This document shows, piece after piece, positions 1-64,000 of a stretch of DNA of 64,000 nucleotides. The notes beneath the pieces were generated by a model. It made no database searches and was not told the DNA's origin. It saw only the letters and a list, made by a program, of their open reading frames with translations. The position numbers and the translations under genes were made by a program. Origin of the DNA: Eukaryota sp. TZLM1-RC (lineage: Eukaryota > Protista > Metamonada: BaSk clade); the NCBI GenBank assembly GCA_040285825.1, contig JAUPSS010000012.1, positions 62,001-126,000 of the forward strand, given 5' to 3'. The first letter of the stretch is position 1. The number at the start of each line of letters is the position of its first letter.

Positions 1-9614: not shown

Positions 9615-12600
9615 ATGACGTCTCCTCTCTGTCTAACATCTGATTCTACCCATGAAACCACTTTCAATATTGCTTTTCCTTTCCCATATCACAAGTTGTT
9701 TCACCTAAACGACTTTCTCCTTGCACAAAGGGACCGCATTTACTTCATCAATCACAATGGACAGTCATTTCGTCCTTTTTCCTTCCTTCGTTCACTGCGC
9801 TCCTGTAAGTCCTTCAATCTCTCTCCTAACGCCCACTACATTGTCGCCTCATCTAACCACAACATCTCTGTCTATGACCTCTCCTCCCAAACTGTCACCA
9901 CCCTTCCCCTCTACACCTCCCCTGCCCGATCGATTGTATGCTGTTATTTCCCCTTTTCTCCCTCTTCCCCCCAACCAATGCTCGCCATCAGTGACTGTGG
10001 GACCATGATAGCCGCTCTCTCTGACGAACTTGGCATCTACCACAACTCCCAATGGCATTCCTTCTCCACCCCTCTTTCTTCATGCACATCCTCTACTATC
10101 CTTTCTTTCTCATCCGCCTCCCCACTCCATGAACCCCTTCTCTCCATGGTCCAATGTGATTTAATTTTTTCTGACCAGGGGGTTGAGCTGTTGATTTATA
10201 TCAGGGTGGTTCAGGCTGTGGAAGGTGAAAATGATTTGACTGGTGTTGACCGCCGTGTCGTGATTAATGTTGATTATGATCTACTTGAACATTTTAATGT
10301 TAGAAGGTTAATCAATAGCGAAAAAGCCTCAATAATGAGCTCTTTTGATCCCCACTCCAAATTTTGTGTGTTTTGCACCTTTTTTGGCTTAATTGTCACA
10401 TTTCCTGTTGCAATTGTGAATGATGACTCTCTCGACAAGGTAATATCAATCAATCAGCAATCAATAACGTCACTGCCATTTGTTTATCAATCATTTACTG
10501 TCACGATTGTCGACCAGTTGCCGTTTTCTATTGTTGATTGTTGTTGTTTCAATTCTCTGTACATTTGCCTCTTGCTCTCCACTGGTTCTGTTATGTTTTT
10601 TACCCGAGGTTTGCTGGAGTGTAGATCAAAATTAAGGCAATCATCGACATTGCCCTTGAAAATTTCACCAGTTTTTAATCCCCGTCGACTTGCATTTTTC
10701 GGAAGGTCAGTCAATTCTGATTGTTTCATAGTTTCTGATGGTTCTGCTATGTCAAGGGTAGACATGTCGAATATTTCACTAACAGATCATCTATCAAATT
10801 TGATTGATTCTCATGAAATTTCTGTTTCTGACAAGTGTAGGGAGCTTTTTATTTGCGCTTGTAGTTTGACTTTTTCTGAAAATGTCGATAGTCAAGCTCT
10901 TTCTGGTCTGGTCTTGAACTTTTTGATAGACAATAGGTCAATATCTCAAATTTTTGATCTTTTGTATCACGATTACTATTGTCATTATTTTGTCAATATT
11001 TTGAACACTGACGCTGACACTTCTTTGACAAGCAGAAGAGATCATGAGGAGATTACAACTCGATTAAAAAAAATCTATGCCCAATATTTGTCATCAAATC
11101 ACCAAATTTTCACAAAACCAAAGTCTTACAAATTCTACTTTTCACACCTGTCAGTGAGCTCTTTGGACTCGTCAATGAATAATTTATCAAATGTTAAAAA
11201 TTTAGTCTATTTATACTATGATTTACTCGCTCAGCTCAACCCTAAAGTTGTTGATCTCTACTTAAAGTGTGACGAAAATTTGGACGTTTTGACAACTGAT
11301 ACCTCATCAAAGTCAATAACAAGTTCATTTTCTTTAATCTTAGCTCTCGTTCGAATCAATCAAAACTTTCTTGACTTTGGAAGAAAGTCATTTCTTGTCA
11401 GTCCACCTCCAGAAATTTCAGCAGAAAGACCCAAAGTTGAGATCAATTGTGCAGAATTTTACGATTTGTGTGTGAAAATTTCTGATTCTCAATTATTAAG
11501 ATCGTTGATCCTTGCTTGTCAATCAAGAGTTGTCGTCAATTTTTTATTAATGGAAATTCCTGTTAATTCTGATGTAATTAAGCAATTTTGCTCAATAATC
11601 CATCGAAATTTTAGCAAAGTTGATCCCAAATTTCTAAACTCTGTTTTTTCGACACTACTCTTGAAAAATGAATTAATTGTAGCTGAAATGTTTTACAGGC
11701 TGAATCTTCCTGACAAATTTTTAAATGTGACCCTCATTAATGAGCTGATAACGTCATTGTTGAGTCGTCTTTTTGACCTTGACAATGTTTCGTTTTTTGA
11801 CTTTTTCAGGACAAATGTGAATAAGGCTCTCTTTGGTCAATCAATTGAATTTGTAGCTCATAATAAAAAGACTTCTCACGAATTCCATCAAATTTTGCCA
11901 GATTTGATTGGTGTTTTGATTATTAAATATAATTCGCGGGTTAATTTGGAAATTTTTTTCCCAAAATACTTTGAATTAGTTTATTTTGCTCATTTAAGGG
12001 AAAAAATTTCTTATTTTGTTGAAAATAATAATTATTTTTTTAAATCTGATATTAATTCAAAATCACTTGTTACGAATTTTTTAAAAATAACTGCATTTTC
12101 TCATATTTTTCCCAACTTTTGGTGTAATTTCTTAAATATTTTACAAGAATTACCTTCAAACATACTTGACGAGCTGAAATTTTCGCTCTCAGTATCAAAA
12201 GTTTGTCCATTTTGCATTTATTGTATCCCTCCAAGGTTTATCTCAATGACAAGTCAAATATTTGGTGATAATCTCCTCAATCAAAATAAAGATCACTGTT
12301 GCAGGAGCTCCACAACTGATCACTCACTTGTCAAGAAGCTTGTCGCCAAATATTTAGTTAATCTTCGAGATCGGGCAATTGCTTCTTTCCCTCATGCTAA
12401 TATTAGCTTATCACAAGTTAACCTGACAATCCCAAATTTTCAAGTTGCCTTGTCTTTGTTTAATGAGCTCTTTTCCACCGATGACACATGTACTGTTGAT
12501 GAATCGAGCTCATCAGTCAATCAAAGTCAAACTCCAGTCAACAGTGGTCCAGCGAATAATGACCTTCTTGCGAGTCCTTTGAGTAAAACTCATCAAAATT

Positions 12601-13289
12601 TGGAATTCTCAAGCCATGAGGAATTTTTGGGAAGTTTGGCTCACCAAATTTTCGAGTCGACTAGAAAGCATCATGTGTCTAAATCATTGTCACGGTCGTC
12701 ACTTGTCAAAATTCTTTCTGATAAGGGTGTTAGAATTAATATGAAGACAACCAAAAAATCAACAAATTCGTCACCTTCACCATTTGAACCTAAAGTTGAA
12801 AGAAAACAGTTGAAATATTTATCTGAAATTCCAAAAAAGAAGAGATCACTGAAGGAAAAATTTGGTGGAATCGAAAATTTCCGAGAACTGGAACGTGACC
12901 AAGAGTCGATCAAAAAATCAAGAGAATATGCAGAGCTCACTCACAAGTTGAAATCAAAAAGTTCCCCAAAAGTTGACAATACGAAGAGGAAAACTCCCAT
13001 TAAACGTGCCAAAAAATCAGAACTGTCATCAAAAGAAATCAATAATCTATCAAATTTTGATTGGACTTCTCCTGCTCGAAAAATTTCTTTTGATTTGACT
13101 GATGTCTCTTCATCTCACCAAAATTCTGACAAAATTTTTATTGAGCCGTTGTCAAGTGATCTCTACTTGTCACCTGAAACAATTCAGTTTGAGTCACCAA
13201 TAATAAGTTCTTGGGAATTACTGAACACCTCCCAGAAATTGACTGAATCAGATGAACAAAAGCTATTTTATGATTTGTATTATGGTTGA
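9615..13289 (+). CDS. Large protein with N-terminal beta-propeller-like region and basic C-terminus; possibly a divergent CPLANE1/JBTS17-like ciliogenesis factor
   Basis: 1224-aa intronless ORF from ATG 9615. The gene itself is well supported. Identity is tentative and rests on weak motif resemblance (SLYICLLLSTGSVMFF, FIVSDG). Confidence 0.55.
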   Translation: MTSPLCLTSDSTHETTFNIAFPFPYHKLFHLNDFLLAQRDRIYFINHNGQSFRPFSFLRSLRSCKSFNLSPNAHYIVASSNHNISVYDLSSQTVTTLPLYTSPARSIVCCYFPFSPSSPQPMLAISDCGTMIAALSDELGIYHNSQWHSFSTPLSSCTSSTILSFSSASPLHEPLLSMVQCDLIFSDQGVELLIYIRVVQAVEGENDLTGVDRRVVINVDYDLLEHFNVRRLINSEKASIMSSFDPHSKFCVFCTFFGLIVTFPVAIVNDDSLDKVISINQQSITSLPFVYQSFTVTIVDQLPFSIVDCCCFNSLYICLLLSTGSVMFFTRGLLECRSKLRQSSTLPLKISPVFNPRRLAFFGRSVNSDCFIVSDGSAMSRVDMSNISLTDHLSNLIDSHEISVSDKCRELFICACSLTFSENVDSQALSGLVLNFLIDNRSISQIFDLLYHDYYCHYFVNILNTDADTSLTSRRDHEEITTRLKKIYAQYLSSNHQIFTKPKSYKFYFSHLSVSSLDSSMNNLSNVKNLVYLYYDLLAQLNPKVVDLYLKCDENLDVLTTDTSSKSITSSFSLILALVRINQNFLDFGRKSFLVSPPPEISAERPKVEINCAEFYDLCVKISDSQLLRSLILACQSRVVVNFLLMEIPVNSDVIKQFCSIIHRNFSKVDPKFLNSVFSTLLLKNELIVAEMFYRLNLPDKFLNVTLINELITSLLSRLFDLDNVSFFDFFRTNVNKALFGQSIEFVAHNKKTSHEFHQILPDLIGVLIIKYNSRVNLEIFFPKYFELVYFAHLREKISYFVENNNYFFKSDINSKSLVTNFLKITAFSHIFPNFWCNFLNILQELPSNILDELKFSLSVSKVCPFCIYCIPPRFISMTSQIFGDNLLNQNKDHCCRSSTTDHSLVKKLVAKYLVNLRDRAIASFPHANISLSQVNLTIPNFQVALSLFNELFSTDDTCTVDESSSSVNQSQTPVNSGPANNDLLASPLSKTHQNLEFSSHEEFLGSLAHQIFESTRKHHVSKSLSRSSLVKILSDKGVRINMKTTKKSTNSSPSPFEPKVERKQLKYLSEIPKKKRSLKEKFGGIENFRELERDQESIKKSREYAELTHKLKSKSSPKVDNTKRKTPIKRAKKSELSSKEINNLSNFDWTSPARKISFDLTDVSSSHQNSDKIFIEPLSSDLYLSPETIQFESPIISSWELLNTSQKLTESDEQKLFYDLYYG

Positions 13290-14671
13290 TTTTTAATTTA
13301 ATTTATTATTCACTATTTTTTTAATTTGTTGTAAATTTTTTCTTCATTTATTTATATTTTTCTTTTTCTTGGTGCTTGAAATGAAATTTTAAATTTCCTT
13401 TTTTAATTCAACTGTTTCAATATTTTTATATGTCATTGAACTAAACAAGAAAGAAAGTAGAGTTCGTCAATTGTTTTGTCTGATATAGTCAACAACTATT
13501 TCTGCTGACTATTTCTTCAGAAAATCAACAAAATAAAAGCATTGAAACCAAATGTGGTGAGATTGCAAGTCTAGGGAAGCCAACTTTTCTTCTCATCACT
13601 AATAATTTAACCAACTAATACCTTAAAAAATGGTGTTTATTTCAAATTAAAAAGACACAAGAAGACTTTACTGATTTTCTGACAAATTGGAAGAAGCACC
13701 TCTTAATATTGCATGACAGTACAAGATGATTAGGAACCACCTTGGAACTGTTGCCATCGAACTTATCTCAATCATTCACTCATCGTTCACTAATGTTTTT
13801 ACTTTTACTTTTACTTTTGCATCGATTCAAAATGCAATAAACAGCAAAAAATTGTGTTGCTTCTTCTGCAGAACAATTTCATTGAAAATACTTCTTTAGT
13901 TTTTTCCTAAATTTCAAATTAATCTCAATTGTCCGGATTAAACATCGAGTATTTTCTCAAAAAATTTACTGTGATGTAATAGAAATTAGGGTTAGTTAGG
14001 GTTGAGTTTTGGAGCATCATTCAGCAATCATTGAATGTGTTGAGGAGGGATCGGAACATTGCGTAGAGGGAAAATTTACTCCCCAATGGTATTCAAGTCT
14101 AACTATAAAGCCAATGTTTACTAAATCTATTCGTGGAGAAATGCAGAAATTCATAATTAAAATGTTTAAATGTTGATTTTTTTGATTTCAAGATATGATG
14201 TTTTAACTAGTTATTAAACATCTAAAAACGCATACACAACTCAATAAACACAACTTCCTTCCAGATTTAATTAAAGTTGGCGCAAAAAACACTTTTCCGC
14301 TGTCTTTTCCGCCTTAAATAAAGAGAGATAGACATGACTGGTGTCAGTGAAACACTCCTAACCGAGCTTCTTTCAAACCCAAATGCTGAAGCTTTGGCAT
14401 TCAACTTCTTAACACAATTCCCCTCACTCCAAAGAATGTTCCTTTTAAAGAACCATTTAAAGGATGGTTCTGCCAGAGATGGCAAATTTGGAATCCAATT
14501 GTGATTAAGAAATTCAAATTGGTTGAAAGTTAGCTTCTTTAATTCAGAAAAAAAGGAAACACAGTCGATGAAAGCTTATCATCAAAGGATAACAAGCTGA
14601 GAATGGTCCACTGAGAACGGAAAAGTCCACTAACTAAGAGAATGTTAATAACTAAGGTGGGTAAGTAACAT

Positions 14672-14796
14672 TGAGGTTAAACAACAACAAATGAGGTTAA
14701 ACAACAACAAATGAGGTTAAACAACAACAAATGAGGTTAAACAACAACAAATGAGGTTAAACAACAACAAACAAAAGAAAGAAAGAAAGAAAGAAA
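14672..14796 (+). repeat. Minisatellite (TGAGGTTAAACAACAACAAA)x5 followed by (GAAA)n
   Basis: Five perfect 20-bp units at 14672-14771, then about 5 GAAA units. Confidence 0.95.
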
Positions 14797-15139
14797 GAGG
14801 AAAATGCATGACCTCGAGGGTCTCACAATTGCTGACAACCAAGCATTTAAGTGTCAAACAAGCAAGATGGAGGGTGGCATTTGAGCAAAACTCCAAACAA
14901 AGGGTATTTAAATGAACAAGTCTTGAAGGTTTAAAAGTAATGGTCACTATTGTAAATGGGGATTTCTTTCAGGTTTTTGAAGTTGGTAAAAACAGTTGAA
15001 AAAAATCTGAAAAACAGATCTGAGATCTAGGTTTAGATCGATCATTGCAATGCAGAAAGGTTTCAGAAAGAATTGTTTCAGAAAGAATTGTTTCAGAAAA
15101 ACGTGATGAAGAAAATAACTTTGAATCTGAAAAGGAATT

Positions 15140-15570
15140 TAAATTTGGTTTAAATAAGCAGTTACGTGTTGATGGCTTTCAAACGTCAACCAAAATTGCT
15201 TTTGATGTTACGATAGTTGGAGGATATGGTAATGATTGGAGTGATGCGTTTTCGAAAGCTTATTCTGATAAAATTTCAAAATATTCAATTTTAAAAGAAT
15301 TATATTTAATCAACCAAATTGTTCCTCTCGTTTTTAGTGTTCATGGGGGTTTTTACACTAAAACAAAAATACTGTTTGACCGATTTGGATGGAATGAGGT
15401 AGCAGATGAAATTAGTTGTATCATTTTGCAGAATAGCTTTAAATGCCACAGTGCGTTTAATTATATACTTCAAAAGAAAAGAGTAGATCGTCAATGTTCG
15501 TAGGTAGTTTTTTTAGTTTTCAAATAGTTTCTTCTGAATTTTTAATAAATGCAAATTGATGATGAAAAAA
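15140..15570 (+). mobile_element. RLE-domain 3' fragment of a divergent non-LTR retrotransposon family
   Basis: LRVDGF...IAFDVTIV...KISKY...IVPLVFSVHG, the R-x-D...D-V-T...K-x-x-K-Y RLE pattern. Confidence 0.7.
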
Positions 15571-15868
15571 AGGTTCAGTATTAACAATTAAGAAAATCCC
15601 ATGTGTATCTTTTACTGAACGGTATCATATCTAATAATATTCAAGAAATACTACCAACGGAATGAATAGCAATAACAGCAGTTGAGTTTTCCATCATTCG
15701 CTGTGTCAAAACCTGGCAAAAATTGTCAGACTAAGCAGGTGATTGGTGTTCCGACTTGGAACAAACGATAACTAGGAAAGTCAGTGAGTACGAGGCTGGT
15801 GATGAGAGGGAATGGTTTTATTGAGGGAATTAGACCGTCAAGAAAATCACCTCATTATCCTGATAAAC

Positions 15869-16363
15869 ATGAAACTCTTCATCTTTGCAGTATTGCTTGT
15901 CGCTGCTTTAGCTTCTGAGGCTGATGACAACATTGTTGTCAACATCGATGGTGAGAACAAAGTTCTAACCCCAAAGCAAGTACTTTCTTATGCCAAGAAA
16001 GCCGGTTTTACAGGTCAACTTGCTCATACTATGGTCTGTATTGCCAAGTATGAATCTTCATATAACAGCAAAGCTGTTAACAAGAACCGTGATGGATCTA
16101 TTGATCGTGGACTTTGGCAAATCAATTCCAGATGGTATGTTCAACTCTAACACTTATGCCAGGTGGTGTGCTGATGGACATAATGGCTGCAAAGTATGAA
16201 GGATTTTTCTTCACACAACTTATTTTAGGTTGCTTGCTCTGCTCTCTTCAATCCTGATACAGCTGCTAGATGTGCCCGAACTGTTTATAAACAACAAGGA
16301 CTCAAAGCGTGGGTAGCTTACACCAAACACAAGTCTACCTGCGACAAGTTCCGTGTCAAGTAA
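15869..16363 (+). CDS. Secreted c-type (GH22-like) lysozyme; exons 15869-16134, 16163-16193, 16229-16363
   Basis: Signal peptide; [51 protein letters not shown]...ARCARTVYKQQGLKAWVAY. Catalytic Glu and Asp retained. GT-AG introns of 28 and 35 nt. Confidence 0.92.
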
Positions 16364-16849
16364 GTTGTACCTATGGTCTAACTTTTGTATAAACTTTTAT
16401 TGTCAATTTTTTGCTTCTTTGTATTTTTTGTTTTTCAATTTAGTGGAAATTCTCAACTTTCACAATACAATTTTTAATTTGAAGTTTTACTGAAGATCTG
16501 AATTTGTATAAGTCTATAAACATTACCTCCATTAACAAATCCAGCACATGAGTTAAATGCTAGACTATTCCGTGAATCTCAGCAGCTAATTAATTCTATT
16601 ACTACTAGTACTAATTGAGACTTTAATATCATCTGTTGGAAGCATGGTGTGACATTCGATCTGTCTTGGTATTTATCTAATGAAAGGCATATTATATTTG
16701 AGAATTTTCTTAGAATGGTTGAATTTTATTGTTTGAAAACAAATTTACAAATTGAATAAACACTATTATAAGACAAAAAATATTGCTAGAGTAAATTCTT
16801 GATCAATTATTATAATATTAAAGATTAATCAAGTATGATTTAAACTAAA

Positions 16850-17400
16850 AACCTGTATATATTGAAAGTTTTCCAAAATTCTTATAAACCAGGAGTAAAT
16901 CTGCTATAAAATTAATTTTCAAACGGTTTAAACATAATGAAATTATATCTACTGATTTTTGGAGGCTTGAATTTGCCATATCGATTCTCAGCTTTAGCAT
17001 TCATCAAGATATCGAAAAATCTCTTTCAGTAAATAAATAATAAATCAGAAACAGATGATTTGTTACAGCGATCAACTTTACTGAAGCAATCAACTGTTTC
17101 TTGGCAATCAGTCCAACCTTCAATAAGAATACCGGAATTAGAGTGATTAAAACAAGGACGAAAATTATCTTGAAATTCGACAATTATTCAAACTTTATGT
17201 TAATATTTTCGAAATTTGTGTAGACTGAACAAAAAATGAGCAAAAGCTTTCAACTAGGTTTAGACGACTTTAACGATGGAATAATTGTAAATTAACTATT
17301 CACAGTAGTTCTTACACAATCATGATTCTTTGTCAACTGAAAGAAGAACACACAGCAATTGAGGTGGTAACATAAAGTTATGAACTTCTAGTCTTTTCCA
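16850..17400 (-). mobile_element. Heavily decayed CRE-like RLE fragment
   Basis: KNHDCVRTTV (RHD.VR motif) and ILIEG...VDC..VDRCN; many stops. Confidence 0.5.
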
Positions 17401-17599
17401 CTTTATCTTTTTGTATACTGGAATAATAGTATCTAGATTTTTTGTATTAATTTCGAAGACTTTGTTTTATTCAATTTCAGTTTATAAATAAGTTGATTAA
17501 AAACTACTAGAACCAGCTTAACAAAGTTAATGGGGAACAAAAAGGTAGTAACTTGTAATGAGCAGAATCAAGTTGAACACTCCTATGCACACGTTAAGG

Positions 17600-18690
17600 A
17601 TAAAACGAAGCTATCGTTGGTCAGTTGACCAAACTATCCTCATATGTTTAAACAAACTCTAACTTTACAAACAAAATTTCCAGTCGATGCTGTGGGGAAT
17701 TGTGGATTGGGGGGTGCAAGGCAAAACCATCAAATAGATGCTTTGGTGTGAAATGGCCAATTGTAATTGTTCAATCAACCATTGAATCACCTAAAGTACT
17801 TTTGTTCAAATGAATGAAACGATCAATAAAAATAATTGAACCATCAACAACAGTAACATTGGCTCAGTGGTTCATCCAAAGTAAAATTACCACCAACGAT
17901 AAAAAAGGAATATAAACCGTTGAGCCAATTGAATTAACAAATATTTTGGAATCAACAAGATCAAGAGGTGAGGAAATAAAAAATGATTTCCAATTTTGAT
18001 AAAATTAAGAACACTATTGATAGAAATTAAAGACTCAATTGATAAATCACTTCCAATATAATCAATTTGTGTAAATGCATCAGTAATAGAGGCATTTTGG
18101 ATAATGAGTGACACTTGAATAGAAACTACATTGAAGTTGCTGTTGAATACATTTAAATTTGCGGTATTAAAAGAATTTCTTATAGAACTGATATTAAAAT
18201 TGCTGGCAATGATTTCAGTAGAATTGATTAACCAATCAATTCCAACTATGTTTGATTTAAGAGCAGAATGAACAACTGACATTGCATTTTCCACAACAAA
18301 ATCGCTGTTCACCTCTCCAAAAGTTACTGTTGAATTAATTGAATGGAAATCAGAACTGAAAAAATCTCCAGTAAATAGGACTAGAGTTAAATAGACCATC
18401 TTCTAAATCAAATAAAGGAGTTACAAACTCACAAGACAAAGAATTTAAAACAGCTCTACCCCCTGTAATGTCTAATAAAGAAACATTGAAAATACCAGTG
18501 TTTGGACACTCAGCAAACTCAATAAATCCCCCTTTTGGAACAATTACAGAAGAAATGTTGCAAACAGTGCCATCCATAAAGTGTAAATACCCAGAACCAA
18601 GAACTATATTAGGATCAAGTAGGAATAAGCTTTCAAATAGTACAGAAGAACCGTCAGTAATAAAGTAAGTGGCATCCCATTACCATTATA
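17600..18690 (-). pseudogene. Fragment of a large Ser/Asn/Ile-rich beta-strand (surface-type) protein gene
   Basis: Overlapping frameshifted ORFs 18350-18577 and 17887-18399 with protein-like composition; no clear start or end. Confidence 0.45.
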
Positions 18691-18877
18691 ATAAATGGTT
18701 AATTATATTTATAAAGATATATTAATTTAAGGTGTATTTACTATACCAAAGTAAAGTTGGTAACAACCCTAGAAAACAACTACAGAAGCTAAGCAGTTTA
18801 TTACAAAGCAGAAAAAAGCTACATAAATTATGAATTATAATACAGATAAAATAAATTAATAAATAAAAAAACCACAA

Positions 18878-19351
18878 TTAATCCTTGGCCTCCGTAACTG
18901 CAGTTTGAGAGATCCTTGGTAGTTTTGACTTAGCCAAAAGTCGTTCCCTCGCATCCTGGGCCCTTTTCCTCACAAGTTCACGTTCCCTTGCCCTTTTTAG
19001 TTCTGCTTCCCTCTTCTTTTGATTGTAATGTTCATCCTTTGCTTTTTCCAGGGCCATTCTCTCAGCCCGACTGAGTTCCCGATCTATTGAGCGAAGAGCA
19101 GCTTCTACACGGCCTTGGGGAACCAACCGGCCAGAGCTATCGATGAGACCATTACGTATCAGTTGTTTTTGAATAGATGGGTTGGAAAAGAAATGTACAG
19201 AATGCATGTCCTGCAGTGGTTGGTATGATGGAAGTTTATGTTTAGAAAATGAGGTATCAAATGCCCGTTCCCGTCTTTTGTGTGATTTTCGAGGTAGACG
19301 CTTGCTTTTTTTGGATGGAAGAGGTGGGTTTTGCAGTGGATGGGAAGACAT
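18878..19351 (-). CDS. Basic coiled-coil protein with ERICH3-like N-terminal motif
   Basis: 157 aa; YQPLQDMHSVHFFSNPSIQKQLIRNGLIDSSG resembles the YN.L.D.HL..YF....HL...GLI...G motif. Confidence 0.65.
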   Translation of the reverse strand: MSSHPLQNPPLPSKKSKRLPRKSHKRRERAFDTSFSKHKLPSYQPLQDMHSVHFFSNPSIQKQLIRNGLIDSSGRLVPQGRVEAALRSIDRELSRAERMALEKAKDEHYNQKKREAELKRARERELVRKRAQDARERLLAKSKLPRISQTAVTEAKD

Positions 19352-19419
19352 CGGCTAATAGCACACTAATGTCAAATACTAATAACTTGTTGAGATTAGT
19401 GGGGGATGTAGATGAAATG

Positions 19420-19620
19420 AATCAAGTTGATCTAACCTTTTCTCAACTTGAGAACTTTCATTTCCTATAAGATAATGATCCACAACATGAATCATATTAA
19501 GAACAGCATTGACATTACGATTCCATAGACGTCCGGCTTCCTCAAAAGTAAAACCTTAATACTTGTTGCTTCACCATGATCATTAAATTGAGGGATCACT
19601 ACTTCATTCTTCATTTTGAT
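19420..19620 (-). pseudogene. Third, very degraded Fanzor/TnpB C-terminal remnant
   Basis: Minus-strand frame reads EEAGRLWNRNVNAVLNMIHVVDHYLIG, matching C..CG.LWNRDVNA..NM with the catalytic Asp changed to Asn. Confidence 0.55.
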
Positions 19621-20230
19621 GAAGAAGATGAGTTGTCTTTTTACCAACTGTGATCAAACACAATATTTGCCAGTGTTACGCGCGATTGAACATTGATTCC
19701 ACAACAAGCCGGTGTCTCAATTGAGCCTTGTGTTTCAAATAAATCTATTTTCTCATTAAAGTCAGAAGGATATTCAGAAAAATCATTTCAAAGAACAATT
19801 CAGTAAATCCATGGAGTCGAAAAAAACATGATGACGTAATCTTTATCTGATATTCTGTAACTGTTTCTGCAAGAAATTCCGTTTCTGACACATAACACTT
19901 CTGATAAAGAAATCAAATGACTATTCTGAAATCACTATTTGATTTATACAATTAATATAACTTTCTGAATTAAGACTCACACAGCAGGCTGTGTTTGATT
20001 TAAGATTGTCAGTAAAGTTTTGGTGCACCAAATGGAAATTGAAAGAAAACGTGATATTTTTAAATGCTTATAGGCTATTACTGTATGTCACCAATCAATC
20101 AAATTCTTTTCATTCTTAGGGTCGACCAGTTATTTTTCAATCATCAATACTTTTCAAGAACGAGTAACCACGATCTACAGTAGTGTTTAACTGGAGGAAC
20201 GGCTGATTATGGTCATAAATCCCATTGGCC

Positions 20231-20772
20231 ATGTCAATCATTAAAAATGATGATGTTTTTGTTGGAACTCACCGCGAGATTGGTATTGAGAGAACTGGGT
20301 CAAGTACCACTGTAGGATCTGGTCCTTTCTCTCGTTTGACTTACTACCTCAGTATGTATCTTTCACATTAACCACATACTGTGTTGAATGTGTACTTGAT
20401 TTCGATATACCCTATCGTTTTCGTAATTTTGGTGACGCTTGGAAGCTCGACCGCAGTGACAAAGAGTCTGTTCTAACTCTTTGTGTGATGCTCTCCCCTG
20501 ATATTTTCCTCAAGGCTGGAATCTTCATTCTTGATAGTGATCTCTGTGGTGATAGCGCTAATGCATTCTACAATATCACCGATCAACGTATTGGTGTTCT
20601 TGGTTGTGAGTCCATTCTAATCGGCGAAAAGCGTGTTTCTGTCCATAAGATCATGGCATTGAAACGTGTCTGGCTGGACAAATACTTCTTTGATGCTCTC
20701 GATTCAGCTGTGGATTCCCTCAAACTTAAGAAGAAACCTGAGAAGTCTACCTCTAGTTGTTCTTTAATGTAG
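20231..20772 (+). CDS. Uncharacterised protein, two exons joined by a 26-nt non-canonical intron near 20352-20379
   Basis: Exon 1 MSIIKNDDVF...FSRLTYYL; exon 2 CVECVLDF...LSPDIFLKAG...KSTSSCSLM. The frames join if 26 nt are removed. C-terminal CSLM is a possible CaaX box. Confidence 0.75.
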
Positions 20773-21179
20773 ATAGTTTTCATGTAAATGTTGTTTTGTT
20801 AAACAACCCAATTCATTGTTTACACTATCAAAAATTAACCAGTTTTTCAACGTTCCTTTAATGACTCTGAGCGGGATTCATACCAGTATTCTGGTGACAA
20901 CACTAGTTGGCTGGTGGATGAGATGATCTACAACAACAGACAATATTCAATGTTCTGGAAAGTATACATGTACGAATAGTTACTTTACACACCTTTTTTC
21001 TTTGTACAGTGACAGCAGTCTCATCACTAATCATAATCCTGAACAAACGTAATCAATACTTTCAGGGGTTCAATCACATGCACTGATACAGATCTTGTCA
21101 CCATCCTAATATGAAAAGCGACTTATTTTGCTCACAATGTTTGAGTATTCAATCAATTTGTATATTTGAACTTTAATTA

Positions 21180-21990
21180 ACTTTTCTTGACATAGTTCTC
21201 TATGGAAAATGGTGTTGTAATGTAGCTTTAAAAATCACTCGTTTCAAGTCAACTGTCACTGGAAAAATTTTGAGGAATGAATTTGGAGAAATCGAAAACT
21301 TCAAGGAAGTTTCATGGAAGTTCCACATCTTGTTTCCTACAGCCAATAACTTGTAGTTGTTAACCCAAACACAACCAATCTTCATGATTCAGCTTACACT
21401 ATTAAATTTTCGAAACTTTTGGATTGTGCTAAATTTCTTTGGCTTGAATTTATTGGAGGAAATTTTTTAAATTTGTTTCTTTCTTATTTTCCAATTTCAT
21501 TTCTTTGATATAAGGAATTCATTTTCTCAAACTCCACAACCACTGGCGAAAACTTACAACTTATTGTTAATAATTTTTTCCAAATGTTTACAACGAACGA
21601 GAAACAGAAGTGTACATTCCCCTGAAATTAGAAAATTCAATTCTGTTTTGCCACAAAATTTAGTGACAAATTCTTCCATTTCTGATTTTACCAATTTGGG
21701 AACACTAATCTAAAAAAGAGCCACCGGTTTTACCCAACTCTTCAAATAAGAAATGTAATAAGGCAATAAAGGTATCGGGTGTGTGTTAATTTTTAGGCAT
21801 ATTTGATAATTTTGGCCTCTTCAGCTCTACGTTAAGGCAAATTACAATCAATAAATGGTTCGGGAAAACAGTCTTAGCACAATTAAAACTTAAACCATTT
21901 ACAAGATTGTTTAGTTGACTAGATCATCGAAGATGCATTAAATAATAGAAACAGCAGGGTCATCAAAAAACAAACCATATGATTAGTTGA
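21180..21990 (-). mobile_element. Probable decayed N-terminal part of a CRE-like ORF
   Basis: Stop-riddled coding-like sequence resembling 6700-7050 and 54230-54620; weak. Confidence 0.3.
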
Positions 21991-22348
21991 ACAAGATTCA
22001 TTACAACTATCCAGTTCGATCTGGAAGAAAAAAGATTGATTTTGCAAAAGCAACTGCAAATTGAATAAATGAGTTTTTTAATTTCATTTAATCTGCGATT
22101 AAATGTAGCAGTAGTAGTCAAAATGTAGCCAAAAACAAATAAAAAATGAGATGGGAACCACAATTTTTTGAAATGAGACAGCTTTGGCACAGGTGTAATG
22201 CAGTGTGCGGTGTCAATATAATGGGAGATAATTCGAATAATTAATTACACATAATTAATCTTGGATACCATGTTTGTAATTGTTTTGGTAATTATGCCAT
22301 TTTGTGCTGAAGTTTTCGGGTTCAAAGACTTTGCTATTACATTCCCAC

Positions 22349-22684
22349 ATGTCTCTTCTCTCAACTAAATCATGGCATCCTGGTAAGCTTAACAACATGA
22401 TCAAGGTAGCCACTGACGAGGAAAATGTTAAGGCTGAACGACAGAAAAAGATTCACAATATACAACGTCGAAAAGCTCAGGATAGAATCAATCTACTCCG
22501 ACAACGGGCAGGTTTGCCTAAACACGATTGGGACATCATTCTTCAAACAGAGGACACTGAGCATGCAGAGAGAAAGCGTCGTGGTACCCCATTAATGCCT
22601 CAACCCCAGCAGAAGCATCCGAGAACAATGAATTCATCTGCTATAAAACAACAAATCTTACATGAAGACCCTCTACCAGGTTAA
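22349..22684 (+). CDS. Cir_N-domain splicing-associated protein (CWC25/LENG1-like)
   Basis: MSLLSTKSWHPGKLNNMIKVATDE...RINLLRQRAGL. The 3' end may be extended by splicing. Confidence 0.75.
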   Translation: MSLLSTKSWHPGKLNNMIKVATDEENVKAERQKKIHNIQRRKAQDRINLLRQRAGLPKHDWDIILQTEDTEHAERKRRGTPLMPQPQQKHPRTMNSSAIKQQILHEDPLPG

Positions 22685-23029
22685 TTCTAGGATTTGCTTA
22701 AACATTCTTTTTGGTAGTTACTTGTGGACCATTTGCTTACCAGGAACAGGTAAACATTATACGTACCAAGGTTGTAACATTATTTTCTGATGTAAAACCA
22801 AGTATGGGGTTTATTTGTGGGGGTTTGTTTATTCAGTTGTTTCTGCAAATATGGTACATCGATTAGTCGAGGTTTAATCTACCAATTAAGCCAACATGAC
22901 CTTCTTTCCCTTATTCTTTGTTGTTGCTTCTATTTTTTCGAAGTTCGTATTCAAGATCTCTGTTACAATAAATAAATTTGGCAAGCAACAACTTAATGTA
23001 TTTCTACAAAGAAAGATGCAATTTACAAA

Positions 23030-23110
23030 ACTTTATTGATTACTTCATCATTCAAAGAGTTCCTTTCAAGGTTGGACTCTTTAAAATCACATAGAAATCA
23101 ACAATAAAGT
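23030..23110 (-). promoter_or_regulatory. SECIS element (type II-like)
   Basis: Minus strand: ACTTTATTG..ATT (helix I), GTGA core, TTTAAAGAGT, loop CCAA with CCTT-GA-AAGG mini-helix, ACTCTTTGAA, TGA, ..AATCAATAAAGT. Lies in the 3' UTR of a gene with a penultimate-type UGA. Confidence 0.85.
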
Positions 23111-23123
23111 GCATGAACGAAGA

Positions 23124-23519
23124 CTACCTTGGTCATCCACCACGGGGTTTGGGAAGTGATCCAATAGTACCCATGGATCTACGGCCTTCAGGAGAAGGTC
23201 TATATGAACCACTTCGCAGGGTATTGATTGCTAAAATGGCGATCAACAGAGCAAAGGCTGGACGCTTACCGACAAGTAGTCCCACTAAGATCAGAGCTAC
23301 GACAACGAACCGTCCATCGATTTGGATGTTACCAAATCGAAGAGACAGGGCTTGGAGCAAACTAACAAGAAGATCAGAGGGTGCAGGTGCAGGTTGCTGT
23401 GTGCTCCTGACGTTTGGCAGTGGTTGAGAAGCTACAGGACGAGGAAACGGTCGTGATTCAGGAGATGGTTCGTCATCAGCAACATCCACGATCTCCCCAT
23501 TGATTATGCGTTTGGGCAT
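23124..23519 (-). CDS. Candidate selenoprotein: FAM241/SelK-like membrane protein, Sec at TGA 23133-23135, 131 aa
   Basis: MPKRIINGEIVD...hydrophobic hairpin...MGTIGSLPKPRGG-TGA-CCA-AGG-TAG, giving GGUPR*. SECIS immediately downstream. Confidence 0.82.
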
Positions 23520-25617
23520 GATAAAAGAGCTTATGTATTGATGAAGAAAGTTTAACGCTATAAGATAAATTGGATAAAACAAGACAGATAATGCAAACTT
23601 TATGGTTTTCCCTTTGTGTTACTTTTACTGCAATTTTGTAAAATTGATTTGGTCGTAGATCAACTATGTTTTACTATTTGTGACGAATCCTTATATAGCA
23701 GTTGGATAACAATGAATATGAAATTTTAGAAAACACAAAACCCACGCTTTTGGATCTTCGAGTGAATCACAGTACATTTTTGTTGATGTTTTGTGGTCAC
23801 AATATGATTCAAGGAACACTGATTATAGTTACTATACCTAAACACTCACTGTAAAATCCTTCCAAATATCGTGGTTTGAAATGATGAAACATACAGCATC
23901 AATATCCGTAGGAATAGTGAATCATTCAACCTGATGGTGAATGAATTCTTGATGGTGATTTTTGATTGAATTTCACAACGTCACATCACGATATCGTAAC
24001 TGTAAGAAATACATATATTACGTAATAGTTTTTGCTCTACTGTATTTTCATTGAATTAAAATTCGTTCTGGTATTCAATATCCTCCAAACAAGCGTCACT
24101 ATTAGTAAAACTACTCACATCAATTCGTTCATATTCTACACCAATAGATAAAAGAGCTTTAGAAATCATTGTTGATATATACTTGAAATTTTAAAAAACC
24201 AATTCTATTTAACCAGAAAGTCGAATTCATTTTTTACGAGATCTATTCAGTAAAACTTATTTGAAGCAAAACAGTGTAACTCTTAAGGTCCATTATTGCC
24301 AAAAAGAGAAACTACAAACGGCACAAACTGATATTTCACATGTTCGACTCTACCTAATTGTGCCAATGGTTCTTCATATTTGTGTATTTTCTTTTTTTCG
24401 GCGTTAGATAGCGGGTTAGATTACGTAATTGTGTTGTTACTGAATTTCTTGACATACGGAAGCTTTTATTCGCAATTGTTGGTTGCAAAGATTATTGATA
24501 CTTCCTTTTACACTATTGAAGGAACATCACTGGAAAGGAGAAAGAATTCAGCAAACCAATGCAGGTAAGTGTTAAATCTTGCACCTTCTCCCTTCTTCCT
24601 TAAGTAGTTTCTGACTTGCCATTTTCTACACTTTATTCTAAATCAATCTGACCAACTTTTCAACAGTATCAATCGAATTTGTTGTGTATTCAATTAGCTA
24701 TGTTCATTTTATCCCTCAAAATAGAGACTCTAAAAATTCTGTTCAATGAGAAGTTCATGTTTCTATAAGACTAGTTGTGTGATAAGTTGTGTATTTAGTC
24801 ATTTTTATTTTTTATTGATTATTTAAGTTAATTTTCAAAATTTTCTTTGCATACAACCTCAGCCTGAGTATTCAACCAAGACAAATTGTTTGACTTCTCT
24901 TGAAAATCAAGAAAGCTACTGTTGGTATTATATAACATTGACATAAGAGCTGTTGTAACAATTTGTTTCCAACATAAGTTCTTCTTATATCAAGGTTTCT
25001 GATCATCAATTTCAGAAAGGTTCAAGTTGTAACTTATTTCATTGACACAAAAAAGGGTACACATGTATCTTGGTATCGTGGGAAAAATACACCTAGATAA
25101 TAAAAATAATTCAGCATATTTTGTAATTGTTCCTGATGTTGGTTTTATTTAGATCATATAAAGTACCGATTGATGAAATTCTATCATTTAAAATTTGTTT
25201 GATATAAAAGTTTCCATTAATTAAACAGGCTTCTACACATCAGAAATAGAAATAGATACTGAAGCTACCATTCAAAACTCTTTCATATCTCAAAGGTGTT
25301 ATTTGAAGAACAAGTTTTGCTTAAAAAATTCTATTTAAATGAATATTCTTTGGGAATTTTTGGTTCTTTTTGTCCTCCTTTTGAACAAAATTTCGTAAAT
25401 AATTCCGAAAATATAACTAATATAGCATCGATTTAAGTGCGCAAATTCAAAAAATAATATTCAATTTTAATGACAAATTAAAACCAAACCTGGAAATCAA
25501 GTGACAAAAGTGTTGAACCAATTTTGCTTTGTCTTAAACCAAATAAATCTAAAGCAACCAAGAAATCACCAAGAAAATAAAGAAAATAAAGAAAAAAAAG
25601 TTTATTTTTTGTTATAT

Positions 25618-27681
25618 TTACAATAAGTCAAGAAGGTCATCATCCTCTTCGACCTTTGCTGCTCCTGCCTCCTCCTCAACTTTAACTGGTACAACATCCT
25701 TATAAAAGCTCTGTGAGGCTTCAAGGTCATACCCGACTCCAAGAACATCCTCAGTCGTGATGGGAAACACATTTTCTTCATTTAATTCTCTGAAAAGATC
25801 AACTGTTAAAATATTATTATGAGTTTGTTTTAAATTTTCCAAAAAATCATTAAACTTTGTACATAATTCAGAATTACCATTACTAACAACGGCTTCCCTC
25901 ATACCTTTAACCAACTTCACCACTCTTTTGAAATTACTGGTTCCAATAGTATTAACCATCAAATCGGAAACTCTATCAGAAGCAATCATCATAGCAGTTA
26001 GTAACTGCGTCGAATCAGTTGCATACTTTTGCAAATCACCAATAGGATCCTCAAATGATAGACTTACCTTGGACTCGACTCTATCATCAAATCTAGGCCT
26101 TTTTGCTTCTTCCTGAACCACTTCTCTAATAGAATCAGACCATTTGGACCTCCTTTTCCCTTTCTTATCAGTAGTTTCCTTAACCGGACACGCCTTGAAC
26201 AGAGCCTCAATATCATCCTTTGATTTATTCACCATTATAGACCGCGGGAACAGAACTGTGGTCACCCTCTGATCACAAGCAACTTTTTCATCCATTCCTA
26301 CCTTACCCAAAGCTCTTGCTCTCACGGTTGAGTAGAAGCTTTGGAGAGCGGGGTTGGGGGTAGAGAACGTGGCATAGTCATCATCACCAAGGGTCATTTT
26401 ATCAATCAGATCAGCACAAAGATCGACATTTTGAGGTTTGGGTTCTGGTAAGTCATCAAAAGACCAAGGTCGAATATCTTCGAAATAGGGTAATTGATGT
26501 AAGATAAAGTAAATTCGATTTCCTTCACCAGTTGGAATCAATACACTAATAGAGGGTGGCGAATTCTTTCGTTTGACTGTTCTCACAAGCAAACAAACCC
26601 GGTTGACCTTCATGACGTGATGGAGGGCAGTAAATGACTGCAAGTGCCTCTCACTTTCGGCAACTAAAACGTCAACACCTGCCATAAACAGAAACCTCGA
26701 GATTTGCGCCTTACGCACAAACCCAATCACTCGAAGCCCCCTAGCTTCAGTATTTAACAACCCCTTCACCTCATCCATTTCCTCCTTCGTCACTGCAACG
26801 GCTGACGTACCATAGAAATAACCTTTGACTTTATCATCTTCCTCAAGAACAATCGAAGGGTCATTTGGATCAATGGTGGCTGAATCCCTTTTTACTGATG
26901 GTAGTGATGCTGCATTGACGTACTCTCCATTTGTATTAGGGAGATCAACGGTGTTGTTTTCAAAAGATGAAGCTTCTGTTGATTTTCTACTGGGCAATTT
27001 CTCCTCCTTTACAAAAGAAAAGGACTTTAAAGGTATTGCATTGACACCTCCAAATTCCAAAGCAAGACCAATTCCTCTATGCATCCATTTATGAGAAAAT
27101 AAAGAGTAATGGTACGTACCATCTGATAGACAATACGTTTGAGCTCCCGTGGATGAGGCTAGGTCTGAGAACCTTGACCACGTGGTGTGAGTGTCCATGG
27201 TGATGGTATTCTCTTGCTGAGATGTGTTGATAAAGTTCATGTTGACAGAGGTGGAAGCCAGGCGTGTGAGGATCTGGTCAATGTTGGAATCATCAACATC
27301 AGAAGTGAAGGGGGAAATCATGTAGATTGTGCGATCGGACTTAGCGGTTCCCATCTGCTCAATATCTTCGTGAGCTACGATTAATGCATCAAGGAGATCG
27401 GCAGAATAGTCTGTGGGTTCTAGTTCAGAAGCAGATATTATAGTACCAATTGTAAGGTGATGAGGCTCTTTAGAAAGGGAAATATGATGGTACCCATCAA
27501 GTTCTTCTGCAAGAACGTTGTTGGTTTCTTCAGTACCACAAAGATATATACAAACATATTCTTTAGGACTATTGATGGCAATACTCTCAAGAACAAGAGA
27601 TGTAAGGTTGCGAGTAGAATCTAAATAAGGTTCTATGTGTGTACCTACATCAATTACTACAGTTGAATAGTTTTTGGCCAT
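25618..27681 (-). CDS. KU80: Ku80 DNA end-binding subunit
   Basis: vWA N-terminus (VVIDVG, ADLLDALIVA), Ku core (KGYFYG, QLPYFEDIR, NPALQSFY), helical CTD and terminal EEDDDLLDLL. Confidence 0.93.
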   Translation of the reverse strand: MAKNYSTVVIDVGTHIEPYLDSTRNLTSLVLESIAINSPKEYVCIYLCGTEETNNVLAEELDGYHHISLSKEPHHLTIGTIISASELEPTDYSADLLDALIVAHEDIEQMGTAKSDRTIYMISPFTSDVDDSNIDQILTRLASTSVNMNFINTSQQENTITMDTHTTWSRFSDLASSTGAQTYCLSDGTYHYSLFSHKWMHRGIGLALEFGGVNAIPLKSFSFVKEEKLPSRKSTEASSFENNTVDLPNTNGEYVNAASLPSVKRDSATIDPNDPSIVLEEDDKVKGYFYGTSAVAVTKEEMDEVKGLLNTEARGLRVIGFVRKAQISRFLFMAGVDVLVAESERHLQSFTALHHVMKVNRVCLLVRTVKRKNSPPSISVLIPTGEGNRIYFILHQLPYFEDIRPWSFDDLPEPKPQNVDLCADLIDKMTLGDDDYATFSTPNPALQSFYSTVRARALGKVGMDEKVACDQRVTTVLFPRSIMVNKSKDDIEALFKACPVKETTDKKGKRRSKWSDSIREVVQEEAKRPRFDDRVESKVSLSFEDPIGDLQKYATDSTQLLTAMMIASDRVSDLMVNTIGTSNFKRVVKLVKGMREAVVSNGNSELCTKFNDFLENLKQTHNNILTVDLFRELNEENVFPITTEDVLGVGYDLEASQSFYKDVVPVKVEEEAGAAKVEEDDDLLDLL

Positions 27682-28061
27682 AAGAGCAACAATGATGAGG
27701 TAGTTGATAGTGAAAGTTTTTTGGTCGATGTAATTCAATTCATTCTGCAGTTTCTGCATTGTACATGTGCTTTCATTATTGGAAGCCTTCCATCACGATT
27801 TCACCAAAATGGATGGTGGTTGTTCCATCCAATCTGGAATATCGATGAGGCGGGAACTTGATTATTATTAAATCTATTGTACTGGAATATCCAACGTGAC
27901 TTAAAGAGTCAGAAAATAAACATACAATACAGTCTTGTATAAACAATAAGAAAACAACTTCTTAAATGATGTTAATGTGTGTATTTCACGTAAAGCAAAT
28001 CTGCAACATCCACATATCAAATTCTACTTTCTAATTTAAACTTCTAGTTTCTCATTCGTCA

Positions 28062-31000
28062 ATGGGATCTCATCCCAAGCTTAACTTGGAAAAAGCCCAA
28101 CTTGTTGATTTTGGTAGAGTAGCTTGCTTCTCCAAATCCACATATGATCTCCACCTCACCAACAGCGGTGGTTCTCAGGCTGAGGTATCCTTCTCTGTCA
28201 CCCAATCTCTTGTGAACCTCGCCATTTCCCCCTCCTCCATCTCCATCCCTCCTGGTTCAGACCAAACAATCACCCTCACCCTTCAAGCACGCGAGAAGGG
28301 TATCTTTAAAGCTTTTGTCCAGGTCACTACCAAATCCAACTCTGGTTACTTTTCCCAAACCACCCTTGATGTCAATGCTTTGGTAGTGGGCACCAAACTC
28401 TCTTTTCACTCCCCTTCCTCTGGTCAACAGCTTTCTGAGCTTAGTTTTGACCGTTCAATTCCCATTTTTTTCGGGGAGTCTGTATCTTTTACCGTTCCCT
28501 TGTTCAATGACACTCCCTCTCGAGCTTCTTTTAATATCGTCCATGACAGAGCTCCTGACTGTTTGGAGGAGTCGATTCTTACTGCTGATGTAATTGATTA
28601 CCTTTCAGTTTCCCCTAAAACAGGTCAGCTTTCCCCTCTTGAAAAATCAGAAATCACCTTTTCAATCAATCCACAGGTTTCCCAGTCAATTATGTCGATG
28701 ATTCAGCGGTTAATAATGCGAAATGAGGTGGCTTCTGTAATTAATTCTAATGGTTTCAGAATTAAATTCATGATTAATGTTAATTGTGACCCAAAAAAAA
28801 GTTCTTTCAACTTATTTCTTAATCTAGATTTTATTTTTCCAGTTGTTAGTTGTTCCCAATATGAAATTTTCTTTCCTGAAACTGGTGTTAACAAGAAGAA
28901 CTCAGTTCCAGTCACGTTGACCAATCAAAATAATCAAGACGTCGCAGTTTCCTTTGACAAAATTGCACATTTCTGTATCAATCCCAGCCAGTCAATTCTC
29001 AAACCAAACACAAGAGCTACATTTATCTGCACTTTTAATCCAAAAAGAAGTGGAAAAATCAGTGGTAAGGTTTTCCTAAATATTGGTAAAAGCAGCAAGT
29101 TTTTGCTCAAATTACTTCCAATTACTCTTTCTGGAAGTTCGTACTTATCGAAGAATAACCAATCAATTAATCTTACCAAAACCAACAATTCTGAAGAAAT
29201 TTACAAGTTGAACACTATTAAAAAACCATTATTTAAAACCGATCCTTCAATTTTAGATCCCCTCAACCCCTATCAATTGGATGTGGAAGAAATGGAAGGA
29301 AATTATGAGCATAGGACTCAATATATCAAACATTTAAGGGAACAAAGGGTCAAAAAAGCTCAAAAAGCACGTGATATCGAAAGGAAAAGGTTTGAAAATG
29401 CAGTTGATTTGGGAATTAAACCTGATGATTCTTTTCCCCACCTTAAACCTTTACCTTTAACCGAATCTGTTGAGTTTGGGTCAAAGCGAAAGGATTTGAG
29501 GGAAGCGGCTTTAGTAAATAGATACTTGGATTCTTCCATTTATATTGAGAAAAAGTTTCCTCCTCCTTCTAAAATAGAGTCCTCTGGGTTGAGGTATTTG
29601 GATGAAGATGAGTTGTCATTAGTCATCACCAGCCAACTTGAGCTAGACTTTGGAAGACTGACGATTGGGTCGAAGGGGGTCAAGTATTTCAATATTTATA
29701 ATGGAACTGATTCAGCTATATCGGTCAAAATCGACGTGACTGGGCATGACTTGATTGACTGTCATCAAAGCACACGTCATCCTCAGCTGGTGCCGGCAAA
29801 ATCAGTTGCTGGTTTTTCAGTGGTTTTAAATTCTGCCAATTTCAATAAAATTGAACAATTTTCTTCCAATGTTAATGTTATAATCAACAACCAGGCGGTT
29901 TTCCAATTTTCCATTATGGGTGAAATCGTCCCGGTCACGGTCAACGCTGTTCCTGATTTGATTGGTTTTGACTTGACCCATGACGACCCTGAAAATTTGG
30001 GCAAATCGACAGAAGAAAAGTGTGAAGAGATCTTTGCCTTAGCCAATCCAGGGAATCTTAATTTAGATTTCAAATTAATGCAAAAACCCTCGTTCTTAAT
30101 TATTTCTCCTACTTATGGTTCAATTTCGGCATTTAATTCTACTAAAATCAAAGCCGTATTTATCCCGGATGAAAATTTGTCTTATTCGGATTCAGTGGTT
30201 TTCAAAATAACTAATGATTACACAATCAAAGTAGACATTGTTGCTAAAATTCCAGAAGGGAAACTGGTGACGTCATCAACGGTCAGAAAAGGGCTTGATT
30301 TTGGTCTTTGTTTAGCCGGAGATTCTGTTACTAAATCGTTTTTGATCAAGAATGTAGGTAAATTTGATTCATTTTTCAGAATTCATTCAAAATTGTTATC
30401 CAAGGCTGATTTTACCATCTCCCCAAGCAGTGGTCTAATTAAAGCTGCTGGAGAAGCGGAAGTTTCTATCAAATTGGCCCCATCAGTTCAATCAGAATCT
30501 TCAAGACTTTCTCATGTTTTTGAGCTTTTGTGCTCTGGACAACCTAAAATTAAAATACATTGTAAAGCCAAGGTTGACGTGGCTAAGATCAAAGTGAATC
30601 CTGATTCAATCATTTTTGATAGAGTCTTTGTTGGTCAAACAGGGCACGTCACTGTTGACGTTTCCAATCTGTCTGAATGCAGTACAGATGTTCTTTTAGA
30701 CTTTAGTGACTATCCCGCCTTTGATGTGGATTTTTCCAAAAGTACACCTAATTCTATACTATACCACAAACCTCCGATCAATCAAAAGTTGATTGATTCG
30801 TCCCCCAGTCAAAAACAACCTTCCATTTCTAATAGAAGGGCCTATTTGTTAAGATTGTCCTCACTTGCCAGCAACAAAGTTTGTTTGAGTTATTCACCTA
30901 AAAAAGTTGAAGAATTGACATTTGAAATACCCCTCTCTTTTCCATCATTCAATTTTGATTGTGACTGTCAGTTTTCAATCAAATCAACGTCATCATTAGG

Positions 31001-34000
31001 GAGACTATTGTTGACATCTGATTATATCAACTTTGGTAGCAAAGCAATAATAACTGAGGAAATGCCTGATCCTCTGTCACTTTATCAATCAAATCTGTTA
31101 GTTTCCTCCTCTGAAATGTTCAATACAATCAATTTTAAAATCAAGTCCCCAAAAGACTCTCCTTTCCGCTGCTTAAGTCCTCCTGGTTTATCAATTTCTC
31201 CACAAGACAAAGTTGATTTGCAGTTTTCTTTTTGCCCAAAATCAATTGGTCATTTTTCTGATCAATTTGAATTAATTTCTGATAATGGTGAACATTACAT
31301 TGTCAAGGTAACAGGAAATGCTACTTCTCCTTGTATTATGTTTAGTCAAGACCGAATTGTTTTTCCACCATCACCTCTGGGAGTTGAACTCACAACCCTT
31401 CTCACTCTCACTGCTGTTGGTATCCCCTCGACTACGCTAGAGGCAAGATTGCCCCCTGATGAGACGAGAATTCCAATCACTGTTGATTTTCTTAATGGTA
31501 ATTCACTGGGCTTTAATAACCCTTCCTTATCGGTATTGGTTAAAGTCAAGAGTGACTATTCCTTATCCTTTGTTGGCTGCATTGATTTTATTACCGATTC
31601 AGGAATTAAATTTTCAATAACTTGTTGTGGGATTTTTGATAATTCATTCCTGACACTTTCACCATCATTAAAATTAAATGAAAATTACTTTCAAAATATC
31701 TTAAATAGCTCAAAAAACAATGGCAGTTACAACTCAGGGTCAATCAACTTTGATTTTCCATCAATCAATACGTGTGGGGGTCAGGGGGTTAACAACTCTG
31801 ATTATTTGGTATCTTTAGGAAACTTTCCTCCTTTTGAACCACTTCCTATTCCTAGTTTAAATGAAATTATTTCAAATTCCAACCAAAATTTGGTATTTTC
31901 TTTCTTGAGTACTTTTATTTTTGATAAATCAGCCCCCAAATGTTTTGCTGATTTCTTTTCTAATAATTGTCGATGTTTTAAACTGCTTGTCGAGAAAGTG
32001 ATTGGAAAACAGTGCAATCAGCTCAAAATCACTTCAAATAATAAAGATCAAACCCAAATTTTGCTAAACTTCACCCAAACTGCGCTAAAATTGTTGAAAT
32101 CTCGTGGTTTGTTATTAAACACTGTAAGGGCCACCTATCTCTTACCAAGAGAGCAGTTTATTGAACTTTTACTTGAGGAGTACCAATATTTTCGCCCCAA
32201 TTGCGATTTATCATCTGTTCCAATCAAAAGTGAGCTCTATTCGTCACTTGATGCCCAATATTTGGAGGTATCGAGCTCTTCTTGGACTTTGCTGTTACAC
32301 CAGTGCTTCAAAGTTTGTTTGTTGGATCCGCTTAATCCTGAAATTTTAAATATTTCAGACCAGGCTTCTGGACTAGTCAAGTTTGGATCTGAAAAATCAA
32401 AGAATTTCTATTCTTATTCTGAAACTTTGCTGCTGGCCTGGATTAATTCATTGGTAACCAAGTATTTTCCTCAAATGGATAGTAAAATTTCGAATTTTGA
32501 TACTGATTTCGCTAATTGTGTCCCCTTTGTTTGTCTATTGCTACATTATTTACCATTTTTCTGCACATCTAGTTTTTCATTTTTGAATGAATTTTCTGAT
32601 TTATCTTTAATTGATTCAGAAACTCTAAATGTTTTATTTAGAAACTATAGAAAAGATTGTGCTGGTGACATCCTGAATATTTTAACAAGAGATTTGGGGT
32701 TTGATCTAACGATTTCTATTAATGATTTACTCAATCCACTTAACAGAAATGTGCTAATTCTCCTTACAATGCTTGCTCACGTGTTGCCGGCATATAAAAA
32801 AGAATCAGCTGATCAATCAAATTTGATTGAATTCAGAGCTAAATTAGGAAGTGTTGTGTCAAAACAAATTTCTATATCTAATTCATTCAATCAACCTGTT
32901 ACTTATAGAATTATTTTTCACAACAATCATTCCAATACTTTTTCAACTGAATCAAATTTATTTGAAGTAGGTGCCCAACAAAGTGATAGTTTACGAATCG
33001 ATTACAATTGCAAATTTTCGAGAAAAGATCAATGTGGTCTCTACTTAATTCCTCTTAAAGTCGGCTTGACTTACCCTCAACCCCATTCATTTACCCTTAA
33101 ATCAATCCCCCGGATGACGCGATCTGCTCAAAAAGTTGACGTGATAGGATCATTATATAGTTTGACTTCTCACGACTTTCCTGTACAAAATCCATTTGAT
33201 AGCGAAGCCAATTTGACTTGTCAAGTAGTCGTCAGCTCAGTTGATGATCTTTTGGCTCCAAATTTTAAAAATTTCGAATCATTAGCCTCTTCTGTCAACC
33301 CCTTTACTCTCCATAGAGATTCCATTTCTCTAAAAGCCAATGAATCCACTACTCTCACCATTGACTTTTGCCCATTTCTGCTTGGTAATTTTTCCGGTTT
33401 TATTTGTTTTTCAGATGAGAATTTAGGTGAATTCATAATAGATTTAGAGGGTGTTTCTGAACTTCCAAAGGCTGCAGCGTCAACAGAGATTAGGACGAAT
33501 GCTGGTGAAAATACGGAGTTCAATATTCAAATTCCAACGAAAAATTCTCTATTTGAGTCTATTTGTAATAATAACGATGATGTAGAAGTTAATTCATTGT
33601 TTGAATCTTATTCAAATGATAACGAAATTGCTTATTTTGTTCTTAACAATGCAAAAACGGCCACTTTGCCCAATGCCTTCACGATAAACAAGTCTAGAAA
33701 AGTGTCCCAAAAGTCTAATATTTCGGGGTTAGATCGGGCAAAGCTCACCGAAGGAACACGATCAATCAAAAGAGAAGGGTCGATTATGACTGATTTATCG
33801 ATGAGAATGGGACAAAATTTTAAAAATTTCAATAATTTAACTGGAAATTTTAGGTCAAATCAATGTGGAAGACACGATATTAGAATTGTTTTAGTGTCCA
33901 AATTCGACATCAGGGTCGTGTATTTGACTGCCCACGTGACGTCTTCGGCAACCAGCCAATCATCAACTGTAGAGTTTAAGTGTCCTTTAAAGCAAAATTG

Positions 34001-36209
34001 TACAAAAGAGATTACAGTTAACAATGATTCTAGTTTTGATGAAATTTTCGATGTCAATATATCAAACAAGTCAAATTTTGCTGGAAATTCTGAATTATTC
34101 ATTTCCAAAAATTCGAAATCAACCCATTCTATCACATTTACGCCTTCCATTCTCGACAAACAAATGACATCATCAATCACCTTTACAGGTCGAGTTTCCC
34201 GTCAGACAGTTAAGTATAATTTGCTTGGGATTGCAGAGTTTCCCAAACCAGAAAAGAAACTTTCATATAATGTTATTGTACGAGAACCCTCTAAATTTTC
34301 AATCAAAATTCCGTCAAATTTTACCAAAGGGTCATTGTTAAAGGTCAAAACTGATCTTGATTGCCTTTCTGGGGACTCTACAGTCGTTATGGACTCCCAA
34401 AATCCCCAGAAATCCTTTGACTTTATCATCAGGTCAACGAAAATTGGTAGTTATTCTGGAATTCTCTCTTTGATTGATTCGCAGAATAATTCAAATATTT
34501 CTGTTTTTGAGGTCGTTGTAGAGGTTACTTCTCCACCTGCCAAGGATCAAATTTTGATTGAATCGACTGTCATCGAGTCTACAGTGGTGTCTTTGCTGAT
34601 CTATAACCCCTTAGCAGTTGACGTGCTGTTTGATGTAGTCTTGAATGGTCCTGGTCTAAGAGGAAAGCAATCATTTTTGATTGAGAAGGGATCAAACTAT
34701 AATTATGAATTTTATTTTGAACCCTATATGACCAATATTTCAAACACGGCGTCTGGGTTTGTCAAATTTTTACCTCATGATCATCGTTTGGAGGAGTCTT
34801 GGTATGAGTTGCTACTCTCCGTTGTTCCATCAAACCCGACTATGATCAGTGACGTGACATGCGAAGTTGGCAGTCAAAAACTAATCAAGTTGCCGGTATT
34901 GAACCCTAGTACTGAAAATTTGGAGTTGTCAGTGTCTGTGGATGACACATTGAATTTTTCAAAACCTAGCGGCTTTGTTCAAATTGCGGGTAATTCAACC
35001 ATGGATGTTTCTATTGTTTTTGTTCCATCAAATTTTTCAAATTTTTCAACAATGGTGACCATAACGTCAATTGAATATCCTTCGCTTGTCTGGCAGTTTG
35101 AAGTTTTGGCAGAGGGGCTCAAACCAACTGTAAATGATCCATTAGTGATCCCTTCTTGTCTGGGAAAAACGTCATCTGAAATATTGACATTTAGGAATCC
35201 TTTTAATTACAATATACAAGTTCAAATATCTGCTTTTGAAGGTGATTTGTTCAGTGGAGATCAACCCAAAGAATCTGATGAAAATTTTGTATTTGGAAAT
35301 TTTCAACTTCGGATCAAAAATTCTATCGTGTATGTCGAGAAATTTGGTGTTCTTCACCTGCCAATCGACTTTACCGCCATTGACAATTGCAAATATTTGG
35401 GAACTGTTGTTATTGAATGCTGCAACAATGATGACAAAGTTCAGTGGAACTTTCCCGTTATTGGCCAATCATATTTGATTGATTGCAATCCTTGTATTCG
35501 TACTGTATCTGCCGAATTGAGGTCAAAATTTGAGCAAAATTTGGAATTTTTCTTTTCCAAGCTTTCCATGGATAGTACTTTTTCTTTAAAATTAGATTCG
35601 AATTTCAACAGCAAATGGGTCAATTTGCCCTCAAAAACCACATCAAAGCGGTTCAAGGCTTCAATCCCAATTACCTTTTCTCCCACCAGATCTCTGTCAA
35701 GCACTGCTAATATTGTTTTTACTAACGATTCTACAGGCGGACAATGGATTTTCCCAATCAAGTTTATAGGCGATGGTTCTAACGTTTCTGATGGGGAAAT
35801 CGTGCTCAATTCAAAAAGTCTCAATATCCCAGTTAGTTTTGATTTAAAATTGACCAATGTTGTTAACCAAGAGGAGTCATTTGAGGTGTTTGTCAAAGCT
35901 AGCGAGTTTTCGGTTTCGCCCATGTCTGGCACCTTACCTCCTCTCAGTTTAAGACAATCAATTGTTTTGGAAATCACCTTTACTCCAACCCATTCGAAAG
36001 TAATTAATTCAATTTTGGTTATACGGTCAAGTTCTTTTGAATGGAGGTATCAGCTTATTGGTAATCCGCCTAGTTACGAAATCCCAACAGGAACGCCTAC
36101 TTTCAGTTCAAGACTCGACTATAAACATCTGAATGCATTAAAAAAGGCGCAAAAACCAAAAAATAGAAATTTTATTAAAAGTAATATTGCTAGATTGGGG
36201 CTAAAGTAG
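28062..36209 (+). CDS. CFAP47: Cilia- and flagella-associated protein 47 (multiple ASH/Ig-like domains + calponin homology domain)
   Basis: 2715 aa; repeated LDFG...L.N...F.I.P..G.I ASH repeats, central SETLLLAWIN...NFDTDF CH domain, C-terminal WRYQLIG.PP.Y. Confidence 0.85.
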   Translation: MGSHPKLNLEKAQLVDFGRVACFSKSTYDLHLTNSGGSQAEVSFSVTQSLVNLAISPSSISIPPGSDQTITLTLQAREKGIFKAFVQVTTKSNSGYFSQTTLDVNALVVGTKLSFHSPSSGQQLSELSFDRSIPIFFGESVSFTVPLFNDTPSRASFNIVHDRAPDCLEESILTADVIDYLSVSPKTGQLSPLEKSEITFSINPQVSQSIMSMIQRLIMRNEVASVINSNGFRIKFMINVNCDPKKSSFNLFLNLDFIFPVVSCSQYEIFFPETGVNKKNSVPVTLTNQNNQDVAVSFDKIAHFCINPSQSILKPNTRATFICTFNPKRSGKISGKVFLNIGKSSKFLLKLLPITLSGSSYLSKNNQSINLTKTNNSEEIYKLNTIKKPLFKTDPSILDPLNPYQLDVEEMEGNYEHRTQYIKHLREQRVKKAQKARDIERKRFENAVDLGIKPDDSFPHLKPLPLTESVEFGSKRKDLREAALVNRYLDSSIYIEKKFPPPSKIESSGLRYLDEDELSLVITSQLELDFGRLTIGSKGVKYFNIYNGTDSAISVKIDVTGHDLIDCHQSTRHPQLVPAKSVAGFSVVLNSANFNKIEQFSSNVNVIINNQAVFQFSIMGEIVPVTVNAVPDLIGFDLTHDDPENLGKSTEEKCEEIFALANPGNLNLDFKLMQKPSFLIISPTYGSISAFNSTKIKAVFIPDENLSYSDSVVFKITNDYTIKVDIVAKIPEGKLVTSSTVRKGLDFGLCLAGDSVTKSFLIKNVGKFDSFFRIHSKLLSKADFTISPSSGLIKAAGEAEVSIKLAPSVQSESSRLSHVFELLCSGQPKIKIHCKAKVDVAKIKVNPDSIIFDRVFVGQTGHVTVDVSNLSECSTDVLLDFSDYPAFDVDFSKSTPNSILYHKPPINQKLIDSSPSQKQPSISNRRAYLLRLSSLASNKVCLSYSPKKVEELTFEIPLSFPSFNFDCDCQFSIKSTSSLGRLLLTSDYINFGSKAIITEEMPDPLSLYQSNLLVSSSEMFNTINFKIKSPKDSPFRCLSPPGLSISPQDKVDLQFSFCPKSIGHFSDQFELISDNGEHYIVKVTGNATSPCIMFSQDRIVFPPSPLGVELTTLLTLTAVGIPSTTLEARLPPDETRIPITVDFLNGNSLGFNNPSLSVLVKVKSDYSLSFVGCIDFITDSGIKFSITCCGIFDNSFLTLSPSLKLNENYFQNILNSSKNNGSYNSGSINFDFPSINTCGGQGVNNSDYLVSLGNFPPFEPLPIPSLNEIISNSNQNLVFSFLSTFIFDKSAPKCFADFFSNNCRCFKLLVEKVIGKQCNQLKITSNNKDQTQILLNFTQTALKLLKSRGLLLNTVRATYLLPREQFIELLLEEYQYFRPNCDLSSVPIKSELYSSLDAQYLEVSSSSWTLLLHQCFKVCLLDPLNPEILNISDQASGLVKFGSEKSKNFYSYSETLLLAWINSLVTKYFPQMDSKISNFDTDFANCVPFVCLLLHYLPFFCTSSFSFLNEFSDLSLIDSETLNVLFRNYRKDCAGDILNILTRDLGFDLTISINDLLNPLNRNVLILLTMLAHVLPAYKKESADQSNLIEFRAKLGSVVSKQISISNSFNQPVTYRIIFHNNHSNTFSTESNLFEVGAQQSDSLRIDYNCKFSRKDQCGLYLIPLKVGLTYPQPHSFTLKSIPRMTRSAQKVDVIGSLYSLTSHDFPVQNPFDSEANLTCQVVVSSVDDLLAPNFKNFESLASSVNPFTLHRDSISLKANESTTLTIDFCPFLLGNFSGFICFSDENLGEFIIDLEGVSELPKAAASTEIRTNAGENTEFNIQIPTKNSLFESICNNNDDVEVNSLFESYSNDNEIAYFVLNNAKTATLPNAFTINKSRKVSQKSNISGLDRAKLTEGTRSIKREGSIMTDLSMRMGQNFKNFNNLTGNFRSNQCGRHDIRIVLVSKFDIRVVYLTAHVTSSATSQSSTVEFKCPLKQNCTKEITVNNDSSFDEIFDVNISNKSNFAGNSELFISKNSKSTHSITFTPSILDKQMTSSITFTGRVSRQTVKYNLLGIAEFPKPEKKLSYNVIVREPSKFSIKIPSNFTKGSLLKVKTDLDCLSGDSTVVMDSQNPQKSFDFIIRSTKIGSYSGILSLIDSQNNSNISVFEVVVEVTSPPAKDQILIESTVIESTVVSLLIYNPLAVDVLFDVVLNGPGLRGKQSFLIEKGSNYNYEFYFEPYMTNISNTASGFVKFLPHDHRLEESWYELLLSVVPSNPTMISDVTCEVGSQKLIKLPVLNPSTENLELSVSVDDTLNFSKPSGFVQIAGNSTMDVSIVFVPSNFSNFSTMVTITSIEYPSLVWQFEVLAEGLKPTVNDPLVIPSCLGKTSSEILTFRNPFNYNIQVQISAFEGDLFSGDQPKESDENFVFGNFQLRIKNSIVYVEKFGVLHLPIDFTAIDNCKYLGTVVIECCNNDDKVQWNFPVIGQSYLIDCNPCIRTVSAELRSKFEQNLEFFFSKLSMDSTFSLKLDSNFNSKWVNLPSKTTSKRFKASIPITFSPTRSLSSTANIVFTNDSTGGQWIFPIKFIGDGSNVSDGEIVLNSKSLNIPVSFDLKLTNVVNQEESFEVFVKASEFSVSPMSGTLPPLSLRQSIVLEITFTPTHSKVINSILVIRSSSFEWRYQLIGNPPSYEIPTGTPTFSSRLDYKHLNALKKAQKPKNRNFIKSNIARLGLK

Positions 36210-36469
36210 CTTTGGATTTGTATTATATTAAGTTTATTTAATAAATGATTAATAATTAGTAAGAATTAAATTTTTTTGAGTTAATATTGAGTATGATAAT
36301 CTTCTATAAACAAATAAAAACAAATAAATAAATCAAAAATTTTGAGTGAAGAGAGTCATCGTGTCAGTGCTAGTGTTGAGAATATTCGCACCACTATAAG
36401 CAGTACAAAATCGTAATTGCAAATCACAAATTTTTTCATTGAAGTTTAAATCCTAACACTGCCCCATTG

Positions 36470-37320
36470 TGAGTTTGGTGAACAGTGTACACTTCTTTTA
36501 GCCGTTTTTTGACTGATTGTACATTTGGTAAGAAGTTTTATTTATGAAAAAATATTCTTGTAGATTTCTTGAAGATTCTCATTTGTTAGATCCAAGCTGC
36601 AGTCGATATTTGAGTGAGTTACCTTCTGAACTTGGAACTTTTGCCACCACAAGTCTGGACCAAGTGTTTCCCCTAATCAATTCAAGAAATTCCGAACCGA
36701 TCTCTTTTCAATTTGCAATTTTCTTGTGAACAACTTCAGCAAAAGCTTGGATTTTGATGTTAGTCTTGGCTTGGCTGAGAAGAAATCCTTTTGCAAATCT
36801 GTTACATGTGTGACAATATGTCCAACACTTTAGTAACAATCAATCCTCAATTTGGAGGCACTCTGTTAACTGATTCTGCCCGGACTTTGATACTTTTGCA
36901 TTTTATATGGGCTCAGAATTTGCCCCATAATTTAATTTAATTTGTAAATGTAATTCTAAAATTTCTATCATTCATTCATAAATGTAAATATTACCCCTAA
37001 AAGCAAGGTTCACGATGCAGTAAGTGACCAATCATATTGTATGTACAAGTCTCATAGAATTAAATATTTTTTGAATCTTCTTTTGTCAAATCTTTTTGAT
37101 GCTTTAGATAGATTTCAGAAGAATAGTAGAGGTGATTTTATCTTACCTGGTTCAAATTGAACCTTTATTGTAGCAAAATATGATGTCTGTTGTTCATCGT
37201 AATGTTTCAAGTGAAAGGTTAGTTAAACATGAAATTCTTTATCATCTTTCAAATGCTGGAAAATTCAAAATCAAAAAATGCAGAACACCAATGTCCAAAT
37301 TGTTTACCATACACCATTCC
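36470..37320 (+). mobile_element. Decayed CRE-like retrotransposon 3' fragment
   Basis: LELLPPQVWTKCFP.SIQEIPNRSL, HDAV.DQ.YCM and RGDFILPG motifs with many frameshifts. Confidence 0.75.
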
Positions 37321-37326
37321 CAGTGT

Positions 37327-37398
37327 GCCTCGGTGGTCTAGGGGTATGATTCTCGCTTAGGGTGCGAGAGGTCCCGGGTTCAAATCCCGGCCGAGGCC
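37327..37398 (+). tRNA. tRNA-Pro (AGG)
   Basis: GCCTCGG/CCGAGGC acceptor stem, A box TGGTCTAGGGG, CTCGC-TTAGGGT-GCGAG anticodon arm, CCGGG-TTCAAAT-CCCGG T arm. No intron. Confidence 0.97.
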
Positions 37399-37831
37399 TT
37401 ATTGGTAAGATTTGCTCATGCATTAGTTTTCATGCAACAATAATCCACATTCGTTGAGACTGAATTGTTAGAAACGTAAAATGGTGAATTTGTAGGTTTT
37501 TCGATTTCGAATACTGTTCCAGGGGCAATTGTTGAAGCAGTATGTGCACCAGTGATTGTCCAAATAGAATACTTGGATCAAAGTTGATTGTTGAAGTAAT
37601 TTCTACTTCAAATAACAGTCATTTCAACCTTTTAGTTTGGTCTATGAATCTGTCTAGTATATGATCATGTATCTTGACCGTACTTGATTTTATTTTTGTT
37701 CAAGAAATGTGAAGTCAAGGTGGTCGTTGTTTAACAATATCATCAAATATGAAAAATAAAACTTAATACTAAAAGTAATTGATACCGAGAAAATAAGAAA
37801 ACACCATTTTTCCTCTTTTCAACAACGTCAA

Positions 37832-39124
37832 ATGCCTCCTAAGAAACAGAAGAAACAAAAGTTCGTCCCCCTTTCAGACCCTGTAGAGCAAAGCTGGGCA
37901 GACATAGGAGATTTCCAACTAGGAGAAGACTCTGGGCTTGGCCAGAGCTTTTCACTGACCATTGCTGAGCCGCTTATGGAAGTGCCCGCTACTTCTTCCT
38001 CTTTTCGTCCATCTAGACCTCAGGTGAACCAGGGTCGTCCAAAGGATCATACATATGATATACCGACCTCTGGAACGTACCACGCCAAGATTGTGGGTTT
38101 AACACCAAATGTCACCGACGAGCACATTCGCCGTGCTTTCAGAGGAGTCACTAATATACGAAGAAACAGACAGTCTGCTTTCGTCGACCTTGAGGACAAA
38201 GAGGCGTTTATTGATTGTATGGAGAGTTGGGGAAAGCCAGTTGGTCCCTGCAACCCCAGAACCTTCCCTGCTGACCCACCCAAAGTAGACATTACCAATG
38301 GAGTGTCTGACTGGAGGCGTGCTCCAAGGTCCACTCCTGTTCAACGTGATGACCGTGAAAAACGTCCCAGAGAACCCCGTGCTGAAGTAGAGGATATAAC
38401 ACGAGACGCTTTTGGCTCCAGCAAACCTGTTTCTCATAGCAACACTCGCCGTGGATATCTGCAACCCAAAAGAGACCGTAAGCCCGACATTGCCTTTGAA
38501 CGTCCTAACAACCCCCCTGCACCCAAACCTCCTCAACGTCCAACATTCGTGACGGACGGCATTGATAAGCTTAAGGAAAAGCTCGAGGAAGCAGAGGCCC
38601 CTGCTACTATCTTTGGGAATGCTAAACCTATTGCAACCCCCCAAGAACCTATTCTTCCAGAGGTCACTACTCCTGAAACTGTGGAAGAACAACCCACTAA
38701 GCCCAGAGCCCAAGACGTTCGAAAGCAGGATAGTGTGAAACCACACTCCCGAGGTCGCAAGGAAAGGAAACAAAGAGAACCCAAACCGGAACCAGAACTT
38801 GATTGGGTAGGTGTACGATCTGAAACCAAGGCATCTCGTCCCCCTGTAGCAGTAGAGCAACAGCCTCAGAAAGTCCCTGAAAAACCTGTCCAAGAACGCA
38901 GGAACTCCAGAGGTGGTCAGATCAAGAACAGAGGTGGCTATGGTAGACGTGGGTCTTCACAAAAACCAAGAGACACTCAACGGGAAAACAACAGTGTTCA
39001 ACCGAAGGTTTTTGTTACCCAAAGGAGATCCTCACAACCTAAATCGCAACCAGAACCAGAAAAGCCAAAACAGAACACATCTACTGCCAATACTTTTAGT
39101 CTTTTGTCAACCACAGATGCTTAA
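37832..39124 (+). CDS. eIF4B-like RRM protein
   Basis: SWAD motif, single RRM (YHAKIVGL...AFVDL), SDWRR, IFGNAKPIAT, R/P/E-rich tail, terminal NTFSLL. Confidence 0.7.
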   Translation: MPPKKQKKQKFVPLSDPVEQSWADIGDFQLGEDSGLGQSFSLTIAEPLMEVPATSSSFRPSRPQVNQGRPKDHTYDIPTSGTYHAKIVGLTPNVTDEHIRRAFRGVTNIRRNRQSAFVDLEDKEAFIDCMESWGKPVGPCNPRTFPADPPKVDITNGVSDWRRAPRSTPVQRDDREKRPREPRAEVEDITRDAFGSSKPVSHSNTRRGYLQPKRDRKPDIAFERPNNPPAPKPPQRPTFVTDGIDKLKEKLEEAEAPATIFGNAKPIATPQEPILPEVTTPETVEEQPTKPRAQDVRKQDSVKPHSRGRKERKQREPKPEPELDWVGVRSETKASRPPVAVEQQPQKVPEKPVQERRNSRGGQIKNRGGYGRRGSSQKPRDTQRENNSVQPKVFVTQRRSSQPKSQPEPEKPKQNTSTANTFSLLSTTDA

Positions 39125-39339
39125 TTTAGGCAATGTTTTTGTTTTAGTAAAAGTTATTTTATGTTTACTTTGTTTTGTGAAAATTGTTTTCAATTGGCAA
39201 TACAACTTTTAGGCTTCTTGAATCGCTACTATTTGTCAGTTCATCTAGAATCTCAGTATATCTAAAATTTACTTTCAAATGTGGACATTGGCCAAACACG
39301 ATAATCCCACTTGAACAAATTTTCTGTTCAATGTCAAGA

Positions 39340-40010
39340 ACAGTTCCTCTTCGTGCTTAATTACTCGAATTTCTATAAATTTTTGGTGGTCTTTTAAATG
39401 ATACAGAATTTTGATCTACAATGCGCCTTCGGTGTTTCATTTGGTCTGATAACGTTCCTCATAATTTGGTTTGCAAATATGGATCAAAAATCTCTCCAAA
39501 CCATTTTTTAATTGTAAACACTTTACTACATTCCGACCAAAAGTTCATGATGCAGTGAGGGATCAACTCTATTGTATGTCAAAGTCACACAGAATTGTTT
39601 CCTATTTAGAACCATTACTCTCTCCTTTGGCTGATGAAGATACTTTGAATTTTTTTGGTCGAAATAGATGCGACTTAATGCTTGAAGGGCTTAAATGAAC
39701 CACTATCATTACTGATGTGAGATCCACTGATTTGTGTAATAATTCTTTTTATACCGTTAGCTTAGTCAAAACACAAGAATCCTCTGCCTGTAACCGAAAA
39801 CACTAAAATTGATAATTTAAAGAACAGTTGCTTTCTTGGATGCTGAATCGCATACTCATTATGTCTTTTGTCCATTTGCGTATTTCCTACAAGCCTTGCT
39901 CGGACCACTTGCTCTATCATTTTTAAATATTTTTTTTTTCAAATTGTGAAACATCGTACAGGAAAAATTTTTGCCAAAATGTTTTGTGAGAACAGATTTT
40001 TTTTGAGACA
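39340..40010 (+). mobile_element. CRE-like family A 3' fragment
   Basis: Clear nucleotide similarity to the reverse complement of 8113-8900 (HDAVRDQLYCMSKSHRIVSYLEP). Confidence 0.85.
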
Positions 40011-40039
40011 ACTGAAATATATTCATCAAAAAATTCAAG

Positions 40040-40562
40040 CGCAAACAAAAACAACTAAACAAAAGACTGGAACTCAATTTGCTTAATACACGTTTCAACA
40101 TCATCAAATCTTTTGAGGTGCGATTTTCACACTGTACTCCTTATTGTAACAATGCTTTGGTTAGTATTTCTGGAATTGCTTTAAGAAAACCAAAAACAAT
40201 TCTATTGTGCCAGAAATTTAAGTTCAATTCTTTTCCTGCTCTTTCCTGTATTAAACTTCTGAAACCTTCGAGAAATTCAATCCCAGATATTCCAATGTTA
40301 CCAAAACGAGAAACAGCAAATGGAACCAGCTGATACTTTACATGCTCAACACGCCCAAGCTGAGATAAAGGCTCTTTAAGGACATATAGGCATATTTAAA
40401 GGAAACCAAACTTCTGGGTGGAATTTCTTGTATATCGGCAGGATAGCATTTGGACCAGATGTCAGGAGGAAGGCATTCAATTTCATTCTGCAAAGACACT
40501 AAATAATCACTGACACAATGTTCTATTAAATGTTGGTTTTCAGGACAGAATTGTATTTTCAA
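40040..40562 (-). mobile_element. Two abutting CRE-like fragments
   Basis: YQLVPFAVSRFG...FWHNRIVF (40040-40340) and LPPDIWSKCYPADIQEIPPRSL (40338-40562). Confidence 0.75.
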
Positions 40563-42173
40563 TTTTTAGAGCTGTTGTTTCTTATTATCTTATTAAATTG
40601 AAAAAAAATGTTATCTAACAAAGATGATGTCAACCAATTTCAAAATCTTTATGCGGGTGCGACATTAGGCGGGTGCGTTGGAACTCATTATTACATTTTT
40701 CATTTTTTATAAACTCTGAAAATTGATGAAAAATGGGGACAAAGTGCATAATTGGAAAGATTAAACATTAGCTGAAATTTTCATTCAGCTTTTCAGCTAT
40801 TTTATTCATTAAAGAATCGCCAAAATTCAACAATATTCGATAAAATTAAATTACTTCTTTTAACTGGAATATAAATGAACAATTAAATTACAGTATCCCA
40901 AATTGTGACCATGAATAATGGGAGAATGAGGTAATCAAAAACCACTTGTGATACTTGGATTCCTTTAATTAGCGACTACCTCTTGTTGAACTATATTTCT
41001 TGGTCTGATCTCTACTACTGCTCACGTTCATGGAAGGAAGTAATGTGGTTTGTAAACCCTTTTCTGTGTTTGTAAACCAGTTTCTACTGCAGACAGCTCT
41101 AAAGATTGGAAGTGTTTTTAGAAAACTGGCAACAGAACAGATGTTTTAAAATACTTAGACAAAATTCCACAATAATCCACGTTTGAATTCGTTGCTATAG
41201 TTTCAAACAGAATACGCATAAATTCTCAACACGTGTCAACACGTGTTGGAACGTGTTAACTTCAACACCGCGTGTTATGCTGTTATCATTTTTTGTGGAT
41301 TGATTTTGCTTTGATAGTTAATACACATTACTTTAACAAACATTTATTAATAAAATACTACAAATAGTCTTCATTAGAATCAATGAATTGGATCTGGTTT
41401 GTAATCCGTGTCACTTTCGATTTCTTCCTCTCCACTTCCACTCTCTTCTCCAGTGTCATTATGTTGTTGACATCTTTTTTCGAACTCATTCCATGAGAAG
41501 TATCGTTAAAGTTGGTGGAAACCGCAGGAGGGTTACGATTGCCAATTTTGAGGACAGTAGCCCATTCTGGAGCAAGTGTCATTACCAAAAGATGTGGCTA
41601 GGTGAATAGGCTGTTGTGGGGTTTTATTGTAAAACGGAAACGGGGAAACAAAAACACGTTTTGTGCAACACTATAAAACTATATTAAGCAATATTAATTG
41701 GGCTCTTAACACCGCCTGTTTGCGCACTCTAGTTTCAAATGCTTCAAGCTAACTGATTATTAGATCATTTGACTCATTTGTTGTATTCGAGTTTTTGAAA
41801 ACAACTGTTTAAGGTACTGTTTATTTAAAGTGAATAAATGATTTTACACCTTTGATGTATCAACTGTTGATGCAAAAGTTGGCCCAGCATTCGAAAAGTT
41901 GACTGGATCATCAAAAGTGAGAGGGAAAGGAGGTAATGAAGAAGGACCAAACATAAATAAGGAGGTCGAAAATTTTTCATTATTCTTAAGAAGTGAAAAC
42001 CACAACTTGTTTTCAAACAACAATTGAAATTTAAAAATTTTAATGAAATTTAAAAATTTACCACCATACAATAAGGTAATCTCTATAAATTGGTTAATGA
42101 AACAATTATTTCATAGTCCTGGTTATAACCAAAAAATGGAATAAAAATAAATGGAAAAATGATTTATTATCAG

Positions 42174-43108
42174 CTATTCAATCAAATCAGCTTCCCTTTT
42201 CCAAAAATCCTGTCTAATGCTATCAATTTTTGAAAGTTTTCTAAACCAATATCTGGCTGACCCTCTATCATTCAAAAGTTCAAAATGCTCTGCCAAAACT
42301 AGAGCGGCAAAACGATTGTCATTAGCCACTGCAACAATATAGTCGAAAATTTTACTTGGAAAATCACTTCTTGTTCGAAGTCCTCGAAGGTACATCCAAG
42401 GGCTTTCATTAGTTGGTGAAATTTTGATCTTGTCAATAGTAAAGATCATTTCAGATTGAGTTGAAATATTCAGCTTGTCACTAACAAACCGTCGATGCGA
42501 CCACGCTGAATAATTAAAAACATCATCATCAATCAATTCTGAAACATATTCCAACTCACTTATCCATAGTGATGACGTGGCAAAACGTGTCAAAATCCAC
42601 TGTCTAAAGGTCCAGGCATGATAGTTCTTCGAGTCCAAAAGCAGCATTGTTTTGACAAAGTCAAGTTCATCACTTTCACTGTTGATTACATCCAAAAGCG
42701 CTTGACGGTGATACCATATCTAAGGTAAGAAGAAAGAAGGAGAGAGGGTGCATACCTGGTAATTTTTTGGGTTACTCCGAGCAAACGTTCTGCAATGATC
42801 TAACTCCTCCAGCAGATTGGCCCCTAGATGATAGAGGCACCTACGACGGAAATGCCATGCTGTGTAATTAGCAGGATTGAGACGGATCACATCAGAAGTG
42901 ATATCAAGTGATCTCTGTGAAAGTTCTGATTTTTGAAGTAATGCATTGAAGTAGCTCATCACATCTATGACTTGAATAAGATTAGGTGTACTTAAGACAA
43001 ACACTCATCGGAGAAGTCGATCGGTGCAATAGGATAAGGTCCATTTGTGGGAGGTATTGTGTCTTTAGTGAGATCAGAGTAAGCAGGGTTTCGTGCATAA
43101 GTGGCCAT
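42174..43108 (-). CDS. FNTA: Protein farnesyltransferase/GGTase-I alpha subunit; exons 43003-43108, 42756-42970, 42174-42719
   Basis: PFTA repeats NPANYTAWHFRR, NPKNYQIWYHR, DSKNYHAWTFRQW, FNYSAWSHR, NESPWMYLRG. GT-AG introns of 32 and 36 nt. Confidence 0.93.
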
Positions 43109-43814
43109 TCTGCCAAATAGTTTCTAAAAAGGTGTAATTACCGCTTACTTTGCCATTTTTATTATAATTTTCTTCACTTTCAGCACATTATTAGTCCCTG
43201 TTAATGCCATAGAACTTGCCACATTGTTATCATTTAAAAAATAACATTATAGCGGCTTTATCATCAGCGTGATTGAATTTTACAGTTCCCAATCGGTTTT
43301 AGAAAATATTCAAATTCTGATAATCACTGTGCATATTATACTGAATTATCTTCCTGGTTTTATCAAGGTCCTTGTTCACATATCACATATGATCACAATC
43401 TCTCTATGTTAGATACTTTAAATGATGTCCTAAATAGCTTATTTATGATGTTGAATGTTTTATTTATGCAAAGTGTGACAGAATTAAAGCGCAAACATCT
43501 ATCTTGTTTGAAAAAAGGTAATAAAAATCAATAAAAACTGCGTTGAAAGTTCCAATCAAACTTAAAAGAATTGAAGTCGAACATGATCCAAAATGATCGA
43601 TTTAGTAGGATCCTGTGAATTCTTTTTCATAACTCATACTTCCATGTGTGATTACGCAGCAAGAAATCCGTGTTTGAAAAAGTTGGACAGAATTTAGGCC
43701 GTCCGACTTAACCTGGTTTGGCGAATCATTGATCATCTTTGGATTTCTAACACTGACTAACACTTATACTTGTGATCACCTAGAGGTGCTCATGTGATTA
43801 CACATGGTCAAAAA

Positions 43815-44380
43815 CTATTTCAGCAACCACATGTAGGGTTCATCATCGCCATGAATTTCAGCAGCAGTCTCCTCATGCCCTAAACCAATGTCTTGAATTA
43901 TTCTATTGGCCTCTATACCACAATGATGATACTGGAGACTCAGTTTCTCTATGTAATCCATTTTTCTTCGTCGTGAGCAAATGCCTGACGTCAACCACAA
44001 TGGTTGCACAATAGGGTATTTGGGAACTCTGGTATAATCAACTCGCCATAGTTTTCCTCCACAAGTCAGTGTTTTATCCCAAATCCCAGACACCATTTCC
44101 ACCAAAACAAACCTGTGAGGAAAACCTTTTCAGGATTGACGTTGAAGTCTTGAATAGTGCTTTTTGCTATAGATTCAACTTGAAGCTTTGAATCTGTGCC
44201 ATATGTCCCCTTTTTCCGGTAGTTGGGGGGCTATGATTACAAATTCGTGTGTTATTAACTATGCATCATGATTTAGAGGTTAATAAGCTGTTGTTCCCTT
44301 ATGTGTTTCAACATGAAAACCTTCGTCATATCCAAGAAGCACAATAGTGGAGGGTTTGTAGTACGTTCTGCTGGCCCCCT
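43815..44380 (-). pseudogene. Frameshifted bacterial-type alpha/beta hydrolase (phospholipase/carboxylesterase/peptidase-like)
   Basis: Across frames: PPLLCFL-GYDEG, FVIIAPQLP..GDIW, DFNVNPEKVFLTG, GGNGVWDLG, GLGHEET...PYMWLL. Confidence 0.7.
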
Positions 44381-44440
44381 TTAGAACAAAAAGCAAATCA
44401 GCGTTTGTCAGTATTTGCATTTGTTGATCGTTTACTAACC

Positions 44441-45334
44441 ATGAGAAGACAATCCTTATTTAGTGGGTATCAAGTACCAAGCTTCTTATTGTGACCCAGG
44501 ATGTTCCTTACTTCCAATGTCCACCACACGAGAACGCAATCAAGAACCTTCTTTTGAGTGTCTGAATAAAACCATTGTGGGTGTCGCTGGAGCTCTATGT
44601 GGTTCCATCATGAAGTTGCACCACGATAATCCAGCAAATATGCAACAAACTCCCTCTCCTTTTACTAAATTTGATATGCGGCTTGGTAGTACAAGACCCA
44701 CTCCACCTAGTTTTGCTACCATCTACAAGTTCATCTATAGAGTGTTCCGCAAAGCACAAGTTGAACCAGAATGGTGTGTTCTCGTTTGGTTTGTACTCAT
44801 CTCAGCATGATATCGTCTTTGATATACCTCGAACGACTTCGCAAGAAGCGTCCAGACATACATCTCTCTCCATTGAACTGGGAGAAGTTAGTTTTTACGT
44901 CAATCATGGTTGCATCCAAGTTTGCTGATGATGTTTCCTGCTCTTCTTATTCATTTTCCCTTTGTTCGCAGAAGCTCATTACCCTAAAGGAACTCAACCA
45001 ATTGGAGGCTGTCTTTGTTACAGAACTTGACTTTAAGCTATACATTAGTCAAGTCTTGTACAGAGATGTCTATTATTTATTGAAAAAGATATGGTTGAAT
45101 CTGCAGGTGAACCACTTGGGTGAGGTCATTCCTTTACCACAAGCAACAGTTACAAATTTGGAGATACCAGCTAATTTTGGACCTCTTTTACTGTTCAAGT
45201 GTGACAGAAATGAGATTAGAGCTTCTGCTTCCACCGCAAACTCTATAGCTTCGCCTACTGCATTTAAGTCTGTTTTGTCAGCTTTTAGAGATGGTAGAAG
45301 GTCTGTTTTTGGCAGGAGGGGTAATTCGCTATGA
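44441..45334 (+). CDS. Cyclin Y/Pho80-type cyclin; introns 44463-44499 (tentative) and 44774-44805
   Basis: IYKFIYRVFRKAQVEPECMISSLIYLERL...NWEKLVFTSIMVASKFADD...ELNQLE..FV.ELDFKL. Confidence 0.85.
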
Positions 45335-45511
45335 AAAAACACAATTTTTGTGATTATTTAATAAATAAAAGCTAAATTTACAAATAATTAATGTAAATAA
45401 AATTGATTATCCGATTATACTAATGTTATAAATGAATAGGTAGGAAAAAATGATAACAAAAAGAAAAACTACAAACTAAAAGACAAAACAACCAATATTG
45501 ACTACAAAAAA

Positions 45512-46936
45512 CTAAAGACTGAATTCAAAAGGGTGGATACTGATTTCTGAAGGATTCAAGCTAGGGAGTTGATTGGGTAAAATTTCAATATCGCTCTCTT
45601 CAACTTCAGCCTGCACCATGGGCAGACAAGTGTCATGTGAGCTCTTTTCAGAACCATTGGTCTCTTCTCCAAAATTTTGATCATTTACCTTGTTAAAAAC
45701 TGTTCCATAGAGACATGGCGAATAAAGGCTTGAAATTCGGAAATTTTGGTTGACTGTCCTTAGTTGACTAATTGATCTCATCAAATCATCATCAGAAACG
45801 TCATTTGATTGATCAGACATCCCAGACACAATCGACAATACTTGCATCATCTTCTGCTTGTTAGAAATACCACTCTGATAAAGATTACAAAGGGTACTTG
45901 CAAAAGAAAGAACTTCAGTACAATCAATGAAGCTGCAACAATTCTTCAATAAGACTCCCAAGCAAACATCCACAGTATCTTGACCAATCAAGACCTTATC
46001 TTGACTTAACTTGACCATTTTGACATCTGGGCATTTGAAGCAATTACAAGCAACGACAAACGACCTATATGTCTGAGCACTGGAAAAATTCATTCTCAAC
46101 AACCATGAGAGTGACTGACAGAGAAATGATATTGAAGATTCCTGTGGATTTTCAGCTATCCATTTGATAGCGGTGACAAACAAATTATCAAAGAAATTGC
46201 TAAATTTTCGATTAAATAAATAAAACAAGTGTAAAAGGCAGGGAGTCAACTGCTTTCTTGGACATTTTTGACCTCTACTCAAAAGGAGATCATTTGATGG
46301 ATCAATCAAAATATTGAAAATTTCAGTCAAAAAAGTTTTTGAATTTTTGTTGACCAGACGGTCAAAAAGTTGATCAATTTGAGCGTAATTTTTTGATAAA
46401 GTTTTCCTCGATTCTGTTATAAATTTTCTTAATTCCTCAATACATTTCTGAAAAGTGCCCCTTGATTCCTCAATTTTATTCAACTGAACTTCCCAATAAT
46501 ACCTTCTTATCCATTCCAACCCCAGTTCCACACCATGTTTCATAGAGTGCAAGAATGGGAGAGAGGCATGAGTTATAAGGTTACGAAGTTCCACAAGTTG
46601 AAGAGGGAAATCAATCTCATGAGCAATGTTGAGTAGTGATCTGGCTCTGTAGGTTTGTGCAGAGTCTAAAACACACGTACATAATCGTGAGATGGAGTGA
46701 GAGTACTGGGAGAGCAGGACAGGAGGAGGGGAAGTTGAGTCGAGGGATTGGATGAGATGCATTGTACATTCAATTGCTCCTGGAAGGTTACCCCTGTTCA
46801 TCCACAATAGAACATGATCAACACCTTGGGATCGAGATGCAGAATCATTACTGAAGAGGAGAGTATAAACCTGTATCCATTCATCCCACGAAGACCAAGG
46901 GACCATAGTGAACTGTTGGTCATTGAGAAGGGTCAT
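45512..46936 (-). CDS. LAS1: Las1 pre-rRNA ITS2 HEPN endoribonuclease
   Basis: VPWSSWDEW...WMNRGNLPGAIECT...LVELRNLITHASLP...WIRRYYW, terminal PSPxG-like YSPCLYG. Confidence 0.85.
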   Translation of the reverse strand: MTLLNDQQFTMVPWSSWDEWIQVYTLLFSNDSASRSQGVDHVLLWMNRGNLPGAIECTMHLIQSLDSTSPPPVLLSQYSHSISRLCTCVLDSAQTYRARSLLNIAHEIDFPLQLVELRNLITHASLPFLHSMKHGVELGLEWIRRYYWEVQLNKIEESRGTFQKCIEELRKFITESRKTLSKNYAQIDQLFDRLVNKNSKTFLTEIFNILIDPSNDLLLSRGQKCPRKQLTPCLLHLFYLFNRKFSNFFDNLFVTAIKWIAENPQESSISFLCQSLSWLLRMNFSSAQTYRSFVVACNCFKCPDVKMVKLSQDKVLIGQDTVDVCLGVLLKNCCSFIDCTEVLSFASTLCNLYQSGISNKQKMMQVLSIVSGMSDQSNDVSDDDLMRSISQLRTVNQNFRISSLYSPCLYGTVFNKVNDQNFGEETNGSEKSSHDTCLPMVQAEVEESDIEILPNQLPSLNPSEISIHPFEFSL

Positions 46937-47254
46937 TTGTTACAGATGATGCCTATAACAATGAAATAAGCGTCCTTTTTTGAAATTCAGAAGGACTGAT
47001 GCTGGGATTATCAATATATTTTTTTATCTTTCAATTCTTTTGTACTTTGACTCTTGGGGAGCATTTGATTTTCAGTATCACTATATATAGAATGAAATGC
47101 ATAGCAAATAGTAAAGCAGAAATACCCATAGTAAGACCAAACCCTTCTCTTTCACCACTATAAAGCTGAACACCAGCCGATAAACTTTATCGTCTACTCA
47201 TATATGGAATACGTAAAAATAGTAAAAATAATAATAAAAAATAATAATAAAATC

Positions 47255-48400
47255 GAGATCTATGACTAATCTTCATCTTGCTGTTGTGAAATAACAGAAG
47301 TCTGTTTTAAATGATTTTGAAGATTTGGATTTTTCTAAACGACTTAGTATGACTAAGATTAATAATCCCGTCTTTGCTGCCTTTTTATCAGACATCCAAA
47401 ATTGCACTAGTTTAATTTCTCAGCAACCAAGGCCATTTGGTCTTCACTTAACAAATGAAGCTTGGAAACAAATCATGCGTTTGAGATTAGGGCTGTATCC
47501 CATTGGTCTTTTGGACAATTCTGTTTGTATTTGTAACGAAAACCATCTGCTTATTTCCGTCATATTGTGAGTTGCAAGAAGTTTTTTCAATATCGGTCAG
47601 TTCTTCATAATGCTGTTCGTGATGTGACATATGAAATGTTTAAGTGTTAGAATTTTAGTTGCAAAGTAGAACCGTCGTTGAAGCATTATAGCGAAAATAA
47701 TTTGTTTGATTCACATCGAGGTGATTTAATTGCTCCTTTTGTGGATTCCTTTCAGGTTATTGTTGATTTTACTACAGTTGATCCCTTTGCTTCAATTTAT
47801 CGTGATGATGTTTCAGTTAGTTCTAATGGTCACTTGAACAAGGCTGAGGTTCGTAAACGAGACAAATATGCTGATATATTAAATGATTTAAATTAGAACC
47901 TTTATTCGAAGTTTTCGTTTGTTCCTTTTGCCTTCTTGATTTTTGTCAACATTGGACAGTCTGTCTTGAATTTTTTCAATGATTTTGATAATTTATGTCG
48001 TTCAAGTGGTAAGAATTTTGCAAGGAATTCATGGAAGAATCGTACCATTTTTGCTTTGTGCAGGAGTGTTCCCAAATACTTAAATTTAATGATGTCCAAG
48101 TTGTATAAGGATTCATCAAGAGTTGGCGTGGAGAATTTTATTTCTGATGTGTTTTAGTTTGTTTTGATTTGATTTGTTCCTTGAAGAGGCTAATGTCGAT
48201 AGAAATACACAGCTGGTTTTTATTGCTTTCCCATTTTCGATAAATCGAAGATTATCAGTTGAAGCAGAAACTTTTTTGGATGACTTCCAAAGAATGGTGC
48301 AAGAAAAAACAATGAAAAGATTTGATACTTTTTTATGGCGTTCACAAATTCAATTTGCCATTATTAATAGATTACCTCGGTTTTTCAATCGAATAAGAGA
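47255..48400 (+). mobile_element. CRE-like family B 3' fragment (47255-48170) plus a short RLE-tail fragment of another family (48174-48400)
   Basis: CIC, HNAVRD, RGDLIAP, VDFTTVDP, KRDKY. Highly similar to the reverse complement of 59120-60040. Confidence 0.88.
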
Positions 48401-49800
48401 AGATACATATACTAAATAATATTCTTTCACTTTTGCCAGATGAACCATTAGCCCAACCCGAGGAAGTAGCTGTTGATTCTGTTCTTGAATACTACGTCAA
48501 TTTCAATTTGAATAATTCAAGAGAAAGATTCTTTTTATTAAATGCATGTAAGTTTATCTTGAATCTCCTTCAAAGATTTCCTACCACTGCCTCCCTACTG
48601 GTCTCGCATGATAAAAGCACCTTTTCATCAAAGGAAATTGGTGAGCTTTTTCTCTTTAATCTTAAAATTTCACAATACTTACTCACTTTTTTTTCTCATA
48701 TGCATTGCTGGACACAATTTAGAATAATACCTTCAGCTTTTCATAAAGGTTCTAAAATTATTGAGGTACCTTCACATGTTTTCCACTCTGTGAAAAAATT
48801 TCCACTTATTGAAGGATTATCTTCCAAAACAAAGTTTATCAGAAATACATGTCTGAAACGAATATTCAAACAATGTCCTTGCAAAAAATTCAATATCGAC
48901 AGAAACAGTTTGAAAAATAGATTTAAAAAAATTTTTATTGAAAACTAATGGTAATGACCTGCTTTTGACCTTTGAAGGTAAAAATAATGACTTTGAAAAC
49001 ACAGATGAGTTGGATGAAGCACCGAAAAAGAAAAGAAGATCAAAAAATGAAATGAAAAGTGACCCTAATACCAACAAAACCAGAGAAACACAATTGAAGG
49101 GCACTAAACAATGTCCCGTCGAAGACGTAGACATCCAGTCGAAATTTTACCTGAAAGGCCCCTTATTGGTGTTGATCTGGGCCAATCAAGATTATGTGGT
49201 TACTTCTTAAATGATAATCAATGTGGAGTTTTGCGTTGTCCAACTGGCAGAAGATACAGGACAAATCCTTCACCCAGTAAACACTCTCCAAAACAATATT
49301 CCGTTCAAAATTCCAACCAATATTTGAACCATTGGAATTTGGTTAGGAGGAAAGTGTATTTGGAAAGTAATCGCCAGAAATGGAAAATAATTAAATTTGA
49401 TAAATGTAGACGAAAAGAGAGACGGTTCCGTGAGAGCCTCAACAAATTTCAAAGGCTAGCTGGACATCCTGATAAACTCTATCTTGCTGTGGGTTCTGCT
49501 AAATTCCCTTCTCATTTACGAAAAGTCAATCGATATGGATCAGCAAGAGCTTTCAGAAAATGGTTGTGTTATCAAAAGGACTTGAAGCACTTGTCAACCA
49601 GTGAATTTAATACAAGCAAACTGTCAAGTTGTTGTATGGCCGAGAATATTCAAGCAGGCTCATGGCAGATGCGTATTTGTACTGAGTGTCAAATAGTATA
49701 TGACAGAGATATTTCCGCTGCAAAAAATATTCAAATTAAGAAGAAAGCGGAATTGTGGCCGGAAAGATACATTTGCCCAGATGCTCTGTTGAGGAGATGA
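48396..49800 (+). pseudogene. Fanzor1-like RNA-guided nuclease (copy 2), 5'-truncated, two compensating frameshifts
   Basis: FRIIP...KIIEV; KTNGNDLLLTF; RuvC-I IGVDLG; LAVGSAKF; RuvC-II SEFNTSKLSSCC; CTEC...YDRDISAAKNI. The D-E-D triad is intact. Frame shifts near 48930 and 49110-49140. Confidence 0.9.
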
Positions 49801-50087
49801 ATGGGGAACCTGAGCATACAGAAACAAAAACTTTTGAGACCGATCTACAAATGCCCTAGTAGCATTTGGTAGATCCACTTAGATACATCAAGTCGCGAGG
49901 CTTTGTTCTGTGAAAGCAGTAGGTGTATTTAGGTGAGGTAGCCCATTGATGAAGATCATGATTATCTTTGTCAAATGACGCTACATGTCTGTTACAGCCT
50001 GTGAGTAGACATTGAGAAAGTTGAAAACAGGAGTGAATTTCATAGATGAATGTATTATAAGTGAAATTCACAGAACAAAAGCACATA
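49791..50087 (+). ncRNA. Candidate omegaRNA scaffold of Fanzor copy 2 (about 300 nt)
   Basis: Stems 49842-54/49862-75; 14-bp 49876-89/49922-35 enclosing GCGA and GAAA tetraloop hairpins; AATGGG/CCCATT; 49948-56/49964-72; 49985-92/50005-12; 50033-42/50062-71. Many G-U pairs give plus-strand polarity. Confidence 0.75.
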
Positions 50088-52078
50088 TTTTTTTTCAATT
50101 GTCACGAAAATAGTTGCATTTTTAATCTTGATTTCAAAAATGCTTTCAATTCAGTGAAAAGAGATTCAATTTGGAAAGAAATCAAATCAAATTTTCCTGA
50201 ACTCGAAACCTTTTTTTATAGGTTTTATGGTAATTCATCTGATTTAATTTTTAATTCTTTTAATCTTGATTCTTTATCAGGAGTTAAACAAGGAGACCCT
50301 TTAGGTCCTTTCTTTTTTTGTCTTGCAATTCACCCAATTTTGAAAAAATTAAAAGAAGAAAATTCTGACCTTCAAGTGGTAGCCTACATGGATGACATTT
50401 CTTGTATTGGTCCAGAAAGTACAATTAACAGGGTTGCTAATGAAGCTGCTACATTATACCAATCCATAGGTCTTGAGTTGAATGTTCAAAAATGTTTTTG
50501 TATTTCTAGGAAAAATGTTAAGTTAATAATTAATTCCCTTGAAGTTCCATATATTGATTATACTTCAACTAGTTTCTGCTTTCTTGGTTGCTATTTAGGT
50601 TCCGCCGAAAAAAACACTTGATAGCCTTGAAAATTATTTAAATTCAATTAAAAAAAGAGCTAGAAGTCATAAAGACTCTTGAATTGGAAAAACATCTTAA
50701 GTTTTTTCTTTTGAAAATTTGTTATGCTGGAAAAAATACTCATTTACTGAGATCATTACCTCCATCCCTAACTTACAATTTTTGTAGACAATTTAACAAA
50801 ATACGTACCCAATTTTTGGCTTATTTAATGTCTGTTGATCCATCAATTTTGAAAAATCATATTTTTTCTGATGTTCAACTTGACGGTGTTGGATTCAATT
50901 CATCAAAATATTTGACCAAAGCTGCATTTATTGGTGGTGGAAAAAATTTTGTATTTGAATTCTCCAGAAGATATCCTTTTGCCGAAAATCTTCTTGAAAC
51001 TACAAATAGCCTATTCCTCGATAACTTAAGAGAAGAAATTTCCAGTTTATCTCCCGACTTATGGCAATCATGTTTCCCCATATCCATTCAAGAAATTCCA
51101 GACAGAAGTTTGTATTCATTAAAATTTGCGTTGAAAAAGCTCCAACGACATCTTTTGAAAAAATTTGAAAGCAAGGATTTTATTGTTCGACTTAGCACGG
51201 CTAAGAAAGAAAATCCTGCTTTTGCAAATTTTTTGATTGATTTGAAGGACAGTTCATCTGCAGTTTTGATAAATCAAATTCCCCAGATTTATGGCCTACT
51301 TTTGAATGACGACCAATGGACCACTGCTATGAGAATGCGTTGTTATTTATGGCCTTGTAATTTGCCCAATGATTTGTTTTGCAAATGTGGAGCTGGTTTG
51401 ACATTATCACATTTATTCAATTGTAATAGATTTATTTCCTATCGTTCTACGTTGCATGATGCAGTCAGAGATCAAATCCATGCAATGTGTAATTCCTATC
51501 ATATTGAATCTTTTGTAGAACCTTTGTTGAGGTCTCTTGATATAAATGAAAGCGTAAGAGATTCAGAATATGGAAAACGACGTGCTGATGTTGTTGTGCC
51601 CTCGTTTGATGATGTCATGAATGTTGTTGATGTCGTAACAGTGGATGTTTGCAAGAAAAATGCCTTGAAAAATGCTCAATCCGAAGTATCCCCCCTTGAT
51701 GACTCCGAATTGTACAAACGGAAAAAGTATGCAAATCATTTAAAAGAATTGAAACATGTTCGCCATGTAGATTACCAAATTTGCCCATTTGCTATATCGT
51801 TGTATGGTCGTCTTGGAAAAACTGCTATGAATTTTATTGATGATTTTGAAAATCTTGTGAAAAGAAGAATGAATAAGCGTTTTGATCGTCGCTTGTGGCT
51901 AAATCGTATTGTTTTTACTATTTTCAAATCAATTCCTAAAATGATTTCGAAAGCTTTGATGTCTGTCAGTGCACATTACGAAGAAATTGCTGTTGTGAGG
52001 TTTGATGGTGTGGAAGCTTGTTTTGAAGATATTGACTTTTAGACTGTAGTTTAATAATAAATTAAAATTTTTCAAAAA
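50088..52078 (+). mobile_element. 5'-truncated CRE-clade non-LTR retrotransposon (RT + CCHC + RLE) with A tail and 11-bp TSD
   Basis: LDFKNAFNSV, GVKQGDPLGP, YMDD, CKCG...HLFNC, HDAVRD, RRADVVVP...VVDV, KRKKY. TSD AAAAGCACATA at 50077-50087 and 52079-52089. The ORF breaks only at two A-runs near 50610 and 50652. Confidence 0.95.
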
Positions 52079-52098
52079 AAAAGCACATACCTATATTT

Positions 52099-52673
52099 TC
52101 AATTGGATACATTTTCACCAATTTGATAGTATGAAGGTCCATCAAAGGAGAAGAACATGGGATTCACTTTGTCTTTGGACATCATTGGCTTACCTTCTGC
52201 ACCAAGCACCGCTCTATGAGCAAACAACTCAACAACGTCGAGAATAAACAAGTCATCGGTGTTTTCTACAACTGTACGAACCTTGCATACAATGTTCATT
52301 GGTGAATTATGGATAAGGTAAGCAGATTGGCCTGAAACATCAACCCGATCATATTCAAAAAACATAGACTTATCAGTGTCGCGGGCACTTACAGATCCGC
52401 TACGATCAACAGCTTCACACATATCGGGTGTAGCAAGGTTCAATGTACAGAACTTCTCTGACTTGAGGACCTCATTTAGCAGATTTGATCTCCCGACTGT
52501 AAGAGACATCATTGGAGGCTATGATGAACACATGTAACAAGACAAACTTCCATATTACAACAACCAGCGAAAGCGATTGGGGTAAAACTGGGCTTGTCAT
52601 TTAGATTGTAAGAAACTACAAAGACCTGATTGGCAATTGTGGGTAGACTTACACCAAGACTTGTACGATCCAT
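52099..52673 (-). CDS. Flavin reductase (DIM6/NTAB, flavoredoxin-like) paralogue B; intron 52519-52547; C-terminus apparently truncated
   Basis: PSFTPIAFAGCCNME|PPMMSL...FCTLNL...VDRSGSVSARDTDKS...SPMNIVCKV. Ends IGENVSN* and lacks the PW..GK tail of paralogue A. Confidence 0.85.
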
Positions 52674-52728
52674 GGAAATTAAATAACAATTTTCTAGTCT
52701 ACATAGGTTTACAATCAAAAAATACTCT

Positions 52729-53347
52729 CTATTCCTGCACAGTTTTTCCAGCTTCCCAAGGAGAAAGAGGTAACTGTTTTCCAATATTGTAGTATGACGG
52801 CCCGTCGAAAGAAAAGATCAGAGGGTTGACCTTTTCGGCGCTCATACAAGGCTTACCATTCTGTCCTAAGGCAGATTCATCAGCAACAAGATCGACGACT
52901 TCAAGAATGAATGTGTCATTCGAGGGATTCTCAACAACAGATCGAAGCTTACAGACAATGTTGAGAGGAGAAGCGGTCACCAAGTATGCTGTGTTACCAT
53001 CATATGAATGGGTGGTATATTCAAAGAAACCAGATTTGTCTTTCTTGTGACCGGAAACTTGACCACAGCGATCTACGTGGCAATACATATCGGTAGTGGC
53101 AACATTGAGAGTGGCAAACTTCTGTTCCTTCAAGGTCTGGTTGAGTAAATGGGCTTTGTTAACTGATAGCGTAATCATAGGAGGCTATGATAAACATAAA
53201 GGTACATCTAGTACATACAGCCATATTACAACAGCTTGCGAAAGCAATCGGTGTGAAGCTAGGTTTACCTTCAACTTCATATGAGACAACTACCACCTGA
53301 CATGGAAGAGGAGGTAACACAGCGCCAAAATGCTTTGCTTTCGTCAT
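52729..53347 (-). CDS. Flavin reductase (DIM6/NTAB, flavoredoxin-like) paralogue A; intron 53185-53218
   Basis: PSFTPIAFASCCNMA|PPMITL...VDRCGQVSGHKKDKS...SPLNIVCKL...YYNIGK..SPWEAGK. Confidence 0.9.
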
Positions 53348-54714
53348 TACAAAATGCAAAAGTTATTCAAGTATTCTGTGAATACCATTTAAGGGGTAGA
53401 AACGTGATAAGAAAGTGGTTGCAGGTACTTTCAATTTCTATTTTAAAGATCGTCTGGGTTGGGTCTTCCAAATTGGTAGCACAGTCAACCCTCATATGTA
53501 CCCTATATGCACACATTTTATGTCGGCTCAAAGTGTGCATTTAAGTTAATACAAATCAATAAATTATTACAGAGTCTATTTAGGTCCTTCAATACAAAAA
53601 CTATTTAAAGATTTTGGAAAAAGTGTGCAATTAGAAAAGTGTGGCTTCATAGAGGGTTCAATTATAGAAGGTTAACAGTACAAGCTTTCATAACTCACTC
53701 AGTTTTCACTCACCTTCAATGCGATGTTTCACAATTTATACATAGCCTTTATGGACAAACAAGTAGGGTTATATCCGTCTATAATTATATTTCAATTCAG
53801 CCTGTACACAATCAAAATCAACCTTCCTTCTTTTTTGAAAGAAGTAATGTGACATCACCACAACAGCTTTATATACATGTACGTTTTCAACAACCTGTCT
53901 AACAAACACCTTCTTTCCTTTGTGACAGAATGACTATATCAATAAATATTTGTATTGATATCAACGGTAGACTAATATTATAGGATTGCACAGTCAAATG
54001 GATATTAATGCAACAGCATTTCTATGTGTGTCCCTTTCCATCCATTTTTGATAAGATGACTTTACTTTTGATAGAAATACATCTAGTCGTCAGCACGCCT
54101 AGGTGTTTGAAATGCTCCAGAATGTCAAAAACATAAAAGATACTCCTCTTCACCTTTTCCTCATTTAATCATGTTGACATAGACAACATTGATTTTTTCT
54201 GCTCTTTCAATTATTGATCAGCAAAAAAATTGCTTCTTTGTTTGATGGCAATCTTGATCTGATTCGAAGTCATCAGATCTTGGCAGTATTAATTTCACTA
54301 AATATTCAATTCTTTGTCAAGCTGCTTTTTTTTGGTGGATGGAAAAATTTTGTCTTTGAGTTTGATAACCGATACTAATGTTGTTGATTGACTGAATTCT
54401 GCAAGGAATAATTACTTCAGCAACGTTGAAAATACTTTTGATTTTTTATCCCCAGATATTTGTAGTAAATGTTTTCCTGAAATTGTACATGAAAAACCAC
54501 CAAGAAGATTTGAAATTTGTTTACAACAAAAAATACCAATGGTTTATGAAGTTTTGGATCTAAATTTTGGTCTTGGGTCAGTCAAAAATGATAATCCCGT
54601 TTTTGCCCAAAACAGTGTTGTTGCACACCGAAAAAAGTTCTCCGTGTTACTGTTTATTACTCAAATTCTTCAAATCTATGGTTTACTTTGACATAATACT
54701 ACTTTTTCATGTAG

Positions 54715-55420
54715 AATGTGTTTGTTTTGATTTGTTTGGTCCAATAACGTGCCTTATAAATTAACGTGTAAGTATGGATAGAAGAGCATTGCAAACCATC
54801 TTTTGAATTGTAAACATCTTATTATTTTCCGAGCTAATGATAATTGAGCGGTCAGGGACCAACTATTGTATGTCAAAGTCTCACAGAATTGTTTTTTAAT
54901 TTAGAAATTATTACTCTCTTGTTTGGTTGATACTTTGAATTTTTTGGACGAAATAGATGCGACTTAATGCTTGAAGGTCTTGAATGAACGACCAGCATTA
55001 CTGATGTGAGATCCACTGATGTGTGTAATAATTCTTTTATACTGTTAGCGCAGTCAAAATACAAAAAATCCTTATCTATGATGAAAAATCGAAAATTGAT
55101 AAATATAGAGCAAGGTGCTTTTTTTCAAATGTGAAATCTCACACTCATTATGTCCTTTGTCAATTTTTAGTCTCCTTACATGGCTTCCTTGGACCTATTG
55201 CTTTGTCATTGTCAGATGATTTTGTTGAATTTGTGAAATAGCTTAGAGCAATTTTTTTTGACACTATAGAATTGTATTTTCAATTTTCAAAAATGTTGTC
55301 CCATTATTATCTTCTGCTTTATTGTCTCTTAGACAGTTTTATGAAAGAAAAGCTTCCAGTCAATTGTTTTTGATTGATTTGGGGTATAGGGATATAGAGT
55401 TTCAATTATGTTGTGTTTTT
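54715..55420 (+). mobile_element. CRE-like family A 3' fragment
   Basis: Nucleotide similarity to 39420-39990 and to the reverse complement of 8100-8800; ends DLGYRDIEF-like. Confidence 0.85.
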
Positions 55421-55645
55421 TTGGAAATTTGAAAAATAGGTCTATTTAAAACAAACAAAATTTTATACCTTTCCTAAACTGTTCCAATTATGTCTTTTCC
55501 TTTATATTTTTATGCCACATTCATCAGCCCTTCTAAATGTAATGGTCAGAAATCGTTTCAGACCATTTTGCGCTGATACTTCACACCTTGAAAGTTTAAT
55601 GAAGTTGAATTTTTCTTTAGTAAATTTTCTTTACTTATAGGTATT

Positions 55646-57274
55646 ATGGACTTGGATCCTTTTCTTAGATGGGCAGCCACTCTTGATGAGCCTTGTCCCC
55701 CTTCCACGTCCAACGAGGTCATTCTCCAGTTTATTGGTGAATATCTGGATCATCATGGCTTTCATGATGTTAAACTGCTACTGGAACGCAGGGCTAACTG
55801 TACCTTTGCTGATCACACCTCCGCTAGGCTTCAACTTCTCCTAACTGGTGCTCTTCACACATCTGCTATAATCAAAAACAAACCCAACTTGCTGACAAAC
55901 ACTTCTTTCCAAACAACATCCACAGAACTACTATCGGAATCTGAAGAATCCGATAGTAATGTTTTATTCTGTCTTCCTGGTCAAGATATCAACTCTGTAA
56001 TCCAATCCGCACGTCAACCTAACACGTCAACCAACCTCTCTACCTCCACTACATACGACATCTTTGACTGCACCCTCTCATCCTTTCTCATTGCCTCTAC
56101 CCTCCCAGCTCTTCTCCGTCGCGGAATATCAGATCTTGGCCTTCTTTACTCTGATCCCGAGTTCTCTTTCGCTTCCTCCAATTCCACAGTCTCCCTTCCA
56201 TTCACCATCATTCGAACTCTCCCTCCAAAGTACCATGAACTTTGTCTCCGCAATGTCCTTGGTGTCCGTGCGCTCGAAGACCCTTCAGCCACTTCCCTAC
56301 CCTCTCCTCTTCCCTCGTTTTCCTCACCTTGCTGTTGCAGCCCTCTATGGTGGCCTTCCTCAGCGTGTAGGTTCCTGTCAACATGGATCAAACTCCGTCC
56401 TCTTTCTTTTTCTTCTAAAATGATCCTTTACGTTACCAACTCCCTTTCTCAACGCCACTGCCCTCACCTCTCCTCTGCTCTCAATCAAATCTCGTTCTCC
56501 CCTCTACCTTCGTGGTTACGGGGCCTCACCTCACCTTGCCCTTTGCTCACTAATGAACTGACCAAACAAGAAGTCACTGCTAGATTTGGAAGTCTTTTTG
56601 ATGGTAATGTGGAGGTCTTGGGTCCTTGTATCAACGCTATTGATACTGTTTTGTTTTCAAAATTTGACTCTTCGTCACTGTTACCTTCTTGGGAAATTGA
56701 TTTTAATGTTGAAATGAGGTCTATCAAGTCTAGTTCCATGGCTTTTTGGTTTAATGTTCTCGGTAATTTTTCAAGTTGTTTAGTAAAGGTGGGGAAGTAT
56801 TATGAATTATTGGTAAATTTAGCGTATTATCTATACACAAGGGGTGATATTTTTGGTTCAATGGCTATATTCTCGCCTATTCCTGACCCCAGTCAATTAA
56901 AAAATCAATCAAAATCAATTGATTGCAACCCAGTCACAATTGATAATTACTCTCTTTTAAAGAATTTGTTCTCGAAGGAAGGAGGTTATGCAAGATTAAA
57001 GGCATTTGAAACAGACCAGTTGAGCAAAAGAGTAGCTTTTATACCATATGTAGGAATGTACTCGGCGTTGATTGTTTCTATCGATGAAATGAATACTAAT
57101 CTGATTAATGATTTGATTAATGTAGACAAATTGAGAATATTTGATTCAATTGTTTCCAAGATTGATTCTTTGAAGAGTAATATTTTAGTTTCAGATTCAG
57201 ATTTTGAACTAAGTAATAGAGAAAAAACTATAGCTTCTCAGTTGAGTTGCTTATATGTGGCGCTAAAGAAGTAA
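55646..57274 (+). CDS. LisH + divergent RasGEF (CDC25) domain protein
   Basis: VILQFIGEYLDHHGFHDVKLLLER (LisH); DIFGSMAIFS, FIPYVGMY...IDEMN...LINVDKLR. Confidence 0.78.
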   Translation: MDLDPFLRWAATLDEPCPPSTSNEVILQFIGEYLDHHGFHDVKLLLERRANCTFADHTSARLQLLLTGALHTSAIIKNKPNLLTNTSFQTTSTELLSESEESDSNVLFCLPGQDINSVIQSARQPNTSTNLSTSTTYDIFDCTLSSFLIASTLPALLRRGISDLGLLYSDPEFSFASSNSTVSLPFTIIRTLPPKYHELCLRNVLGVRALEDPSATSLPSPLPSFSSPCCCSPLWWPSSACRFLSTWIKLRPLSFSSKMILYVTNSLSQRHCPHLSSALNQISFSPLPSWLRGLTSPCPLLTNELTKQEVTARFGSLFDGNVEVLGPCINAIDTVLFSKFDSSSLLPSWEIDFNVEMRSIKSSSMAFWFNVLGNFSSCLVKVGKYYELLVNLAYYLYTRGDIFGSMAIFSPIPDPSQLKNQSKSIDCNPVTIDNYSLLKNLFSKEGGYARLKAFETDQLSKRVAFIPYVGMYSALIVSIDEMNTNLINDLINVDKLRIFDSIVSKIDSLKSNILVSDSDFELSNREKTIASQLSCLYVALKK

Positions 57275-57544
57275 TTTATTAAAAGTTATTAAACATCGTT
57301 TAATCTGTTCATTACACAATAACAAATTAAAAATTTAATAAAGTTTGATAGCTCAACACCTTTTTTTGATATAAAGGGTTGCAAAATAAATTTTTTTGAA
57401 TAACCAAGGACTCTTTTGAAAAGAGTAAACTATGAATTCTCATTTGAATTTCCATAAACAAAATCAATAAATTAGTGATACTTTAAGAATAAAACAAGAT
57501 TTGCTGAGCAAACTTTGTTTAAATTTGTCCCAATGGATCAGGCG

Positions 57545-58018
57545 TTAAAGTTCCTCCCCATCAGGACCTCTTATTATCCAAAAGTCAAAAGGTGATGAAG
57601 GTGGTCCTTCGTTTCTCTTCATGATGCGTTCTCGTCTTTCTCCAGACACCCCCCAAGCATCTAATGTTTTTTCGGTGGCAGATCTTTCATTAGATTGCTG
57701 GACCTCAACTGTTGGTTCGTCATCTGAAATGGTCACCACATCACTGACAGTGGGTTTAAGAGGATCATGAGAGGCAGACTGGGGCGAGATGAGGCCATGC
57801 TGTTGCAGTAAGGAATGGGCTTCAGTTATCCAAAGTGCATACTTTGCATTGCGATTGCGATAAATTTCTAATGAAGACTTTTGTTTATCATATTTGGACC
57901 GCAAGTGTGTTACTTCACTTTTGAGATTTTTGTTTTCAGCCTCTAAAGACTCTATACGTGTTTTGAAATGGGAGATAGCTGTATAAAGACCAGCAAGACA
58001 ATGATCTACATTATCCAT
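57545..58018 (-). CDS. Small coiled-coil protein, possible minimal CtIP/Sae2/Ctp1 homologue
   Basis: N-terminal coiled coil (RIESLEAENKNLKSE); C-terminal RRER...PPSSPFDFW similar to RHR...P.TP.GFW. Confidence 0.55.
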   Translation of the reverse strand: MDNVDHCLAGLYTAISHFKTRIESLEAENKNLKSEVTHLRSKYDKQKSSLEIYRNRNAKYALWITEAHSLLQQHGLISPQSASHDPLKPTVSDVVTISDDEPTVEVQQSNERSATEKTLDAWGVSGERRERIMKRNEGPPSSPFDFWIIRGPDGEEL

Positions 58019-58143
58019 TGCCTCAGATGTGTATAAAATAACAAGCCCAGTGTCAGTAACAACAGTGTTGAGAAAGTGCAGAACAAAAGGTGTTTGAATT
58101 CGAAATCCCCGTCAGAAAAACAATTCCTTCACCGCTTAACAGA

Positions 58144-58371
58144 ATGAAACGAGCTCTCTTCAGTATGAGCGTTATCCTCCTTATCCTTTCATTAGGTGGT
58201 TTCTTCCTAGCCTATGAAGTTGGCAAAGCTGAACTCGAAGATTCAGACCCTTTCTTCGATGTTATCAAGTCTTCTGTCAACAATTCTGTCTTTGTCGCTG
58301 CCTGCATGATGGCGACTGGTGGATTACTGGGAATAGGGAGTGCATTCAGTCAATCTAGCTATTGGGAATAG
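58144..58371 (+). CDS. Small two-TM protein or gene fragment
   Basis: 75 aa from ATG 58144 with two hydrophobic segments; no recognisable family. Confidence 0.4.
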   Translation: MKRALFSMSVILLILSLGGFFLAYEVGKAELEDSDPFFDVIKSSVNNSVFVAACMMATGGLLGIGSAFSQSSYWE

Positions 58372-58475
58372 TCACTGAGTTCTAACCTGTATAAATATAA
58401 GTTCTTTGTTCAATTGAGTAAATACAATCTAATACAGAAGATGAATTCTTTATATACAAATACACTAACAACAGT

Positions 58476-58937
58476 TTACACTGAACAATCTACTTCTCGG
58501 GCTGAAAGTATTAGGAACGAATCACCATTCTTAACCGTAACAATAGCATCGTGACAAAAACCATATTCAGCATACTGGTTAGCAAGCCGTTCCACTTCAG
58601 ATGAACAACCCTTTTTTATTTCAAACACTCGATAGATTCGACGTTCTAGAACATTAGGGTCTAGTTTTGCTAGTAATACATCAATTTTCTCTTCAAGTTT
58701 TGGAAGGCGATAAAACTGAGCTTCCGCCTTAATCTCCAGTAGAGATTGACATTCTGAAGGCAAGAAAACATCTCCATCTCGCACAAAGTTTAAAATGAGT
58801 TGAAAATGGGTGAAGTCCCTGTCAATGAAGATTAGTTCTTGGTTGGTGTCAATTGTTGAAAGGTAAGAACCTTCAACCTTCTTTAGAGTTTCTATAGAAG
58901 TAGTAAAGAGTTTACCTCCAACATTTAGGTCAAGCAT
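58476..58937 (-). CDS. KCTD-type BTB/POZ (T1) domain protein
   Basis: LNVGGKLFTTSIETL...FIDRD..HF..ILNFVRDG...EAQFYRL. Confidence 0.92.
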   Translation of the reverse strand: MLDLNVGGKLFTTSIETLKKVEGSYLSTIDTNQELIFIDRDFTHFQLILNFVRDGDVFLPSECQSLLEIKAEAQFYRLPKLEEKIDVLLAKLDPNVLERRIYRVFEIKKGCSSEVERLANQYAEYGFCHDAIVTVKNGDSFLILSAREVDCSV

Positions 58938-59119
58938 TATGTAAAGCTGAATCAGAAAACTTCATTTTTTGAATTTGTATCCAGAAACACATTAAAATTA
59001 TGATAGCAAGACACTTCTTTGTGTTGCAATTTTGACCTTATTAGATCTATTATGGTCTTGTTTTCAGCCTTTGGCAATATTATATAAAATATATATTTAT
59101 TCATTTATTCTACGAAGAA

Positions 59120-60360
59120 ACAATACAAAAGAAACCAAAACACATAAGAAATAAAATTCTCCACGCCAACTGTTGATGAATCCTTATACAACTTGGACAT
59201 CATTAAATTTAAGTATTTGGGAACACTTCTGCACAAAGCAAAAATGATACGATTCTTCCATAAATTCCTTGCAAAATTCTTACCACTTGAACGACATAAA
59301 ATATCAAAATCATTGAAAAAATTCAGACAGACTGTACAATGTTAACAAAAATCGAGAGGGCAAAAGGAACAAACGAAAACTTCGAATAAAGGTTCTAATT
59401 TAAATCATTTGATATCTCAGTATATTTGTCTCTTTTACGATCCTCAGCCTTGATTAAATGACCATTAGAACTAAGTAAAACGTCATCACGATAAATAAAA
59501 GCAAAGGGATCAACTGTAACAAAATCAACAACAACCTGACAAGGAATCCGCAAAAGGAGCAATTAAATCACCTCGAAGTGAATTAAACAGATAATTATCG
59601 CTACAATGCTTCAACAATGGTTCTACTTTGCAACTGAAATTTTAACACTTAAACATCTCATATGTCACATTACGAACGGCATTATGAAGAACTGACCTAT
59701 ATTGGAGAAATTTCTTACAGCTCACAATATGACGGAAATTGGCAGTAGGTTTTCCTTACAAATACAAACAGAATTATCCAAAAGACCAATTGGATACAGC
59801 CCTTATCTCAAACGCATGTTTTGTTTCCAAGCTTCATTTGTTAAGTGAAGACCAAATGGCCTTGGTTGCTGAGATATTAAACTAGTGCAATTCTGGATGT
59901 CTGATAAAAAGGCAGCAAAGACGGGATTATTTATCTTAGTCACACTAAGTCGTTTAGAGAAATCCAGGTCTTCAAAATCATTTAAAACAAACTTCTGTAA
60001 TTTCACAACAGCAAGATGAAGATTAGTCAAAGATCTCAAAGGTACAGAAGGCAAACTTGAAGGAAAACACCTATTCCACACATCAATAGGTAGTTCCTGC
60101 ATCATGTTTTCGAGCGAATTTAATAAAGGATGTGATTCATTCAAAGGAATATGTTCAAACCGAAGTTTCCACTCAAACAGAAAATTTTTCATACCACCAA
60201 TGAAAACACTTTTGCTCTGCTTTTGAAAAACCAACTCCAGCAAATTTAGGACCAAAAAATGCATGATAAAGAATTTTTGACGGACAAACTTCCACTAAAT
60301 CTCCTAAGAAATTGCTTTTCAGAGTATTAAATTGACGTGCAAAATCATCAGAAATTCTCT
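59120..60360 (-). mobile_element. CRE-like family B 3' fragment
   Basis: Near-identical peptide and DNA to 47255-48170 (INNPVFAAFLSDIQNCTSLISQQPRPFGLHLTNEAWKQ). Confidence 0.9.
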
Positions 60361-60461
60361 TAAAAAGTCTTAAAGATATTTTTAAATTGCACCAACTCTC
60401 ACCAAGATTCAGTCCACATCCTCACCCCATACACACTCTTTCTTGTCCTTTAATTCTTAAG

Positions 60462-61826
60462 ATGTCAGTTTCAGATGAGCAACTTCGCTTTTGCCAAGTT
60501 TTTGGTGATCGCGCCAAACTTGAAGACATAGTCGAGGGTTTGTCTCTCATCTCTTATGCTTTTCACAGCCGATATTATCTCAACAGTCCAATTCAACGGG
60601 GATGGAAATATGCTCGCAGTCGGTGACCGTGGTGGTCGTGTTGTCCTATTCAAACGAGTCCATGAATCCAAGGTATGATACCCTCACTACATTCACTCCA
60701 GTCTCGTCGTTCCACCCGCAATGTGGAATACAAATACTATGCCGAATTCCAATCTCATCTGGCTGAATTCGACTACCTCAGATCACTGGAAATCGATGAA
60801 CGTATCAACAAGATATGCTGGCTCCCTCCACATAACCAGTCCACTCTTCTTCTAACCACCAACGACAAGACAATGAAACTTTGGAAAGTGCAGGATAAGC
60901 CCTCCAAGAAGCCCGTCTATGATTCGTACATTGGCACTAGATCTACCCTCAGAGTGCCGCGCTTGGTGACTGAAGCTGTTTCCCCAAATGCCTCTTGCAA
61001 GCGAGTCTTTGCCAACGCCCATGCTTATTCTGTCAACTCCCTCTCCCTTAACACTGATGGAGAGACATTTATCTCAGCCGATGACTTGAGGATCCATTTG
61101 TGGAACCTGGGTGATAACTCTGAAGCCTTTTCTATAGTTGATATTAAGCCTGAAAATATGGAAGAATTATCTGAAGTCATTACTACCGCTTCTTGTTCCC
61201 CTGCTCATTGTAACCATTTTCTTTATGGTACGTCCAAGGGTGTGGTCAATTTGGTTGACATGAGGCAATCCGCCGTCTGTAATAACAAGGGGAAGAAGTT
61301 TTCTGTTCCCCCAAGGCCTTCTCATCCTAATAACTCTTACTTTAACGAGATTCTAAACAGTGTCTCTGATGTTAAATTCAGCAATAACGGTAGGTATATA
61401 CTATCTAGAGATTACCTAACCCTGAAGCTATGGGATGTGAATATGGAGAATAGACCTATCAAAACTCTTTCAGTTCATGAACAATTGAGGTCTCATTTAT
61501 GCGACGTTTACAAGAATGAATGTATCTTTGACAAATTCGAATGTCAATGGTCCGGTGATGATTCCAAGTTTATGTCTGGGTCTTATGGACATTTGTTCAA
61601 TATTTATGATGCTGAAACCAACAATGTCACTACAACAGAAGCAACAAGGTCTGTGAGTAAAAAACCCAAATATGTACGAAAGACTAGTAAAAGTAGATCA
61701 GTTGGTGATTCGAAATTCTCAGCTGAAGATTTTGCAAAGAAAATTCTTTCTTCCTCTTGGCACCCTAATGAAAATACTGTTGCTGTTGGTGCCACCACTA
61801 ATCTTTTCATTTACACGATGACGTAG
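60462..61826 (+). CDS. PPP2R2: PP2A regulatory subunit B55 (CDC55/PR55); exons 60462-60537, 60569-60672, 60702-61826
   Basis: [70 protein letters not shown] introns of 31 and 29 nt. Confidence 0.97.
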
Positions 61827-61989
61827 AAGGGGTAACTTTAGAGGGAGATCAAGTATTAGTTTTTGTTGTATGTATTATTTAGATTAAGAATATTTATTTC
61901 AAGAATGTTTTTGCAATATAAAAACGGTTAATTATTCAGAACATATCGTTTAAAAAACCACCAAACAAAAAAATAACTACAATGAAAAA

Positions 61990-62730
61990 CTAAACCATAA
62001 CTGAATCAATAAGACTCTTCCTCACCGAAGAAATGACATCTCCAGGATCAGAGCGACGTATTTTAAGCACACGTTCAATGACAGAAAGCTCAGGAGCAGT
62101 AGTGTCAAGACCAGTGAATGCTGACCAATCATTGGCGACAAGACCTGCACCAATGACATCAGAACCCATATTGACTGTACCTGCCATGAGGGGAACCTGT
62201 ATGAGTGTTGAGAGTTCATTGAGCTCTTGAACAGAGACCATTGGATGAACAATACCTCCTTGGTTTGTGAAAACACAATATGAACCAACGAGAGCTTGTC
62301 CTCCAACGGACTGTCTAAAGACTTCCACTCCGAGGACGTCTTGTATGATTTCTTCTGTCTCACGGTCAATATCGGCATGGACTAGGGCGACATGGTCGTT
62401 ACAAGCTATAATGTTACCTAGAGCGGAGAGACGCTCTTCAACACGTTGTACAACAATAGGGTCTGGCAAAGAGTTTCTGAGGTCCCGTAGTTCTTGGTCA
62501 GTGGTAGTGCTCGGCACAATAAGACCATTCTTATTACCAACAGTTAGTCTTCCAATAATTCTGGTGCCACCAATAGTAGTGTGAATGACAGGTATGTCGT
62601 CAGATAGTTCAGACTCAAAAACAGAGTAGAAGTTTTCGCAATCAGTGACACCGACAAGACAATACTTGTTAGTAAGTCTGGAGAAGACGCCTACTTCATT
62701 GCTATTTTCAAATTGAAGACGGGATGCCAT
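61990..62730 (-). CDS. EIF6: Eukaryotic translation initiation factor 6
   Basis: [23 protein letters not shown]...EERLSALGN...AGTVN.GS.VIGAG. Confidence 0.98.
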
Positions 62731-62959
62731 TGTTGTATTGAGAGAAGTAAAAAAAATTGAGAAAATTTCTCTAGACATTACTCACAGATCAAATAACCCA
62801 TCATTTATCCAATTAATTCAGTGGTGACATTTGCATTGTTGTAAGGTGATTTCTGATCTTGCACAGTGGTCAATTTTGTAAAAGTAGAGCATGATCTTTG
62901 GTAGCAACAAATAAAATTTAATGGCTTCTACATAACTTTTTTTTGACCTGACACAATTT

Positions 62960-63720
62960 TATTCATTTAATAAGAAAAATGAAAACAAGAAATACACAAC
63001 TAAAACTCCACATCCTCAAAACCAACATCCCCTACATCAAAACAATTAATTGCCAAAGATTCAGAAAATTTCCCAAAAGAAGAGAGTGAATCAGAAATTA
63101 GTTTTACCTTTCCCTTAAAAATGGAACATACAACCCTGTTTTGCCAGTAAACACGATTGAAAATTCTTCCAGTTCTTTCCTTTACAAGTACAACAAAATC
63201 CTCAAGGAAAGCCTCAAGGAAAGATCCCAGCAAAGAAAAAACAAAGGGACATAAATTATATTGGGCATGAGAATTTTCATTAACTGAGGAAATGGGTTTC
63301 GCATATTTTGCAATTTTATATTTTTCGCCAGCAAAAAGAGGATTATTTACATCTGAGTTAATGAAATGTTAGTTAGAAGAATTACAAGGGTCAATAGACA
63401 TGGCGTCCAAAATAGTAAAACTACCATTCAAACCGGGAACAACTAGATCACCTCTTGTCAGACCCATAGAAGCTCTGTTGTAACGCGTACTATCAATATT
63501 GGGATAAAGCAGGATTTTGCTTAAAAGTTCTGGAACTAGGTGGCTATTGTTGTTTTTCCTTTTTCTTTTAATAAAAATTGATTAATATGAATATTCAAAA
63601 ATAATCTCATTTTTGTTATAAACGCTTCCTTATTAGCACACAGTCGAAATCTTCGTGGTACAATGGTTACAAACAGTGAAGAATCTGATGACTGATTTTC
63701 ACAAACACCCTTTTCCAATA
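62960..63720 (-). mobile_element. CRE-like fragments (RLE 3' end 62960-63500; separate piece 63536-63720)
   Basis: RGDLVVPGL...LDAMSIDPC, YNLCPFVFS, YWQNRVV, DVGFEDVEF*. Confidence 0.82.
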
Positions 63721-64000
63721 ATAATGAGTGGAGATCTTGATTTTAAACAGCCAGGCTATATATATATATATATTATAAAGATGATTTTCATACATTCCAG
63801 CCAATCGCTGCTGTAATGATCGAAGAGTGTATTTCAAATTTTAATAATTCTATTCAGGAATAATACCATTGAATGATTTGGGAAAGCATCAGTGGTGAAA
63901 CAAAAAATTTCCTTCTGACCCTTTGGTCCACTGTAATTACACAAGACAAATCGCAAATGATTAATGAAGAAATATCATCATTCTGGATTCAACCAAGATC

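Follow-up and report, generated by a model that had tools for sequence, protein, structure and literature searches.

Two Skoliomonas species very probably carry a real selenoprotein gene, the annotation of which is truncated at the selenocysteine (Sec) codon. The gene is carried on contig JAUPSS010000012.1 (assembly GCA_040285825.1, strain TZLM1-RC), within the 64,000-nucleotide stretch of DNA analysed here, hereafter the window, to the numbering of which all coordinates refer unless a locus is named. An earlier reading of this stretch (the original prediction) had proposed a selenoprotein gene missed by ORF calling; this very probably holds, the in-frame TGA, the short extension behind it and the SECIS element all being kept in an orthologue from Skoliomonas sp. 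RCL. The case depends on this comparison between species because the hairpin pattern is mildly unusual in itself, TGA is an ordinary stop, and the SECIS_1 model of Rfam finds no match in TZLM1-RC.

The in-frame TGA and the orthologue of Skoliomonas sp. RCL

In public gene calling, the TZLM1-RC gene stops at a TGA and yields a 128-residue product. Read further along the minus strand, the 3' end of this ORF is GGT GGA TGA CCA AGG TAG, identical to what the original prediction had described, and the coding features are as follows:

23136..23519, minus strand: codons 1-128 of the ORF (Met1-Gly128), with the ATG at 23519; the 128-aa product of public gene calling
23133..23135, minus strand: in-frame TGA, proposed Sec129; in the RCL orthologue, aligned without gaps, the in-frame TGA comes one codon sooner
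23124..23132, minus strand: Pro130-Arg131, CCA AGG (23132-23127), and the proposed true stop TAG (23126-23124)

TGA also serves as an ordinary stop in the window, where it ends 4 of the 15 long ORFs.

With the 128 residues before the UGA as query, an exhaustive phmmer search of 1.84 billion protein representatives returned a single real relative (P0002) of 131 aa with an E value of 2e-15 and 40% identity over the full length. It is the hypothetical protein RCL1_002324 of Eukaryota sp. TZLM3-RCL (NCBI; assembly GCA_040285805.1), a strain corresponding to Skoliomonas sp. RCL of Williams et al. 2024 (PMC11316075). The matches P0003-P0005 of the same search (E about 3e-4 to 7e-4) are long proteins that match via Pro-rich or hydrophobic stretches, and were rejected. 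A word-indexed protein search, run with the single sequence and with a two-sequence profile, retrieved nothing beyond the two orthologues, and two metagenome scans with patterns of the N-terminal and membrane regions found no relatives; by sequence, the family appears so far confined to the two Skoliomonas species.

The product called in RCL ends in ...PRPRG, and the DNA runs on with TGA GGA CCA AGA TAG. Aligned without gaps, the tails read CGT GGT GGA TGA CCA AGG TAG in TZLM1-RC (RGGUPR-stop) and AGA GGG TGA GGA CCA AGA TAG in RCL (RGUGPR-stop); the TGA and the adjoining GGA are swapped between the species, with no change to the frame, to the Pro-Arg end or to the TAG. The stretch CCAAGRTAG is common to both, its single difference being synonymous (Arg). 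The alignment of homologues at the Sec position, which had been suggested together with the original prediction, gives Sec against Sec: in the orthologue, too, an in-frame UGA is followed by a conserved continuation of the frame, with the TGA one codon earlier and the GPR-TAG tail retained. As deposited, RCL1_002324 (131 aa; locus L002, 3001-3408) is cut at its proposed Sec codon, and the full product would be 135 residues long.

As to the genomic surroundings, the upstream gene on the same strand is Ku80 in TZLM1-RC (25618-27759, minus strand) and DNA ligase IV in RCL (L002 1-28); synteny is not kept, yet both are genes of non-homologous end joining.

Protein architecture and family membership

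The two orthologues share 11 of their first 16 residues (M-P-x-R-I-x-N-G-x-I-V-x-V-x-D-D). A Pro-rich linker is poorly conserved and contains indels; the blocks common to both comprise an amphipathic helix, the motif D-G, a pair of hydrophobic stretches linked by an invariant G-K-R-P-A turn, an invariant L-R-S-G-S-x-R and a basic tail ending in S-L-P-x-P-R-G. An AlphaFold2 model computed on the two-sequence alignment, which is of low confidence (pLDDT 58), has strands at residues 3-6 and 9-12, helices at 47-61, 69-83 and 87-102, and a disordered tail with pLDDT <50. At this low confidence, residues 3-12 may form an N-terminal beta-hairpin motif, and the hydrophobic helices 69-83 and 87-102 may be joined by the GKRP turn. 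The predicted topology would be that of a membrane hairpin or of two short spans; the two termini would then face one and the same side, presumably the cytosolic one. Neither orthologue contains a Cys residue, so that Sec would be the sole redox-active residue of the protein. The AlphaFold2 model and structure searches of the Atlas yielded unspecific helical hairpins alone (TM 0.36 or less), and a sequence search of the PDB gave ATP synthase subunit a at 9.8 bits, a chance match.

Searches of Pfam at E<=10 with both orthologues and six sub-pieces (N-terminal, central and tail) matched none of its families, SelK_SelG (PF10961) and DUF4605 (PF15378) included. By current sequence methods, the protein thus appears as an orphan family with a SelK-type tail, outside the catalogued families. 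The suggestion that it may represent a new selenoprotein family stands in so far as no catalogued family claims it by sequence; two known families, FAM241 and SelK, are weighed below.

The tail itself bears out the original prediction in being of SelK/SelS type: the ends, GG-U-PR in TZLM1-RC and G-U-GPR in RCL, are basic and Cys-free, with Sec 2-3 residues from the end of a Gly-rich, disordered segment. The protein would accordingly be classed, on its predicted features, as a tail-Sec membrane selenoprotein of the SelK/SelS kind. Of these two, SelS belongs to the ER-type membrane selenoproteins, and its Sec sits within a C-terminal end rich in Gly (G-G-U-G), to be compared with the G-U-G-P-R of RCL. 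SelS has a long coiled-coil, which the Skoliomonas protein probably lacks. SelS also differs in its reported length of 189 aa and Cys174-Sec188 selenosulfide (PMC3628699), whereas the Skoliomonas protein is free of Cys and has no sequence similarity to SelS in the phmmer search.

The first of the two families to be weighed is that of animal FAM241 (FAM241A/FAM241B; DUF4605, PF15378), of which the Skoliomonas protein might be a homologue provided with a Sec tail. When the RCL protein was run through the feature search of the ESM Atlas, the best named neighbour was a chordate DUF4605 cluster (score 0.85, 174 shared features, a match at the level of a lead); unnamed clusters from diatoms (128 aa) and oomycetes (157 aa) were listed as well. 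The N-terminus of FAM241B (R-I-L-A-N-G-E-I-V...DDDP) is presumably closely similar to residues 4-18 of the TZLM1-RC protein. An NG-centred motif like that of residues 4-12 presumably occurs at the N-termini of FAM241B and SELENOK alike. The FAM241 proteins, of 121-132 aa and associated with the ER, are described as having a highly conserved 20-residue N-terminal stretch, followed by a DUF4605 region that contains a C-terminal transmembrane segment (PMC11880036). These two modules, an N-terminal stretch and a C-terminal hydrophobic region, appear to recur in the alignment and low-confidence model of the Skoliomonas protein, which has a similar size of 131 aa. Against this homology speak the missing Pfam match to DUF4605, the Atlas score in the range of leads with agreement in 4/10 best named matches and no usable match for the TZLM1-RC protein, and the structure searches that gave unspecific helical hairpins only. 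FAM241 is moreover reported to be absent from unicellular eukaryotes and known just from multicellular animals, with no reported Sec or SelK-like tail (PMC11880036), and none of the papers searched connects FAM241 to selenoproteins. The FAM241/DUF4605 likeness put forward by the original prediction was thus not established, with no match in Pfam, no other members in phmmer and a lead-level Atlas neighbour for the RCL protein only, and homology to FAM241 is held here to be a tentative, rather doubtful reading.

It is unlikely, too, that the protein is an ordinary SELENOK orthologue, diverged in sequence, keeping the same ER role and having gained an inserted linker and an extra hydrophobic segment. 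SELENOK is described as an ER membrane protein with Sec in an intrinsically disordered segment (bioRxiv 10.1101/2021.05.15.444318). SELENOK and, on its predicted features, the Skoliomonas protein are small membrane-anchored proteins with a disordered, basic, Pro/Gly-rich tail, in which a single Sec follows Gly-Gly at 2-3 residues from the end and has no Cys partner. In the TZLM1-RC protein Sec stands three residues from the C-terminus with x-Arg behind it, and the protein is free of Cys; in such a tail, failed decoding costs just two or three residues. The I-x-NG-x-V/I-x-D motif at the N-terminus of human SELENOK and its RRxGxI...GGUGR tail presumably resemble the Skoliomonas protein as well. 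What argues against orthology is that SelK_SelG remains without a match at E<=10 for the orthologues and their pieces, that no SelK stands among the phmmer matches in the 1.84 billion representatives, and that SelK has one N-terminal transmembrane helix, whereas in the Skoliomonas protein a linker of roughly 35 residues and an amphipathic helix come first, and the hydrophobic part, from about residue 69 on, is formed by two short helices (69-83 and 87-102 in the low-confidence model) around the GKRP turn. A diverged SelK and a FAM241 homologue need not be mutually exclusive readings.

The probable SECIS element, its spacing and the likely poly(A) signal

The reading of the TGA as a Sec codon requires a SECIS element downstream on the same strand. 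The hairpin found there in TZLM1-RC is made up of the following parts:

23030..23110, minus strand: SECIS element, whole stem-loop (folds, pattern scan, core strands invariant between species)
23110-23102 with 23038-23030, minus strand: outer helix, 9 bp
23098-23094 with 23046-23042, minus strand: helix I, 5 bp
23087..23090, minus strand: 5' strand of the core (non-Watson-Crick quartet), GUGA (RUGA); UAUGUGA does not differ between the two species
23085-23076 with 23060-23051, minus strand: helix II, 10 bp
23071-23069 with 23064-23062, minus strand: apical mini-helix, 3 bp, with a 4-nt loop
23047..23050, minus strand: 3' strand of the core, UGAU, in which the tandem G.A pairs involve the GA at 23049-23048; UGAUGAAGU is invariant in both species
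23032..23037, minus strand: AATAAA, likely poly(A) signal, within the 3' strand of the outer helix

All the SECIS features that can be checked by hand are present in this hairpin, in the right order and at the right distances. A U.U position lies between the GUGA core and helix II, and the 5' strand of helix II is followed by CC and then by the unpaired AA at 23073-23072. The unconstrained fold has -21.4 kcal/mol (z = -3.8 against dinucleotide shuffles), and the same layout is obtained at -21.7 kcal/mol when the kink-turn core is kept unpaired; a minimum-free-energy alternative pairing places the AA inside a 10-nt apical loop. Folds and sequence reading agree with the well-formed SECIS of the original prediction, with its RUGA/GA core, 10-bp helix II, AA, mini-helix and 9-bp outer helix.

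In RCL, GUGA is found at L002 3437-3440, 40 nt after the TGA, with the AA 11 nt later and UGAU at 3477-3480; the distance from the G of GUGA to the U of UGAU is 40 positions in both species. In the DNA alignment the two core strands, UAUGUGA and UGAUGAAGU, are invariant, and the sequence between them is largely different. Helix II of RCL is composed of 3 + 6 bp (9 bp) with one bulged C, as against 10 bp in TZLM1-RC; the RCL mini-helix behind the AA has 4 bp, helix I 7 bp and the outer helix 8 bp. The three core-proximal pairs of helix II are U-A, U-A and U.G in TZLM1-RC versus G-C, A-U and A-U in RCL, with both sides changed, a covariation that is to be read as one pair of sequences from two species. 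When the core is held unpaired, both RNAs share the layout outer helix, helix I, core, helix II, AA and mini-helix; a RUGA/GA quartet, a helix II of about 9-11 bp, an unpaired AA and a helix I, downstream on the same strand, are thus present in either species.

The closest described RNA is the GUGA_AA type of SECIS (Rfam SECIS_1, RF00031), with which the Skoliomonas elements have in common the RUGA...AA...GA kink-turn core, a helix II of 9-10 bp, the AA 11-13 nt after the core and the mini-helix; GUGA instead of AUGA is lineage-wide in Chlamydomonas, Ostreococcus and Amphimedon, i.e. in green algae and a sponge, and so is already known (PMC3473315). SECIS_1 is the top match on the RCL hairpin, over the full model, with 21.3 bits and E 0.042, under the gathering score of 35, and it has no match on the TZLM1-RC hairpin even at E<=10; neither species therefore reaches the gathering score. 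Further differences from RF00031 are the closeness to the UGA and the probable poly(A) signal in the outer helix, both described below. The top Rfam match on the TZLM1-RC hairpin, a plant miRNA precursor model with 26 bits, far under threshold, is a generic hairpin match. At the gathering threshold, Rfam found nothing across the window except a tRNA-Pro (AGG) at 37327-37398 (plus strand), the sole match of ARAGORN as well.

How often such structures arise was estimated with two ad hoc SECIS pattern scans over both strands (128 kb), with first-order Markov shuffles as the baseline: each gave 2 matches per window, the selenoprotein site among them, where 0.6 and 0.25 are expected in the shuffles. 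By itself, a SECIS-like structure is only mildly rare in the window; what lifts it above chance is its place just 3' of the TGA, which recurs in the orthologue; the structure alone would not suffice for this. Likewise, a bulge-tolerant scan of the 6.4-kb RCL locus gave a single match, exactly at the RCL hairpin. A second SECIS-like pattern of the window, at 30941-30993 (minus strand), has an AUGA core, an 11-bp helix II with one bulge, AA, UGAU and a G/C-rich helix I, and runs antisense to an ORF of 2715 residues at 28062-36209; chance probably accounts for it, because 0.25 matches are expected per shuffled window. The other match of the stricter scan, at 33505-33556 (plus strand), has a GUGA core, falls within the same 2715-residue ORF and is likely a chance match, since it has no in-frame TGA context.

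The spacing between UGA and SECIS, which the original prediction had called unusually short at about 43 nt, is indeed so: the distance from the UGA to the GUGA core is exactly 42 nt in TZLM1-RC and 40 nt in RCL, and in TZLM1-RC the outer helix starts 22 nt after the UGA. In mammalian selenoproteins the SECIS lies 207-5207 nt from the UGA (PMC3316567), and the minimal spacing was put at 51-111 nt by a Dio1 study in a mammalian system, as cited there. The conserved 40-42 nt distance thus lies below the mammalian Dio1 minimum and would make this a record-short candidate Sec spacing.

The likely poly(A) signal of the gene sits in the 3' strand of the outer helix, so that cleavage downstream of the hexamer would leave the SECIS in the mRNA; the RCL locus has an AATAAA at L002 3496-3501, which likewise overlaps the outer SECIS helix. 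Such an overlap of a candidate 3'-end signal with the SECIS in both species fits very compact 3' UTRs. For the other genes of the window, the first AATAAA follows the stop codon at anything from 3 to 242 nt, which is uninformative either way. A small convergent gene at 22349-22684 (plus strand; 111 aa as called, no recorded Pfam family) has its end about 350 nt away from the putative poly(A) signal.

That the TGA is a plain stop, with the protein ending at Gly128 and the hairpin being accidental or else a 3'-UTR or terminator element of another kind, would agree with TGA being a normal stop in the TZLM1-RC genome, with the 0.25-0.6 SECIS-like patterns per shuffled window and with the absence of an Rfam match on the TZLM1-RC hairpin, yet it is very improbable, as it needs the coincidence of a (G)PR-TAG that follows the TGA in frame and differs synonymously, in proteins just about 40% identical, of a same-offset hairpin with both core strands invariant and helix II altered yet pairing, and of an AA at the right distance in two species, a pattern match at <=100 nt from a given stop being expected with a frequency of about 2e-4 per species (an estimate from 0.25 per 128 kb).

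In the favoured explanation, that of a selenoprotein gene, the mRNA would carry a UGA at codon 129, the Pro-Arg codons and then a UAG stop, followed by a eukaryotic kink-turn SECIS of the GUGA...AA...UGAU type with its core 42 nt past the UGA; SBP2 and eEFSec, bound to this SECIS, would bring Sec-tRNA(Sec) to the UGA and allow synthesis of a 131-residue protein. The product would be a small membrane protein that begins with a beta-hairpin motif and continues through a disordered linker rich in Pro to an amphipathic helix and then a pair of short hydrophobic helices; its flexible basic Pro/Gly/Arg tail would bear Sec three residues from the end. To judge from this architecture, its function may be selenoprotein K-like, the membrane anchor presenting a lone selenol on a disordered cytosolic tail; devoid of a structured redox fold, the protein might use this selenol for a diselenide bond between molecules or to act on a membrane-bound partner.

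Probable selenocysteine use in skoliomonads

Skoliomonas is a soda-lake flagellate, and skoliomonads are free-living anaerobic metamonads with extremely reduced mitochondria. Among metamonads, Spironucleus and Monocercomonoides are published users of Sec, which Giardia and Trichomonas lack (PMC2874811, PMC6759080). The Skoliomonas genome paper (PMC11316075) contains no occurrence of 'seleno' or 'SECIS', and no earlier report of Sec decoding in skoliomonads was found; the gene described here provides sequence-level evidence from two species for the decoding of UGA as Sec in this lineage, and contributes a candidate family of selenoproteins whose members are cut short by gene callers. The conserved 40-42 nt are, in addition, a natural test case for the closest SECIS-to-codon distance in eukaryotes; were such a spacing to work in Sec insertion, a different geometry of the decoding complex would be implied.

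What the gene would mean for protein families hinges on its affinities. If it is a diverged SelK, only its novelty is lost. A more far-reaching combination, in which the Skoliomonas protein is a FAM241 homologue with a SelK-type Sec tail and its SECIS works at 40-42 nt, below the mammalian minimum, is improbable. If the FAM241 homology is true, the protein would be both the first unicellular FAM241 and the first selenoprotein of that family; FAM241 and SelK would then go back to one ancient family of small membrane proteins of the ER, as branches that share the N-terminal NG motif, animal FAM241 would stem from a selenoprotein whose tail was lost, and the redox, selenol-bearing tail would offer a first functional handle on this family of the animal 'unknome'.
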